A stretch of 64,000 nucleotides of DNA, taken from the NCBI GenBank assembly GCA_965199825.1, contig OZ241329.1, forward strand, positions 256,001-320,000, read 5' to 3'. Both the position numbers and the translations under genes were made by a program. The notes under the pieces were generated by a model. That model was not told the origin of the DNA. It searched no databases and saw only the letters and a list, made by a program, of their open reading frames with translations. Numbering within the stretch: position 1 is the first letter of the stretch; each line of letters begins with the position of its first letter. Positions 1 through 64,000 of this stretch are shown piece by piece. This DNA is from Bdellovibrionales bacterium. GTDB taxonomy: Bacteria; Bdellovibrionota; Bdellovibrionia; Bdellovibrionales; UBA1609.

Positions 1-512
1 TCCCGCACTGTCAATAGCCGTTCGCCTGCCATGACGGTTGGAGGAGTTAGCGTATCTGGCTCAGCCGGTCGAATATAAATTGGATAAAATTTAACCAACA
101 CATTGAGGGCTTGCCATAAGTTTTGAATTTGAACTCCATGAAGCCCGCTTAAAAGATTTTGCTTATTTGTGGCAAAATCAAGGATGCGCTCAGGGCCCTC
201 AATCAAAACTTTCTTTTGTTTTTTAAAATCGTCTTCAATTGCAGCAACGTATTTTTCAAAATAAGTGCGTCCGTAGCTACTCACCTCATGAGCGAAAAGC
301 TCATGACCGAATTTGCTTAAGAGCGCAGGATCCAACTTGTAAGTTTGATTAAAAATCTTTGAAGCTCCTCGATATTTCGGCTGTGGTGAAAGCAGCAAAT
401 CCCATAAAACTTTGGTGGACATATCGAGCTGAGCTGACGCTTCGATGGGTTGAGGCATCGAAGCCGACGCAGAAATACAAAAAAAACTAAAAGCCAGAAA
501 TAATTTGATCAT
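1..512 (-). CDS. Secreted hypothetical protein, 3' end truncated by window edge
   Basis: Manual translation from ATG at 512 gives MIKLFLAFSFFCISASASMPQPIEA..., open to position 1, with a signal-peptide-like N-terminus. Absent from the ORF track because it has no stop inside the window. Confidence 0.7.
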   Translation of the reverse strand, partial: MIKLFLAFSFFCISASASMPQPIEASAQLDMSTKVLWDLLLSPQPKYRGASKIFNQTYKLDPALLSKFGHELFAHEVSSYGRTYFEKYVAAIEDDFKKQKKVLIEGPERILDFATNKQNLLSGLHGVQIQNLWQALNVLVKFYPIYIRPAEPDTLTPPTVMAGERLLTVR

Positions 513-772
513 GGGTTGAGCTTGTAACCAGACTTTTTTAATAATTCAACGATTAGTAAGCAATCGCTTGGCAGCTTTGAAAAGATGATTTGCGGTGGTG
601 GTTCTCTGATAGCGTTTAACCCGCTGCTCGGTAGGCCTCGTGTGCGACTGACTTTTTGTGGATAGCTTCCTGGATTGGGAGGTTCGGCACAGGGAACAGC
701 TCAGCGAATAGTTAATTTAACCAAGTGGTTCCAATTTCTTTTCGGTGTAATTAAATGACTATTTCCAAAACT

Positions 773-1591
773 TTAGTGAACGATGGTATGGCGGGCACGA
801 TGGTGTCCCGCGCACAAGAGTGTGAGATTGGTGATGTCATGAGTGCCTCCCTCGGACCTCGGTTTTATATGATGAATATCCAAATGTCTTTTCTGCGGGC
901 AACGCTCCCCCTTTTTGTTGATATACGTGCACTGACCTTGGCAGTTGTGATGAACTTGCCTTTTTTTAATTGGCGACAAAGTGTCGGAATTTTTAGGCGG
1001 GCACGATTTTATAAGCGGATCCAATTCCTTATGAAGGTGATCGACCGCGGTGCTGCAAACATCATAGTTAGTGGCGGGTCGTTTTAGTTTTTGGCTTAAA
1101 AGATCTTTGGTGCGCTCAAAGGTTTTAAATTCTTCTTCTGTCAGTGTATAAGAAATTTCGATTCTCACAGTGTCGCCAGCTTTACAGTATCGTGCCCGCT
1201 CAGGAATCGCTTTGTCGGGCTGAGCTTTAGCGATCTGTTTTTCTAAATTTCGCTTTGGGCCTTGGGCGATTGGAATCCAAACATCGCAATTTTCCTTAGT
1301 GATCACACTACAGACGCGATTGCCCTTAGAAACAGAAATCTCGCCCGATGCGATCTGAGCCTTAAGCTCAGGCACTTCAATAAATTTCTTGGCGAGTTTA
1401 TTGTAGATGCTTGCGAGCTCTTCAGAAAGTTTGAGCTGTTGGGTCGAGTATTCAAAAAGAGAGCTGCAGCCATATTGATAAAATGTTTTGTTGCGCCAAA
1501 TTTCTTCAAGAGCGCTCAGCAATTCCATTTCGGCTTTGCGATGGTTGGCGGCAGCAGTAATGGCGTTTGAATGTCTGCGAGCGTGATCCAT
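773..1591 (-). CDS. HNH endonuclease with helical N-terminal domain (DUF222-like architecture)
   Basis: C-terminal CTY...RC...LDIHHIKPRSEGGTHDITNLTLLCAGHH is an HNH/zinc-binding motif. AGGAG RBS upstream of the ATG. Confidence 0.88.
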   Translation of the reverse strand: MDHARRHSNAITAAANHRKAEMELLSALEEIWRNKTFYQYGCSSLFEYSTQQLKLSEELASIYNKLAKKFIEVPELKAQIASGEISVSKGNRVCSVITKENCDVWIPIAQGPKRNLEKQIAKAQPDKAIPERARYCKAGDTVRIEISYTLTEEEFKTFERTKDLLSQKLKRPATNYDVCSTAVDHLHKELDPLIKSCPPKNSDTLSPIKKRQVHHNCQGQCTYINKKGERCPQKRHLDIHHIKPRSEGGTHDITNLTLLCAGHHRARHTIVH

Positions 1592-1823
1592 AAATATCTC
1601 CTATTTAGATAATGTAACACGAGTTTTCGAAAGGCTTTTTCATGTTGAGTACTGATGGCCATTAGTGCCGCTGTCGTGCATTCTTTTTTGGCTGAGAATC
1701 TTGTTGTAAGGAGCTTTTAATCTTAAAAAGACCATCACCATGGCTAATTGGCTTGATCGACATTTGAGTGGGCATAAAAAACCTGTCAAACAAATTTTAT
1801 TTTTTTCTTATTGTTTAGTTGAG

Positions 1824-2066
1824 GAGCGGGCACGACACCTTGAGCGGGCACGACACCTTGAGCGGGCACGACATTTTGAGCGGGCACGACCAACTTTGAG
1901 TGGGCACGACAACATTGAACGGGCACGACAACATTGAGCGGGCACGACACTTTGAGCGGGCACGACAACCTTGAGCGGGCACGACAACCTTAAGCGGGCA
2001 CGACAACCTTAAGCGGGCACGACACTTTGAGCGGCCACGACAACTCTAAGCGGGCACGACCAACTC
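1824..2066. repeat. Tandem array of 13 units: core (G/A)AGCGGGCACGAC plus a 5-7 nt variable A/C/T linker, period 18-20 bp
   Basis: Read directly. Single substitutions in units 5, 6 and 12. A degenerate extra copy TTGAGTGGGCAT lies at 1764-1775. Confidence 0.97.
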
Positions 2067-2133
2067 AAGAACAAAACTCAATCAAGCCAAACAACCTACC
2101 AGATAAAACCAAATATAAAGGCATAAAACATCG

Positions 2134-2961
2134 TTAGATAGGTGCAGGGTAAGAAGCCAGTATCCAGTCTTCCAATAAACCCGCACGCTCATACTGCAAA
2201 TATTTTTTGATTGTTTCTCGCATGCGCTGAGCTGGGCGATTCAAAAGGTGTAAGGTGCAATCATCAAGAAGAGCGTTATTTAAAATTTCAAGATTTAGGC
2301 TCATCCGAGTTTTAAAGATCCATTCCTGGGCGCTTAAGACCTCGACACCGTTTTTACCTAATCCCAGATACTGATCCTGATCCACCCGAATCAACCACTG
2401 CGATTTGTTTCTTAAAGGAGCTTGAATCAAAAATTGAAAAGCTTGAGGATGATTTATTTTAATCTGCGCAAAATCGATTTCAAAAAGTTCGGCCGCAAGA
2501 TGCGGCATAAGAAAAGCACCATCAAATAATTTTTGTTTAGGCTCATATATGCGGTTGTTGAGAATCATGGCCGCAACTTGAGCAAAAAAAGCTCCATCAA
2601 GAAGAACTTTTCCCTGCACCTTTTTGATATTTTTCAAATAAGACAATACGGGCCGACGAAAGTACAGCAACTGCACCCCACCAATTTTTTGAATTTCGGC
2701 ACTGCGATAGAAAAAAGCGTTGTGGTTATCTTCGCCATTCCACAATTCAAATTGAAATCCCAAGCTTTCAATCTTGCCTAAGGCGGTAGCTGGAAACATT
2801 TGCTCGGCCGATAAGTTAAAACCTAAGCACAGCAAAGCAAAGAGTGTCACCAGCTTCAAGTTTTTCAGATCGACCCCCTTCAACCGGGATCTCACCATTG
2901 TGTTTTGATTTTGCAAAGCTAAAAATGAATCAAACGCCGAATCGAACTCAACCTTTTGCAA
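2134..2961 (-). CDS. Hypothetical secreted protein (true start probably about 30 codons downstream)
   Basis: 275-aa ORF with an internal signal-like segment LKLVTLFALLCLGFNLSA. Directly downstream of the amine oxidase. Confidence 0.6.
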   Translation of the reverse strand: MQKVEFDSAFDSFLALQNQNTMVRSRLKGVDLKNLKLVTLFALLCLGFNLSAEQMFPATALGKIESLGFQFELWNGEDNHNAFFYRSAEIQKIGGVQLLYFRRPVLSYLKNIKKVQGKVLLDGAFFAQVAAMILNNRIYEPKQKLFDGAFLMPHLAAELFEIDFAQIKINHPQAFQFLIQAPLRNKSQWLIRVDQDQYLGLGKNGVEVLSAQEWIFKTRMSLNLEILNNALLDDCTLHLLNRPAQRMRETIKKYLQYERAGLLEDWILASYPAPI

Positions 2962-4351
2962 TCTCCCGCGCAGCTCTCAAACCCGACGCCGCAGCCGAAT
3001 TCATAAATCCTCCCGAATCAAGATCTGCGTGTTCACCCGCAAACAACAATCGACCATTCAATTCTGAAAGCGGCATCACATTTTGAAATCGTGTGACGTC
3101 CCCAATCCCATAGGCGAAGTAGGCCCCTTTACTCAGAGGTTGAGTTGCCCAATTCCAGGTGAGGGCATTGCCGTCAGGCTCAAGCCCAGAAAATATTTGT
3201 TTGTCGGCTCCCAAATACAGTGGCTGCTGCTCGGGTTTTAAAGCTAAGCCCGCCTTGCCGCCCACAAAATTTGTAAGCAAACCCGACTTCCCTTTTTGTG
3301 TCCTTCCGCTGTCGTAACAATTTTGGGATTGCAGATCACTGTAGACCATCCCATTTGATTTTTTGCCGCTCACCATCCACTCATGATTTTTGAAACCCAA
3401 AATCACTTTGCCTGAAGTGTTGTAGGTGCAATTTAATATACAATCTTTTTTGGTGGGTCTGAGATTGAGCTTTTTGATTCCCTCCACATATCTCAAGACC
3501 GAAAACGGCAACGTGCAAATCACCCGGTGAAAAGATTTTTGCTTTCCATTTTCAAACGAGAATTTGAGGTGAGTTGCGGTCTCTTCTATTTTGGAAACAT
3601 GATGATTCAAATAAATTGATTTTTTATTTAGAGCTTCACTGATTGCCTCAATTAATTTTGTTGAGCCGCCCCGAATACAATAGGCTTGGTCGCTCTCGCC
3701 ATAAATAGAAAATGGCTTTTCGGGATCGCTCCCAATACTTTGCAGCAGTGTCAGAGCTGACGCCTGATCGAGATCAATCCCCGCTTCGCTTGTCATTGCC
3801 ATAGCCAAAAATTGGATAAACCATTTTTCGGTCATTTCTGAAAATCCACTCAAGTATTTTTCTAACGGCAGACGATCAAACTTTTTTAAAATTGCCGGCT
3901 GATCCAAACTCAAAACATCTTTGCGAATTAATCCCGAAATCGATTTGTAAGCTTTTGCTGCATCTTGATCTGTGTAAGCCTGATGATTAAAAAAATAAAT
4001 ATTGGGCTCGAGCCCTTTTTGATGATCGGCGTATTTATCAAGTGGGATCTTAAAGTTCTCACACAGATGTCGAATTGCATGGTGATTGCTATCAACAAAT
4101 TCACCACCTAAGTCCACACACATTTTGTCGCTGTTGAAGTTGGGGACGGTCAAAATTCTTCCACCCAAGCGCGATGCCGCCTCATAGATCCCAACAGAAT
4201 AGCCTTTGCGGTGAAGCTCAAGTGCAGCGGTGAGACCCGCTATTCCTCCACCTAATATGGCGATGGGTTTTTGTGTAGCCGCTTCAAGATAGCGCAGCGA
4301 AATGGGAAGTAAGGCGGCCGATGTTAAAAATTGCCGACGGGTCAGTTTCAT
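2948..4351 (-). CDS. Tat-exported flavin monoamine oxidase family protein
   Basis: TRRQFL twin-arginine signal, GGGIAGL FAD motif, EAASRLGGR, C-terminal FAGEH...GFMNSA. Confidence 0.9.
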   Translation of the reverse strand: MKLTRRQFLTSAALLPISLRYLEAATQKPIAILGGGIAGLTAALELHRKGYSVGIYEAASRLGGRILTVPNFNSDKMCVDLGGEFVDSNHHAIRHLCENFKIPLDKYADHQKGLEPNIYFFNHQAYTDQDAAKAYKSISGLIRKDVLSLDQPAILKKFDRLPLEKYLSGFSEMTEKWFIQFLAMAMTSEAGIDLDQASALTLLQSIGSDPEKPFSIYGESDQAYCIRGGSTKLIEAISEALNKKSIYLNHHVSKIEETATHLKFSFENGKQKSFHRVICTLPFSVLRYVEGIKKLNLRPTKKDCILNCTYNTSGKVILGFKNHEWMVSGKKSNGMVYSDLQSQNCYDSGRTQKGKSGLLTNFVGGKAGLALKPEQQPLYLGADKQIFSGLEPDGNALTWNWATQPLSKGAYFAYGIGDVTRFQNVMPLSELNGRLLFAGEHADLDSGGFMNSAAASGLRAAREIAKG

Positions 4352-4388
4352 AACTTCAAAAGATACCAGCTCAATAAAAAAAGCTATT

Positions 4389-4946
4389 TTATTTTTTAGA
4401 CATCAATTGAGCCGCAAGCTGAATAAATTCTTCGGCATACTCTTCATCAAGACTGCCAATAATTTGGGTCGAAAGATTTAGAGCAATCGAGAGCACCCCA
4501 ACAAATTTACTTAAATCTTTGCGCCAACCTTGGATCTGCACCCCATCCTTGTGAAATTTGGCAAGCTCTTCGCGAAATTCTGAACTGACCAGGGCCTGGG
4601 TTAATATCACTCGCATCAATTTTTTATGCTTTTTAACAAAGTCGTAACGCGTACGAAGGTAGTGGGCCACTTCGTCGCCGATGTTTTCACCTTTATAGGC
4701 AAGGTGCTGTTGCGAGGTCTGCTCACGAAAGGAATTGAGCAAAGCAATTAACAATCCCATCTTGCCGCCAAAATATCTTTGGATCAGCGAGTCGTTCACA
4801 TCGGCCTTTAACGCAATTGCCCGAGTGGTTGCTCCCTCGTAGCCACATTTTGAGAAAATATCTAACGCGGCCTTTAACAAACGCTTTTCGCTATCTTCCT
4901 TGTCATATTTTTTACGGAGCTTCACATTTATCCCCTTTTGATTCAT
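4389..4946 (-). CDS. TetR/AcrR family transcriptional regulator
   Basis: AALDIFSKCGYEGATTRAIA...RYFGGK HTH. Divergent from the efflux operon. Confidence 0.92.
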   Translation of the reverse strand: MNQKGINVKLRKKYDKEDSEKRLLKAALDIFSKCGYEGATTRAIALKADVNDSLIQRYFGGKMGLLIALLNSFREQTSQQHLAYKGENIGDEVAHYLRTRYDFVKKHKKLMRVILTQALVSSEFREELAKFHKDGVQIQGWRKDLSKFVGVLSIALNLSTQIIGSLDEEYAEEFIQLAAQLMSKK

Positions 4947-4977
4947 CTTGTATCATTATCGGTCCACATTCAAATTT

Positions 4978-5043
4978 TTGTAAGCAAGCGCTTGATTTTC
5001 GATCTTTTGACGCCGACAATAGATTGTAAGCAATTGATTACAA
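4978..5043. promoter_or_regulatory. Two candidate TetR operators
   Basis: TTGTAAGCAATTGATTACAA (5024-5043, 9/10 palindromic) and TTGTAAGCAAGCGCTTGATT (4978-4997) share TTGTAAGCAA and lie in the tetR/tolC intergenic region. Confidence 0.6.
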
Positions 5044-5056
5044 ACCGGAGTTGATC

Positions 5057-6364
5057 ATGAGCGCATCTTTGATACTCGCATTCTTTTTAAGCTTTGCTTT
5101 CGCCAATGAAAGCCAACCGTTTTTGACATTGGATGAAGCCTTACAAGAGTCGCTTCACCAATCTCCGGATATTCAAAAATTAGAGGCTCATCGTTCGGCC
5201 GTCGCATGGAAACATTTTGAAGCATTGGGCACCGGATTTTTGCCCAAACTCTCCCTCGATGCTCATCACTTTTTTGATGAGAAATATTCGTACACCACGA
5301 TCAATTTTGGCGGCAGCCCCACTCCATTTGCCGGATTTTACCCCGCCAACGAAGCCACTCTTAAAGCAAGCATTCCGATCTTTGATGGTTTTAGCAGTAT
5401 GAAAATGCTTAGTGCATCGGCGCTCGAAAAAGAAGCCGCAACCGCGCAGCTCGATTTTGCCCAGTTTCAATTGCGTCAAGAAGTGCGCCTCGCATTTTTT
5501 AGAGCACTTGCCGCAAGCGAACTTCAAAATGTGGCCCAACAAAACGTCACCACACTCGAAGATCATTTAAAACAAGTCGACAATCAAAAAAAGGGTGGCG
5601 TGGCCACAAGCTATGATCTTTTACGAGTGCAAGTGCAGCTGAGTGAAGCACGTGCCGATGCCATCGATGCCGAAGACAACGTGATTATCGCCCGAAAAAA
5701 ATTGACTCAATTGATGGGTCAAGAGGTGGATCAAAGAAATCTGATGGGTCAACTTCCGGTTCCCGAAACCCAAAAAGTAAAAGACTTGAAATGGGAAGCC
5801 ACGGTTAAAGATCGAAAAGATTTGCAAGCGATGAACTATCAAGCCCAAGCCGCAGCCAAAGAACATGATGCGGCAAGTACTTGGCTCGTCCCATCGATTT
5901 ATCTTGGTGGCCAGTATGGATTTTATGAATCACAAATTGTTGATAGCTCTGTCCACAACACTGGCAATTATAAAAATGCCTATAATGTTGGTGTTTACAT
6001 GCGATGGAATTTGTTTGATGGCGGCGTGAGTCTCGCAAAAGCCAAAGAGGCAGCCTTTCGTCAAGTCGAGTCCGAACGCGCTGTGCAATCAGCTCAGCTC
6101 CAAGTTCCCACCGATTTTGAATATTGGAAGCGCCGATTTTTGAGTAATTCTGATCATTACACTTCTAAAAAATTCGATATCGACCGATCAAAGGAGAGTG
6201 TTCGACTTGCAAAAGAAGAACAACGCGCCGGAACAAGAACCAGCACCGAGACTCTCGATGCTGAACTTGATTTGTTTCGTGCACGAGCGGGAGTGGTCAA
6301 TGCCCTCCTGAATTCAGCCGAAGCAAAAATACGACTCGAACAAGCCTTAGGAAGGGAAATATAA
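5057..6364 (+). CDS. TolC family outer-membrane efflux protein
   Basis: Signal peptide, OEP repeats (IPIFDGF, WNLFDGG, AGTRTSTETLDA). First gene of a tripartite pump operon. Confidence 0.9.
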   Translation: MSASLILAFFLSFAFANESQPFLTLDEALQESLHQSPDIQKLEAHRSAVAWKHFEALGTGFLPKLSLDAHHFFDEKYSYTTINFGGSPTPFAGFYPANEATLKASIPIFDGFSSMKMLSASALEKEAATAQLDFAQFQLRQEVRLAFFRALAASELQNVAQQNVTTLEDHLKQVDNQKKGGVATSYDLLRVQVQLSEARADAIDAEDNVIIARKKLTQLMGQEVDQRNLMGQLPVPETQKVKDLKWEATVKDRKDLQAMNYQAQAAAKEHDAASTWLVPSIYLGGQYGFYESQIVDSSVHNTGNYKNAYNVGVYMRWNLFDGGVSLAKAKEAAFRQVESERAVQSAQLQVPTDFEYWKRRFLSNSDHYTSKKFDIDRSKESVRLAKEEQRAGTRTSTETLDAELDLFRARAGVVNALLNSAEAKIRLEQALGREI

Positions 6365-6365
6365 A

Positions 6366-7274
6366 GTGGCCACCATGAACGCAATTCCAACACCAAAAGA
6401 AGATCCAATCAGCCCACCAAAGTCGAACACTCGACGCAATCAACTTCTCACAGTAGTGGGACTGTTGCTGGTTGCTGGCGGATGTTATTTTGTTTACGAC
6501 GCCTACTTTTTTGTCTCCACCGACAATGCGATGGTGCAGGCCCAAACCACTTTGCTTTCAGCACGTGTGGGCGGCTTGATCGTCAAAGCCGAAGTTAAAG
6601 AAAATCAAAAAGTGAAAAAGGGCGATGTGCTGGTTGAAATCAAAGCCGAAGACTATCAAGCCATGGTTGATCTTTCTTCTTCTGATCATGGATCACTTGC
6701 CGATCAGGTACATGGTGCAGAAATCAACTATCGCCGAACACTTGATCTTTTGCATAAAGGGGCTTCAACCCAAGAGCGTCTTGATGCGGTCGAAACCCAA
6801 TACCGCAGTTTAAAAAATAAATTAAAAGCATCCGAAGCCCTAATGACCACGGCCTCTTTAAATTTAGGCTACACAAAAATCACCGCACCTGCAGATGGTG
6901 TGATTGGTAGAAAATCTTTTGAAGTGGGAATGCTCGCAAGTCCAGGTCAACCGCTCTTAGGTTTTGTTGAGGGCAATGAGCGCTGGGTTGTCGCAAATTT
7001 AAAAGAAACCGACATGGACCATATTGTTCCAGGAAATAAAGCTAAAGTCAGCGTTGACGCTATCTCTGGTCGAGAATTTGAGGGCGAAGTCGAAAGCATT
7101 AGCCCCACCACGGGCGCCACATTTTCGTTACTTCCTCCCGATAACGCCACGGGAAATTTCACAAAAGTTGTGCAACGAGTTCCTGTTCGCATTAAGCTTT
7201 TAAACTTAAGCGAAAAAGATATCGATCGTTTACAATCCGGCCTCTCAGCCGAAGTAAAGATTCGAGTTCACTAA
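6366..7274 (+). CDS. emrA: HlyD/EmrA family membrane fusion protein
   Basis: VSTDNA and LLPPDNATGNFTKVVQRVPVRI signature. Confidence 0.92.
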   Translation: MATMNAIPTPKEDPISPPKSNTRRNQLLTVVGLLLVAGGCYFVYDAYFFVSTDNAMVQAQTTLLSARVGGLIVKAEVKENQKVKKGDVLVEIKAEDYQAMVDLSSSDHGSLADQVHGAEINYRRTLDLLHKGASTQERLDAVETQYRSLKNKLKASEALMTTASLNLGYTKITAPADGVIGRKSFEVGMLASPGQPLLGFVEGNERWVVANLKETDMDHIVPGNKAKVSVDAISGREFEGEVESISPTTGATFSLLPPDNATGNFTKVVQRVPVRIKLLNLSEKDIDRLQSGLSAEVKIRVH

Positions 7275-7284
7275 AGGAACTTAA

Positions 7285-8838
7285 ATGAATGTACGCGTAG
7301 TTCTGATTGTCATCACAGCGGCGATTGCGTCGCTTCTTGAAATCATCGACTCCTCTATCGTTAACGTTGCCATTCCCACCATGATGGGAAATATCGGAGC
7401 AACCCTCGACGAAATCAGTTGGGTCACAACGGGCTACATGATCTCAAATTCCATCGTCTTACCCATTGCTGCTTGGCTCGGCACTCGACTGGGCCGCAGA
7501 AATTATTTTACCGGCGCCATTCTTCTTTTTACTTTGTCTTCACTCGCATGCGGACTCGCTCCGAACCTGACCCTCTTAGTTTTTTTTAGAATCATTCAAG
7601 GTATGGCGGGCGGCGCACTTCTCCCCACCTCCCAAACTTTAATTCAAGAGGCATTCCCTCCCGAAAAACGCGGGATCGCCATGGCCATTTTTGGTTTAAG
7701 CGTGATGGTTGGCCCAGCACTTGGGCCCACACTCGGCGGATATCTTACCGACAACTTTGGTTGGCGCTCGATTTTTAATGTGAATGTTCCATTGGGATTA
7801 TTGGCCGCGGGCTTAGCGTGGGCCAACGTTCACAATGTCAATTACGAACAAAAAGGTTCGAGCAAGGTCGATTGGACCGGCCTCTTTTTATTGTGTGTGG
7901 GCGTTGGATGTTTTCAATATATTCTTGAGCGTGGTGAGACCGAAGGTTGGTGGGATTCAAACATCATCAAAACGTGTAGCGTAGCTGCGGTATTTGGAAT
8001 CGTAGGATTTATTTATTGGGAACTCAAAATCCCTAATCCAATTATGAACCTTAGACTTTTTAAAAAAAATGTTTTGCGTGCAGGAACACTTTTGATGCTC
8101 GCACTGGGCGTGATGCTTTATGCGTTGACCTTTGCGGTCCCCGTTTTTGTGGCGCGTGTGATGCCTCAAATGAATGCCACCCAAACCGGTCTTTTATTTA
8201 TGCCCGGATCGATTGCAACAGCTCTATTTATGTTGCCTGTGGGAATGCTCACCCAAAAAGTAAATCTCAAAGTGTTAACCCTCTTTGGAATTTGTATGGG
8301 CGAAGCTTCGGTTTTATTTATGGCGCATTTTAACACCGACACTGGCGTTAATATGATTTTGTTTCCGCTGATTTTGCGCGGGATCGGCATGGCGTTTTTG
8401 TTTATCCCCATCAATCAAATGGTGTTGGGCGATTTTGACGGCGCAGAGCTTGGCCAAGTGTCAGGAATGCAAAACTTTTTTCGTCAAATGGGTGGAAGTA
8501 TAGGCATTGCCTCGCTCGACACTTTGCTCACCCGGTTTGGATCACAAAACTATAATGATTTAATGAGCCAAGTCTCGGCACTCAATCCCACCGCTTATAA
8601 TACCTTTGTCCAAAACGCGGCGATGTCGGGAACCAAAATGTCGAGCGCTGTGGGACTGTGGAGTCAAACCACAATGGCCACCAAAGCGCTTGCGGGCCGA
8701 GTGGGCCAGCAAGTTTTTGTGATGAGTTTTGATCAATTGTGCTGGGTGATTTTTGGAATCGTTGCACTCAGTCTAATTCCACTCGCCTTGATCAAACCCT
8801 CGCGTCGCGGCGGCGGACCCATCCTCGATGCGCATTGA
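7285..8838 (+). CDS. emrB: DHA2 family MFS efflux permease (EmrB/QacA)
   Basis: LEIIDSSIVNVAIP, GPALGPTLGGYLTDNFGWRSIF; about 14 TM segments. Confidence 0.93.
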   Translation: MNVRVVLIVITAAIASLLEIIDSSIVNVAIPTMMGNIGATLDEISWVTTGYMISNSIVLPIAAWLGTRLGRRNYFTGAILLFTLSSLACGLAPNLTLLVFFRIIQGMAGGALLPTSQTLIQEAFPPEKRGIAMAIFGLSVMVGPALGPTLGGYLTDNFGWRSIFNVNVPLGLLAAGLAWANVHNVNYEQKGSSKVDWTGLFLLCVGVGCFQYILERGETEGWWDSNIIKTCSVAAVFGIVGFIYWELKIPNPIMNLRLFKKNVLRAGTLLMLALGVMLYALTFAVPVFVARVMPQMNATQTGLLFMPGSIATALFMLPVGMLTQKVNLKVLTLFGICMGEASVLFMAHFNTDTGVNMILFPLILRGIGMAFLFIPINQMVLGDFDGAELGQVSGMQNFFRQMGGSIGIASLDTLLTRFGSQNYNDLMSQVSALNPTAYNTFVQNAAMSGTKMSSAVGLWSQTTMATKALAGRVGQQVFVMSFDQLCWVIFGIVALSLIPLALIKPSRRGGGPILDAH

Positions 8839-8938
8839 TCGTTAGATTTCACGTTTTTTCAACAACACACATACTGCAAACATTTATGAATCACTCATCT
8901 CTTATTTAAGGGATGAGCGTGGGCTTTAAATTTGCTAA

Positions 8939-9595
8939 GTGAATTCAAAGCCTATTCAAAATTTTTTGGAGTTGATGATGTTTTCTGTTGTCGCCCTTTT
9001 AGTTAGTGTTGGAATTGCCAATCAAGTTGCATTTGCCGATGTGAAAGCGTCAGTTGTGGAGCAAAAATTTGCGGCGGTCACCACCCAAAAAACTCCGACC
9101 GGTGACTACACTCTTGGTGATGTGAGGGTGTCGCAACGAGAACTCTCTCCGCGTCAGGTCACTTTTTACGTGGACCTCTTAGAATCGATTTTGAGAGAGC
9201 AAGTCAATAAAGAGAGCATCTTGCTCCTCGCTCCCCCAAACCAAAAAACCTCTTTAAGTTATAAAAAAGAAGATATTCATCTTGTTGCTGGCGTACGAAC
9301 ACAGCGTAAGATTCAATTCGAACCGGGTTCTTTCACGGCTCAAACGACCAAATCTGTACTTACCGGACCGTTTTATTTGCAGACGGCCACCAAGTATTGT
9401 CGTGTCTTCGAAGAACAGAATAAAAATTTTGGTACAACTTCGTTTATACCCACATTTTGGAAAGCATCCGGATCTACGCGGCTCATCGTTGAATGTATCA
9501 CTGACTCCACAAAAAGTGATCAAGGCATTGAAACCTACATTTTGGTTTTAAACTCGAAGACTCCTGATCTTAGCGAGACACCTTTTTATCCCTAA
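8939..9595 (+). CDS. Hypothetical secreted protein
   Basis: 218-aa ORF with a signal peptide ending ...QVAFA. No recognisable domain. Confidence 0.6.
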   Translation: MNSKPIQNFLELMMFSVVALLVSVGIANQVAFADVKASVVEQKFAAVTTQKTPTGDYTLGDVRVSQRELSPRQVTFYVDLLESILREQVNKESILLLAPPNQKTSLSYKKEDIHLVAGVRTQRKIQFEPGSFTAQTTKSVLTGPFYLQTATKYCRVFEEQNKNFGTTSFIPTFWKASGSTRLIVECITDSTKSDQGIETYILVLNSKTPDLSETPFYP

Positions 9596-9940
9596 CTTTT
9601 TGATTGATTGACCACAGCATTTTGTTGCGAATACCAATTGCCCGCAAATGAGATTTTTTGTCGAACTCTCACTCACACAATTTTCACTGTGTTCTTAAGC
9701 TCGGAGCGATTACTCAATCAAAAGCTAGACCATGACATGCCACAACTGAATAGCCTTTCATGGCAGCCGCTAGAGGAATGGGACAAGATCGGTCGTCAAA
9801 GCCAAGTAAGATCAGTTTCTTCCGATGTTGGTCTACTCGTCACACCACAATTTTTTTATTTCGCGATTAGACCTAAACAGAAAGTCCACACGGATTGCAA
9901 TTGCCGAATTCTTAAAGTCTTTACATCTAGCTTCAAAACC

Positions 9941-11105
9941 TTAGTTGTTGGCTTTCGTTAAGTCACCCGCTAAATATAATTCGCAAACCGACGACCGAAT
10001 CATTTCACTTAACCTACGCTCGACAATCTTGGGATCATATATTTTTATCGCTGTGGGTAACATCCTCGCGAGATTCAGTTTTAAATACTTGTCGAACTCT
10101 GCAACCGCCATCGAAAATTGAGCGATGTTTTCAGCCTCTTCATAAACTTGCCCGCGCATTTTAATGGTTTTATAAACGGTCATTTGGGCCCGTACTCCAT
10201 GAGCGGTGAGATAAGCTTGATTCACCACAAACCGAAAATTAATACTTAAGTGATCCTTCAAACCCTTTTCGATCAACACCGATTGCCAAGAGATCTTAAG
10301 AGCGGCAACTTGATCAATTAAAATTTCTTTAAGTCGAGCATCGTAAGCCATAAATCTTTTTTGTAGGTCTAAAGAGATGCCGCTATCAGCAGGTAACTCA
10401 ATCTGCGCATTTATTTGTCCCGAGGACATCAACTGATACGCGTGGCTCAATGTTTTTTCTGCCAAGATTTCGGGAGTGGCCTGTTTTGCAAGCTGCAACA
10501 AAGGGATCATTTTGGCTTTGAGATTTTTTTCTTTTTCTTCAAGCTCCACAACTTGAGCCTGCAGAGCCTCAAGTTGTTTTTGAGCCTCAGCGATTTCTTG
10601 AGCTTGAAAACTTAAACTCTCAGGAATATCGATCCCGCGATCAATGGCCTCGGTTAAAATTTGCTCTAGGGTGAGGGTTGATTCTTTAACCCGTACCCGA
10701 AGCCGCTGAATCTTTTCTGGAAAATTTTTAAGATCCTCAGCAATTTCATTTCGTCGAATTGCAAAATCAAGATGCGGATAATGCAGATCCTCTAACGAAG
10801 GCCGAACGACCTTTATTAAAAATGAAATCTCGTTTGCGGTTAGTTTTGAAACTTCTAGACCGCGCATTTGTGTTTCTGCTTCGTTCAGAGCTTCGGTACA
10901 AAGTCTCAAGGTCAACCGAATCGCCTGATCCTCTGCGAGCCCTGTGCGGTCAGCATCAAGCGAGATCGCCTGAATCAATTTGGATTCCAAACGAACCGCA
11001 ATCTCAATCGCTTTGACTTCGTTCTCGGCAAGTAAAAAATCTTTTTCATTGCTTCGAGTTTGAGCAAAACTAAAGCATGACAAAAACAAAACAATTTTTA
11101 GCATA
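9941..11105 (-). CDS. Hypothetical secreted coiled-coil protein
   Basis: Likely start MLKIVLFLSCFSFA; heptad-rich middle; C-terminal SSVCELYL. Confidence 0.65.
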
Positions 11106-11236
11106 ACCGCGTTTATACCGTGACTTAGCCGCGAGATATAGAGCGTGAGCCCTTTTACAAAAACTGTCCAAAACGTTAACACTTTACAAACTAAAAATCG
11201 GCCCCATGTTTAACGGATTCAATCTAGGAGGATTCT

Positions 11237-13585
11237 TTGAGATATCTACCCGTATTGCCTGTGAAGGGTTTAGTGTTATTCCCCAATATGAGTATTCCAT
11301 TGCGCATTAAAAGGCCGATGAGTGTTGCTGCGGTTCAAAATGCGTACAATGCCGATCAAACAATTTTAGTAGTTGCCCAACGCGACGATGCCGAAAAACT
11401 TGACCAGAGCAATCTGTTTCAAACCGGTGTGCTCGCCAAAATAGAATCCCTAAAAGGAACTCCTGAAGAGGGATTTCAAATTCTGCTCAGGGGTTTAAGT
11501 CGATTTCAAATCGAAGAGTATCAGACTGATCAGTACATCAAAGCTATGGGTGTTGAAGCTCCCGATCGCGATGATTTGGATCCCCAAACCAAAAATGCCT
11601 TGATCACAACTCTAAAAACAATGGCCCAACAGACCTATGGATTAATTCCTGTGGACACGCGTCAATTGTCTGAGCTTGTTTCGGGAATCGATGATCTTTC
11701 AACACTTGTTGATGTGTGCGCGACCCAACTCGACTCCGATGTTTTACAAAAACAAAAATTGGTTGAGATGATTGATCTCAAAAATCGATCGCTTGAGCTT
11801 TTGACCATGATGCAAAAACAAAAAGAGCAGCTCGAAGTTCAAAGCGATATTCGTGAGCGCCTCAACACAAAGCTGGGGCAACAGCAGCGCGAGAATATTT
11901 TGCGCGAACAACTCAAAACCATTCGTGAAGAGTTGGGTGAGACCCAATCAAAGACCGACTTGCGTTCAAGTATCGAAAAAGCTCAGATGCCGTTGGATGT
12001 CCAAAAAATAGCACTGGATGAACTCACCCGCATGGAGAGTATGGGCCCCAGTTCGCCCGAGTCTCACATGATTCGCACCTACATCGAAACTTTGATTGCG
12101 ATGCCGTGGGCAATTTCATCGGGTTCTGATTTTGCCAATCTTGATATTGAGCATGCTAAACAGATTTTAAATAAAGATCATTATGGTTTAGACAAAATTA
12201 AAAAACGAGTCCTTCAGCATTTGGCGGTACTCAAACTTCGTCAATCCAACCGCGGTCAGATTTTATTATTGGTTGGTCCTCCAGGAGTGGGTAAAACCAG
12301 TCTCGGCAAAAGTATTGCCGATGCGATGAACCGCAAGTTCGTTCGTGGAAGTCTTGGTGGCGTGCGCGATGAATCTGAAATTCGTGGACACCGTCGCACT
12401 TACATTGGCGCCTTGCCGGGACGAATCCTTCAGGGATTAAAACGTGTGGGACAAAACGATGCGGTCTTTATGTTGGATGAAATCGACAAATTGGGTCGCG
12501 GATTCCAAGGTGATCCTGCGTCTGCTCTGCTGGAAGTTTTAGATCCAGAGCAAAACTCAAACTTTTTGGATCATTATTTGGATGTGCCCTTTGATTTGTC
12601 GAACGTGTTTTTTATTGCCACCGCAAATAGTCTCGACACCATTCCTGGGCCTTTGCTTGACCGAATGGAAGTGATCGAAGTCAACGGCTACACCACAGCC
12701 GAAAAACTTCACATCGCAAAAAACCATTTGTTTAAAAAACAAATCAAAGAGCATGGAATGTCTGAGTCACAACTTAGTATTTCAGACGAAGCATTGTTGC
12801 GGGTGATCTCCTCCTACACTCGCGAAGCGGGGGTCAGGGATCTCAATCGGCAACTTGCAACGATTTGCCGAGGCATGGCTGAGGCTGTGGTCACAAGCCA
12901 ACGGCCTGTGCATGTGGAAGTCCAAAATCTCTTGGAACTGCTTGGGGCCGAACGTTTCGCTCACGAGGTGGCCGAGCAAGTTTCGGCGCCTGGAGTTGCC
13001 ACCGGTTTGGCGTGGACACCGATGGGCGGAGAGATTTTGTTTATCGAAGCCAATAGCATGCCCGGAAAAGGCAATTTGATTATTACAGGTCAATTGGGTG
13101 AAGTGATGCGCGAATCGACACAGATTGCTTTAAGTCTTGTGCGGTCTCGACTTGCACATCTCATTCCCAACTTTGAGTATTCGACCAAAGATATTCATGT
13201 GCATGTGCCAGCTGGAGCAATTCCAAAAGATGGTCCCTCTGCTGGGGTCACCATGTTAACTGCGCTTGCTTCGCTTTTGACCGATCGAGGTGTCAAACCC
13301 AAACTCGCAATGACGGGTGAGCTGACGTTGCGGGGTGCGGTCACTCCGGTCGGGGGCATAAAAGAAAAGGTCATTGCGGCTCACCGTGCAGGTGTCGAAA
13401 CAATTATCTTGGCCGAGAAAAATCGCAAGGACCTCCTCGATATTCCAGAGGAGATCAGATCAAATTTAAAATTTCATTTTGTCAGCACCGCGAGTGAGGT
13501 TTTAAAAATTGCTCTTGATTTGGATTGTGTCTCGCTCAAGGTGGCTGCAACCCCGGCAGTTTCTACTCCGGCTGCGGCGTCTTAG
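11237..13585 (+). CDS. lon: ATP-dependent protease La
   Basis: LON N-domain, GPPGVGKTS Walker A, PKDGPSAG catalytic Ser motif. AGGAGG RBS before TTG. Confidence 0.97.
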
Positions 13586-15218
13586 GTCTTTGTTTAAATA
13601 AAATAATCTCACAGATATGATCTGGAGGTGTTGGGACTAAATGTTTCAACACCTCATGATTCTCGCTATGAGATATCCACCAAACTCCCAAAAGTTTTTT
13701 TAACCGTTCACCCCGCCGCGAGGGCGATTGATTTAATATAACAAAAAGCTCTCGAGTGTGAATGGGATCGTCCAAGTGTTTGATCAGTGAGTCTTGGACC
13801 TCAACGTTGGAATTCTTAAGATCAGCGGCAAGCAATATTCCCAAACTTTTATTTTGTCCCTGGAGCTGCACCAGTTTTAAAACCATCGCTTCGCTTAAAG
13901 GCAAAGATTGATCACTCGCACGAAGGTACTCTGCCAAAATTTCACTCAAGCCCTTTGTGTGACTTCCTTTTAGAGAGTTGTCGGTAAGAAATGAAACCGC
14001 ATTCTCCTGAAGTTTTTGGGTAAATCGAGATTGCTGAAGAGCTGCCAAATAAACCTGACTTAAGAATGCAATTTGCGACAGCGTGCTGGGCTCAAAATTT
14101 TGCACCGTGGGCACATCGAGGATGGGCGTCTGACTTAATTCACGATTGATCTCTTCGGCTTTTCTGAGATCTGAATCATTGGTGTTTTGGTGATCATTCA
14201 AAAACTTAGCATAGTAATGGGGTGCAAAAATTAGCATCTCGGCTCGATGACGGTCACTCAAATGGCCTTTCAATGCACCGACCGGACTCATTTGCGAGCT
14301 ATTAATAATTTTAAGGTAAAATACTCGTTCGAGCTCATTCAGCACTCCTACAACAACGTCCTCAATACTGGATTGCAACTCAGGCCGATCTTCGATGATT
14401 TCCTTAATTAATTTTTCGCGCCCAGGAATTTTTGATTTCATGATCCTTGTTAGATTTGATGAGTTGCGCGGAGCTTCAGAAATAAAGCTCACCACATCAT
14501 CGATAAAATCTTGGACAATAATTGAGGTCTCAAATTTTGATCTCACCTGATTGATTGAATCAATATAGGGCCGTAGATCTGCGCCAAAATTTACGAATTG
14601 CTTCCAAAATTCTAAAATTCCCAGCCGCTCCTGCATCTCTTTATAAGAAAGGGGTGGCGTACTGATGTATTCTTTTATGACCTCTTGGACGTCAGTAGCG
14701 ATTGCTCTATGAATATGTCCAGGAGTCGTCCTCATTTCTTGCTCATTGGCCACAGCAAGATTTTTTGTACGCACCTTAGCTTCAATCTTTCGACTGAGTT
14801 CTTCAGGTAAATTGTAATTATAAAATTGAGTCGAATTAAAATATAAAATAAATGAAACAATCTCGGGCGTTTTCTTGGTTTGAAGCGCAAACGTTCTGGC
14901 TACCTCAAAATCTTGAGTCACCAATAAATAATTTTCGACGAGTGGCGCAAGGTCAGGATCGCTGAGAGTATCGTCCTGTCCAAAATGGCGATACACAGCA
15001 TGGACATATTGCCTCATGGCCTCATCTCTTTGAGCACCATTGCCCTGCATTTGATTGATCAACTGCCAAATAAAAGCGGTCTTTTTTTTATCATCTCGAC
15101 GCACCAAAACATGCGGCGCTTTTTCGACCCGCTTTTGATCAAGCGAATGGATCGAGGCTTGTGTAAATGAACCCACAACTATGCTGGCTATAAAAACGAG
15201 ATTTTTAAAATTTTTCAT
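13563..15218 (-). CDS. Hypothetical secreted helical protein
   Basis: 551 aa, signal peptide MKNFKNLVFIASIVVGSFTQA, C-terminal HICEIIL. Confidence 0.7.
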   Translation of the reverse strand: MKNFKNLVFIASIVVGSFTQASIHSLDQKRVEKAPHVLVRRDDKKKTAFIWQLINQMQGNGAQRDEAMRQYVHAVYRHFGQDDTLSDPDLAPLVENYLLVTQDFEVARTFALQTKKTPEIVSFILYFNSTQFYNYNLPEELSRKIEAKVRTKNLAVANEQEMRTTPGHIHRAIATDVQEVIKEYISTPPLSYKEMQERLGILEFWKQFVNFGADLRPYIDSINQVRSKFETSIIVQDFIDDVVSFISEAPRNSSNLTRIMKSKIPGREKLIKEIIEDRPELQSSIEDVVVGVLNELERVFYLKIINSSQMSPVGALKGHLSDRHRAEMLIFAPHYYAKFLNDHQNTNDSDLRKAEEINRELSQTPILDVPTVQNFEPSTLSQIAFLSQVYLAALQQSRFTQKLQENAVSFLTDNSLKGSHTKGLSEILAEYLRASDQSLPLSEAMVLKLVQLQGQNKSLGILLAADLKNSNVEVQDSLIKHLDDPIHTRELFVILNQSPSRRGERLKKLLGVWWISHSENHEVLKHLVPTPPDHICEIILFKQRPKTPQPE

Positions 15219-15263
15219 TTGAGTGGTGGCGAACTTAGCCCAACTTAAATTTTTAAGCGAACT

Positions 15264-15290
15264 AAAAAGCCGCTGATCTCAGCGGCTTTT
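15264..15290 (-). terminator. Intrinsic terminator, potentially bidirectional
   Basis: AAAAAGCCGCTGA-TC-TCAGCGGCTTTT perfect hairpin with T-tracts, downstream of the YccA-family gene. Confidence 0.85.
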
Positions 15291-15323
15291 CAATAATACA
15301 ATTCTGTTTATTTTAACAGTTCT

Positions 15324-16058
15324 CTAACGTTTTGAAAGTTTGCTCAAAAGCCGGAGCATTTCTAAATAAACCCAAACAATTGTGATCATCAGTGCAAATC
15401 CACAATACCATTCCATATATTTTGGGGCTTTCATTTTCGAAGCACTTTCGATCATACCAAAATCCATAATAAGATTAAGCGATGCCACACCAACCACAAC
15501 TAATGAAAACACAATCCCTACTGGACTACCCTCATGAATAAAGGCCATAGGATGACCAAACATCATCATGACCAGATCCACAACATAGCAAAGTCCAACA
15601 GCCATAGTTGCACCCACAATAGTGGAACGAAAACGATCGGTAGGTTGCAAGATCCTTAAACGATAAAGACCGAGCATGAGTCCCAAACAGCCAATGGTCA
15701 AAACCATCGCATTGAACACAACTCCAGGCATGCGGTAATCATACATCGCAGAAATAAATCCGAGAGCCAAACCCTCTGCCACAGCATAGGCAGGCGCAAG
15801 AAGTGCCGCCTTTTCTTTATTGAAGGCTAAAATAAGGGCAAGGATCAGTCCGCCAATAACACCACCCATTCCGAGTGCTTGACCCGTCGGCGTCTCGGAC
15901 ATGCTCCAACTCAGTGATGCAGCAGCAGCAAGAATCACAAATAATAAACCTGTTTTATTTATTGTACCAGTCACTGTCATTGCCATCGTATCGGCGGTTT
16001 CGCCAAACATAATTTGTTTAATCGTTTTTTGATTTAATACCGGATTATTTGATTCCAA
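15324..16058 (-). CDS. Bax inhibitor-1/YccA family membrane protein
   Basis: SNNPVL, MTVTGTINKT, APKYMEWY, LEMLRLLS motifs. GGAGG precedes the TTG at 16058. Confidence 0.9.
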   Translation of the reverse strand: MESNNPVLNQKTIKQIMFGETADTMAMTVTGTINKTGLLFVILAAAASLSWSMSETPTGQALGMGGVIGGLILALILAFNKEKAALLAPAYAVAEGLALGFISAMYDYRMPGVVFNAMVLTIGCLGLMLGLYRLRILQPTDRFRSTIVGATMAVGLCYVVDLVMMMFGHPMAFIHEGSPVGIVFSLVVVGVASLNLIMDFGMIESASKMKAPKYMEWYCGFALMITIVWVYLEMLRLLSKLSKR

Positions 16059-16115
16059 ATTGACCTCCAAGTTGAGATGATTCTAGCCCACAATTTTTTA
16101 ATATTCAGTTAATTT

Positions 16116-17231
16116 TTACTTATACAGAGGCAGCTCAGCGAGCTTAGCCAACTCAGGTCCAACATAAACATTTTGGGCCGAAACCTTACCCTCTAGCTTT
16201 TGGCTTTCGGTAGATAATTCAGAAGTCTCGGTCCTTTTGTTTCTTCTTTCGATGGGTGGGTTCAGTTTTGACGATCGCTCGACAAGCTGAGATTTTTCAA
16301 GAATTTCGCTTGGAAGATTTTCGGCTTCACTCAAAACCGCAATAAATTCATTAGCCATATAGTAATCAATTTGCACTCGCCGCTTTAAAGCATGTGACAT
16401 TTTACCAATCACAGTAACGATGCGGTCGCGGTCTTCGGGGTTTAAGCTTTCGGCAAATTCATAATCTTGGATTTTTTGCAAATGGAGCAACAACGGTCCG
16501 AGCCCCTCCGGAGTGATCACGTGAACCCGATAAGATCCCATATTCAAAAGAGTGTCGCCGATCACACCAATGGCAGAATTAGGAACCACAAAGTAAAGAT
16601 CTTTTTTGACCTCTTCGCTCTTTAAATACTTTTTTGCCGCCTCCGCCTGGGTGCGAATGTAGCTCGAAAAATTTGAAAGATCGGTTCCTTGGGGGGATTT
16701 AGAATCTAGCACGACATACTCGTCAGAGATTTTAATCACATTGTCGGGCTTACCTGAAAAAGGAAACTTTTCCTTTGTCACATAGTCCATCTGAAATTGT
16801 CGGCAGACCGCTTGGATTTTGGTTTCGACCTCTTGCTCGTGACGAAGCCAAGTGTCTTTCAAAAGTTTATGTTTTAATTCCTCAGACTCAGATTTGAGTT
16901 TTGCTTCATGCTCACGCTGTCGTTGCAAATTTTCATAAGCAATCGTTAATCGCTCAACCTGAAGGCTGACCTGCTTTTGTCTAAAAGGTTCTTGTTCTTT
17001 TAATGTTGCAAACTCAACTCTCGACTGCTCAACATTTTGCCTTTGCTCCTGAATTGAAGCCTTAAGTTCGCGGTTTTGAACTTCTAAATTTTCGATGGCA
17101 AACGCGGATCGTGCCCGCTCCTCGCGAAGTTGAACCACAATTGCGGTCAGCTCCTTTTTTTGGCGAAAAGCAAAAACCAAGGCTAGGCCCGCGCCAACAA
17201 CAATCCCGCAAAAAACGTATAGTGCTTCCAT
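16116..17231 (-). CDS. RmuC-like protein (TM anchor, coiled coil, PD-(D/E)xK nuclease-like domain)
   Basis: N-terminal TM, coiled coil, KPDNVIKI...VLDSKSP. Confidence 0.65.
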   Translation of the reverse strand: MEALYVFCGIVVGAGLALVFAFRQKKELTAIVVQLREERARSAFAIENLEVQNRELKASIQEQRQNVEQSRVEFATLKEQEPFRQKQVSLQVERLTIAYENLQRQREHEAKLKSESEELKHKLLKDTWLRHEQEVETKIQAVCRQFQMDYVTKEKFPFSGKPDNVIKISDEYVVLDSKSPQGTDLSNFSSYIRTQAEAAKKYLKSEEVKKDLYFVVPNSAIGVIGDTLLNMGSYRVHVITPEGLGPLLLHLQKIQDYEFAESLNPEDRDRIVTVIGKMSHALKRRVQIDYYMANEFIAVLSEAENLPSEILEKSQLVERSSKLNPPIERRNKRTETSELSTESQKLEGKVSAQNVYVGPELAKLAELPLYK

Positions 17232-17307
17232 AGATTTGGTGATACCACTCAAATTAAGATGAGTCTAGTGCCATGAGCACTTAAAACATTAATTTTATCA
17301 GGTTTAT

Positions 17308-17667
17308 ATGGGTAAAAAAGCTCAAAAAAATACAATTGATGGTTTTAGTCTTGCTGAAAGAGTGCGCTATTTTCGCCAACGGCGAAATCTTTCGCAGACC
17401 GATTTGGCTCGCACCTCCAAAGTGTCTCAATCCACTATTGCCCAAATTGAGTCAGGCCGAAAAGATCCTTCGATGACCACTCTAAAAAAATTGTGTCACT
17501 CTCTCGAGGTTGAACTTGCGGTTTTATTTTCGGGCGATCAAGTTCATGTGTTTGATATGATTCGGCTTCGCAAGCGCTACAAATCGGCTCATGATTTGAG
17601 TCCCACTTTGTACAAAGCTTTGGGCGAAGTGATCCGCTTTGCGCGCACGATTGACTTTATTGATTAG
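17308..17667 (+). CDS. XRE/Cro family HTH regulator
   Basis: RQRRNLSQTDLA...QSTIAQIESGRKDPS. Confidence 0.9.
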   Translation: MGKKAQKNTIDGFSLAERVRYFRQRRNLSQTDLARTSKVSQSTIAQIESGRKDPSMTTLKKLCHSLEVELAVLFSGDQVHVFDMIRLRKRYKSAHDLSPTLYKALGEVIRFARTIDFID

Positions 17668-17686
17668 CGCCCGATACACAGAATAA

Positions 17687-19141
17687 ATGTCATCAGACCA
17701 AACCGAAAAGCCTCATCTCGATCGGGCACTTGGACTTTATTCGACCACAGCGCTTGTGATTGGTTCGGTCATTGGCTCAGGAATTTTTGTTTCTTCCGCA
17801 GGTATGGCTCGCGGCTTACCTAGCGGATGGATTTTGATTTCGGTTTGGGCTTTTGCTGGAGTGATGACGGCTCTTGGTGCTCTTACCCAAGCCGAACTTT
17901 GTAGCCGCATGCCCTTAACCGGCGGCTTGTATTTGTACTTTCGCGAAATCTTTGGTGACGCTTTGGCCTTCTTTTATGGCTGGGCCAATTTTATGATTGC
18001 AGGCTCGGGTGCGATTGCGGCGATCTCATTTATTTTTGCCGGCTACCTTGGCGAATTTATTCCGCTCTGGCACGCCCCTTCCGAATGGCAGACCTGGGCG
18101 ATCCATATTCCCTACGTGGGATCTTTATTTCCAGCGGCAGACCTTGGCGAAAAAATCATCGGATCTCTTTTGATTTTATTTTTGACCGCGCTCAATGTTC
18201 AGGGCGTAAAACTTGGAGCTCTGGTCCAGAGTGTATCGTCCACCGCAAAAATTTTGGCGATAGCGGTAGTTGTTGTTGCCGCTTTTATTTTTCATGGCAG
18301 TTGGTCTCATCTTGCTCAAACTCCTTCAACCAGCATCTCCTCGATCAGCCTTCTGACATTGTGTTTTACCGCAATGGGTGGAGCATTTTGGGCTTATGAT
18401 GGTTGGGGCAACGTTGCTTTTATTGGCGGCGAAATTCGCAATGCCCAAAAAACTCTTCCGCGTGCCATCGTGATGGGCGTGGGTATTGTGATGAGCACCT
18501 ACCTCGCGGTCAATTTGGCATATCTTTATGTTTTGCCTTTGGCCAATATCGCCAATGCGCCCGGCGACCGCGTTGCCTCCCTCCTGATGAATACGGTGTT
18601 AGGAAGTTACGGCACACTGATTGTTGCCTTATTGATTTTGCTTGCGACCTTTGACACCGTCAACTCAACCATTCTCACAAATGCTCGAGTTTATTTTGCA
18701 ATGGCGAACGAAGGTTTGTTTTTTAAAGCGGCGGGCCAGATTTCTCCAAAACATCACACACCGGCATTCTCATTGTGGATGCAATGTGCTTGGTCCATCG
18801 TGCTGCTAGTGAGTGGATCTTTTGACCTTGTCACAAGCATGTACGTGTTTATCAATTGGTTATTTTATTTTTTAATTCCTGTAGCTCTTTTTATTTGGCG
18901 CAAACGTCCCTTAGGGCGATTCGATGCGACCTTTAAGGTTCCATTTTATCCTTGGCTGCCCCTTATTTTTGCCATCTTTACTTTTGCTTATGTGGTGCAA
19001 ACGTTTGTGGGTGACGTGCAAGCTTATCAAGCGGGCGAACAACCCACCGTAAAAAGTCTGATGGGCCTTATTTTGGTTTTACTTGGCACACCTGTTTTGC
19101 TCTATCTTAGACGCCAAAAATTTTGCTCAAATAAACAATAA
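17687..19141 (+). CDS. APC family amino acid permease
   Basis: IGSVIGSGIF, AELCSRMP..GG, WAYDGW; about 12 TMs. Confidence 0.93.
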   Translation: MSSDQTEKPHLDRALGLYSTTALVIGSVIGSGIFVSSAGMARGLPSGWILISVWAFAGVMTALGALTQAELCSRMPLTGGLYLYFREIFGDALAFFYGWANFMIAGSGAIAAISFIFAGYLGEFIPLWHAPSEWQTWAIHIPYVGSLFPAADLGEKIIGSLLILFLTALNVQGVKLGALVQSVSSTAKILAIAVVVVAAFIFHGSWSHLAQTPSTSISSISLLTLCFTAMGGAFWAYDGWGNVAFIGGEIRNAQKTLPRAIVMGVGIVMSTYLAVNLAYLYVLPLANIANAPGDRVASLLMNTVLGSYGTLIVALLILLATFDTVNSTILTNARVYFAMANEGLFFKAAGQISPKHHTPAFSLWMQCAWSIVLLVSGSFDLVTSMYVFINWLFYFLIPVALFIWRKRPLGRFDATFKVPFYPWLPLIFAIFTFAYVVQTFVGDVQAYQAGEQPTVKSLMGLILVLLGTPVLLYLRRQKFCSNKQ

Positions 19142-19313
19142 TTATTTAAATAATGATTTACGATTCTGCGCGTTGATTTTTGCGAGATGTGGCGAATACT
19201 CACTCGAGGGGAAATTTTGAACTCGATTTTCAATCCTAATAGGGTTTGTGACCTGTTCAGATGGGTCTAGCGCTTGCAGCTTTATGTGTTCTAACCTAAC
19301 TAGGAGATTATAA

Positions 19314-19496
19314 ATGGATAACAAAAATTCTAATGACAAATCGTTACGCGACAAAGTTGGCGGAGCAGTAGAAAAACTCGGCCATAAAATCGCCGATGCT
19401 GGTGCCGAAAAACTAGGCCAAAAAATTCATGATTTGGGCGACAAGATCGAAGACCATCATAAAAACCCCGCTCATCCTCACACAATTAAAAAGTAA
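19314..19496 (+). CDS. Small hydrophilic stress protein, CsbD-like
   Basis: AGGAG RBS; internal repeat EKLGHKI/EKLGQKI. Confidence 0.6.
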   Translation: MDNKNSNDKSLRDKVGGAVEKLGHKIADAGAEKLGQKIHDLGDKIEDHHKNPAHPHTIKK

Positions 19497-19509
19497 TTGT
19501 TCGAGTTTT

Positions 19510-19547
19510 TAGGGTCCGCAGGCTATGTTTGCGGACCTTATGTCTTT
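19510..19547 (+). terminator. Terminator-like hairpin overlapping the next gene start
   Basis: TAGGGTCCGCAGGC-TAT-GTTTGCGGACCTTA followed by TGTCTTT. Confidence 0.55.
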
Positions 19548-20370
19548 AAGTACCGGATTTCATTTCGACCATCGGCAGTTTCGCTTTTCTGGCTATTCAA
19601 TTGCCGGCACCTCCACCAGTCTCGTTTTTAAAAATGCTAAATTTTGCTTCGATGTGGGTCAGGGGCTTCCATTTCAATTATTGGCCGAGCATTTTTTTAT
19701 TTCGCACGGACATCTTGATCATGCCGCTGGCATTCCGTGGGTCGTCTCTCAACGGAGTATGCGGGGGCTCACTTCCAATTTTTATGTTCCAAAAAGTTTG
19801 GTCGTTCCCTTAACAAAAATTATGGAGACATGGGAAGAGGTCGAGCAGTACAAATTCAATTATCATTTGCAAGCTCTTGAAGCGCCGATCGAAATTGATT
19901 CTTTTTTGATTAAACCCTTTAAAACATTTCATCGCATCGATTCTCAGGGGTATCTGGTTTATGAAAATAAAAAACGGCTAAAATCTGAATATCAAAATTT
20001 TAGCCAAAACCAAATTCGTGAGATCTATAAAAGTGGCCAGAGCCCAAGCGAGCATTTTTTTTCGCCGGTATTTGGATTTACAGGTGACACCCAAATCGAA
20101 TTTCTAAAGAGCGATCCAGATCTTGCGAATGCAAAAATTCTTTTTGTCGAAGCCACATTTTGGGATGATAAAAAAACAATCGAACATGCCCGTCAGTGGG
20201 GACATCTTCATGTGGATGAGATTATTCAATCGCTGGATCGATTGCATAATGAAAAGATCGTGCTGATCCACACCTCGGCCAGATACTCAAAAAAAGATCT
20301 TGATCAATTTCTGGAACAAAAATTAAGTCCACAACTGCAAGACCGGGTTTTGCTCTTTCCTCGGGATTAA
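19540..20370 (+). CDS. Metallo-beta-lactamase fold hydrolase, RNase Z (TM-type)-like
   Basis: HGHLDH, FTGDT, EATF, HLH, IHTSARY. Confidence 0.82.
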   Translation: MSLSTGFHFDHRQFRFSGYSIAGTSTSLVFKNAKFCFDVGQGLPFQLLAEHFFISHGHLDHAAGIPWVVSQRSMRGLTSNFYVPKSLVVPLTKIMETWEEVEQYKFNYHLQALEAPIEIDSFLIKPFKTFHRIDSQGYLVYENKKRLKSEYQNFSQNQIREIYKSGQSPSEHFFSPVFGFTGDTQIEFLKSDPDLANAKILFVEATFWDDKKTIEHARQWGHLHVDEIIQSLDRLHNEKIVLIHTSARYSKKDLDQFLEQKLSPQLQDRVLLFPRD

Positions 20371-20846
20371 GCTTTACGCAAAAACAAAGATAACCAAAAT
20401 TCTCCGATATCAGCATTACAGCTAAACAACAAAGCTTGTTTAGCCACCGACTGCTGATGCATCGCCAAGCCTTTCCCGGTAATGGTCGATGGGATAGCTA
20501 ATCCAAAATCAAAACCTTTTTCGTTGATTGGACGTCGGGCGGTGCCATAAATAATATTAAGAAGTTCGCTACAGGCATCGCAATTGTCGCCGTCGATTGC
20601 CGCCACTTTTTCGCCAAACAATTTTTCGAGCATCATCAAAAAAGATTTTTCGGGAAAGCTCAAGGCGAGGGATCCTACAAAATGGGTCGAGCTTAAAGAC
20701 AATGTGCTCAACACTTCACTTCTAGGCAAAGCTTTGGCATCGGTCATTTTGTATTGCACGTCCACGTCGATCTTGGCCTGAATATCAAAGGCTTTTTTGA
20801 TCGCATCCTTAAAGTAGCCGCAGAACACTTCTAAGCTATTCGTCAT
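20367..20846 (-). CDS. cheX: CheX-like chemotaxis phosphatase
   Basis: DACSELLNIIYG (ExxN motif) and LAIPSTITG. Confidence 0.8.
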   Translation of the reverse strand: MTNSLEVFCGYFKDAIKKAFDIQAKIDVDVQYKMTDAKALPRSEVLSTLSLSSTHFVGSLALSFPEKSFLMMLEKLFGEKVAAIDGDNCDACSELLNIIYGTARRPINEKGFDFGLAIPSTITGKGLAMHQQSVAKQALLFSCNADIGEFWLSLFLRKA

Positions 20847-20859
20847 CAATCCCCCTATT

Positions 20860-21423
20860 TTACTTATGTGCGGTAAAGACAAAGGCTGGAGGGATATTTC
20901 GCCATTCAACAGCCGAACGTTCAACCGATTTAAATTTTTTGTTGAGTTGATTCAAAAAATGCTGTGCTGCGGGCGACCACACAACCGTTAAGCAGACGTA
21001 AGTAATAAATCTTCCTCCTGGCTCTAAAGATTCATAAATAGCATCGAGTGTGGATTGCCGCAAAGATTCAGGAAATATAGACCAAGGCAAACTCGACACC
21101 ACATTGCTTACCGAATTTTTTTTGACATGATCTAATAGTTTGTCTGCACCGCACTGTTCAAAATGAAGTTTGGGATAGTGCTCACGCATAAAGCTCACCA
21201 TCTCAGGACTAATCTCAATGCCTAAATATTTTGATTCGATTCGTGGCGCTAAAAATTGGGTGATCGCTCCCGTTCCCACACCAACCTCGACAATCAGGTC
21301 ATCGAATTTTGGAATCTGTTTGAGCATCCTTTGAGCCAAAGCTTTTGAGGTGGGAAAGATAGTGGACACTTCCATTGGATTTTTGATTGCCGCTTTTAAA
21401 AACTCCGCAATGTCTTTTTTCAT
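20860..21423 (-). CDS. Class I SAM methyltransferase, phospholipid N-methyltransferase (PmtA)-like
   Basis: P..VSTIFPTS, VEVGVGTGAIT, VVSSLPW, WRNIPPA. Confidence 0.8.
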   Translation of the reverse strand: MKKDIAEFLKAAIKNPMEVSTIFPTSKALAQRMLKQIPKFDDLIVEVGVGTGAITQFLAPRIESKYLGIEISPEMVSFMREHYPKLHFEQCGADKLLDHVKKNSVSNVVSSLPWSIFPESLRQSTLDAIYESLEPGGRFITYVCLTVVWSPAAQHFLNQLNKKFKSVERSAVEWRNIPPAFVFTAHK

Positions 21424-22512
21424 TTAGAAAATATCCTTTTCATGCGGCTCCTTCGAGATTCCCACTTTTTTTTCAAGCTCAATCAATCGCTTGCGCATTT
21501 CGGCCACGGTCTTCATCGCATTGATGTTTCGCATGTACTCGGCCATCGGCAACAGAGGCAATCCGGCATAAACCCCTGGTTTTAAAACATTCTGCACAAC
21601 TCCGGCCCGATGAGCAAAAATCACATCATCTGTAATTTTAAGATGATCAATAATTCCTGTTTGGCCACTGGCGCGTACCCGATTTCCGATTGTGGTCGAG
21701 CCCCCCACACATAAGCCCGCGGTCAAAAGACAATCTTCGCCAATTTGTACATTGTGTCCAATGTGAATTAAATTATCTAATTTGGTTCCGGCACCAATGC
21801 GTGTCTCGCGGTATGCAGCGCGATCAATACAATTGTTTGCACCAAGGCGAACCCGATCTTCTAAAACAACAATTCCTGTTTGGGGGATGTAAATACTTTT
21901 GGCTTTTGAGGTCTGTGCAAAACCATAACCCTCTGAGCCCACCACACTGCCTGCACCAATCACACACTCATTACCAATAAGGCTGCCGTGATGAATAACC
22001 GCTTTAGGGTGAACGATGGTTTCATTGCCGATTTGAACATCATTTTCGATGACCGCACCGGCCATAATTCGACAATGCCTGCCGATGCGAACATTTTGGC
22101 CGATCACCACATGCGGCTCGATCACAGTGAGATCGCCAATGATCGCTGTTTCATGAATCACACTGGTCGAATGAATTCCATCAAACCCCGTCTGAGAAAA
22201 ATCGCGCGAAGCATAGCTTTTCTTTAAGATCGCGTGAGCAAGACCGACGTTATCCGCAATCAATAGGCCGATTTTTGGTTTGTTGCGAAAGCTCTCGGCC
22301 AAAGATGGGGTGGTCACCACTGCGGTAAATTCACGTGCGAGGACAGGTGCAACGTATTCTTTTTTATCAACAAAGATCAAATCACCAAGTTGACAATCCT
22401 CAACCGGTGACAGTTGGGCGATCAAATGATCTTGCTCGCCTTCAACACTTTTGATCAGTCCAGATGCCAAAAACTCTTGGGTAAAATCGCGAATCGTTTT
22501 GTTAATCAGCAT
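21424..22512 (-). CDS. lpxD: UDP-3-O-(3-hydroxyacyl)glucosamine N-acyltransferase
   Basis: Hexapeptide repeats, GSEGYGF, IPQTG, IDRA, KLDNLIHIGHN. Confidence 0.9.
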   Translation of the reverse strand: MLINKTIRDFTQEFLASGLIKSVEGEQDHLIAQLSPVEDCQLGDLIFVDKKEYVAPVLAREFTAVVTTPSLAESFRNKPKIGLLIADNVGLAHAILKKSYASRDFSQTGFDGIHSTSVIHETAIIGDLTVIEPHVVIGQNVRIGRHCRIMAGAVIENDVQIGNETIVHPKAVIHHGSLIGNECVIGAGSVVGSEGYGFAQTSKAKSIYIPQTGIVVLEDRVRLGANNCIDRAAYRETRIGAGTKLDNLIHIGHNVQIGEDCLLTAGLCVGGSTTIGNRVRASGQTGIIDHLKITDDVIFAHRAGVVQNVLKPGVYAGLPLLPMAEYMRNINAMKTVAEMRKRLIELEKKVGISKEPHEKDIF

Positions 22513-22668
22513 GTGTCTCCCTTACGCTCAAGGACTACCTTGAATTGACAAAAATAATCTACTTCAAACCAATCATATTTGGTCCTCGACAAACGTCAGC
22601 ATGTTTGTTGCGAGATGTGAAAGACAATCAAAATATGGCATAATACTTTTTCAACAAGGAGAAAACTC

Positions 22669-23280
22669 ATGTCGACCGCGCCCCTCATTGCTCTATTTTC
22701 TTTAACATTTGCCGCATACGCAGTGGATTACACGCCAGGAAAATATTCTGTAGATCCTGCCCATTCGAAAGTGGGATTTGAAATTCCACATTTGGTCATC
22801 TCAACTGTCGAAGGCCGTTTTTCAAAATTTGATGGCGAGATTGAACTTGATAAAAAATTTGAAAAATCAAAAGTAAATGCCAATGTCACTATCGAATCTG
22901 TTGATACCAATGAACCCAAACGCGATGAGCATCTTCGCAGTGCCGAATTTTTTGATACCAAGCAATTTCCTAAAATGACTTTTAAAAGTACAAAACTCGA
23001 AGGAAAGCCTGAGTCGTTTAAAATCACTGGTGATCTCACAATCAAAGGCCACAAAGAAAAAGTGACCTTTGATGGAAAATATTTAGGAACTGTTGCTGAC
23101 GGCTACGGTAAACAAAAAGCGGTATTTAATGCATCAACCAAGATCAGTCGCAAAACTTATGGCTTAACTTGGAATAAACTTGTTGAAGCGGGCCCTGTGG
23201 TTGGTGATGAATTGACCATCGATCTTAAAATTCAAGCAGCGGCTGCAGATGCGCCTGCCAAGAAGACCGCCGCAAATTAA
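22669..23280 (+). CDS. YceI family lipid/polyisoprenoid-binding protein
   Basis: VDPAHSKVGF, RDEHLRSAEFFD. Confidence 0.93.
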   Translation: MSTAPLIALFSLTFAAYAVDYTPGKYSVDPAHSKVGFEIPHLVISTVEGRFSKFDGEIELDKKFEKSKVNANVTIESVDTNEPKRDEHLRSAEFFDTKQFPKMTFKSTKLEGKPESFKITGDLTIKGHKEKVTFDGKYLGTVADGYGKQKAVFNASTKISRKTYGLTWNKLVEAGPVVGDELTIDLKIQAAAADAPAKKTAAN

Positions 23281-24143
23281 GAGTGCACCACGAGCACCGG
23301 AACTGGCGCGTGAAGGATAGCTTCACGCGTGGATTCGCCAAGATAAGACCGCAGTAAAGCATTGCGACTACGAGATCCCATCACAATCACTTCGTAGGGA
23401 TTTTCGAATTCCTCTTTCAAACTTTCTTTTAAATCTTTTTTAACAATTCGGTAATTAGCCCGAATACTTTTTTTGCCCATCAACGCCACTTTGGCTTTGA
23501 GTTGCTTTTCGGCTTCGCGATAAATTTCATCAGAATCTTTATCAAAACTTTTAGGCGCGGAGTCGTTGATAAAATGATCTTCTTGTTTGAGCTGGAGCTC
23601 GTCGTACAACGAATGAAAAAGAATGAGTTCAACCCCAAGCCTCGATGCGAACGACAAAGCGTAGAGTTCAGCAGCACTGCTTGTTTTTCTTAAATCGGTG
23701 GCCACCAACACCGCCTTTTTATTTTTTAGAAACTGCGCACTCACCTCTTGTGAAACTTTTGGTCCCACAATCAAAACCGGTTTAGAGCTACTTCGCAAAA
23801 CTTCTTCTGATACCGAAGTCGGCTCAGAGGTCATCACAATCAGCTCGGGCTCAAATTTTCCTTGAGAAAATTTCAATATCTCTTGGGCCGCATGGCCTGT
23901 TTTGAGGTGCCCCTCGCACCCTTTCCAATATTGTTTCATGAGCTCATCGAGTTGGCTTTGATGTTGGGAATGCCAATTCTTCATCGCGCTCAATGGTTGA
24001 AGCCGCCGAAATGAATTTAAGTCCTCTACACAGACCACATGCAGGTCGGCATGATAGGCCTTTGCAAGATTCGCCGATAACAGCTGGGCGGGTTGTGAGG
24101 ACAGGTCAAGATTTTCGGCAAAAAGTACGGTTTGTTTCAGCAT
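23277..24143 (-). CDS. Universal stress protein (tandem USP domains)
   Basis: VLVATDL, IVMGSRSR...LGESTREAILHAPVPVLVV. Confidence 0.88.
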   Translation of the reverse strand: MLKQTVLFAENLDLSSQPAQLLSANLAKAYHADLHVVCVEDLNSFRRLQPLSAMKNWHSQHQSQLDELMKQYWKGCEGHLKTGHAAQEILKFSQGKFEPELIVMTSEPTSVSEEVLRSSSKPVLIVGPKVSQEVSAQFLKNKKAVLVATDLRKTSSAAELYALSFASRLGVELILFHSLYDELQLKQEDHFINDSAPKSFDKDSDEIYREAEKQLKAKVALMGKKSIRANYRIVKKDLKESLKEEFENPYEVIVMGSRSRNALLRSYLGESTREAILHAPVPVLVVHS

Positions 24144-24273
24144 AGATTTGGTTTTAACACTCTTTAGCTCAAGGCTACAACTTGACCGGAACTCGAAGTC
24201 ATTTTACATTAGCCGGACCCAAGCTTTAATTATTTCAATCGCACATACTGGCCACAATTTTGAATTACAGAGG

Positions 24274-25815
24274 ATGACTATGCCTTCGCCATTAGAAATT
24301 TTAAAGCAGCACTTTCATTTAGAAGTTTTTCGAAAAGGCCAAGAGGGCATTATCGATTCTGTGATTCGCGGCAAAGACGCAATGGCCGTGATGCCCACGG
24401 GTGGTGGAAAATCTCTTTGCTATCAACTGCCCGCTGTTTCTTACAATGGGCTTGTGGTGGTGATTTCACCGTTGATTGCCTTAATGAAAGATCAGGTGCG
24501 AACCCTTACCAAGTTGGGGATTCGGGCCGGCGCCATTCATTCAGGTCAAGATCTCGCCGAGAAAAAAGCGGTGTTTGAGCTTTTTAAAAAGCGCGGACCT
24601 TTTGTTCTCTACATGTCGCCCGAACGGGTTCAACACGAAGGCTTTAGTGGTTGGGCTGCAAAACAAAATATTCGATTGTTTGCGATTGATGAGGCCCATT
24701 GTGTGTCGCAGTGGGGTCCTGACTTTCGCAAAGATTATCATAAGCTCAGCGTGCTTAGAAAAATAAAGCCTGACACTCCAATTTTAGCGCTGACCGCAAC
24801 CGCCACGCCTCAAGTTCTTAACGATATTCAAAAACAATTGGGACTTGATGAGCCGGATCGTCATGTGCACGGGTTTTATCGGCCCAATTTGTATTATCAA
24901 ATGGAGACCTGTCAGGACGAAAACGAAAAGATCGCATTCTTGCGTAAAGCGGTCGTTCAAACTCCTAAAGGTCGAATACTTATTTACTGCGGCACTCGTC
25001 AACAAACCGAAACCACAGCCTCACGACTGCAACGCGAGTTTGAAGGTGTCGGATATTATCACGCTGGGATGTCGGCCGAGTCGCGAAAAGAAGTGCAGGA
25101 AAAGTTAGATCGCAATGACCTTCGAATTTTAGCCGCCACAAATGCCTTCGGGATGGGAATTGATTATCCCGATGTGCGACTCGTGGTGCATTTGCAAATG
25201 CCCGCAAATATCGAATCTCTTTATCAAGAAATGGGTCGTGCGGGTCGGGATGGACAGATGTCGACGTGTCTTGTGCTCTCATCTAAAAAAGATCGCGGGC
25301 TTCACTCGTTTTTTATTCAACGAACCAAAGCTTCGGCTTCGGTGATTCGTCAGCGTTGGAATTCGCTCACCGCAATTACCCAATTTATTGAGAGCGAAGA
25401 GTGTCGTCACGGCGCAATCTTGACCTACTTTCGTGATGAAGATCGCATCATTGCCTGTGGACATTGTGATGTCTGCGCGCCGACTTCACCACTCAAAGTC
25501 GAAGCTCCTTTGCCTGATGAATTGCCGCTGACCTCACGCCTTAAAAAAGCCAAAAAACCGTTGGTGAAATTTGAGTTGGATTCGCCCGAAGCTCAGGCTC
25601 GAGCACTCGTCCTCAAAGATTGGCGCAAGGCCTACGCGCGCGAAAATGATTTGCCTGCGTTTGTGGTTTTTAGCGATAAAACTCTTGTTGATTTGTGTAA
25701 TAAAAATCCAAAAGATCTTGAGGCACTTTCTCAAGTTTATGGATTCGGACCAGCAAAGATCGAGCAATTTGGTCAGCTTGTTTTGGGCGAGTTGGGGATT
25801 AAACCATCGATTTAA
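24274..25815 (+). CDS. recQ: RecQ family DNA helicase with HRDC domain
   Basis: MPTGGGKS, DEAH, TATA, QEMGRAGRDG, Zn cysteines, C-terminal HRDC. Confidence 0.95.
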   Translation: MTMPSPLEILKQHFHLEVFRKGQEGIIDSVIRGKDAMAVMPTGGGKSLCYQLPAVSYNGLVVVISPLIALMKDQVRTLTKLGIRAGAIHSGQDLAEKKAVFELFKKRGPFVLYMSPERVQHEGFSGWAAKQNIRLFAIDEAHCVSQWGPDFRKDYHKLSVLRKIKPDTPILALTATATPQVLNDIQKQLGLDEPDRHVHGFYRPNLYYQMETCQDENEKIAFLRKAVVQTPKGRILIYCGTRQQTETTASRLQREFEGVGYYHAGMSAESRKEVQEKLDRNDLRILAATNAFGMGIDYPDVRLVVHLQMPANIESLYQEMGRAGRDGQMSTCLVLSSKKDRGLHSFFIQRTKASASVIRQRWNSLTAITQFIESEECRHGAILTYFRDEDRIIACGHCDVCAPTSPLKVEAPLPDELPLTSRLKKAKKPLVKFELDSPEAQARALVLKDWRKAYARENDLPAFVVFSDKTLVDLCNKNPKDLEALSQVYGFGPAKIEQFGQLVLGELGIKPSI

Positions 25816-26018
25816 CATTTTCATCGATCATTACTGGGATTGTTTTTAGTGTGATCGGATATTATGTCTTTCGCGCGGGCAAAAAAAAGGTCGATTATCA
25901 GATTTTGTTTATCGGAGTCGCACTGATGATTGCCCCACCCTTGGCGCCGCTTGCTTGGCAGCAGTGGTCGATCGGGATTGGCTTAAGTATTTATGCCTAT
26001 TTTGTTTGGCCGCCTTAA
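25806..26018 (+). CDS. Small membrane protein missed by the ORF track (start ATC 25806 or GTG 25851)
   Basis: Frame reads IDLTFSSIITGIVFSVIGYYVFRAGKKKVDYQILFIGVALMIAPPLAPLAWQQWSIGIGLSIYAYFVWPP*. Three hydrophobic segments; exactly fills the gap after recQ. Confidence 0.7.
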   Translation: MDLTFSSIITGIVFSVIGYYVFRAGKKKVDYQILFIGVALMIAPPLAPLAWQQWSIGIGLSIYAYFVWPP

Positions 26019-27988
26019 ACCCAAAATAATCTTTGCGGTCGCTTAAAAACTTTTCTCCAAAACAGACGATAGATTCTTGATCGCTGCGAGGCTTCCACAT
26101 CGCGAGCGCGCAAGGCCACAAACATCGAACAGAAAAAAGCTGAAGTCACATTGCAAAATCCAATTCCTAATATACCGAGGAACACCCAAAAAAATTCCCA
26201 ACTCCAGAGTGAATCGATACCAAGACTAAATATCGCAGCCGTAATCATTCCGGTGGATAAAGTGACGTGTCGAATATCGAGTGGAATTCCAAAAAATTGA
26301 AAGACCACGGGCAGTAGGCCTAAAAATAATCCGAGTGAGAAATTACTCGCAAATCCGCCAATGTTTTGGCCAAAAAATAAAGCCACTCGAGCCGCCGCCG
26401 ATTCACCAAAAACAAATTGAAGTTTTCGATTGTGTCTCAAGGCTGCACTCATTTTTCGAAACACCCACCAATTGTCGATCCATCCCCCGACTTGACTTGA
26501 AGCAAATAAAACCGCTCCGGTAAATATGGCGTAAAATGCGGCGGGTCCTAAAAATGTCACACTCTCCATCGAATGAGCCGCATGATCTTGATCGATCAAA
26601 TGACGATGAAAAACAAGGAGACCAAATAAATCCAAAACAAATACTGTGGGAATCACCGAGAGCATATTGCCAAAAATGCCGATCACCTGGGAGCGCACAA
26701 GATGAACAATCTCATCCACCAGATTATTTAAACCTTTTAAGTCTTCCAAATCTTCCATCTTGGCGGCAAGTGCCGATGCGGTCATTGAGGGCTGCTTGGT
26801 CGCAAGTGTAAAACCAAAAAGTTGAATCACAATAAAACTAATAGCGTAATTAAGTGAAGCTCCAAGGCCGATCAAAAATGGTGCAAGCGGCATCATCACA
26901 ATCCAAAATTTTATCATAGTAGTAAAACCAGTGATAAATCCGCCACCAAGGGCTCGCCTTAAGTACTCTTGCTGCTCATCGCGGGTGCGGGTGATATAAT
27001 GATCACCAGTTTGCGCGGTTCGATCCGAAATCTTTTTTGATAACAAAGAAAGATTTTGTGAAAATAAAGCACCAAGACTTCTTGATCGCTCCATATCTTG
27101 AACCAAAGTGCCAAGTAGTCGATGCACATGTTCAACATTTGATTCTTTGAGCAACTGCACAAGCAATGTCATTCGCTTAAGTTGCAGCTCAATGCGGTCC
27201 AACTCATAAACAATCGAAACACTCACACCGAATTCATTAAGATGATTGTAAACATCTTTAAGCGAAGTTTGGCAGTCTTGGATTGCGGTCAAAACCTCTT
27301 CGGCCTTGCCCGCTTCTTGAGAGTGCCCCAAAAAGTCGTGGGCATAATCGCCAAGCATAAAAAAAGAAATTTTTCGTAATTCTTTTTGGGTCAGACGCTC
27401 TCGAATGGGTGGCAACAAACCACTTGCCCGAACATTGATGGACAAAAGATAAATTGCGTCTTCAATTTGGCGATGAAAATGATTTTTAAGTTCTGCCGAA
27501 CTGAGCATTTCAAAAAACTGACGAAAGGTTTCGCGATCCATTTTTTTAAGCCAGTTGCGCACCGGCTTGTGGGCAAAACCTTCGACCACCGCTAAAGATA
27601 AATCAAAATCTTGTGGGGGCTGAGGTAAAAATCGAAAATGCATCCGCTCAACCAATTCGGTAATAAAACCGGCATGGTTGGGAACGCCGGTTTTTACGAG
27701 GAGCTCCACTGCATCTGATTTTAAAAAATAGTGCTGCACCGCTTGCACAAAATTTTGTTTAAAATTCTCACTCTTTTGAAGCGACTTTAAAAGTTGATCC
27801 AATCGCTGATCGATTGCGAGCAAGGTGGGGGCTTGAATCCAATCCAAAATGTCGAGCATCCAAGAGCGCCGCTGCCGATGGGAATCCACCACAGTGGGAG
27901 TATTAAATAAAATTGTTTCGAGGTTGCGTTGGCCAACGCTTAAAGTTTGCCAACGTTCATACCATTTTTTGATTCGGCTCACGCTCAA
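26015..27988 (-). CDS. 'Site-specific recombinase' (Gcr/PF10136-like) family polytopic membrane protein
   Basis: TGDHYITR, FTLATKQPSMTA, LDIRHVTLSTG motifs; many TMs. Confidence 0.85.
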   Translation of the reverse strand: MSVSRIKKWYERWQTLSVGQRNLETILFNTPTVVDSHRQRRSWMLDILDWIQAPTLLAIDQRLDQLLKSLQKSENFKQNFVQAVQHYFLKSDAVELLVKTGVPNHAGFITELVERMHFRFLPQPPQDFDLSLAVVEGFAHKPVRNWLKKMDRETFRQFFEMLSSAELKNHFHRQIEDAIYLLSINVRASGLLPPIRERLTQKELRKISFFMLGDYAHDFLGHSQEAGKAEEVLTAIQDCQTSLKDVYNHLNEFGVSVSIVYELDRIELQLKRMTLLVQLLKESNVEHVHRLLGTLVQDMERSRSLGALFSQNLSLLSKKISDRTAQTGDHYITRTRDEQQEYLRRALGGGFITGFTTMIKFWIVMMPLAPFLIGLGASLNYAISFIVIQLFGFTLATKQPSMTASALAAKMEDLEDLKGLNNLVDEIVHLVRSQVIGIFGNMLSVIPTVFVLDLFGLLVFHRHLIDQDHAAHSMESVTFLGPAAFYAIFTGAVLFASSQVGGWIDNWWVFRKMSAALRHNRKLQFVFGESAAARVALFFGQNIGGFASNFSLGLFLGLLPVVFQFFGIPLDIRHVTLSTGMITAAIFSLGIDSLWSWEFFWVFLGILGIGFCNVTSAFFCSMFVALRARDVEASQRSRIYRLFWRKVFKRPQRLFWV

Positions 27989-28001
27989 AAAAGGCTAGCA
28001 G

Positions 28002-29261
28002 CTAATTATCCTTAAAGCTATAGCGCTCAATCAATCGCGCTCCGCGCTTAAAAGTAAAATAAGACCAGGTCCACTGCATCAGTACACTCAATCGATTACG
28101 AAATGTGATGGTGTAGAAAATGTGAATCAATAACCAGGCAAGCCATGCGAGCACACCACTCATTTTAAAATTGTGATATTGCAAAACCGCTTTGCGCCGG
28201 CCGATGGTCGCCATCTGCCCTTTATCAAAATATTTAAAATTTTCTCGAGGTTGCTTTTTAAGTTCGCGCTGAATCACACGGGCCACAAAACGCCCCTGCT
28301 GCATCGCCACCGGAGCCAGGCCTGGCAAAGCTTTGCCGGTTGTTTGATCCACCACTCGAGCTTGATCACCAATCACAAAAGCTTCAGGGTAACCGGGTAA
28401 AGAAAGATCGGGATTTACAATCACTCCCCCGCTTTTATCGAGCGACACACCCTCAAGATGGGTCGAAAGCGTTGAGGGTTTCACACCGGCAGCCCACAAC
28501 ACCACCCGCGCTTTGATTTCGCGATCGATCAATTTCACAGTGGTTGAGGTGATATCGAGAACCCGACTTTGTGTCAGTACGGTCACCCCCAATTTTTCAA
28601 GATCACGAGTGGCTTTTTGCGACAAGCTCTCATCAAAACTTGCAAGAATGCGAGGGCCCGCCTCGATCAATAAGACCTGAGCATTTTTAGGATCGATGTG
28701 ACGAAAATCTTTTTCTAGAGTGAGCCGGCTAATTTCGGCGATCGCTCCGCTCAACTCCACACCGGTGGGGCCACCACCGACCACCACGAAAGTCAGATAC
28801 TCTTGCTTAATTTTTTGGTCTGTCTGGCGTTCGGCCTCTTCGTAACTGAGAAGTATCCGACGACGGATATCAATGGCCTGTCCTAGAGTTTTAAGGCCTG
28901 GCGAAAATTTCTCCCACTCGTCGTGACCGAAATAACTGTGAGTCGCTCCACAAGCCAGAATCAGATAATCGTACTCTCTCACCATCTGGTTTTTTAATTT
29001 TAGATTTTTATTTTTGAGATCAACGCTCACCACATCGCCTAAGAAAACTTCGACATTCGAATTTTTTCGAAACACCGAGCGAATGGGTACCGCAATATCA
29101 GCGGGCGACAACCCTGCGGTGGCAACTTGGTAAAGGAGAGGCTGAAACAGATGATAATTGTTGCGATCTAAAATAGTGATCTCAACATCTTTTGTTTTGG
29201 CTAAGGCTTTGGCCGCACTCATTCCGCCAAAGCCTGCACCCACGATTACGATCTTAGTCAT
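28002..29261 (-). CDS. ndh: Type II NADH:quinone oxidoreductase
   Basis: GAGFGG, HLFQPLLYQVAT, GGGPTGVE, WAAGV, APVAMQQG. Confidence 0.93.
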   Translation of the reverse strand: MTKIVIVGAGFGGMSAAKALAKTKDVEITILDRNNYHLFQPLLYQVATAGLSPADIAVPIRSVFRKNSNVEVFLGDVVSVDLKNKNLKLKNQMVREYDYLILACGATHSYFGHDEWEKFSPGLKTLGQAIDIRRRILLSYEEAERQTDQKIKQEYLTFVVVGGGPTGVELSGAIAEISRLTLEKDFRHIDPKNAQVLLIEAGPRILASFDESLSQKATRDLEKLGVTVLTQSRVLDITSTTVKLIDREIKARVVLWAAGVKPSTLSTHLEGVSLDKSGGVIVNPDLSLPGYPEAFVIGDQARVVDQTTGKALPGLAPVAMQQGRFVARVIQRELKKQPRENFKYFDKGQMATIGRRKAVLQYHNFKMSGVLAWLAWLLIHIFYTITFRNRLSVLMQWTWSYFTFKRGARLIERYSFKDN

Positions 29262-29853
29262 TCATCAATCCTGAAGTTTGAATATCTAAATCGAGAAGTT
29301 TGATTCGAACCGCTCTTAAATCAATTCCGTTTGCCGATGTTTTTGAACCATAAAGGGCGTCACCAATAATCGGGCAATGAATCTTTGAAAGCGTATAACG
29401 AAGTTGATGAGACCGCCCCGTTTTTGGTGAAAGGGTCCAGTGCAGTCGATTGTTTTTTTGACTCAAAATCTTACCCGAAGTTAAGGCGCGTTTGCCGTAA
29501 GGGGCTTCAAAACTTCGTCGCTTGCCTCGGACTAAACGAAAATCCCAAAAGAATTCCTCTTGAGCGTCAAATCCGGCAGGCTTTTCGGTGATCGCTTCAT
29601 AAGTTTTTTGAACTTCGTCATTGGTGAAAGCCAGATTGGCGGTGCGATGAGCCAACTTATTTTTTGCAAACAACACGATACCAGAGACTTCAAAATCCAG
29701 ACGATGAACAATAAAGAGAGGTATGCCGAGCTGCTTTTGCAAAATCAGGTTTAAACTTTCCCTGCCATCGGCCACCCGCGGAGGAATTGTGAGCATCAGG
29801 CTTGGCTTATCCACCGCTACAAAATCATTCGACTCAAATAATATTTTAACCAC
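29254..29853 (-). CDS. RluA family pseudouridine synthase
   Basis: VDKPS, HRLD, TGRSHQLR, PIIGDALYG. Confidence 0.92.
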   Translation of the reverse strand: MVKILFESNDFVAVDKPSLMLTIPPRVADGRESLNLILQKQLGIPLFIVHRLDFEVSGIVLFAKNKLAHRTANLAFTNDEVQKTYEAITEKPAGFDAQEEFFWDFRLVRGKRRSFEAPYGKRALTSGKILSQKNNRLHWTLSPKTGRSHQLRYTLSKIHCPIIGDALYGSKTSANGIDLRAVRIKLLDLDIQTSGLMND

Positions 29854-30418
29854 GATATTTTAGTCCTATCAAAAAAATTTCCTTGCTCTCTTTGCGCGTG
29901 CTTTCGGGCTTCAGGGCCTCGATTTTGACGAATTCATTTTTTAATTGTTTTTTAAATTGATCAAACTCTTGGCCATGAAACAGTTTGCAAATAAAATGCC
30001 CCTGAGGTTTTAGATTTTTTTTAGCCACTGTCAAAGCCATTTCGCAGAGCTCAAGAGATTTTGTTTGATCAACAAATTTTATTCCGGTGGTGGAAGGAGC
30101 CATATCCGACATCACCACATCGAAATCGGTATAAGGGAGCTCAGTCATTTCGAGCATGTCGCCCACAACAAACTCCGCATTGGGCAGAGTGATCTCGAGC
30201 CGCTTTAAATCGACACCAAAGATAAATCCTTGAGAGCCAATCTTCTTTGAGGCGTACTGTGACCACGAACCGGGAAAACATCCCAAATCCAGAACACGCT
30301 GATTAGATTTAAAAATTTTTAGTTTTTGGTCGATCTCTTCGAGTTTAAAGATCGAACGGGCAACATAGTTTTGGGATTTTGCTTTTTTAAAAAATCGGTC
30401 GCGAGGATTATAAGTCAT
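29846..30418 (-). CDS. rlmE: 23S rRNA Um2552 methyltransferase (RlmE/FtsJ)
   Basis: ARSIFKLEEI, DLGCFPGSWSQ, SDMAP, KPESTRKESKE. Confidence 0.93.
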   Translation of the reverse strand: MTYNPRDRFFKKAKSQNYVARSIFKLEEIDQKLKIFKSNQRVLDLGCFPGSWSQYASKKIGSQGFIFGVDLKRLEITLPNAEFVVGDMLEMTELPYTDFDVVMSDMAPSTTGIKFVDQTKSLELCEMALTVAKKNLKPQGHFICKLFHGQEFDQFKKQLKNEFVKIEALKPESTRKESKEIFLIGLKYRG

Positions 30419-31967
30419 GAATGGGCACAACACCTTTAGCAACGCGAAATCGCACTGCATCGATGGTATGCCCTTTGGAATTTCGAATCTCAAGATGAAA
30501 ATGCCCTTCGCGCGGCTTCCATGCGGTAAACTGTCTGACAGGCGAAAGAGCTTTGCCATTTAAGAACCAATAGGAATTTATTTCGGGCGATCTCACCTGA
30601 AAAAATAGTGGCTTTGGATCGAACGCCAATTCCGAGCGATCGGTGGGATAAATAATTTTTTCGGCCGCAATGCTCTTTGGCATATTTTCGGTGGTCGAAA
30701 TAAAGAATTCATTTTTCAATCGAACCACATTTTTTGGCATTTGGGGCGCAGGACTCTTTAAATATTGATGGAGCCCTTGAGCAATTTTAAGCAAATATTT
30801 TTCATTTAAGCCGCGACTCACCATTGTATACTGTTGAGACATCAACACTTGGGTGTCGATGCCTTTGTAGGTGGCATACCACTGTCGATCAAAATAGCGG
30901 GTCAAAGCATCCAAAATCAAAAAGCTCGCCTCTTCGCTAAATACACTTCTCTTTATCACCTTTGAATCCATTTGCCACTTGAGACCTGAAAGTTCTCCGG
31001 CATGAACAAAGGTACGAAAGGCATTGCCCACATCAACCAGCGAGACTTTATCTTTCAGATTTAAATTTTGCAGAGTATCTAAAAATTGATCCTCGCCAAT
31101 CAGTTCTAAAACTTCGGTGGTGGCGCTAAAGTGATGGGTCTGTAAAGCTTCGCGCGCCGATAGGTTTTCTCTATACTCTGGGCCTAAGGGAGCATCGTGC
31201 AAATTTGTTTTTAGGGTGATCGCCCGTTTATCTAAAGCTGTGGCAAATAGAAAGGGAGCAAACATCTCGTGCAGACTACTTCGCGAAGTCACATCGTTAA
31301 TGGCCGAAAGAATTTCGCCCGTGCGATTATCAATCAAAACAAAGGATTCATTTTTTTTAACAAAGTGTTGAACGTAATTTTGTAGAGGAAGATCAAAAGT
31401 GAGTGTTGCTTTTTGGTTGAGGTCGACATTTTGTCGAAAGGCTTGGGGCATCTGCCGTTTTTTATGGTGACGAAGTGCCGATCTGCGGCCCACTGGATTT
31501 TTTATTAAGGATTGAAGAGTCAGAATATCTTTCGAATTTAAATCCCCCACCGACTTTTCGAAATATTCAAAACTTGCAGCCGAAATTCCCTGGACGCTAG
31601 AGCGGTATTCTACGAGATTGAGGTAGGCCTCAAGAATTTGCTCATTGCTCCAACGCGATTGAATCGCCCGAACCATAAGTCTTTGCGAACGATTGGGATA
31701 AAGAAGCGAGACCAATGCTTCGGCCGACGCATTGACGTCGATCGGAGTTTTAAATTCTTTAAGGCTCGCCCACCCGCGCGTGCGGGTTTTTCCAAACTGC
31801 TCGTCTTGTAAAAGTGGAGTGCCCCTTCGATCGACAAAGGAAGACAGTGGATAGCGAGCTTTGACTTGTTCAAAAGTTAAAAGCTGTTTGCTTAAAACAT
31901 GAAATGAAAAAAAACAACCCGCAGCCAAAACCGAAACCAAAGATGTGAGCACAATTAAAATTCGCAT
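30408..31967 (-). CDS. Penicillin-binding protein 1C-like protein, degenerate
   Basis: TM anchor, DRRGTPL, WSNEQILEAYLNLV..., GISAASFEYF, TFDLPLQ, DNRTGEIL, and a C-terminal KIIYP...WFLNG...W.P..G.F domain. Catalytic motifs are not recognisable. Confidence 0.7.
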   Translation of the reverse strand: MRILIVLTSLVSVLAAGCFFSFHVLSKQLLTFEQVKARYPLSSFVDRRGTPLLQDEQFGKTRTRGWASLKEFKTPIDVNASAEALVSLLYPNRSQRLMVRAIQSRWSNEQILEAYLNLVEYRSSVQGISAASFEYFEKSVGDLNSKDILTLQSLIKNPVGRRSALRHHKKRQMPQAFRQNVDLNQKATLTFDLPLQNYVQHFVKKNESFVLIDNRTGEILSAINDVTSRSSLHEMFAPFLFATALDKRAITLKTNLHDAPLGPEYRENLSAREALQTHHFSATTEVLELIGEDQFLDTLQNLNLKDKVSLVDVGNAFRTFVHAGELSGLKWQMDSKVIKRSVFSEEASFLILDALTRYFDRQWYATYKGIDTQVLMSQQYTMVSRGLNEKYLLKIAQGLHQYLKSPAPQMPKNVVRLKNEFFISTTENMPKSIAAEKIIYPTDRSELAFDPKPLFFQVRSPEINSYWFLNGKALSPVRQFTAWKPREGHFHLEIRNSKGHTIDAVRFRVAKGVVPIHDL

Positions 31968-32063
31968 AAGACCCTTTGCGTTACTTTTATTGTGACTGCA
32001 CATCTGACTGATCGCGAGCGAAATTTTTGTTGTCATTCGTCTGCGCTCTCAGGAACATAAGCC

Positions 32064-33026
32064 ATGAACTATTTAAGCCTTTTTCTCGTCTTAGGACTTG
32101 TCCATTGCGCCCATAAACCAAGCTCAAAAACTCGTGACCAAAGTCCATTTCAATCCGCAGTCGATCAACGAAAGGTCCAAGACTTTTTAACCGCTGCTGC
32201 AAAGGGAAATGTTGATGCAGTAAAAACTTATTTAGCTGCCGGTGGTACTGTGGATGCGGCAAACTCAGGCGGAACAACCGCATTGATGGTCGCCTCTCAC
32301 CGCGGACACGAATCCATTTTAAATCTGTTGGTTGCAAACAAAGCGAACTTAAATTTAGAAGATCACGACAAATCCACAGCGCTTCATTATGCGCTCAGCG
32401 GGGGCCATCCGGCTGCGGTAAAAATTTTGGTCACTGCTGGCGCCCCTCTGAACAAAAGCGATCGCTTTGGTTTAACACCCCTTCATCTCGCCGCCCGATT
32501 TGCAGATCAATCCACTTGCCAACTGTTGATTGATAAGGGAGCCCAAATCACCGCAGACGAAGGATTCGGTTGGACACCTATTTTTTATACCATCGCTCGC
32601 GGTAAGACCGAACTGCTCAATGTATTTTTGAACGCAGGCTCTAAAGTCGATGCGGTGGACTCCGAAGGATCAACCTTGCTGATCGTTGCGGTCGATTATC
32701 ACCAACTCGAAATGGCCAATGCGCTTTTAAAAACTGGTAAGTTGAATGTCGATGCCGCCGACAAGCGAGGCGAGACCGCTTTATTTATGGCAGTCAAAGA
32801 GCGCACCCAACCGATGGTGGAGTTGTTAATACAAAAAGGTGCAACACTCGATAAAGCACGAGTAGACGGGCGCACTCCCCTTTACCAAGCGATCGATCAT
32901 CGCGATCAAAAAGTGGCACGCCTCCTTTTTAAAAAGGGCGCAAGTCTGACTCTCAAAGATCAAAATGGTTTAGACGGCAACGAGTATCTGCTAAAAAAAG
33001 ATTTAAAATTAAGTTGGCTCAAGTAA
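32064..33026 (+). CDS. Ankyrin-repeat protein, probable lipoprotein
   Basis: LGLVHC signal; about 8 repeats with GTTALM, STALH, GLTPLH, GWTPI, GETALF, GRTPLY. Confidence 0.9.
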   Translation: MNYLSLFLVLGLVHCAHKPSSKTRDQSPFQSAVDQRKVQDFLTAAAKGNVDAVKTYLAAGGTVDAANSGGTTALMVASHRGHESILNLLVANKANLNLEDHDKSTALHYALSGGHPAAVKILVTAGAPLNKSDRFGLTPLHLAARFADQSTCQLLIDKGAQITADEGFGWTPIFYTIARGKTELLNVFLNAGSKVDAVDSEGSTLLIVAVDYHQLEMANALLKTGKLNVDAADKRGETALFMAVKERTQPMVELLIQKGATLDKARVDGRTPLYQAIDHRDQKVARLLFKKGASLTLKDQNGLDGNEYLLKKDLKLSWLK

Positions 33027-34467
33027 ATCTTTGGCGAAGGTGATCAAGAAAATATTTTGGATTTAATTGTTCGCCAGTGGCATTAGCGATCAGTTGTTGA
33101 GCCGAATACCTCCGACCCTGACTCCAAATTTTTTGTTTTAAAGCGGCGCCGGTGTTTTGAAACCCCCCTGCCTCGAGTTCTTTTTTATCTAGAAGCCAGT
33201 GCGCCAATTGAGCGGCAATCATCGCCCCTATGGTGTAACTCGGAAAATATCCAAAGAGTCCCGCAGGCCAATGCACATCTTGCATCACTCCATCGCGATA
33301 ATTATTTGTGGTTGAAAGGTTGAGATAGCCTTTCATTTTTTGATCCCATTGATCGGGGAGGTCTTTGCACTCCAAATCTCCGCTAAACAGAGCTTGTTCC
33401 AGCTCGAACCGCAACAGGATATGAAAGGGATAGGTGACCTCATCTGCAGCCACACGAATAAACCCAGGTTTCACCCGTGTTGAAAGAGCATAAAGATTTT
33501 CGACATCTAAACCAGGTCCAGAAAAATGTTTTTGCAATAAGGGCGAAAGAAATTTGGCAAAGCTTTGACTGCGCCCGACCTGCATTTCAAAAAATAAACT
33601 TTGGCTTTCATGAATGCTCATCCCCATCGCATGGCCAAACCCAACAAATTGTTTGGGCAAATTTTGTTCGTACACACCATGACCGGTCTCATGAATGATG
33701 CCCATCAGACTCTCAGAGAAATCATCGGTTTTGTAGCGCGTGGTCATGCGAACATCTTGGCTGACCCCTCCGCAAAAAGGATGGAGCGACACATCGAGCC
33801 GGCCATGATTGAAATCAAAACCAAGAAACTTCATCACCTCAAGCCCAATTGTTTTTTGGGTCTCGATCGCAAAGGGGCCCTGCGGCGTTATAAATTGTTT
33901 TTGTTTGATTTGGGCTTGTTCTAAAATCTGTGGAAGCTCTTGTCTCAGTGGCTCAAACATTTTTTGATAGTATTCGGCACTCCCACCGGTATCCATCTGC
34001 TCGATCAAGGCATCATAAGGCGAACATGAAAGTTCCCGTGCTCGTTGACGAGCCTCTTCACGAGAAAGTTCGACGATCTTTTCTAGATAGGGCAAAAATT
34101 CATCCCAATTATTTTGTGCTCTTAGAGTGCGCCACGCCTGCTCACAACGAAATCGCTCGCGCGTTTGCAGAGCGGTTAGAGCAGGGTCTACCTGGTGCAC
34201 CCGCTTGATCTCACGTCCCATCTCGCGCAAATCAATTTTTTGATCTTCTTCGAGATTTTCAGATTGAGCCTCGGTAAAATGTTCGAGAAGTGCGGGATCA
34301 ATCAGAATCTGATTTTTTATTTTTACGATTTCGGTCAATGCTTCAGCCCGTGCGTCTCCCCCACCCTGCGGCATCATCGCAGCCTCATCCCACTGAAGAA
34401 TCGCCGCCGCATGATTAAGATTTTCGATTTGTTTAAATACCGATTCGAGATGTTTGTAGGATTTCAT
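33019..34467 (-). CDS. M32 family carboxypeptidase
   Basis: HPF, DVRMTTRY, HETGH, HESQS, IRVAADE, QDVHW, YFPSY. Confidence 0.95.
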   Translation of the reverse strand: MKSYKHLESVFKQIENLNHAAAILQWDEAAMMPQGGGDARAEALTEIVKIKNQILIDPALLEHFTEAQSENLEEDQKIDLREMGREIKRVHQVDPALTALQTRERFRCEQAWRTLRAQNNWDEFLPYLEKIVELSREEARQRARELSCSPYDALIEQMDTGGSAEYYQKMFEPLRQELPQILEQAQIKQKQFITPQGPFAIETQKTIGLEVMKFLGFDFNHGRLDVSLHPFCGGVSQDVRMTTRYKTDDFSESLMGIIHETGHGVYEQNLPKQFVGFGHAMGMSIHESQSLFFEMQVGRSQSFAKFLSPLLQKHFSGPGLDVENLYALSTRVKPGFIRVAADEVTYPFHILLRFELEQALFSGDLECKDLPDQWDQKMKGYLNLSTTNNYRDGVMQDVHWPAGLFGYFPSYTIGAMIAAQLAHWLLDKKELEAGGFQNTGAALKQKIWSQGRRYSAQQLIANATGEQLNPKYFLDHLRQRFT

Positions 34468-34530
34468 TTGCTGAGAATAGCATTTTGTTTGTGATTTGGT
34501 AGGTCTGGTGGCGGTGTGTTGGTTTGTTTG

Positions 34531-34901
34531 AATGACAGTGCCCCCGAGGGTTGGTCGTAAAATGAATTCGTTGACTGTATAAATCAATGCCATTGAGTTG
34601 GCTTTATTTACCTGGGGTAGGCTAGGAAACCCATGACTTCAATCTATCTTTCTGAAAGTCTGAATTGCATTGGAGTGATGTTTAGCCCTTACCTGTCCAA
34701 CTGGATTTTTCCCTTCAAACATAAAAGGGATAAGCACATAAAGTATTCCTCGTACAAAGCACAATAATTTTATTCGTCATTCTTAGAAAAATCGGTCAGT
34801 CCTAAAGAAAATGGCATTCAAAAATTGTCTATGGTCCACTATCTCTTTGTAAAAGGAGTGAATCGCCGATTCAGTTTTGAAAGCGCTAATGACAGTGCCC
34901 C
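34531..34901. repeat. Dispersed 14-bp motif AATGACAGTGCCCC, two copies (34531, 34888)
   Basis: Read directly; matches the copies at 43854 and 43908. Confidence 0.85.
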
Positions 34902-35066
34902 ACCATCTTCGAATGTAAACTGAGAGTTTTGAAGATAAAAAATCGAGAATGAACAAGAAGGTTTGATTTAAATAAAAGTGGTTACTAATTACTTATTTTT
35001 TAAAAGAAAACTTAATATACATTGTGTGCACAACCCATCCCTATCATTAAACTTAAGGAATTCTCC

Positions 35067-35738
35067 GTGGCTGAACTGTTATTAATCCTTCATGACTCTA
35101 AATCCTGTACGGGTACGACATGGGAATGGTGTACTCAAAGAGCAATTACAAAACAAATCGTACTTGCATCTCATCTCGCAAAGCACTCCAAAAACTTAAA
35201 CTTCAGAGGCGCGATTTTTTTTGGAGGGGACATGGAAACAAATCAGACAATTCGTTATCCATGGCTTTCGAAGGAAAAAAAATTTATTTCTAAATTGATA
35301 ACAAATAAAAAACACATTTTTGGTTTGTGCTTGGGTGCACAGTTAATCGCAGAACAGCTTCAAGGAAAAATCAATCATTCAAAAAAGTGGGAGCTTGGTT
35401 GGTACAATGTCGAACAATCTCACAAATCGGCGTCAGAAGATCTCTTAACACCTCTCCATTGGCATAGCTCAACATTTGACCTCCCCCCGGGATGTCATAA
35501 GCTTGCAGAGAATAAATTTTGGGCAGTTCAGGGATTTCACTTGGCAAATAAGGTTGTTGGCTACCAATTTCACGCAGAAATTAACCAAAGACGTCTTAAT
35601 CACGCAATTAAGGGATATCGAAAAGGTCTAAACGGTAGCGTACAGACAGCTGAAGAAATTCAATCAACTGCAGCACAATACATGGACATCTTAAAAAACT
35701 GGTATTTTTCGAAGCTCGATGAATGGTGGTATTCCTAA
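35067..35738 (+). CDS. Class I glutamine amidotransferase-like protein
   Basis: GLCLGAQ nucleophile elbow, HWH, QFHAE. Confidence 0.85.
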   Translation: MAELLLILHDSKSCTGTTWEWCTQRAITKQIVLASHLAKHSKNLNFRGAIFFGGDMETNQTIRYPWLSKEKKFISKLITNKKHIFGLCLGAQLIAEQLQGKINHSKKWELGWYNVEQSHKSASEDLLTPLHWHSSTFDLPPGCHKLAENKFWAVQGFHLANKVVGYQFHAEINQRRLNHAIKGYRKGLNGSVQTAEEIQSTAAQYMDILKNWYFSKLDEWWYS

Positions 35739-36047
35739 ATACAAAAAGCTTCATCGTGGATTTTCTCAAAGGCATCAATTCAAGATGTATAATGTTTAGT
35801 CATGCGATCGTATGTAAGTCTGCAGCATAAGGTGTCCGAATCTTAAGCAATGGTTTCTGATTCGTAGGCGCAATCTTGAAAAACTCTATCGATTACATCA
35901 TCAAATGAAATGGGTTAAAGCATTATTTTTGAAGAATAAATTTTTTAGATGAGACTGTATATAGGCAAACTTAAAATAGAGAATACTTTGCGAACGAAGG
36001 TTGAAATTTTCATTATTTGTTTTGCCGTTGACCACATGGAGGACTAA

Positions 36048-36410
36048 TTGCGATTTAAATTTTCCTCGATTATTTTAGCAATTTTAATAACGGTCACGGC
36101 CTCTGCCGCAACTCAAATTGTCAGTAAAAATGAATCTAAAAAGAATGTAGAAATTAAGGCTTCTCCTAAAATACATGAAGTGGAAATCTGTGACGCTTAC
36201 CAAAGCTTGATGCAAGTTGAGAAATTAATTGGACGCGTACGAAACATTAATGAGCAGTCTGGTCCAACTCAAAGACCTGCTTTGTACAACCTCGAACAAT
36301 CGAAGATCAATCTTGAACAACAGCTTCGAGAAAATAAACAAAAATATATTGATGAATTTAAAAAAGATTTTGATGTCACAAACTGTAAAGCCAGCTCTTT
36401 GAAGATCTAG
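36048..36410 (+). CDS. Small secreted hypothetical protein
   Basis: GGAGG RBS, signal peptide ending ...TASA, two Cys. Confidence 0.65.
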   Translation: MRFKFSSIILAILITVTASAATQIVSKNESKKNVEIKASPKIHEVEICDAYQSLMQVEKLIGRVRNINEQSGPTQRPALYNLEQSKINLEQQLRENKQKYIDEFKKDFDVTNCKASSLKI

Positions 36411-36650
36411 GTTAGGGTAAAGGTTTGGCCTCTAATAAGCCAATCAGATAATTTAATTGGTAAACAATAAATTACTGTTGTGCCCGATTAGGTGCTTTCA
36501 AACAAACTGATGATTATCATTTTGATTTGTACTGATTGCTTTCGTTTTCAATCATCCGCATAGCGCAATCAGTATCACTGCTTATTGCTTATTAATTGCA
36601 GAACTACAAAATCCAACAGTATTGCCTTTGCTGATTTGGCAAAATCCGCA

Positions 36651-38660
36651 TCATTTCGATTTCATATTGCACGAACTTTTATTGGCCAAACAACTCAAAG
36701 CTTTTTGCGATTGAGCTGGCTGGCGGACTTGTGTTGCCACATTTGCTCTTTGGTTAATTTGATTCGGAACGTTTTGTAAATGGACTTGCGCCACTTGCTG
36801 AATGGGTTGCTGGATCTGATTTGTATTTAAGGCTGCGGGTGTAGCCTGACTCGTTTGTGCGGGCGCCGCTCCCTTTGCATCATTGTCATGAACGTGCAGA
36901 TAGCGCTCGATATCTGGAGGAAGTTTTCCTTTAAATACTTTTCCTGTTTTGATTTCAACGGGTAGTAGAGGCCGAATAGTTGAGGTCAATATCAGCTCGC
37001 GATCAGGTTCATCGCCTGGCTTCTCGTTCACCATTACAAATTCACCGTTATACCACTTGCGCATATACACTTTATGAAGTCGCTCAAAGATATTTTCTTC
37101 TTTGCTTCCAAGCTCGGGATGATTGAGATTGGAGACAGAAGCCACCGCACGTTTTGGATCTAGTCTGTGGCCTGGAAGATAATCTCTTAAGTCCACGGGT
37201 TTTCCATCTTTGTCGGTACTCATGAAATTACCACCGCCACCGGGACTTCCGTTAACGGGCACGCTACTGACTGTGTATCCGCCACCACCACTTGTGCCGT
37301 TAAGAACATCGGTGTTGTAACCTTGACCGCGACCTTGTCCACCGCGATCAGGCAATCCAAAGTTGGATCCGGCAGAAGCTCCACCCAAAAATTGACCTGA
37401 GTTTGCGGCCACACCTGGGTTGGTGGTCGGAGTCGCTGCACCACCTTGAATATTTTTGGCTGTGCCGTTGCCATCAAGTCCGGCGTTGGCGTTCACGTTT
37501 GCAGCACCAAGGCCCGCACCAAAGTTGGCTTTTGAAGAGAGCGATGACAGGGATCCGTCGCCCAAGCTTTGACCGTTGCTCACAGTTTGAGTTTTACAAA
37601 TGGGGTTGTTGGCATTTTGCGCCTGACCACAGTTGAGGCAGGCAGGATTTGCTTGATTGCTTGGTAAACTACAATCTACGTTAAACACCGCTTGTTTATC
37701 AAGATTTGAGTAGCCTGTGCTTGCTTTTGAAATGTTAGCGCAAAGGCTCGAGAGACTCCCGCCCACTGCACCTTGCATTGCTTGCTTCGACATTTGGGCG
37801 ACTTGTTCGTTGAGTTGTTGGCAACTGCCTGCAGTAGTTGAGGCATCACTCATCGATGTTGTCAGTTTTGCTTTATCATCGGGAGTAAGACCATCCATTT
37901 GATTTTTGTACTGACTTAATTCACACTTGTCCTGACACGAACTTTTCTCGCTATAACAAACACCAGCGAAAGTTGCGTTAGCTCCGGCGCTGCCGTAGCT
38001 GATGTCTTGCATGACATTACAAATTTGTTGAAGTTGTGCGGGATCGCCACCACTTGCACCAAGCATCAGTGTTCCACCGGCTGCAGCAAGCTGAGTAAGT
38101 CCTTGATATGCACTTTGCGCGTCACTTGAGCCAGTCATACAGGCGATAGGATTCGTGCAACAAGTTCTTGCACGTGCAGCTTGTTGGCGACACAAATTTA
38201 AGTCGTTTTGAGCTTGTGCAACGAGGGGACTGGGAGTCGCCGGAGTTGCTGCTGGTTGTTGTGTTTTGTTGGCCTGTTGGTTTGATTGTGATGTAGTCGG
38301 ATCGAATTTTAGGTCGTTTGATCCTGCTCCACCGAAAGAGCTTTCAACGGGTTCGGTATTAGACTTATTTCCCGGTGCTGGTGTTACTCGCCGCTGCGTT
38401 GTTGCCCTGCTTCGTGACGGGGTGTTGCTTCGAGTAGGATGGTAATCAGAATCTTCATCTGAAACGTTAGTACGCGGCTCCGGTCCTAGAGTTCGTTCCT
38501 GGTACGTCGAATTAGATATCGGGGGTATACTGATATTTACATTCGCTGGAGCTGCTGCTGGTTCCCCCGAAAAAGCACCGCCATCTTCAGCGAAGGTCTG
38601 GTGTAGTGGCAAGATTGTGCTGATAAAAAAAATAAACAGTATTCTTGCACAAAATGACAA
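36651..38660 (-). CDS. Large secreted Cys-rich/low-complexity protein
   Basis: Signal peptide, P/S/T-rich linker, Cys-rich helical core, Gly-rich region, Gln-rich tail. Confidence 0.8.
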   Translation of the reverse strand: MSFCARILFIFFISTILPLHQTFAEDGGAFSGEPAAAPANVNISIPPISNSTYQERTLGPEPRTNVSDEDSDYHPTRSNTPSRSRATTQRRVTPAPGNKSNTEPVESSFGGAGSNDLKFDPTTSQSNQQANKTQQPAATPATPSPLVAQAQNDLNLCRQQAARARTCCTNPIACMTGSSDAQSAYQGLTQLAAAGGTLMLGASGGDPAQLQQICNVMQDISYGSAGANATFAGVCYSEKSSCQDKCELSQYKNQMDGLTPDDKAKLTTSMSDASTTAGSCQQLNEQVAQMSKQAMQGAVGGSLSSLCANISKASTGYSNLDKQAVFNVDCSLPSNQANPACLNCGQAQNANNPICKTQTVSNGQSLGDGSLSSLSSKANFGAGLGAANVNANAGLDGNGTAKNIQGGAATPTTNPGVAANSGQFLGGASAGSNFGLPDRGGQGRGQGYNTDVLNGTSGGGGYTVSSVPVNGSPGGGGNFMSTDKDGKPVDLRDYLPGHRLDPKRAVASVSNLNHPELGSKEENIFERLHKVYMRKWYNGEFVMVNEKPGDEPDRELILTSTIRPLLPVEIKTGKVFKGKLPPDIERYLHVHDNDAKGAAPAQTSQATPAALNTNQIQQPIQQVAQVHLQNVPNQINQRANVATQVRQPAQSQKALSCLANKSSCNMKSK

Positions 38661-38785
38661 GATTGCTCCCAGGTAAGAGTAATACTATTTAATCGGCTTA
38701 TTTTGATATGGACTTGACGAATTTCTCGGCTAAAGGCTTAACTCATTCAGCCCACGAATAGTGTTCAGATTTGATACGCTATTGA

Positions 38786-39799
38786 TTAATTTTTTGCGCT
38801 GATGTGCGCCCGCATTTGTTGGGTACAGGCTTTCAGAGTATCGATCATCCCTTGATGTATCTGGATTCCGGAATTGACTGAATTCGATCCTGACCCTTTA
38901 TGAATACCTAATAAGGTTGCTGAATTTCCGTAATCGCAAACCACTGCCCCCCCACTACAAGCCTTTGCTGTATCAACCTTATAGAAGAAATTAAAATTTT
39001 CGTAAGCTTCGTCCATTGTTCCATCACCGAAAAAAAGTCTGCGTCCCGTAATATTCCTATCAACCGCAGAATAATCAGAAAGAGTGCTTCGGTCTTGAGC
39101 GGTACCACACTCAAGACCAGGCGTGAGTGAACATGCCACATGTATCTTTGGACACTGTTTTACTATCCCAATGTCGACAGGTTGCAGTGGGATAGGAGTG
39201 GGTTTTTTATTACATTTAGATTTGTCCACGACCAAGAAAGCGTAATCATTTTTAACCTCAGACAAAGCTCCTGAAGATGTACAAACCGCGAGGACATTCT
39301 GATCTGTACTGCATCCTTCAACGTGAACCTTGAAAAGCGTGGGATCGATTTTCCCCGTCTCGGGATCTATAGTAATGCGCTTTCCATCTTTATCCCTTAA
39401 CCCATGCAAAGCGGTTAGCACCACCCTAGAATTCGAGGCCGAAACACCTGCATCTTCATTGAATATAAATTGACCTGTATCACCGCCTCTAGGCCCGCCT
39501 AAAGCAACTACTCCAGAATATAGCTGATCCTCTTTTGTAGTAGCTTTACGAATATGACACTCGTTTTGAGTGAGAAGACTAACATTTTGTCTTAGGGTAT
39601 CAGAGTTATTTTTTATCACCATATCAGCCTGCGAATTACCACAGCCTTTCTCACCTAGAACGTAATTTCCAATTTTGAAATCTTTGAGCAGAACATCATG
39701 CAACCCCACAATGGAAGAATTCATCGCAGAAGCAAAGACAGGGTTGGATAGTAAATATACAAAAAGATATATCATTCTTGAATGGTTCTTAGTCATTGA
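38786..39799 (-). CDS. Secreted trypsin-like serine protease
   Basis: VLTALHG (His), NDYAFL (Asp), ACSGGAV (Ser), LLGIH. Confidence 0.75.
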   Translation of the reverse strand, partial: SMTKNHSRMIYLFVYLLSNPVFASAMNSSIVGLHDVLLKDFKIGNYVLGEKGCGNSQADMVIKNNSDTLRQNVSLLTQNECHIRKATTKEDQLYSGVVALGGPRGGDTGQFIFNEDAGVSASNSRVVLTALHGLRDKDGKRITIDPETGKIDPTLFKVHVEGCSTDQNVLAVCTSSGALSEVKNDYAFLVVDKSKCNKKPTPIPLQPVDIGIVKQCPKIHVACSLTPGLECGTAQDRSTLSDYSAVDRNITGRRLFFGDGTMDEAYENFNFFYKVDTAKACSGGAVVCDYGNSATLLGIHKGSGSNSVNSGIQIHQGMIDTLKACTQQMRAHISAKN

Positions 39800-39980
39800 T
39801 GACTCCTTAGCAAATAGAAAGCCAAAACACATGCGGCATATGCGACCGATGCTATGCTAATTACGTTCGTCTACCATATTATGCAAATTACCAAATGGGT
39901 AAATCAAAGAGACATCAAAACCTAAAAAATTTAGGCCAATAGTTCAAACTCACCATTCTGCCTATTATTAAATTAATGGC

Positions 39981-40420
39981 CTACCAACTCACCGACTCAT
40001 CCATTTGTTGCGGACTTGGACCTGGGCCCGATGGCTTTGATTTATTCTTTTGGAAAGTCTAAGTTGAATTTGAGATAATGGTTAGACCTTTACCACTTAC
40101 CTGGATTATTCCCTCAAAATATAGATGTGATAATTCTCTAGAACCTCTCTGAATTTCTCATGCACATCTTTAGGTATAATAAAATCTAAATACCCCAGTT
40201 CGTCTTTCATCGTTAGAAAGGCAGTAGATGGTCTTTGGAAAACTGGTTTTACACCAGCAAAAATAACGTTTTCACCTTTTCCTTTTTGTCGGATGTCCGT
40301 AGATCTCAACGGCGGAAGATTTTTATTTTCTTCCCGGATGCCAAGCATGATGTTTCCAATGAGAGAATAAGAAAGTGTTCGATAGTCTGAAACGCCCTCT
40401 TCGTTAATTTCGTAAAGATG
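39981..40420 (-). pseudogene. dnaE2: C-terminal remnant of error-prone DNA polymerase DnaE2 (OB-fold)
   Basis: SDYRTLSYSL...MLGIRE...VIFAGV..FQRPSTA-FLTMKDELG resembles DnaE2 ADY..GLSL / VAG...RQRP.TA..F.TLEDE.G. Continues after a frameshift as EGIIQVSG. No polymerase domain upstream. Confidence 0.7.
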
Positions 40421-40616
40421 GCAGGAACCCTATGCGAACAGTGTTATTGGCAAATACCCGTGAGCGGCATGAAACAGAGAAAATTAATTACTACGCTTCG
40501 AGATTCGATTCCGGTGAAAATGTACACACTCGAAATGTCTGCATTGCTGTTCAAATTTCTCGCCGGCGGTAAATGCTAAGTATCTAATACGAAAATTCTG
40601 TTCTCGGACGTAATTA

Positions 40617-40886
40617 TTAATGTTTAATACGAAAGTGCATTCGCAACATACTGACGACGTGATTTAATTCTTTTAGAGCCGGTTGATCCCAATCCATAGA
40701 ATCAATAATCATGCGGGACAATCTGTCTGAGCTTTGTTGCCGTTTTTCTTCTCGCATTTCAAGTAACTCGCTTTTGATCACGTTCAAGTCTCCAAAGAGC
40801 AGGCCGTCTTGCTTTCGTTTTTTGATGTCATTTTCAACTTGAGTAAGCGCTCGTTCAATCGCTACTTTGATTTCTGCGGGCAGCAC
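40617..40886 (-). CDS. Small helical protein, putative toxin immunity protein (paralog 3)
   Basis: Paralog of 41513-41785 (LP.EI..AI, ELLEM, LS..IIDS.DWDQP.L.EL). Confidence 0.7.
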   Translation of the reverse strand: MLPAEIKVAIERALTQVENDIKKRKQDGLLFGDLNVIKSELLEMREEKRQQSSDRLSRMIIDSMDWDQPALKELNHVVSMLRMHFRIKH

Positions 40887-40909
40887 TATTTAATCCTTAT
40901 TTTTGAAAG

Positions 40910-41222
40910 TTAATCCGCCTGAAGTTTTAAATTGAAGGTTTTTAAAGATTCTCGTTTCGACTGATAATGTTTCCTAAGAATCTTCGTCGCATTGCTAAAC
41001 TCCTTTAGTACAGGGTCATCCCAGTCCACTGAATCAATTGATCATATGGCTCAGCTGTGCAGAAACACCTTTTCTCGTTCCGCTTAACATCTCTAAAAGT
41101 TCTGCTCTCATGTATACCAGAGAGCCGTTGGGTATATTTTCGATCGTGGTGTTTCCAATAGCTTTATTAATTTGAGATAGCACAAAATTAATTGCCGCAA
41201 TTATTTCATCTGGTAGCGTCAC
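40910..41222 (-). pseudogene. Frameshifted immunity-like paralog 2
   Basis: After SHMI, one extra base near 41039. The shifted frame resumes IDSVDWDDPVLKEFSNATKILRKHY..., matching both intact paralogs. Confidence 0.8.
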
Positions 41223-41370
41223 TTCAACCTTTCAACAAATTTTAGGTGTTCAAAAAGCTTTCCCAATATTAGGTACTGTTTACCACTAACCGAATGACAA
41301 AAATTCGGAGTAGTTGTCCCCTCAATTGCTTCGCGTAAGATGATAATTTAATCTGAGCAAGTCCACTACA
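41219..41370 (-). pseudogene. Toxin C-terminal remnant (TNT/NADase-like tip)
   Basis: EAIEGTTTPNFCHSVSGKQYLILGKLFEHLKFVERLK*. The stop overlaps the paralog 2 start (GTGA). Confidence 0.55.
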
Positions 41371-41512
41371 CTTGCCTGAGCAGTTGCGGGTTATTAAAGT
41401 AAACCTCGTGACTGTAGCAATGAAAATAAACTTGCTTATGTCCCGCTTGATAATGCCAAAAAATAAATCAAATTTAGTCTGTGGATATTTCGATTTTTAT
41501 TTCGCATTTTCA

Positions 41513-41785
41513 TTAGGGTTTTAAATGAAAATGCGACCGTAACAATTCACGGACCTTATTTAGCTCTATCAAAGACGGCTGATCCCACTCTAGAGAATCG
41601 ATAATGATGTAACTCAATTGCGGGGAAACTTGTGTTCTTTTCTCATCACGCATCTCGACCAATTCAGCTCTGATTCTATTTAAAGCACCATAATTTTGAT
41701 TTTCGTTAACGTTTGCTTCGACATCTTTTTCAACCTCCAACAATGCTACTTCGATTGCGGTCTTGATTTTTTCGGGAAGCATCAC
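41513..41785 (-). CDS. Small helical protein, putative toxin immunity protein (paralog 1)
   Basis: 90 aa; GTGA overlap with the upstream toxin-like remnant; paralogous to the two genes downstream. Confidence 0.72.
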   Translation of the reverse strand: MMLPEKIKTAIEVALLEVEKDVEANVNENQNYGALNRIRAELVEMRDEKRTQVSPQLSYIIIDSLEWDQPSLIELNKVRELLRSHFHLKP

Positions 41786-42050
41786 TTCAACCTTTCAACA
41801 AAGTTAGATTCAGCGAGTTTGCCAAACATAAAAGATTTTTGCCCACCGCCATTATGCCCAAAGTTGGAATAGTCTCACCTTCAAACATTTCAGGACAAAT
41901 TTACCCAAAACCTGTGTTCGGTTTTAATCTGGTAATGCAAGTTTACTTCCGGGGGTAGAGTGGTCAGAATTGTTCCGGAAGTCCCAAAACGTCCGGTTTG
42001 CCAGTACGCCGGATTTTTAAATTTCAATTCATAAGAAGTTTTCGAGGGCA
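41782..42050 (-). pseudogene. Decayed TNT/NADase-like toxin domain
   Basis: Across frames: GRFGTS (41977-41994), KLALPD*N (about 41921-41944), MFEGETIP / NFGHNGGGQK...GKLAESNFVERLK*. Confidence 0.6.
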
Positions 42051-42461
42051 TAATCTGACTTTAAAAACTGTTCGAACGTTACACTAAAGGTGCCAGGAGT
42101 TTATGTCCGACGTCTGGAGAATGATCAGTGGAGCCTCGACGAAATAATTCAGGCGATGCTAAATTTCGTAATGGCTTGCTAGGCAAAGTTTTCTGCAATG
42201 GATTCATAAGAGTGAGAAAAAAACTCCCTTTGATTTTGCAATTTGAAATGCTTCACCAAAGCTCTTCATCGGAAGCGGCATTTGCGGCGAAACACATAGA
42301 TTATTCTCTCAAGTGACACTTGATAAGTGACGACGCCTGTTCGTCACAAAATATAATGGCAGCATTCTGCTTGCTGGATGTGGCACAGGCAATTAACAAA
42401 ATCGTAACCACGAAGGCGACGTGGAAATTATCAAAAACATAGCTTTGACTCAAGCGTTCCG

Positions 42462-43325
42462 TTACTGCTTCGGAGTAATCAAAAATTGGTGAGGGTTAAA
42501 CCGAACACTTTCGAAGATAATCTTGCGGCCGTAATCTTTGACTTCAAAATCTTTTGAAAGTTCATCTATAATAGCTTGGTCGTTTGGGGTGGTGGTTCGG
42601 CCTAATTCATCTTGAAATATCATTTCTGTGTACATCGAGCCGCCCGGAGCCAGTTTCAGTAAAAGAAATTTCCGAGTATCGAAACTGGCTGACACACCCG
42701 TTATCACAATACCACCCAGTTGTATTTCTGCAGTGGATGCTCCGAGTGCGGCCTGAAGGGATTTATCTTTAAATATCTTTTCAAAATTAAGTTGGTATAA
42801 ATAAAAATACTTTGTGAATGATCCTAAAGAATTGACCCACTGAACTCGCCAAACAAAAGGTTCAGGTAGCGGGCCTTCAATACTTTTAAAATTTCGAAGC
42901 GAATCAACGCGTTCGACCGTTGTCGTTGGCGACAAAGATTGAAGACGAGCTTCGATTTCTCCGATGACGTCATCTCGACCTGTGCCCCATTGACTTAGAA
43001 TGTCGATCAAAAAAAAGTTTTGTGCGATCGGATAAAGATACAAGGGTAGAAAGATATCAGGACCCGATCCTAGTGAGATCACCGACAGGCCGAAAGTTTT
43101 CGATGAATCAATTTGTGGTCTTGTACTAATAAAATTGGAAACATTGGCGTTAGGCCGTGCTGATCGTTGATCTATTTTATTTGCTTCAAGTAATTCCTGC
43201 CTTAAAGTTTTGAGTTGTTGTTCACATGCCAAGTTTGCACTTTCTGAATTAAAATAGTCCATGGATAAACAGATTCTACTGATTGAGAGAACTACCAAAA
43301 AAAGAATAGTTTTAGATTTTCGCAT
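42462..43325 (-). CDS. Hypothetical secreted protein, possible Rossmann/SAM-like motif
   Basis: Signal-like MRKSKTILFLVVLSI; VISLGSGPD. Confidence 0.6.
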   Translation of the reverse strand: MRKSKTILFLVVLSISRICLSMDYFNSESANLACEQQLKTLRQELLEANKIDQRSARPNANVSNFISTRPQIDSSKTFGLSVISLGSGPDIFLPLYLYPIAQNFFLIDILSQWGTGRDDVIGEIEARLQSLSPTTTVERVDSLRNFKSIEGPLPEPFVWRVQWVNSLGSFTKYFYLYQLNFEKIFKDKSLQAALGASTAEIQLGGIVITGVSASFDTRKFLLLKLAPGGSMYTEMIFQDELGRTTTPNDQAIIDELSKDFEVKDYGRKIIFESVRFNPHQFLITPKQ

Positions 43326-43853
43326 ATTTTTTGATACCAAATCAGAAGCGGCTGTCAATTAGTGACAACTTCGTGTCGTAAAAGTTGAGCGAGATCCAAG
43401 CTCAACTAACATTTATTTAAGCGAAGGGGTAGAATTCCGCTGGAAGTTTTCCTGCCTATCTTTGAATGCGGCTATTAAGATTCAAAATATTTTAGAAATC
43501 TGGCCGGCTAATAAAATCGATTTTACAGAGGCTCATTGGATGGATTTCGCTAGAGGATCTCCAAATCGCACGAATTTAATTGCCCACTGCTACTTTACAG
43601 TCTGATCCAGATTCCGCCATCTTGCACCCGGTGCGGATGGTTTAGATCTATTTTTTGAATGTCTTAATTAAATTTGATTTGATTATTAGAATAGATTTCT
43701 TCCAGCAAGCTCATATCTGAGAAAAAATTGTCCGAAGGATTAGTGTTCGATTGGTATAAAAATGAACTTTGTATTTGATAATTTGATTCAAAAAATGGCG
43801 TGAAGGCTAAAGAATCTCAAAAAAAAATTTACCGCCTGGGCTCTAGAAGTTTG

Positions 43854-43921
43854 AATGACAATGCCCCAATTTTTCCGGACTACACATCAGCGTTTCAAAG
43901 ATCAAAAAATGACATTGCCCC
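43854..43921. repeat. Two direct copies of AATGACA(A/T)TGCCCCAA upstream of the transposase
   Basis: Read directly at 43854-43867 and 43908-43921. Confidence 0.85.
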
Positions 43922-43976
43922 AAAATTATTTGAATAAAAATTGATTTAAAATAAAATCAGATTATACAATTCAGCA

Positions 43977-44549
43977 ATGAAACAATATAAACTATTTAAG
44001 TTTAACACCTCAAAGTCGCATGGCGGAGCTGTCACTTCTGGAAAGCGAAAGACCGCCCGCCCTCTAAATAAAAAACGCCTTCACCATATCGTTATGAAAT
44101 CAAATTTAGCAAAAGGGCGTTACAGCTTTAAAAGCTTGAGGCATCGACAAAAGATTGAAACTTTAATTCATCGTAAAGCGCAGATTTATGGAATTCGGAT
44201 CGCCGAGTATTCGAATGTGGGAAATCATCTTCATCTTGTTGTCAGATTTCAATGTCCATATTTATTTAAAAACTTTCTTAAAGTCACAATGGGGTTGATT
44301 GCTCGCATTGTCACTCACGCCAAGAAGGGTAAACAGTTTGGACGATTTTGGGATGGACTGGTTTTTAGCCGAATCATTTCGCCTGGGAGAGATCAGGCTC
44401 GTATCTTTGAATACATTGCGGCCAACGTAATTGAATCCGAAATAGGAAATTTTTTTCGTCGTCAGTATGAATTAGAATGTGAGCGTAAATGGAAGAAAAG
44501 ACGACAGGCAGCGACGGATGACTCAAAATCTTTCCGTCCAATAGATTAA
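43977..44549 (+). mobile_element. HUH/Y1 transposase-like protein (IS200/RAYT superfamily)
   Basis: HHIVMKS, NVGNHLHLVV (HUH), FW...FSRII, and YIAAN catalytic-Tyr-like helix. Confidence 0.8.
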
Positions 44550-44590
44550 TCTCGATTGGAGCTGCAATGAAGCCCCGCACAGTTCAAAAT

Positions 44591-45130
44591 CTATTTTCTA
44601 CCTTGAGGCAACATCTTCAAGATATTAGCAGCTTCACACACTTCGCGGGTTCTTAGTCTGGAAGAAAATCCTAATGAATAAAGCTCGTCAGTGTCTGGTA
44701 AAAGTTCGCCACACTCTGCATCCGTCAAATCTTTGCTCGAAACAGGAAGCGCATCGGAAGGACCTTTACAATCTTTGGTGAGTTCTTTAAGCGCTGCAAA
44801 TTTTGCGAGTGGAAGAAAATAATCTGCTGTGTCTACAGGATTGAGAACGCTGATATCGACAACATAGCGCGCAACAATCATCGCATCGATGCGGTCCATG
44901 TCTCTTTGTTTTTCGGTATAAATTTTTATTAGTTTCCGAATGCCCGCACGTCCTGGACCATACAATTGAGTGAGATCATAATTTGCGGTAGCATCAATAA
45001 TCGATTGGCTAATCTTTCTCATTTCGATTCTTTTTTCTTTAGCAAATTGAAGTGTGTTTGGTGCAGTTTGGGCAATCGCCGAACAACCAACAAAACTTGC
45101 GCAAAAACATAAGACTTTAATCATTTTCAT
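44591..45130 (-). CDS. Hypothetical exported protein/lipoprotein
   Basis: MKMIKVLCFCASFVGC signal. The start overlaps the upstream stop (TAATG). Confidence 0.65.
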   Translation of the reverse strand: MKMIKVLCFCASFVGCSAIAQTAPNTLQFAKEKRIEMRKISQSIIDATANYDLTQLYGPGRAGIRKLIKIYTEKQRDMDRIDAMIVARYVVDISVLNPVDTADYFLPLAKFAALKELTKDCKGPSDALPVSSKDLTDAECGELLPDTDELYSLGFSSRLRTREVCEAANILKMLPQGRK

Positions 45131-46227
45131 TATTCTTTTCCTTGATCGTTTAAAACAAACACGCCTCTAACACTAGCACGTCGACCGCCCGATTGATGAT
45201 TGAAAGGGACCGGCCAATAAAAATCTGAAATCCATCCGTTTTCTGTTCTCATTTGGACATCACCGTAAGGGCTACCTGGATTGTCATAAACGACGATGGC
45301 AGAAGCAGGAGCGAGTTCTGGATGGAGTTTCAATTGCGCAGAAGTTATTTCTTTAAATTTTTTAGAGTTTCTTAAAGCTGCAATTCGCTCGTTAGGTCCG
45401 TAACCCCTCAATTTTCCAGGAGGTACAATTCCAAGCGCATAGAATGCTCTTTGTACGAAGGTCCAACATCTTTGTTCACCGTTAGACGATCGGCTTCGAT
45501 GATCTAAAGCATATTTGATTAATTTTTGGACGGTCTCAGGTTTTGTATATTCATTTTTTGGAGCTCGAACAAAAACAGTCGATCCCGGAATATCCCAATG
45601 CGAAAGTCCACGGAAGCGACGATAATAAGCGGCAGGAACGTCTGGATCGTACGAATTCCTTCTTCTCGAATTGTATCGTGGAAGTGGGGTATCGTCTTCG
45701 GTACTTTGGGCAAGCGCCTGCGAAATATCCGCCGCATTGGAAGCCAACCGAATTCTGCCGTTTTGGCGGCGAACTGTATTACAGATTTTGCAATCTCCAT
45801 CGCCCTCGGTCTGAGAATTTAATCCGCCCACAATTTTTAATTTACCCTTTTGAGCCAAACTTTCTAGATCAACAATTGCGGGATCGTTTGCGGCCATTTC
45901 GATTCTTCTGCCGTCAAATGGGATCATGTCATTTTTTGGATTTAAAATAGAATTGCTGAGCAAATTAGATATGTTTATTTGATCTAAACCTTTTGAAACA
46001 GGAACGGTGATGATCGAACCTGCGCGCAATATCTTCTGACTCAAAGGCGAGCCACTATATATTGAGGTGTCGGCCAGGATTTTAACCTTTACCGATGGAA
46101 GCTCTGGTGACTGTTCTTGAGACACCGCAGAACCAAGATACAAACCAACCAATACCAAACCCAATGATTTTAAAATCATGCGAGTTGTATCAAAATGAGA
46201 AAGTTGGTTTTGAGTTGTCATCTCCAA
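45130..46227 (-). CDS. Secreted protein with a C-terminal NlpC/P60/CHAP-like peptidoglycan hydrolase domain
   Basis: RCWTFVQRAF, AIVVY, PYGDVQMRT..GWISDF; CKIC in the linker. Confidence 0.6.
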   Translation of the reverse strand: MEMTTQNQLSHFDTTRMILKSLGLVLVGLYLGSAVSQEQSPELPSVKVKILADTSIYSGSPLSQKILRAGSIITVPVSKGLDQINISNLLSNSILNPKNDMIPFDGRRIEMAANDPAIVDLESLAQKGKLKIVGGLNSQTEGDGDCKICNTVRRQNGRIRLASNAADISQALAQSTEDDTPLPRYNSRRRNSYDPDVPAAYYRRFRGLSHWDIPGSTVFVRAPKNEYTKPETVQKLIKYALDHRSRSSNGEQRCWTFVQRAFYALGIVPPGKLRGYGPNERIAALRNSKKFKEITSAQLKLHPELAPASAIVVYDNPGSPYGDVQMRTENGWISDFYWPVPFNHQSGGRRASVRGVFVLNDQGKE

Positions 46228-46271
46228 CTTACATTACAAAGGTCAGGCCATCTTCGTGATAGACTTTAAAT

Positions 46272-46595
46272 ATGAGCAGACAGCATTTTAGGGTGATTGC
46301 GCAGTTTGGTGGTGTCGTGGAAGCGCAGATTGTACAAGCATTTTTGAGCGTGCATGGAATCGAGTCAACTGTCGAGGACTTAAGCAGTACCGGGCTTTAC
46401 GCCAATCTTTTAAGTCGCAGTATCAAATTGCGAGTGCATGAGTCGCAGGTCGAAGAGGCCCAAAGCTTACTTGCACAAAAAAATCGAGATCTTGAAATTG
46501 TGACGCCGGAATATATCGAGCCCAAACCACCCAAAAATTTAAAATGGGTGATTATTTTGATTCTTGTTCTATTGGCTATTTATTTTCGATCGTAA
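46272..46595 (+). CDS. DUF2007-like protein with C-terminal TM
   Basis: EAQIVQAFLSVHGIES...IKLRVHESQVEEAQSLL. Confidence 0.75.
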   Translation: MSRQHFRVIAQFGGVVEAQIVQAFLSVHGIESTVEDLSSTGLYANLLSRSIKLRVHESQVEEAQSLLAQKNRDLEIVTPEYIEPKPPKNLKWVIILILVLLAIYFRS

Positions 46596-47977
46596 TTGTC
46601 CTGAAATCGCTTGATATCATCTTCACCGAAATAATCTCCGGTTTGAACCTCAACAAAAATCACTTGAGTCGTACCATGATTTGACATGCGATGTTTTTGA
46701 CCTCGCCGAATATAAATATGCTCACCCGGTGCAACGGTATGAACTTGATCATCTAAGGTGACTGAGGCCTGACCTTCGATCACAACCCAATGCTCATCAC
46801 GATGCACATGCGACTGATAAGAAAGCTGCTCTCCAGGATCCACCGTGATCTTTTTGACTTTATATTTTTGGGTGTCCGAGAGAATTTCGAAGCGACCCCA
46901 AGGCCGTGTTTCAAAAGGATGCTCTGTTGCTTGAGGTAAACCTGCTTTCTTTACGGTCTCTACCAGTGTCTTGACGTTTTGACTCTCACCGCGTTTTGAA
47001 ATCAACAGAGCATCGGGAGTGTCCACCACAAGCAGATCATTCACACCAACCAAACCCACAACTTTGTTGGTGATCGAGAACACAAAATTCTCGCCCGAAT
47101 CTTGTGTAAAAACCGAAGCCATCGAATCGCAATTGGTGGTGGTGGCTTCTTCATCAAGCCGTGCGATCTCGTCCCAACTTCCCATATCCGACCAGCCCAT
47201 ATCGCAAGGGATACATGCGATCGAGGAACTGATCTTTTCCATAATTCCGTAATCGATGCTGATCGATTCAAGAGTGGCGTAAGTGTATTTAAGATCTCGC
47301 AAGTCTTCTGAGACGGCCGAAATCTTTTTCCACATCTCAGGAAGATGTTTTTTAAAATGTTCTGCCATCACAGAAGCTTTAAAAATAAACATTCCCGAAT
47401 TCCAAAAATGTTGTCCCGAGGCTAAAAAGTCTTTGGCTTTTTGAGGCGTGGGCTTTTCATGAAAGCCACGAATTTTGTAGGCATGCAGATTTTGATCGTG
47501 TGCCAATTCTTGTTTTTCAACTTCGATATACCCATAACCCGTCTCGGCACTGCGAGGGGTGATTCCCAATGTCACCACAAAACCTTCGCTTGCCACTTTT
47601 TCGCCAAGGCGAACCACTTTTTCAAAAGTTTTAGGTTGTGAGATGAGATGATCAGCAGGAAAAATCCCGATGATCTCATCTTGATTTTGCTGCAACAGCA
47701 AATGGCACATCAAAGCAATCGGAGCTGCGGTGTTTTTTCCGAGAGGCTCATAGATGACTTGGGCCTCGCTCATCTCAAGCTCACGAAACAGTCTGGTAGT
47801 TAAAGGACGCATGCTCTCAAGAGTGATCAATCGTGGAGCGCCAAAGGATTGCACTCGTTCGATCGAAGTTTTTAAAAACGATTGATCATAAAATCCACAA
47901 AACTGCTTGGGATAATTTGCGCGCGAGACCGGCCACAGCCTTGTGCCGCTCCCACCTGAGAGAATGACGGGAATCAT
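46580..47977 (-). CDS. manC: Mannose-1-phosphate guanylyltransferase/mannose-6-phosphate isomerase
   Basis: ILSGGSGTRLWPVSR..PKQF, EP.GKNTAA, WNSGMF, SIDY, RPWG cupin. Confidence 0.95.
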   Translation of the reverse strand: MIPVILSGGSGTRLWPVSRANYPKQFCGFYDQSFLKTSIERVQSFGAPRLITLESMRPLTTRLFRELEMSEAQVIYEPLGKNTAAPIALMCHLLLQQNQDEIIGIFPADHLISQPKTFEKVVRLGEKVASEGFVVTLGITPRSAETGYGYIEVEKQELAHDQNLHAYKIRGFHEKPTPQKAKDFLASGQHFWNSGMFIFKASVMAEHFKKHLPEMWKKISAVSEDLRDLKYTYATLESISIDYGIMEKISSSIACIPCDMGWSDMGSWDEIARLDEEATTTNCDSMASVFTQDSGENFVFSITNKVVGLVGVNDLLVVDTPDALLISKRGESQNVKTLVETVKKAGLPQATEHPFETRPWGRFEILSDTQKYKVKKITVDPGEQLSYQSHVHRDEHWVVIEGQASVTLDDQVHTVAPGEHIYIRRGQKHRMSNHGTTQVIFVEVQTGDYFGEDDIKRFQDNYDRK

Positions 47978-48048
47978 TGTAGCTCCTCCACTTGATTTCA
48001 CACTGACATTAAGCAAATCTAGCACAAGACTTATCCAAGGAGAAAACA

Positions 48049-49149
48049 TTGATCCCGTTTATCGATCTAAAACCACAATATGAAGCCTTGCGCGATTCAA
48101 TTTCGAATCGAATTCAAAAAGTTTTAGAACATGGTCAATTTATTTTAGGACCCGAGGTCGAAGAGTGCGAAAAGGCTTTGGCCGAATTTGTGGGCGTGAA
48201 ACATGCGATTGCGGTTTCAAGCGGCACCGATGCCGCCATTATGGCGATGATGGCGTTGGGCATTGGTCCAGGTGACGAAGTGATCACAACTCCATTTTCA
48301 TTTATCGCAACCGCCGAAACGATTCTTTTGGTAGGCGCCACTCCGGTTTTGGTTGATATCGATCCACTCACATTCAATTTGGATCCGGCAAAAATTAGCG
48401 AGGCCATCACTGATAAAACAAAAGCGATCCAACCGGTGGGACTTTTTGGTCAGACCGCAGATATGAAATCGATTTGTGATATCGCCAAAAAAAATAATCT
48501 CTACGTTCTCGAAGATGCCGCCCAAAGTTTTGGGGGCACTTATCTTGGTCGTCAAAGTTGTTCACTCGGTGATATGGGCTGCACCAGTTTTTTTCCGGCA
48601 AAACCTTTGGGTTGTTATGGTGACGGCGGAGCGGTTTTTACCGACAACGACGACTGGGCAAAAACTCTAAAAGAAATTCGGGTGCATGGTCAAAGTGCCA
48701 GATACTACCACACCCGGATTGGAGTGAATGGTCGTTTGGATACTCTTCAGTGCGCGATCTTGATCGAAAAGCTTAAACGTTTTCCATGGGAAGTCGAACA
48801 ACGAAATCGCATTGCAAAACGTTACTCGCAAGAACTGAACGGAATTGATGGGATCAAAACTCCCCATGTGAACGAAGGTTGTACGAGCTCATGGGCCCAA
48901 TACACTTTGCGTGTCAAAGAGCGCGATCAATTTGCAAAATATATGACCGAGCAACAAATCCCAACAAGTGTGCACTACCCCCGATGCATTTCGGATCAAC
49001 CCGCCTATCTTGAAAACACCAAGACCGTCTCGGCTGTGGAGGCTCGACGCGCGGCTGACGAAGTGATCAGCCTTCCGATGTATCCCGATATGCCTCAATC
49101 GATTCAAGATCAGGTGATTGCGGCTGTGCGTGGGTTTGGTAAATTATAA
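48049..49149 (+). CDS. DegT/DnrJ/EryC1/StrS aminotransferase (WbpE-like)
   Basis: IPFIDL, EDAAQSFG, SFFPAKPLGCYGDGG. Confidence 0.93.
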   Translation: MIPFIDLKPQYEALRDSISNRIQKVLEHGQFILGPEVEECEKALAEFVGVKHAIAVSSGTDAAIMAMMALGIGPGDEVITTPFSFIATAETILLVGATPVLVDIDPLTFNLDPAKISEAITDKTKAIQPVGLFGQTADMKSICDIAKKNNLYVLEDAAQSFGGTYLGRQSCSLGDMGCTSFFPAKPLGCYGDGGAVFTDNDDWAKTLKEIRVHGQSARYYHTRIGVNGRLDTLQCAILIEKLKRFPWEVEQRNRIAKRYSQELNGIDGIKTPHVNEGCTSSWAQYTLRVKERDQFAKYMTEQQIPTSVHYPRCISDQPAYLENTKTVSAVEARRAADEVISLPMYPDMPQSIQDQVIAAVRGFGKL

Positions 49150-50363
49150 TAAAGCACGGTGGTGATCGCCCATAAAAAAATCAGCATGTGATTGACCTCA
49201 CCATCGGTAAAATTACATTGGGTGAGGCCACCGATATGAAAATACACCTGGCCCAAAAATGCGCTTAAGCCCAAAGTTTTAAACCATCCGAGCTCATAGT
49301 TTTTGAAAACCAAAAAGCTTGCGCGCAAAAACCAAAAATTTAGTGCGAGATAAAATCCAAATCCAAAAATTCCGAGTCCCACAAGCATTTGCAAAAGGTC
49401 TGAATGAGGATGGCCAAAAAAGGCGAAATCGGGTTGGCCTAGGTCGGCGTAATATTTTAAGATCATTTCTTTTTTCTGATGAAATCCAATCCCAAACCAA
49501 GGGTGGTCTTTGAAGGCTAAAAAATTAGCACGCCATAAAAAACTACGGGTGGCATTACTAAAATTTTGGCCATCAAAAATACTGTTAAATCGATCGATCA
49601 AAGTTTGATTGGTTAAAGTCACTACCGTCACAACCCCCAAAAATACAGGCACATACTTTAAAAACCATCGACGCGAAACTAAGACGACCCCCAATAAACT
49701 GGCTACGGCGTAAGCAACCCAAGCTCCTCGAGTCATCGAAAGTAAAACGCTTAACCCCACACTCAAATAAGCCAAAAAACTCAGAATAAATTCTTTGTTT
49801 CGCTTTTGTTTGGCCATCTGAAATGAGAGGGCGAGTGTGGTCATCCCCATCATTCCAATGGAATAAGCAAAGGTCAGTCCCATCTTAAAAAAACCCGAAG
49901 CTCTAAAAAATGGACCGATGTGATCGAGCGGCAGATGAGGTCGTGAAATATCGATCCCGGTAAAAAACTGAAACACACTGTTAAAACCAATCGCAATCAA
50001 TAAAAAACAATAAACCAAATGCCAGCGCTCCATTTTTTTTGACAAGATCAATCTCAAAACCCCGGGGAAGGCATAAACAAGAATCGCCCATCTCATCCAC
50101 CCGACCATGTCGATCCATTGACTTCTATTTTCTGAATTGATCGATGCACTCAAAACGACACAAACAAAATATCCGAGCAAAAACCAATCGGGACCGATTT
50201 TAACTTGTTGAAGTTGATGACGAATCCATTTGTATAAAAAGATGGCAGCAATCAATGAAGATGCGATTTCCATTCCGGCCATGGACGTGGCAAGAGTCAG
50301 AGTGTAAATAGCAAAAATAGATGTGATCAGATGAAACCTCTTTAGCAAAAAAGTAGAAAGCAT
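49110..50363 (-). CDS. waaL: O-antigen ligase family protein
   Basis: Polytopic; SMTRGAW, SNATRSFLW, HPWFGIG, HPHS. Confidence 0.85.
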   Translation of the reverse strand: MLSTFLLKRFHLITSIFAIYTLTLATSMAGMEIASSLIAAIFLYKWIRHQLQQVKIGPDWFLLGYFVCVVLSASINSENRSQWIDMVGWMRWAILVYAFPGVLRLILSKKMERWHLVYCFLLIAIGFNSVFQFFTGIDISRPHLPLDHIGPFFRASGFFKMGLTFAYSIGMMGMTTLALSFQMAKQKRNKEFILSFLAYLSVGLSVLLSMTRGAWVAYAVASLLGVVLVSRRWFLKYVPVFLGVVTVVTLTNQTLIDRFNSIFDGQNFSNATRSFLWRANFLAFKDHPWFGIGFHQKKEMILKYYADLGQPDFAFFGHPHSDLLQMLVGLGIFGFGFYLALNFWFLRASFLVFKNYELGWFKTLGLSAFLGQVYFHIGGLTQCNFTDGEVNHMLIFLWAITTVLYYNLPNPRTAAIT

Positions 50364-50367
50364 ATTT

Positions 50368-51807
50368 GTGATTCGACTTGAAACCAAATCATTTATTGTC
50401 GCAAGCGCTTTTGTTCGAAGCTTTACCCAAGCCCAAGTTTCTTCGGATTCAAAAGACGCAAGCGCTTTTGTGTTTGTCGATCCCACTGATCAAGAGATCA
50501 ACAACTTAAAAGGGCGCATTATTATTTTTGGTGAATTGCCCGCTTCGCTTTTCAAAAATTTAGGAATTCAATCGGTCGCGGCTTTTGATCCCTCTTTGTT
50601 TGAATGCTCGCCTGCAGCCTTTCACTCCGCGAGTCAAAGTGCGGGTGTTGTTCATTATAAAGAACATGAATTAAATAAAAATCTTTTTGATCTCAACCGC
50701 CCTTTATGTCGATTTGATTTTTTGGATGAATGGAACAATTTAAATTTTGGCCGCATCAATAAAAATGATTTATTCGGAATTTCAAGTACGGTCGCAATCC
50801 CAAAAGAAAACGAACTCGCCCACATTGATCACTTAAGTTATGCGGGACTTTGGGATTTTGGGCATCAGTCTATTTTGTGGTTCAACCGCGCTGTGGGTCC
50901 GGTCGACAGTTCCGAGTGGACAATCGTTGAGAACTTTTTAACCGACTACCGGCCCGAATTGGTTGGTACACATCCCCGTTATTTGGAAATTCCCTATGGG
51001 ATGACTGCTGCGGTGACGATGCGGCTGGATTGTGACGAAGATATCCTTTCTGCGCGCCCTTTGTTTGAGCTCTATTCAAAAAAAAACTTACCCTTTTCGC
51101 TAGCAATCAAAACCGATATTCTGAATCAAGACAGCGTTGAATTCTTGAAAAATATTGATGTGCTCTCACATTCCCATTCCCATCCTGCAAACTGGGGGGT
51201 GAATTTTGAGCAGGCTTTGTTTGAAGCACGGCATTCTAAATATGTATTGAAACAAAAACTTGAGCGCCCCATTGAGATGGCGGTCTCGCCTTTTCACACC
51301 AATAAAGACTATTCGATCAAGGCCTTAAGCCGCACTCACTATCGGGCTCTTGTTTGTGGCATAATAAAGAATGATCCCGAATATTTGATTGCGCGTGCAG
51401 GTTATGTTGACGATCCCGATCTGCTTTTGCATTCGCAGCAGTGCATGCTCCATGGGGACTGTGTGCTCGACACCTCAGATCCCTTAAAGATTTACAAACA
51501 GGCATTCATGAATGCTCAAAGGAGCCAAACTTTTTTTGGTTACCTTGATCATCCCTTTAGCCCTCGCTATCAGTACGGCTGGCAGTCCGAAGAGCAACGA
51601 CTGAAACTCCATGATGAGTTTACCGATTTTATGATCAATAACGGTGCACAGTTTTTTTCAGAATCTGAGGCACTCCAATTTTTGATTCAAAAAAATCAGA
51701 GTTCTTTAAGTATGGTCGAACGACCGCTTACAAAATTAAAACCAGGAACCTTTCAATTAGCAGTGCGCTGGCGCGGTCAAACATTTGCCGCAAAGGATTT
51801 GAGTTGA
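50368..51807 (+). CDS. Polysaccharide deacetylase-like protein
   Basis: TMRLDCDED, SHSHSH, YLDHPF. Confidence 0.65.
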   Translation: MIRLETKSFIVASAFVRSFTQAQVSSDSKDASAFVFVDPTDQEINNLKGRIIIFGELPASLFKNLGIQSVAAFDPSLFECSPAAFHSASQSAGVVHYKEHELNKNLFDLNRPLCRFDFLDEWNNLNFGRINKNDLFGISSTVAIPKENELAHIDHLSYAGLWDFGHQSILWFNRAVGPVDSSEWTIVENFLTDYRPELVGTHPRYLEIPYGMTAAVTMRLDCDEDILSARPLFELYSKKNLPFSLAIKTDILNQDSVEFLKNIDVLSHSHSHPANWGVNFEQALFEARHSKYVLKQKLERPIEMAVSPFHTNKDYSIKALSRTHYRALVCGIIKNDPEYLIARAGYVDDPDLLLHSQQCMLHGDCVLDTSDPLKIYKQAFMNAQRSQTFFGYLDHPFSPRYQYGWQSEEQRLKLHDEFTDFMINNGAQFFSESEALQFLIQKNQSSLSMVERPLTKLKPGTFQLAVRWRGQTFAAKDLS

Positions 51808-52931
51808 AAAAGATTTTGATTCTGTTTGGCACCCGGCCAGAGGCCATCAAACTTTTACCACTCGCTGAGGCTTTAAAAAAAGATGGTCGCTTTCAGATTG
51901 AGATCGGTTCTACCGGCCAACATAAAGAGATGCTGGCCCAAGTTTTTAAGGTGTTTGATCAATTTCCAGATTTTGATCTCGAGGCAATGGAGCCCGCACA
52001 AAGCCTTACTTTATTGAGCTCTCGATTGCTCGAAAAACTCGCTAAAATTTTAACCCAAAAAAGACCAGACCTTGTGATTGTCCAGGGCGATACAACAAGC
52101 ACATTTATCGCAAGCCTTGCTGCTTTTTATCAAAAGATCCCGGTGGCTCATGTGGAAGCAGGACTTCGCACCCACAATAAATCGGCACCCTTTCCAGAAG
52201 AAATCAATCGCCGCTTAACCAGCGAATTGGCTGATCTTCATTTTGCCCCAACCCAAAGAGCAAAACAAAATTTGATTGATTCGCAAATTGAACCCAAAAG
52301 AATTTTTGTGACCGGCAATACCGGGATTGATGCCTTACTTTCAGTTAAAACTAAAATTGAAGGAAACCCCAGCCTCATTGATCCAGAAATTAAAAAGATC
52401 CTTGAACAAAATAAAATGACTTTGATTACTCTTCACCGCAGAGAGAATTTTGGACCTCCGCATATTGCAGCCCTAAATGCGATAAGCAAAATCGCCAAAG
52501 AATTTACTCACAAAATTTTTTTGTTTCCGATGCATCCCAATCCCCTTATTCGTCTTGAAGTCGAAAAACATTTATCGCATCAGCCAAATATTTATCTGGT
52601 CGAGCCGCTGGACTATCCCTCACTTGTTGCGGTTCTCAATCAGAGCGAATTGATTGTGACCGACTCCGGAGGACTGCAAGAAGAAGCGCCAAGCTTTCAA
52701 ATCCCTGTTTTGGTCTTGCGCGAGTGCACCGAGCGGACCGAAGCCGTCGAACAGGGGTTTAGCCGATTGGTCGGCACTGACCCCAAAAAAATTGAGCAAG
52801 AGATGCGATCGGCATTGAGTTCAAACCGTTGGCAAATGAGACTTAAAGATTTGCCAAATCCTTATGGGGATGGTGCGGCTTCGGCAAAAATTGTGGATCA
52901 TTTAAAACAAACAGAGAGTGATCTGTGGTGA
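51804..52931 (+). CDS. wecB: UDP-GlcNAc 2-epimerase (non-hydrolysing)
   Basis: FGTRPEAIK, QGDT, HVEAGLR, TDSGGLQEEA, NPYGDG. Confidence 0.96.
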   Translation: MKKILILFGTRPEAIKLLPLAEALKKDGRFQIEIGSTGQHKEMLAQVFKVFDQFPDFDLEAMEPAQSLTLLSSRLLEKLAKILTQKRPDLVIVQGDTTSTFIASLAAFYQKIPVAHVEAGLRTHNKSAPFPEEINRRLTSELADLHFAPTQRAKQNLIDSQIEPKRIFVTGNTGIDALLSVKTKIEGNPSLIDPEIKKILEQNKMTLITLHRRENFGPPHIAALNAISKIAKEFTHKIFLFPMHPNPLIRLEVEKHLSHQPNIYLVEPLDYPSLVAVLNQSELIVTDSGGLQEEAPSFQIPVLVLRECTERTEAVEQGFSRLVGTDPKKIEQEMRSALSSNRWQMRLKDLPNPYGDGAASAKIVDHLKQTESDLW

Positions 52932-54103
52932 AAGATATTTTACTTTTTTCTACCGCAGATTGGGATTCGCCCTATCTCACTAACAAACAGCATATGGCGC
53001 GGCTCTTAAGAGATCGTGGATTTCGAATTTTATATGTTGAATCCTTAGGACTTCGCTCACCCACAAAAAATAAAAAAGATTTAAGACGTCTCTGGAAGCG
53101 CTTAATTAAGGGACTAAAACCCATTTCTGAGGTCGAAAAAAATATTTTTGTGCTCTCACCCCTCACATTTCCATTTCAACAGCACCGAAAATGGGTTCAG
53201 TCTTACAATGCCTGGTTTTTAAGATTTCGAATTTTTATTTTCGGTATTTTAAGAAATTTTAAATCGCCACTGATCTGGACTTATCATCCCTTTATTTTAA
53301 GAGTGACGCGGCTAATGCCCCAATCAAAAATTGTTTATCACTGTGTGGATGATTTAAGTGCGGTGCCCGGGATTCATCCCCAAAACCTAAAAAATGCCGA
53401 AAACGAACTTGCTCCAAAATGTTTGGCGATATTTACCACTTCCATATTTTTGCAAAATCGAATGAGTGCGCTTGCCCCGGGACGCTGTTTTTATTTTAAC
53501 AATGTTGCCGATATCGAAAAATTTAGTAAAGCTCGCACAATGCCTCAACCTCCCCAGTTAGCCAAAATAAATGGGCTTAAAATTGGTTATGTCGGAGTGC
53601 TGAGTGATTACAAATTAGATTTTGGATTGATCCATGATGTGGTCAAAGCCAAGCCTGAGTGGCAATGGATTTTTGTTGGTGAAGAGCGCGAGGGTCAAAA
53701 TGATTTGGTTTTTAAACGAATTAAAACTTATCCCAATGTTCATTGTCTGGGTCATGTGGCCTATGATCAAATTCCGGCAATTCTTGCAGGATTTGATATT
53801 GCAATCCTTCCGACCTTAATGAATGACTATACCCGCTCGATGTTTCCGATGAAATTTTTTGAATACTTGGCTGCGGGATTACCGGTGGTTGCAACACCGC
53901 TTCCTTCACTTGAGGAATATTCCAATTTTTTTACCGCCGCCTTAGGTGCCTCAACATTCATTTCTGCGATTGAAAGATTAGAGCAGATTCCAAAAGCTCA
54001 AAGATCTTTAGATTTAAAAAAGATAGAAAAACAAAATTGGCAAAGTCGGCTGGATCAGATGTTTGAATTTTTAGATCAAGTCCGAAACAAAGGCATCAAT
54101 TAA
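52925..54103 (+). CDS. GT-B (family 4-like) glycosyltransferase
   Basis: YHCVDD, PMKFFEYLAAGLPVVAT. Confidence 0.9.
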   Translation: MVKDILLFSTADWDSPYLTNKQHMARLLRDRGFRILYVESLGLRSPTKNKKDLRRLWKRLIKGLKPISEVEKNIFVLSPLTFPFQQHRKWVQSYNAWFLRFRIFIFGILRNFKSPLIWTYHPFILRVTRLMPQSKIVYHCVDDLSAVPGIHPQNLKNAENELAPKCLAIFTTSIFLQNRMSALAPGRCFYFNNVADIEKFSKARTMPQPPQLAKINGLKIGYVGVLSDYKLDFGLIHDVVKAKPEWQWIFVGEEREGQNDLVFKRIKTYPNVHCLGHVAYDQIPAILAGFDIAILPTLMNDYTRSMFPMKFFEYLAAGLPVVATPLPSLEEYSNFFTAALGASTFISAIERLEQIPKAQRSLDLKKIEKQNWQSRLDQMFEFLDQVRNKGIN

Positions 54104-54928
54104 GCTTTCGGCCGATTTGCCATAATAGGGCGACCACGAAAAATGGGTTTGAAATCGGTTGCAATTGCCAACGATGGATTTGGGTTCGTTTGTGCGCACA
54201 CGAGAATTATCTATTTGGAGTTCGACCAGCTTGTTGCATCTTTGTGATAAAATCATTACAAGCTGCTTTAAATTTTTGGCGACACCTGAGCAGATATTAA
54301 ACACCATGGTTTCTTTAATCTTGTCGGACTGGTCACTTAGAATTTTTAGTGCAGCAATAAGATCTTGCACCGCACCCATATCTCGTTCGATCTCAAGATT
54401 GCCCACATCAATCTGATCTTTTAAAAGTATTTGCTGATACATCGAGGGTAAAAAGAAGTGGGCAGGTTGCGACTTGTGGGTGTGATTGAATAATCTTAAA
54501 ATCGCAAGTCGCCCCCCACACTCATATTGTCTTTTTTTAAGGTTGAACTCACCGTCCAATTTAGATTGAGCATAAAAAGTCTTTGGATCGACAGATGAAT
54601 CTTCAAACAACTCGCCATCAACTTCAGCATAAACATGGGCCGTACTTGGAAAAACAAAAACACAATGAGGATAAACCTCCCACAAAACTTTTGCGATCTC
54701 AGCTGGAGCATCTGAATTGATTTTTTGGCAAAGACCAGGATTGTCTGCACATTCTTTGACCGAACTGATCCCGGCAAAATGGAAATAAATTTTGGGAGTA
54801 TCGGGAAGCGAAGTTAAAAACGATTTAAAACTTTCAAGATCCAGGATATTTTTAAGAAACGGCACAGCGCTTGGCAATTTATTGAGCAAAGCTTGTCCGA
54901 GAAAACCTTGAGCGCCTGAAAGAATCAT
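54071..54928 (-). CDS. NAD-dependent epimerase/reductase, GDP-4-keto-6-deoxymannose reductase (Rmd)-like
   Basis: GAQGFLG, YAQSK, RLFNHT...[10 protein letters not shown]; coupled to gmd. Confidence 0.72.
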
Positions 54929-55884
54929 TTTTTTAAATACTCCAAGTCAGCGTCGACCATCATTTTTACAAGTTCATCAAAATGAACCTTGGGTTGCCAA
55001 CCTAAAATTGTTTTGGCTTTGTCCGAATCACCAATCAACAGATCCACTTCGGCCGGTCGATCAAATTTTTTATTGTATTTGACATACTTTTCCCAATCGA
55101 GATCCAGAGCCTTAAACGCCGACTGAACAAACTCTTTGACCGAATGGGTCTCACCCGTAGAAACAACAAAATCATCGGGCTGATCTTGTTGCAACATCAG
55201 CCACATCGCCTCGACATAATCTCCGGCAAAACCCCAATCTCTTTTTGCATCCAAATTTCCAAGCACCAGTTCAGATTGAAGCCCAAGTTTAATACTTGCA
55301 GCCGCATGGCTAATTTTGCGAGTCACGAATTCAAGTCCGCGCCGAGGTGATTCGTGATTAAATAAAATTCCGCTAGTCGCAAAAAGATTAAAAGATTCAC
55401 GATAATTGATCGTGATCCAATGACCAAACAGTTTTGCCACACCATAAGGAGAGCGCGGATAAAACGGAGTTTTTTCGTTTTGTGGGACCGCTTGAACCTT
55501 GCCAAACATCTCTGAACTCGAAGCCTGATAAAATTTGGCTTTGGGCGAAACCTTTCTCATCGCTTCAAGCACTCGGGTCACACCCACCGCGGTAAACTCA
55601 GCGGTTAAAACAGGTTGGGTCCACGAGGTCTGTACAAAACTTTGGGCACCCAGATTATAAATTTCATCGGGACGCGATTCTTCAAGAGCATTTGTTAAAG
55701 AGCTTTGATCCAACAGATCCCCAGTCAAGAGCTCGATGTTGGGCATCAAATGATCAATACGTCCATAAACATTGGTACTTGTTCTCCGAGTGAGACCGTA
55801 GACTTTGTAGCCCTTTTTAAGTAAGAACTCGGCAAGGTAGGATCCATCTTGCCCGGTAATTCCGGTGATCAACGCTGACTTCAT
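54925..55884 (-). CDS. gmd: GDP-mannose 4,6-dehydratase
   Basis: [32 protein letters not shown]. Confidence 0.97.
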
Positions 55885-55920
55885 TTTTTTATCCTTTTTC
55901 TTTATAGCCTGCTAAGTTAT

Positions 55921-56700
55921 GTGACAAAGTCTCAAAAGATCGGAGCGCCTTTGGATTTTCAAAGCATCAACGTTGATGCGCTCAAAAAAAGCTTCGACCT
56001 CTTTGGGTCCAATAAGCCATTTAACCATGTGGTTGTCGATAATTTCTTAAATCCAAATTTGGCTCAAGAAATCAGTGATGAATTTATTAATTTCAATTCG
56101 ACACATTGGGTTCACTACCACAGCCCGATCGAAGAAAAAAAAGCCCTTAATGACTGGAATTTATTTCCCCCACTCAGCTATCAAATATTTTCTTTTCTCA
56201 ATTCAGAAACATTTTTGGCTCTTCTTTCCGAACTCACCAAAGAGCATCTCTTTGCCGATCCTGGTTTACATGGAGCAGGTTGGCATATTCACGGCTCTGG
56301 TGGAAATCTCAATCCCCATTTAGATTATTCGATTCACCCAAAGCTGGGGTTGGAGCGAAAATATAATATCATTATTTATGTTTCAAAAGATTTAAGGGAG
56401 CATCATGGTGGTCATCTTGGATTTTGGTCTCACGATAGCAACAATGAACAACCAAAAGAACTGATCACAGAAATTGCTCCATTATTTAATCGTGCAGTCA
56501 TTTTTGATACCACCCAAAATGCTTGGCATGGATTTAGTCGAAAGCTCAACACACCACCGAATGTGTATCGCAAAAGTTTGGCGATTTACTACCTTCGAAC
56601 ACCTTCGCTCAGTGCCCAAAAAAGACAAAAGGCTTTGTTTGCACCACGAGATATCGAAAAAGACGATCCTTCGATTAAAGATGCGATTCGCCTGAGGTGA
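55921..56700 (+). CDS. 2OG-Fe(II) oxygenase family protein
   Basis: PFNHVVVDNFL, HLD, WHG, RKSLAIYY. Confidence 0.85.
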   Translation: MTKSQKIGAPLDFQSINVDALKKSFDLFGSNKPFNHVVVDNFLNPNLAQEISDEFINFNSTHWVHYHSPIEEKKALNDWNLFPPLSYQIFSFLNSETFLALLSELTKEHLFADPGLHGAGWHIHGSGGNLNPHLDYSIHPKLGLERKYNIIIYVSKDLREHHGGHLGFWSHDSNNEQPKELITEIAPLFNRAVIFDTTQNAWHGFSRKLNTPPNVYRKSLAIYYLRTPSLSAQKRQKALFAPRDIEKDDPSIKDAIRLR

Positions 56701-57728
56701 AACGCCCTCAAGTCCTCATCATCAATAGAGCTTCAGTAGTCAAAGGTGCAGCACTTTCACGCAGTGTTGAAGAGCGGTTGTATGAACCGCTACGCGAAAT
56801 CGAACTTAAGCGGTGGATTGATCTTTCGATCGAAAATGAAATGGGTGAGCTTCATCTTAAAGCCTATACACATCTTGTGTTCAATCGAGGTCACAGTGCT
56901 CAATCCTTAACGCTCGCTCTGAAAGCCAAAGCTCTCGGACTTACCGTGATCAGCGATCTTGATGATTTGCCCATTTTTTTGCCCGATGGAGATTCAGCTT
57001 TCCTCGATGATCAAAAACAAAAATATTTTTTAGAGATTCTAAAAGCCAGTGATATTCTGGTTTGCTCCACACCTAAAATCAAAGAGTGGGCCGACTCTCA
57101 TTTTGCTCAAAAGCACAATGTGGTGATCCCAACCGGATTTGATTTCGAAAGATTCGATCAGCAAAGAGAAATCAAGTTTCACGGTTCACAAATTTTATTT
57201 ACCAATGCCGGCTCGCTCAAGCTTGGAAATTTCGGCGGCGACTGGCTCGATACCATGACGACTTGGCTTAAAAAAAATAAGTGGCGTTTGAGTATTTATG
57301 CCGATTTTATAGATTATTTTCCTGACGAATTCCCGATGGTCTCGCACGGCAGTGTGCCCTGGGTAAAACACAAGCTTGAAATCAATCAAAATTATTCTTT
57401 GGCAGTTGTTCCGCTTGCGGCTTCCGAAGATCCGAAGCATCTCAAATATTCAATTTTTAAAACTCCCATCAAATATATTATTTATGGAGGCTTGGGCATC
57501 TGCGGGATCTACTCAAAAACTCCGATCTATCAAAATGAAATTGAGGATCGGGTTCACGGCTATCTTGCCGACAACACTCGAGAGAGTTGGCTCGACGCAC
57601 TCGATGAAGCCGTCAACAACAAGGATCTTACAAAAAAAATTGTGACCAATGCGATGAGTGATGTTCGCCAACGCTACAGCAAAAAGATCGCAATTGAGGG
57701 ATGGAAAAAAGTATTAGAGTTGAATTGA
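56697..57728 (+). CDS. Putative glycosyltransferase
   Basis: SDLDDL, LAVVPL...KTPIKYIIYGGLG, HGYL. Confidence 0.7.
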   Translation: MKRPQVLIINRASVVKGAALSRSVEERLYEPLREIELKRWIDLSIENEMGELHLKAYTHLVFNRGHSAQSLTLALKAKALGLTVISDLDDLPIFLPDGDSAFLDDQKQKYFLEILKASDILVCSTPKIKEWADSHFAQKHNVVIPTGFDFERFDQQREIKFHGSQILFTNAGSLKLGNFGGDWLDTMTTWLKKNKWRLSIYADFIDYFPDEFPMVSHGSVPWVKHKLEINQNYSLAVVPLAASEDPKHLKYSIFKTPIKYIIYGGLGICGIYSKTPIYQNEIEDRVHGYLADNTRESWLDALDEAVNNKDLTKKIVTNAMSDVRQRYSKKIAIEGWKKVLELN

Positions 57729-58292
57729 CCAAGCATGTTCGGTCACACCAACAAAGGTTGTAAGACTCACATTCGAAAATAAGAAAGCCGGAAACAGATT
57801 GAAATTAATCTTTAAAAGATGACCACAAATACTATTGAGTGGGCCACCGTGAGTGACAATTACAAAATCGTTTTGCTCAACCAATAAAATATTTTGAAAC
57901 CCTTGCCATGCCCGATCGATCATCTCTTGGGTGGTCTCGCCCTTGGGATAACGGGCCAAGCGATCAGTCAAATGGTGGCGGAATTGAGGGTACTCGTGGT
58001 CGACCTCGGTCATCAGACGCTGGCTTAAATCACCCGTGTCGGTCTCCATCAATTCAGGATTGATTTTAATTTTTTTAAAACCGAGCAGTTTGGCAGTGCT
58101 GATACAGCGATTTAATGGCGAACTGTAGCATTGAAGATTTAAAAGCGATCGAAATTCCCTTTGTGTGCTTGCATCGAAGGCCTGCTCTTTGCCTTTTTGC
58201 GAAAGTGGCGAATCCAATTGGCCACAAACAATTTTTTGCACATTGGCTTCGGACTCAGCATGCCGGATCAGGTAAACTTTTTGACCCTTCAA
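57714..58292 (-). CDS. Histidine phosphatase family protein
   Basis: LIRHAES, SSPLNRC..TA, GET, VTHGG. Confidence 0.88.
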   Translation of the reverse strand: MKGQKVYLIRHAESEANVQKIVCGQLDSPLSQKGKEQAFDASTQREFRSLLNLQCYSSPLNRCISTAKLLGFKKIKINPELMETDTGDLSQRLMTEVDHEYPQFRHHLTDRLARYPKGETTQEMIDRAWQGFQNILLVEQNDFVIVTHGGPLNSICGHLLKINFNLFPAFLFSNVSLTTFVGVTEHAWSIQL

Positions 58293-59155
58293 GAAAGATG
58301 CCCTTTGATTTGCAAATACTCAGCTAAGGCATCATGCCACTCAGGCATTTTGTAATACTGATTCAGTTTATCGGCTTTCAAAACACTATAATGCGGTCGA
58401 CGTGCTCGCGAGCCAAACTCTTTTGCGGTGATTGGCTGAACATCGACCTCCAGATTTAAAGATCGGAATATTTCTGAAGCAAAATCAAACCACGTGCATG
58501 AATCTTGGCTTGTGCAATTGTAAATTCCAAATTCTATTTTTGGATTCTGAATAATTGAGACCACCGATTTTGCAATATCCAGGGAATGGGTCGGACTCAT
58601 AAATTGATCATTCACAACAGAGATCGGGCGATTTTGCTTGGCCAAACGAATCATGGTTTCAATAAAATTGCCCCCCTTGCCACCGGCACCATAAGCACCA
58701 AACACCGACGACACCCTGAGGACGATATGCTTTGAACAATAATTTCTGGCAAAAAAATCACCACTCGCTTTGCTTGCACCATAAACACTCAAAGGATCAA
58801 GAGCCGCCGTTTCACCAATTGGAGATTTGTGATTAGGACCAAAAACATAATCGGTAGAAAAATGGATCAACAAAATATTATTTTTTTGGCAATGAATCGC
58901 AATCTCTCTCACCGCAAAAGCATTGGTCCTAAAAACCAAATCGATTGCGCCTTCAGCATCATCGACCCGGTTATAAGCCACACAATTAATAAGGATGTCG
59001 GGAGTAAGCCAACCCGAAAGAGTCGCAGAAATATCGTTTGCGAAATCAAGATCTGCTCGGGTGACCGAGTGCACTTCGTGCGCTGTTAATGACAGCTGCC
59101 TCACCAAGTCTGAGCCCACCTGGCCGTGCGCACCTAAAATTAGAATTTTCATCAC
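58289..59155 (-). CDS. rfbD: dTDP-4-dehydrorhamnose reductase
   Basis: GAHGQVG, STDYVF, YGASK, DQFMSPT, RPHYSVL. Confidence 0.93.
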   Translation of the reverse strand: MMKILILGAHGQVGSDLVRQLSLTAHEVHSVTRADLDFANDISATLSGWLTPDILINCVAYNRVDDAEGAIDLVFRTNAFAVREIAIHCQKNNILLIHFSTDYVFGPNHKSPIGETAALDPLSVYGASKASGDFFARNYCSKHIVLRVSSVFGAYGAGGKGGNFIETMIRLAKQNRPISVVNDQFMSPTHSLDIAKSVVSIIQNPKIEFGIYNCTSQDSCTWFDFASEIFRSLNLEVDVQPITAKEFGSRARRPHYSVLKADKLNQYYKMPEWHDALAEYLQIKGHLS

Positions 59156-59216
59156 TCCGCCCCTTGCAAAACGACTTCTTAAGAAATTAATGTCATTGCA
59201 ATCTAAAAAGGGTCAA

Positions 59217-60530
59217 GTGCGAATCATTCATACCTTAAAAGGTCATTTGTTTTATCCACTGGTTGAAAAAGCAAGTGGGCGACAAATCTCCGAAAAATTT
59301 CAAAGCGCAAAAAATTTTTCGATTTTACCGTCGCAAAAAAGACGCGCACAGATTGAATCCTATCTCGAAGCGATCTTGAGCGAAGCCAAACTCAATGTCC
59401 CCTACTACAAAGATTTATTTCATCAAATTCATTTCGACCCGCGTGAAGTCCGCGGCAATATCAATGCACTTAAACAATTGCCATTTTTAACAAAAGATAT
59501 TGTGCGTGAACAAGGCGACCGACTTTTAAATCGGCGCTATGAACTCTCAAGTTTAGTCAAAATGAATACCGGTGGTTCAACAGGCGCGTGCCTGACGATT
59601 TCTTACGACCGCGAAGCTCTCGATTGGTCGGCTGCGGCCAATCGATTTGCGGTGTCGATGACGGGCGCAAGCTTTTCAACCTCAGAAGTGCATTTGGTCT
59701 CTCGCATATCACAAAAAAACGCTTATAAACAAAAACTTACAAACTGGGTGAAGTGTCAGGCCTTAAATCGAACAAATTTCGAAACTGACTTTATCACTGA
59801 GTCCTCACTCGAGAATTTATATAATACCATCCTTCGGACAAAACCTTTTTTGGTGCAAGGTCATCCCTCAACATTATATGCGCTCGCAACCTATGTCAGA
59901 GATTGCAAACCCACAAAAAAACTTTTTTCTGTTTTTGAGTCCACTGGAGAAACCCTGGATAAAAAGCGATTTCAGGTGATCAAAGACCAACTTCAGTGCA
60001 CCATTTTTAATCGTTATGGAAATGCCGAATTCGGGGTGATTGCCCACAGTATAGATAATCCCTTTCAACTCCAGCTTTTAGATTTTATGGTCTTGCCCGA
60101 GATGGTTCAGCTCGGCAATGGACTGTGTGAGCTGATATTTACTGGCCTGCACAATCGTGCCATGCCGCTAATTCGCTATCGGTCTGGTGATATTGGAAAT
60201 TTGACCGTCGAAAATAATAGGGTTCACATTGCCGATCTTCGGGGACGCATTCATGATCTGATGGAATTCGAGCGAGTTCATTTGCCGAGTCATTATTTGC
60301 TCGATGTCTTTAATCATCGTGGGGATGTGGATGATTTTCAGATTGTGGTACGTTCAGGTCAAAAGCCCGAACTTCGAATCGTTAAAAAAACCGACACTCC
60401 TTCTGAAAAAATCAAATCCGAATTGGCCAATATTTTGTCCAATCAAGTCGAAATCAAATTCGTTAGATCCGATCAATTTATTCTTTCTGGATGGAGAGAC
60501 AAATTTCGTTATATCGTGCGAGCCGATTGA
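59217..60530 (+). CDS. Phenylacetate-CoA ligase-like (CapK-like) adenylate-forming protein
   Basis: VPYY, LPFLTK, TGGSTG, STGE, YGNAE, MPLIRYRSGD, GR. Start uncertain (59190 or 59217). Confidence 0.85.
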   Translation: MRIIHTLKGHLFYPLVEKASGRQISEKFQSAKNFSILPSQKRRAQIESYLEAILSEAKLNVPYYKDLFHQIHFDPREVRGNINALKQLPFLTKDIVREQGDRLLNRRYELSSLVKMNTGGSTGACLTISYDREALDWSAAANRFAVSMTGASFSTSEVHLVSRISQKNAYKQKLTNWVKCQALNRTNFETDFITESSLENLYNTILRTKPFLVQGHPSTLYALATYVRDCKPTKKLFSVFESTGETLDKKRFQVIKDQLQCTIFNRYGNAEFGVIAHSIDNPFQLQLLDFMVLPEMVQLGNGLCELIFTGLHNRAMPLIRYRSGDIGNLTVENNRVHIADLRGRIHDLMEFERVHLPSHYLLDVFNHRGDVDDFQIVVRSGQKPELRIVKKTDTPSEKIKSELANILSNQVEIKFVRSDQFILSGWRDKFRYIVRAD

Positions 60531-61549
60531 ACAGAAATTTCTTTAAGCCAGCCCGAATTTTCAAGATACCACTCAATAGTTTTTTCAAGCCCCGATTCAA
60601 ATTCTTTAAACATCGGATGATAACCCAGTTCGCTGGCAGCTTTCGTAAAATCGATGGCATATCTCCAATCATGTCCTTTGCGATCTTGAACATGAACAAT
60701 TTGATCGCTATAGGATTTGCCGTCTGAGCGTGGTCGCTTTTGATCGAGCATTTTACAGATTGACTGCACAAGCGCTAGATTTGTTCGCTCATTTTGGCCG
60801 CCAAAGCAGTAACTTTCACCAGGACGACCTTTGTTCACTGCAAGCATGATCCCCTGACAATGGTCACTCACATGAATCCAGTCCCGAATATTAAGTCCTG
60901 TGCCATAGACCGGAAGATCTTTTTGGGCCAAGGCACATTGGAGCATATGCGGAATCAACTTTTCTGGAAATTGTTTAGGACCATAATTATTTGAGCAATG
61001 GGTGATCAGAGTTGGTAGATTGTATGTATGAAACCACGCTCTTGCGAGGTGATCACCGCCGGCTTTTGAGGCCGAATAAGGAGAGTTCGGCGCATAGGGA
61101 GTTTGCTCAGAAAAATATCCCTCATTTTTTAATGATCCAAAAACCTCATCTGTCGAGACTTGGACAAATCTAAACTTTTTTTGTTGATTCACATTCAATG
61201 TTTGCCAGTATTTTAAAGTGGCATTTAACAAAGAAAGTACACCTAGCACATTTGTTTGTACAAATTGTGAGGGATCACTAATTGAACGGTCCACATGAGA
61301 CTCGGCAGCAAAATTGATAACCACGGTGGGTTGAAAGGATTGAATCAAATCGGTCATCTGGTGCGTATGACAGATATTGGCATGAACGAATTCCCATTTG
61401 CCTTTAACGTCCTTGAGGTTCGCTTTATGGCCCGCATAGGTGAGTGCATCGACAATCAGAATCTCGGCATCGGTCTGTGCTGCAAGTGTAACAAAATTGC
61501 TCCCAATAAATCCAGCGCCCCCGGTGACCAAGAATCTTTGCGACGACAT
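60509..61549 (-). CDS. rfbB: dTDP-glucose 4,6-dehydratase
   Basis: VTGGAGFIGS, AAESHVDRS, STDEV, YSASK, SNNYGP. Confidence 0.96.
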   Translation of the reverse strand: MSSQRFLVTGGAGFIGSNFVTLAAQTDAEILIVDALTYAGHKANLKDVKGKWEFVHANICHTHQMTDLIQSFQPTVVINFAAESHVDRSISDPSQFVQTNVLGVLSLLNATLKYWQTLNVNQQKKFRFVQVSTDEVFGSLKNEGYFSEQTPYAPNSPYSASKAGGDHLARAWFHTYNLPTLITHCSNNYGPKQFPEKLIPHMLQCALAQKDLPVYGTGLNIRDWIHVSDHCQGIMLAVNKGRPGESYCFGGQNERTNLALVQSICKMLDQKRPRSDGKSYSDQIVHVQDRKGHDWRYAIDFTKAASELGYHPMFKEFESGLEKTIEWYLENSGWLKEISVQSARTI

Positions 61550-62107
61550 TTAATGTTGTTCCTCAAAATGATTGATCGTTTTTGAGAGTAGCGGAGCGTT
61601 CAAATCCTTTTGGGATAAAATGGGATTCGAAAATGGCCAATCGATATTGATCTCAGGATCATTCCATAAAATCGAACTTTCGGCCGATTTTGAATAGTAC
61701 CGATTTACTTTGTAGCTCACCGCTGTATCGGGCACGAGAGTCACAAACCCATGAGCAAATCCCTCGGGCACATACAATTGACGAAAGTTTTCGCTGCTTA
61801 AAATCTCAGCGATGTATTTTCCAAAAGTGCGACTATTTTTGCGGATATCTACAACGACATCAAGAATTGCCCCTGAAATCACCCTTACAAGCTTTGATTG
61901 GGCCGATGGATTATTTTGAAAATGAAGACCCCGCAAGGTTCCGGCTTTTACACTCATGGAATGATTGTCTTGAACAAATTCATCTTTAATATTCAGGGTT
62001 TTCAAACTGTCGATACGGAAGGTCTCAACAAAATATCCTCGATCGTCCGATAAAATATTTGGCTCCAACAGTTGGACTTGATCAAAAAAAATTTTAAGAC
62101 TTTTCAT
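61550..62107 (-). CDS. rfbC: dTDP-4-dehydrorhamnose 3,5-epimerase
   Basis: DDRGYF, QDNHS, LRGLHFQ, GFAHGF. Confidence 0.96.
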   Translation of the reverse strand: MKSLKIFFDQVQLLEPNILSDDRGYFVETFRIDSLKTLNIKDEFVQDNHSMSVKAGTLRGLHFQNNPSAQSKLVRVISGAILDVVVDIRKNSRTFGKYIAEILSSENFRQLYVPEGFAHGFVTLVPDTAVSYKVNRYYSKSAESSILWNDPEINIDWPFSNPILSQKDLNAPLLSKTINHFEEQH

Positions 62108-62164
62108 TCGTCTCCCCTCCAACAATTGGATTGCGGCATCATCAATACCAAGTTAAAAAAAATC

Positions 62165-63073
62165 ATGAAAGCAATAATATTAGCCGGCGGATCGGGCTCT
62201 AGGCTTTATCCGATGACTTCTATTGTCTCAAAGCAATTGCAGCCCATTTACGATAAGCCCATGATCTTTTACCCCTTAAGCTCTTTGATGCTTTGCGGAG
62301 TTAAGGAATATTTAATCATCAGCACCATTCGCGACACGCCATTTATCCAAACACTGCTCGGCGATGGATCGGCCTATGGGATTTCTATTCAATATGAGGT
62401 GCAACTCGTTCCGGCAGGTCTTCCCCAAGCTTTTATTATTGGTGAGAAATTTATTGGCCAAGACGATGTGATCATGATGTTGGGCGACAACATTCTTTAT
62501 GGCGACATCACTTTTTTAGAGCACGCGGTGGACTTACATATCCATCGCTCAGATAAATTTAGAGGGCGAATTTTTGCTTATTATGTCGATGACCCACGCA
62601 GCTATGGAGTGGTGGAATTAGAAAAATCATCGGCTCGGGTGATCAGTATTGAAGAAAAGCCAGAGTCTCCCCGCTCCAATTATGCCATTCCAGGAATTTA
62701 TATTTTTGATTGCACGGTGTCGCAACGGGCAAAGCACTTGCACCGATCGGCGCGCGGCGAACTCGAAATGGTTGATATTATGAAATCCTATCTTGCAGAA
62801 CAAAGCTTAGGAGTTGAAATTATTGGTCGTGGAGTTACATGGTTTGATACCGGCACACCCGAGGCCATGCTCGAAGCAGGACTGATGATTGCCTCCATCG
62901 AAAAGCGCTCGGGGATGAAAATTGCTTCTCTCGAGGAGATTGCATTGCGCAGAAAATATTTGTCTCTCTCCCAATTTGCAAAGCGATTGGAGCAAATCCC
63001 TCACTCTCCCTACAGAAAATATTTAGAAAGAGTCTATACCGAAGTATTCCAAGAGGAGGAGTGCCATTTCTGA
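62165..63073 (+). CDS. rfbA: Glucose-1-phosphate thymidylyltransferase
   Basis: ILAGGSGSRLYP, SKQLQPIYDKPMI, LGDN, EEKP, SARGELE, WFDTGT. Confidence 0.96.
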   Translation: MKAIILAGGSGSRLYPMTSIVSKQLQPIYDKPMIFYPLSSLMLCGVKEYLIISTIRDTPFIQTLLGDGSAYGISIQYEVQLVPAGLPQAFIIGEKFIGQDDVIMMLGDNILYGDITFLEHAVDLHIHRSDKFRGRIFAYYVDDPRSYGVVELEKSSARVISIEEKPESPRSNYAIPGIYIFDCTVSQRAKHLHRSARGELEMVDIMKSYLAEQSLGVEIIGRGVTWFDTGTPEAMLEAGLMIASIEKRSGMKIASLEEIALRRKYLSLSQFAKRLEQIPHSPYRKYLERVYTEVFQEEECHF

Positions 63074-64000
63074 GGTCAATCTCAATTGGTATTCACGGTT
63101 CGCCAATCAGGATTATAGTCCGAGCGATTATTTTTGGACGTGGTTCAATCTCGACTCAAAAACCTACCCAAAAATTATTCATAAGCTTTCGTTTCCTCTG
63201 CGAGAGATCAATCGGATCTTAAGCGAGAATCCCTCTGTTCAGCTCGAGCTTCTCGATCATCTGCAAGAGATCGAAAAAAGTTTGATCGATCTTGCTCAAT
63301 TTAAAAATTCGCACCCGATTCCTTTGACCTTAAAGTCTGCAAAACAAATTTTGGATGATTTTTATTTATGTCAAAATCAACCTGAAAAACAAAAGAGTTT
63401 GTTTTATCAGCTGATCCATAAGCTCCAAATCGAGAGTGCCCAAGATCAAAAGCTTACCGTCTTCCATCTGATTTTTGGAAGCTACCGACATCTAGAGGTA
63501 GCCCTCGAAAAATTAGCCCAACTTGAACATCCGGATTGGGCTCATCAACAAATTAAGAATTTATCTGTACAATATAGAGAACTGATTTTTCCTCAGACCA
63601 CACCCGCTCTCCAACTTTTACATAAGATGCGAACCGATCTCCCTGATGACGAGGCCGAGTATTTGGGTTGGATCTTATTGCAAGGCCCTGAAGAGTATCC
63701 CGATATTTTGGCAAAAATTCCTTTGGCACTTTTTTATCAACAGAAAAAAGGTTTTTGGAGTCATCCCGAAGGGCTTCCCACCTTTGGCGCATTGATGGTC
63801 AAAATGGCAAACTCAGGACAGAACTTACCCACAGAAAATGGGAATCAGGTTTGTCACTCATTGCGCGTGCTACTTGCAGCTTCTCGAAACTTAAGATTTC
63901 CGTTCCCGCCCAACTTTTTTTCATCTTTATTTTCACTCAATGAATTGGGTCAAAGTCGCTTAAGTGAAATTATCGTGGGAGAAGAAACAAGTAATATTGA
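63066..64000 (+). CDS. Hypothetical protein, runs off the window; start uncertain
   Basis: One frame is stop-free from 63027 to 64000 (ISEVNLNWYSRFANQDYSPSDYFWTW...). Absent from the ORF track because it has no stop inside the window. Confidence 0.65.
   Translation, partial: MSEVNLNWYSRFANQDYSPSDYFWTWFNLDSKTYPKIIHKLSFPLREINRILSENPSVQLELLDHLQEIEKSLIDLAQFKNSHPIPLTLKSAKQILDDFYLCQNQPEKQKSLFYQLIHKLQIESAQDQKLTVFHLIFGSYRHLEVALEKLAQLEHPDWAHQQIKNLSVQYRELIFPQTTPALQLLHKMRTDLPDDEAEYLGWILLQGPEEYPDILAKIPLALFYQQKKGFWSHPEGLPTFGALMVKMANSGQNLPTENGNQVCHSLRVLLAASRNLRFPFPPNFFSSLFSLNELGQSRLSEIIVGEETSNI

Follow-up and report, generated by a model that had tools for sequence, protein, structure and literature searches.

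Serratia Rhs1 effectors with NADase activity carry TNT-fold tips, exchange tip and immunity gene as a pair and have orphan immunity genes behind them, as described in the available part of PMC10539506. Thioester domains (TEDs) are defined by three motifs and, according to Walden et al., occur only in Gram-positive wall-anchored adhesins (both points from the available parts of PMC4450167 and PMC6194298).

The window analysed here, a whole stretch of 64,000 nt from a Bdellovibrionales bacterium, contains three paralogous genes of about 90 codons in tandem on the minus strand, where an earlier note made from the letters alone had placed them; two are intact and one is frameshifted (Table 1). We consider it likely, with a probability of about 0.8, that the array consists of cytoplasmic immunity genes directed against predicted NAD(P)+-glycohydrolase tips, two of them lying behind broken remnants of such tips. 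Neither an intact carrier nor a TNT domain or Rhs core was found in this genome (2.84 Mb, 100% complete by markers), and no further paralogs of the 90-aa genes were found elsewhere in it.

Table 1. The array and its surroundings, in window coordinates
Feature	Position	Strand	Details
Immunity-like copy 1	41513..41785	-	intact, 90 aa; predicted four-helix bundle, pLDDT 90
Immunity-like copy 2	40952..41222	-	frameshifted; ORF 41034-41222, tail in other frame 40955-41038
Immunity-like copy 3	40617..40886	-	intact, 89 aa; toxin remnant upstream not detectable
Junction copy A, toxin stop/immunity start	41782..41802	-	21 bp
Junction copy B	41219..41239	-	21 bp, identical to copy A
Remnant A, decayed C-terminal part of TNT/Tne2-fold tip	41782..42000	-	profile positions 48-125; 3 frame breaks and 1 stop
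Remnant B, last 34 codons of second tip	41219..41323	-	single unbroken frame, profile positions 92-125
Possible carrier lipoprotein-signal remnant	42358..42420	-	hydrophobic run then Cys, no in-frame start
dnaE2-like error-prone DNA polymerase fragment	40106..40348	-	NF004225 E 8.9e-6, far below cut-off, profile positions 942-1005 of 1047
IS200/REP-associated tyrosine transposase-like gene	43977-44549		PF01797, E 4e-6; about 2 kb upstream of array
298-aa gene upstream	42462-43358		no Pfam/NCBIfam match

Copy 1 shares 53% identity with copy 3 and 40% with copy 2, and at the DNA level the three copies are 45-58% identical, with synonymous sites saturated. In the tree, copies 1 and 3 were grouped (support 87/92) and copy 2 was placed elsewhere; a single clade was not rejected (p-AU = 0.224), so that duplication in place and collection from different donors would both fit. 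The open reading frame of copy 2 yields 62 aa and then ends in a premature stop. This frameshift is probably no assembly slip, because contigs from two runs of one study (one run being perhaps the assembly's own source) agree across the break. Counts of promoters and terminators at the array were at the same level as in shuffled sequence.

The motifs that the earlier note had quoted from the broken upstream frames (GRFGTS, KLALP and EGETIP/NFGHNGGG) are all present in those frames, and the proposed resemblance to TNT-type tips was supported with a profile of intact tips built without any sequence of this genome. In a frameshift-aware scan, remnant A scored 35.3 bits and remnant B 34.0 bits, compared with a maximum of 30.0 bits among 13,214 other tiles, a comparison that somewhat favours the remnants because the test windows were set on them and the null tiles were fixed. 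Standard searches gave weak matches for each remnant by itself: remnant B, which retains the conserved Gln position of the tips, was the top of 56,748 six-frame genome pieces in hmmsearch (E about 0.03-0.05), and a genome-wide tblastn of the remnant gave E = 0.058. The runner-up tiles of the genome tip scan fall in unrelated intact genes. A remnant ahead of copy 3 is unsupported, as 7,378 of 25,718 tiles reach its score, and a value of 25.1 obtained there earlier reflected overlap with remnant B. As proposed, two immunity genes are intact (copies 1 and 3), and the broken tips of copies 1 and 2 fit a decay of the toxins. Further upstream, the lipobox-like stretch may be the start of the lost carrier; the signal is suggestive only, with its score equalled by 2 of 3,300 tiles when carrier positions 1-60 are used and by 61 of 3,300 when positions 1-330 are used. 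The window yielded no trace of the Cys-motif region of the carrier.

Both copies of the 21-bp stretch encode FVERLK followed by a stop that overlaps the next start as GTGA, exactly as the earlier note had read it. The repeat is perfect, cannot be extended and occurs twice genome-wide, both times here; in simulation, a perfect run of 21 nt had a probability of 0.003 at 60% identity. The junction of an intact homologous pair at L011 already matches it at 17 of 21 bases, and the site is therefore under constraint. Recombination at the site and selection on translational coupling would each account for the identical junctions.

Searches of Pfam, NCBIfam and PDB sequences with the 90-aa proteins returned nothing significant, a single-sequence homolog search returned only the self-match, and no homologs were found in 60 relatives; the family was found in 3 of 401 genomes of the phylum. 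Together with the openly available main texts searched, which gave no account of this carrier or of the immunity family, these results are in line with the suggestion of an undescribed family. An Arg, an Asp and a Trp are invariant in the family, copies 1 and 3 retain its conserved residues, and neither has an evident signal peptide; the proteins are likely cytoplasmic and likely act against the predicted NAD(P)+-glycohydrolase tips. Of the suggested Tsi6-like helical bundle, a four-helix bundle is predicted. The Tsi6 profile PF18660 matched none of 12 family members at E ≤ 1 and nothing at the locus, and the structural Z-score ties with de novo bundles. Across the 401 genomes of the phylum PF18660 had no match, in a search whose controls were likewise silent. 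The missing profile match in the 12 members and the tied Z-score argue against the genes being remote true members of the Tsi6 family that protect a predator from T6SS NADases of prey (Tse6/Tne2 type), as do two further points: the intact toxins found upstream are all lipoprotein carriers rather than PAAR/Rhs effectors, and immunity is usually cognate-specific. We regard that explanation as improbable.

In relatives, the carrier consists of a lipobox, a head, PT-TG and a variable tip, and is followed by the immunity gene. We collected 62 carriers, of which 60 tips fell into 7 clusters at E 1e-5 (2 truncated proteins were left out). The intact homologous tips have the TNT palm fold. PF14021 was detected in 19 of 62 carriers at E ≤ 0.05, scoring above its cut-off at L013 (30.8 vs. 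27 bits) and below it at L007 (18.9 bits) and L011 (24.8 bits). Gln555 is present in 19/19 members of the tip cluster and in 52/62 carriers overall, and corresponds to Rhs1 Gln1452 when the ends of the aligned range are counted back without gaps. Given the Tne2/Tse6/Rhs1/TNT fold and this conserved Gln, we infer that the intact tips hydrolyse NAD(P)+, and the carriers in relatives are predicted to be membrane-anchored weapons. A non-NADase tip class with the pattern RVMPG...PY...HIP was also seen (L018, L019, L021, L028 and L036; P0066 and P0082), presumably an Ntox30-like RNase; there was no Pfam tip match for L018 or L021.

Outside this genome we identified five distinct true loci of the 90-aa family (L007, L008, L010, L011 and L045), among them the intact gene pairs that the earlier note had recommended looking for: at L007 and L011, the homolog lies directly 3' of an intact 573-aa gene, and at L008 it is the in-frame continuation of a broken tip. 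The contig edge cuts off L010 and L045, which stand outside the neighbour count; in 3 of the 3 readable loci the same tip type lies upstream of the homolog. Indirectly, 5 of 17 database homologs agree with a carrier in the length of their longest contig, all with carriers of the same tip subclade. L009 and L012 were dropped as short chance matches inside large unrelated open reading frames, P0016 and P0017 (long, multi-stretch matches) were left out, and no relation of the 92-aa gene behind the L013 tip to the family was detectable.

Several of these loci have surroundings of their own. The L008 sequence occurs in a same-phylum genome (G119), with a record labelled Oligoflexia, Bdellovibrionota. 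At its positions 2785-3204 (the same as L034 and L043) a deletion has joined the broken tip to the homolog, so that here, too, a toxin has decayed and its immunity part has been kept; the fusion adjoins two genes that look AbiE-like by eye. L007 comes from a Streptomyces griseus MAG record, and the 44% GC of its contig suggests mis-binning; its toxin pair adjoins DarT, macro-domain and AbiGi genes. The intact pair at L011 (3212-10990) lies beside a T4SS coupling-like ATPase and IS21-like and ParA-like genes (the latter two by eye), a neighbourhood that suggests a mobile element.

Across L007, L011 and L013-L018 the downstream gene follows within -10 to +1 nt in each case, and the 90-aa family occurs only behind the L007/L011 tip type. 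This change of downstream gene with tip type makes it very improbable that the small genes are chaperones or accessory factors of the lipoprotein and that the tip is no toxin, an idea in whose favour some carriers end in DUF6973 and precede genes unlike immunity genes (metallophosphoesterase-like). Against it, too, the small genes outlast the carrier here, and P0015 fuses the 90-aa domain to a homolog of the gene behind a different tip at L015 (45% over 162 aa), as expected for two immunity domains. The carriers' thioester-like lipoprotein head combined with DUF6973 in place of PT-TG and tip was seen in 4 of 4 tested cases (L022, L024, L029 and L033), similar C-termini occur at L023, L025-L027, L030 and L031, and behind some DUF6973 carriers lie genes that by eye resemble metallophosphoesterases, or genes for small proteins that look secreted.

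The carrier head contains all three TED motifs, in order and at similar spacing. Cys116 is kept in 60/60 non-gapped rows, on strand 106-116, in a [YFL]C-hydrophobic-hydrophilic motif; Gln160 and Trp164 are kept in 61/61 non-gapped rows, on helix 156-167, with the Thr position of the central motif (TQxx-hydrophobic-W) hydrophobic in carrier heads; and Gln305, of the C-terminal bond-forming Gln motif, is kept in 62/62, with the fifth motif position mostly Gly and not hydrophobic. NF012162 matched weakly over the Cys motif in 5 of 62 carriers (best E 0.016); its sole genome-wide match in G313, a same-order genome (Bdellovibrionaceae) that encodes carrier P0063, is the carrier, and in four other carrier genomes matches were elsewhere or none. 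PF08341 did not match the carrier heads. In an Atlas structure search with P0063 residues 95-320, TED clusters appeared in rows 4, 5 and 7 (TM 0.36-0.39, under the bar), and neither PDB search that used the 573-aa model, a query type that is weak for single domains, had a known TED among its first 50 matches. On balance, we moderately favour a real thioester domain; covalent attachment as part of toxin delivery would be a less probable further step. Ahead of the TED clusters, the same Atlas search placed three unnamed Bacteroidota clusters (108-518 members, TM 0.71-0.74), and the shared head fold possibly marks a wider Gram-negative thioester-like family.

Around the array, the dnaE2-like fragment downstream is consistent with a decayed mobile island. 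Homologs of the 298-aa gene were found in 2 of 200 genomes of the order, in differing contexts, and no immunity or tip cassette lies within 1.5 kb of them. The main rival to our reading shares its origin: a cassette from a mobile island would be a dying relic in which copies 1 and 3 have simply escaped damage so far and confer no present protection. The dnaE2 fragment and the IS200-like transposase fit such a relic, as do the frameshift in copy 2 and the restriction of the family to so few genomes of the phylum. The distribution of damage is less easily reconciled with it, as the roughly 215 nt of remnant A contain 4 lesions and the carrier has largely disappeared, whereas the immunity genes show 1 lesion over about 810 nt, and the conserved residues are intact in copies 1 and 3. 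We judge the relic unlikely, while counting several points in its direction against our own reading: with copy 2 already broken, copies 1 and 3 may be decaying too, and low pN/pS reflects the long past rather than present selection. Copy 3 also has no remnant, each remnant is weak by itself, and identity between copy 1 and the immunity genes in the intact pairs reaches only 46-48%.

Under the preferred reading of retained immunity genes, the array would go back to a polymorphic-toxin locus of the lipoprotein type in Bdellovibrionota, which picked up tip-plus-immunity cassettes, probably by recombination at the conserved stop/start junction. Like other NADase immunity proteins, the four-helix proteins would bind to the tip and obstruct its cleft. 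In Tsi6, Lys62 is a basic residue inserted in the toxin cleft. Carrier and tips would then have decayed, with copies 1 and 3 likely kept and protecting against incoming tips of the same subclade from rival Bdellovibrionota; a predatory lifestyle of the host is assumed from its group. More tentatively, and with somewhat less than even confidence, the array could be the defensive leftover of undescribed Bdellovibrionota weapons: lipid-anchored polymorphic toxins with a thioester head as covalent harpoon, swappable mostly-NADase tips, and a new four-helix immunity family hoarded by rivals as orphan arrays. Antagonism of predator against predator in Bdellovibrionota is little described in the literature searched, and the intact natural pairs at L007 and L011 make every step directly testable.

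Compared with TIE-adhesin TEDs, as far as the available parts of PMC4450167 and PMC6194298 describe them, the head has three elements in common with them, a Cys motif located on a strand, a central helix bearing Q-x-x-hydrophobic-W and a C-terminal motif with Gln, but it lies in a diderm lipoprotein fused to toxin tips, and its profile and structure scores are below cut-offs. No literature match combined 'thioester domain' with 'polymorphic toxin', or placed a thioester domain in Gram-negative Bacteroidota lipoproteins; if real, a Gram-negative lipoprotein that joins a TED to polymorphic toxin tips would connect toxin delivery with covalent adhesion. In the available part of PMC12419801, Lipobox-Cystatin-like polymorphic toxins likewise join a lipobox, a conserved N-terminal domain, a variable toxin and immunity; unlike the carrier, they have another N-terminal domain and lipid-targeting tips, and PT-TG or TNT does not appear in that main text. 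Myxobacterial SitA (available parts of PMC5562445 and PMC8546572) is similarly lipobox-anchored and found in predatory bacteria, and it too has a variable C-terminal tip and an immunity gene downstream; PT-TG, NADase and Bdellovibrio go unmentioned in the main text of PMC8546572, and the likeness would rest on the carrier being a lipoprotein polymorphic toxin. Unlike Tse6-Tsi6 and Tne2-Tni2 (PDB 4ZV0 and 6B12), the 90-aa family lacks a PF18660 match and has its own invariant Arg, Asp and Trp. The Serratia Rhs1 cassettes, in the part of PMC10539506 available, share TNT-fold NADase-type tips, swappable pairs and orphan immunity genes; here, however, the carrier is a lipoprotein with PT-TG and not Rhs/T6SS, this genome has no intact carrier, and the immunity fold, unlike that of RhsI1, is predicted to be helical. 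Orphan immunity arrays and TNT-fold NADases are already known; the novelty lies in an unnamed immunity family linked to a single tip subclade and in the carrier to which it leads. In its working the array would resemble the orphan cassettes of Rhs NADases, and the carrier is like SitA in being a lipoprotein, but we file the system under neither.
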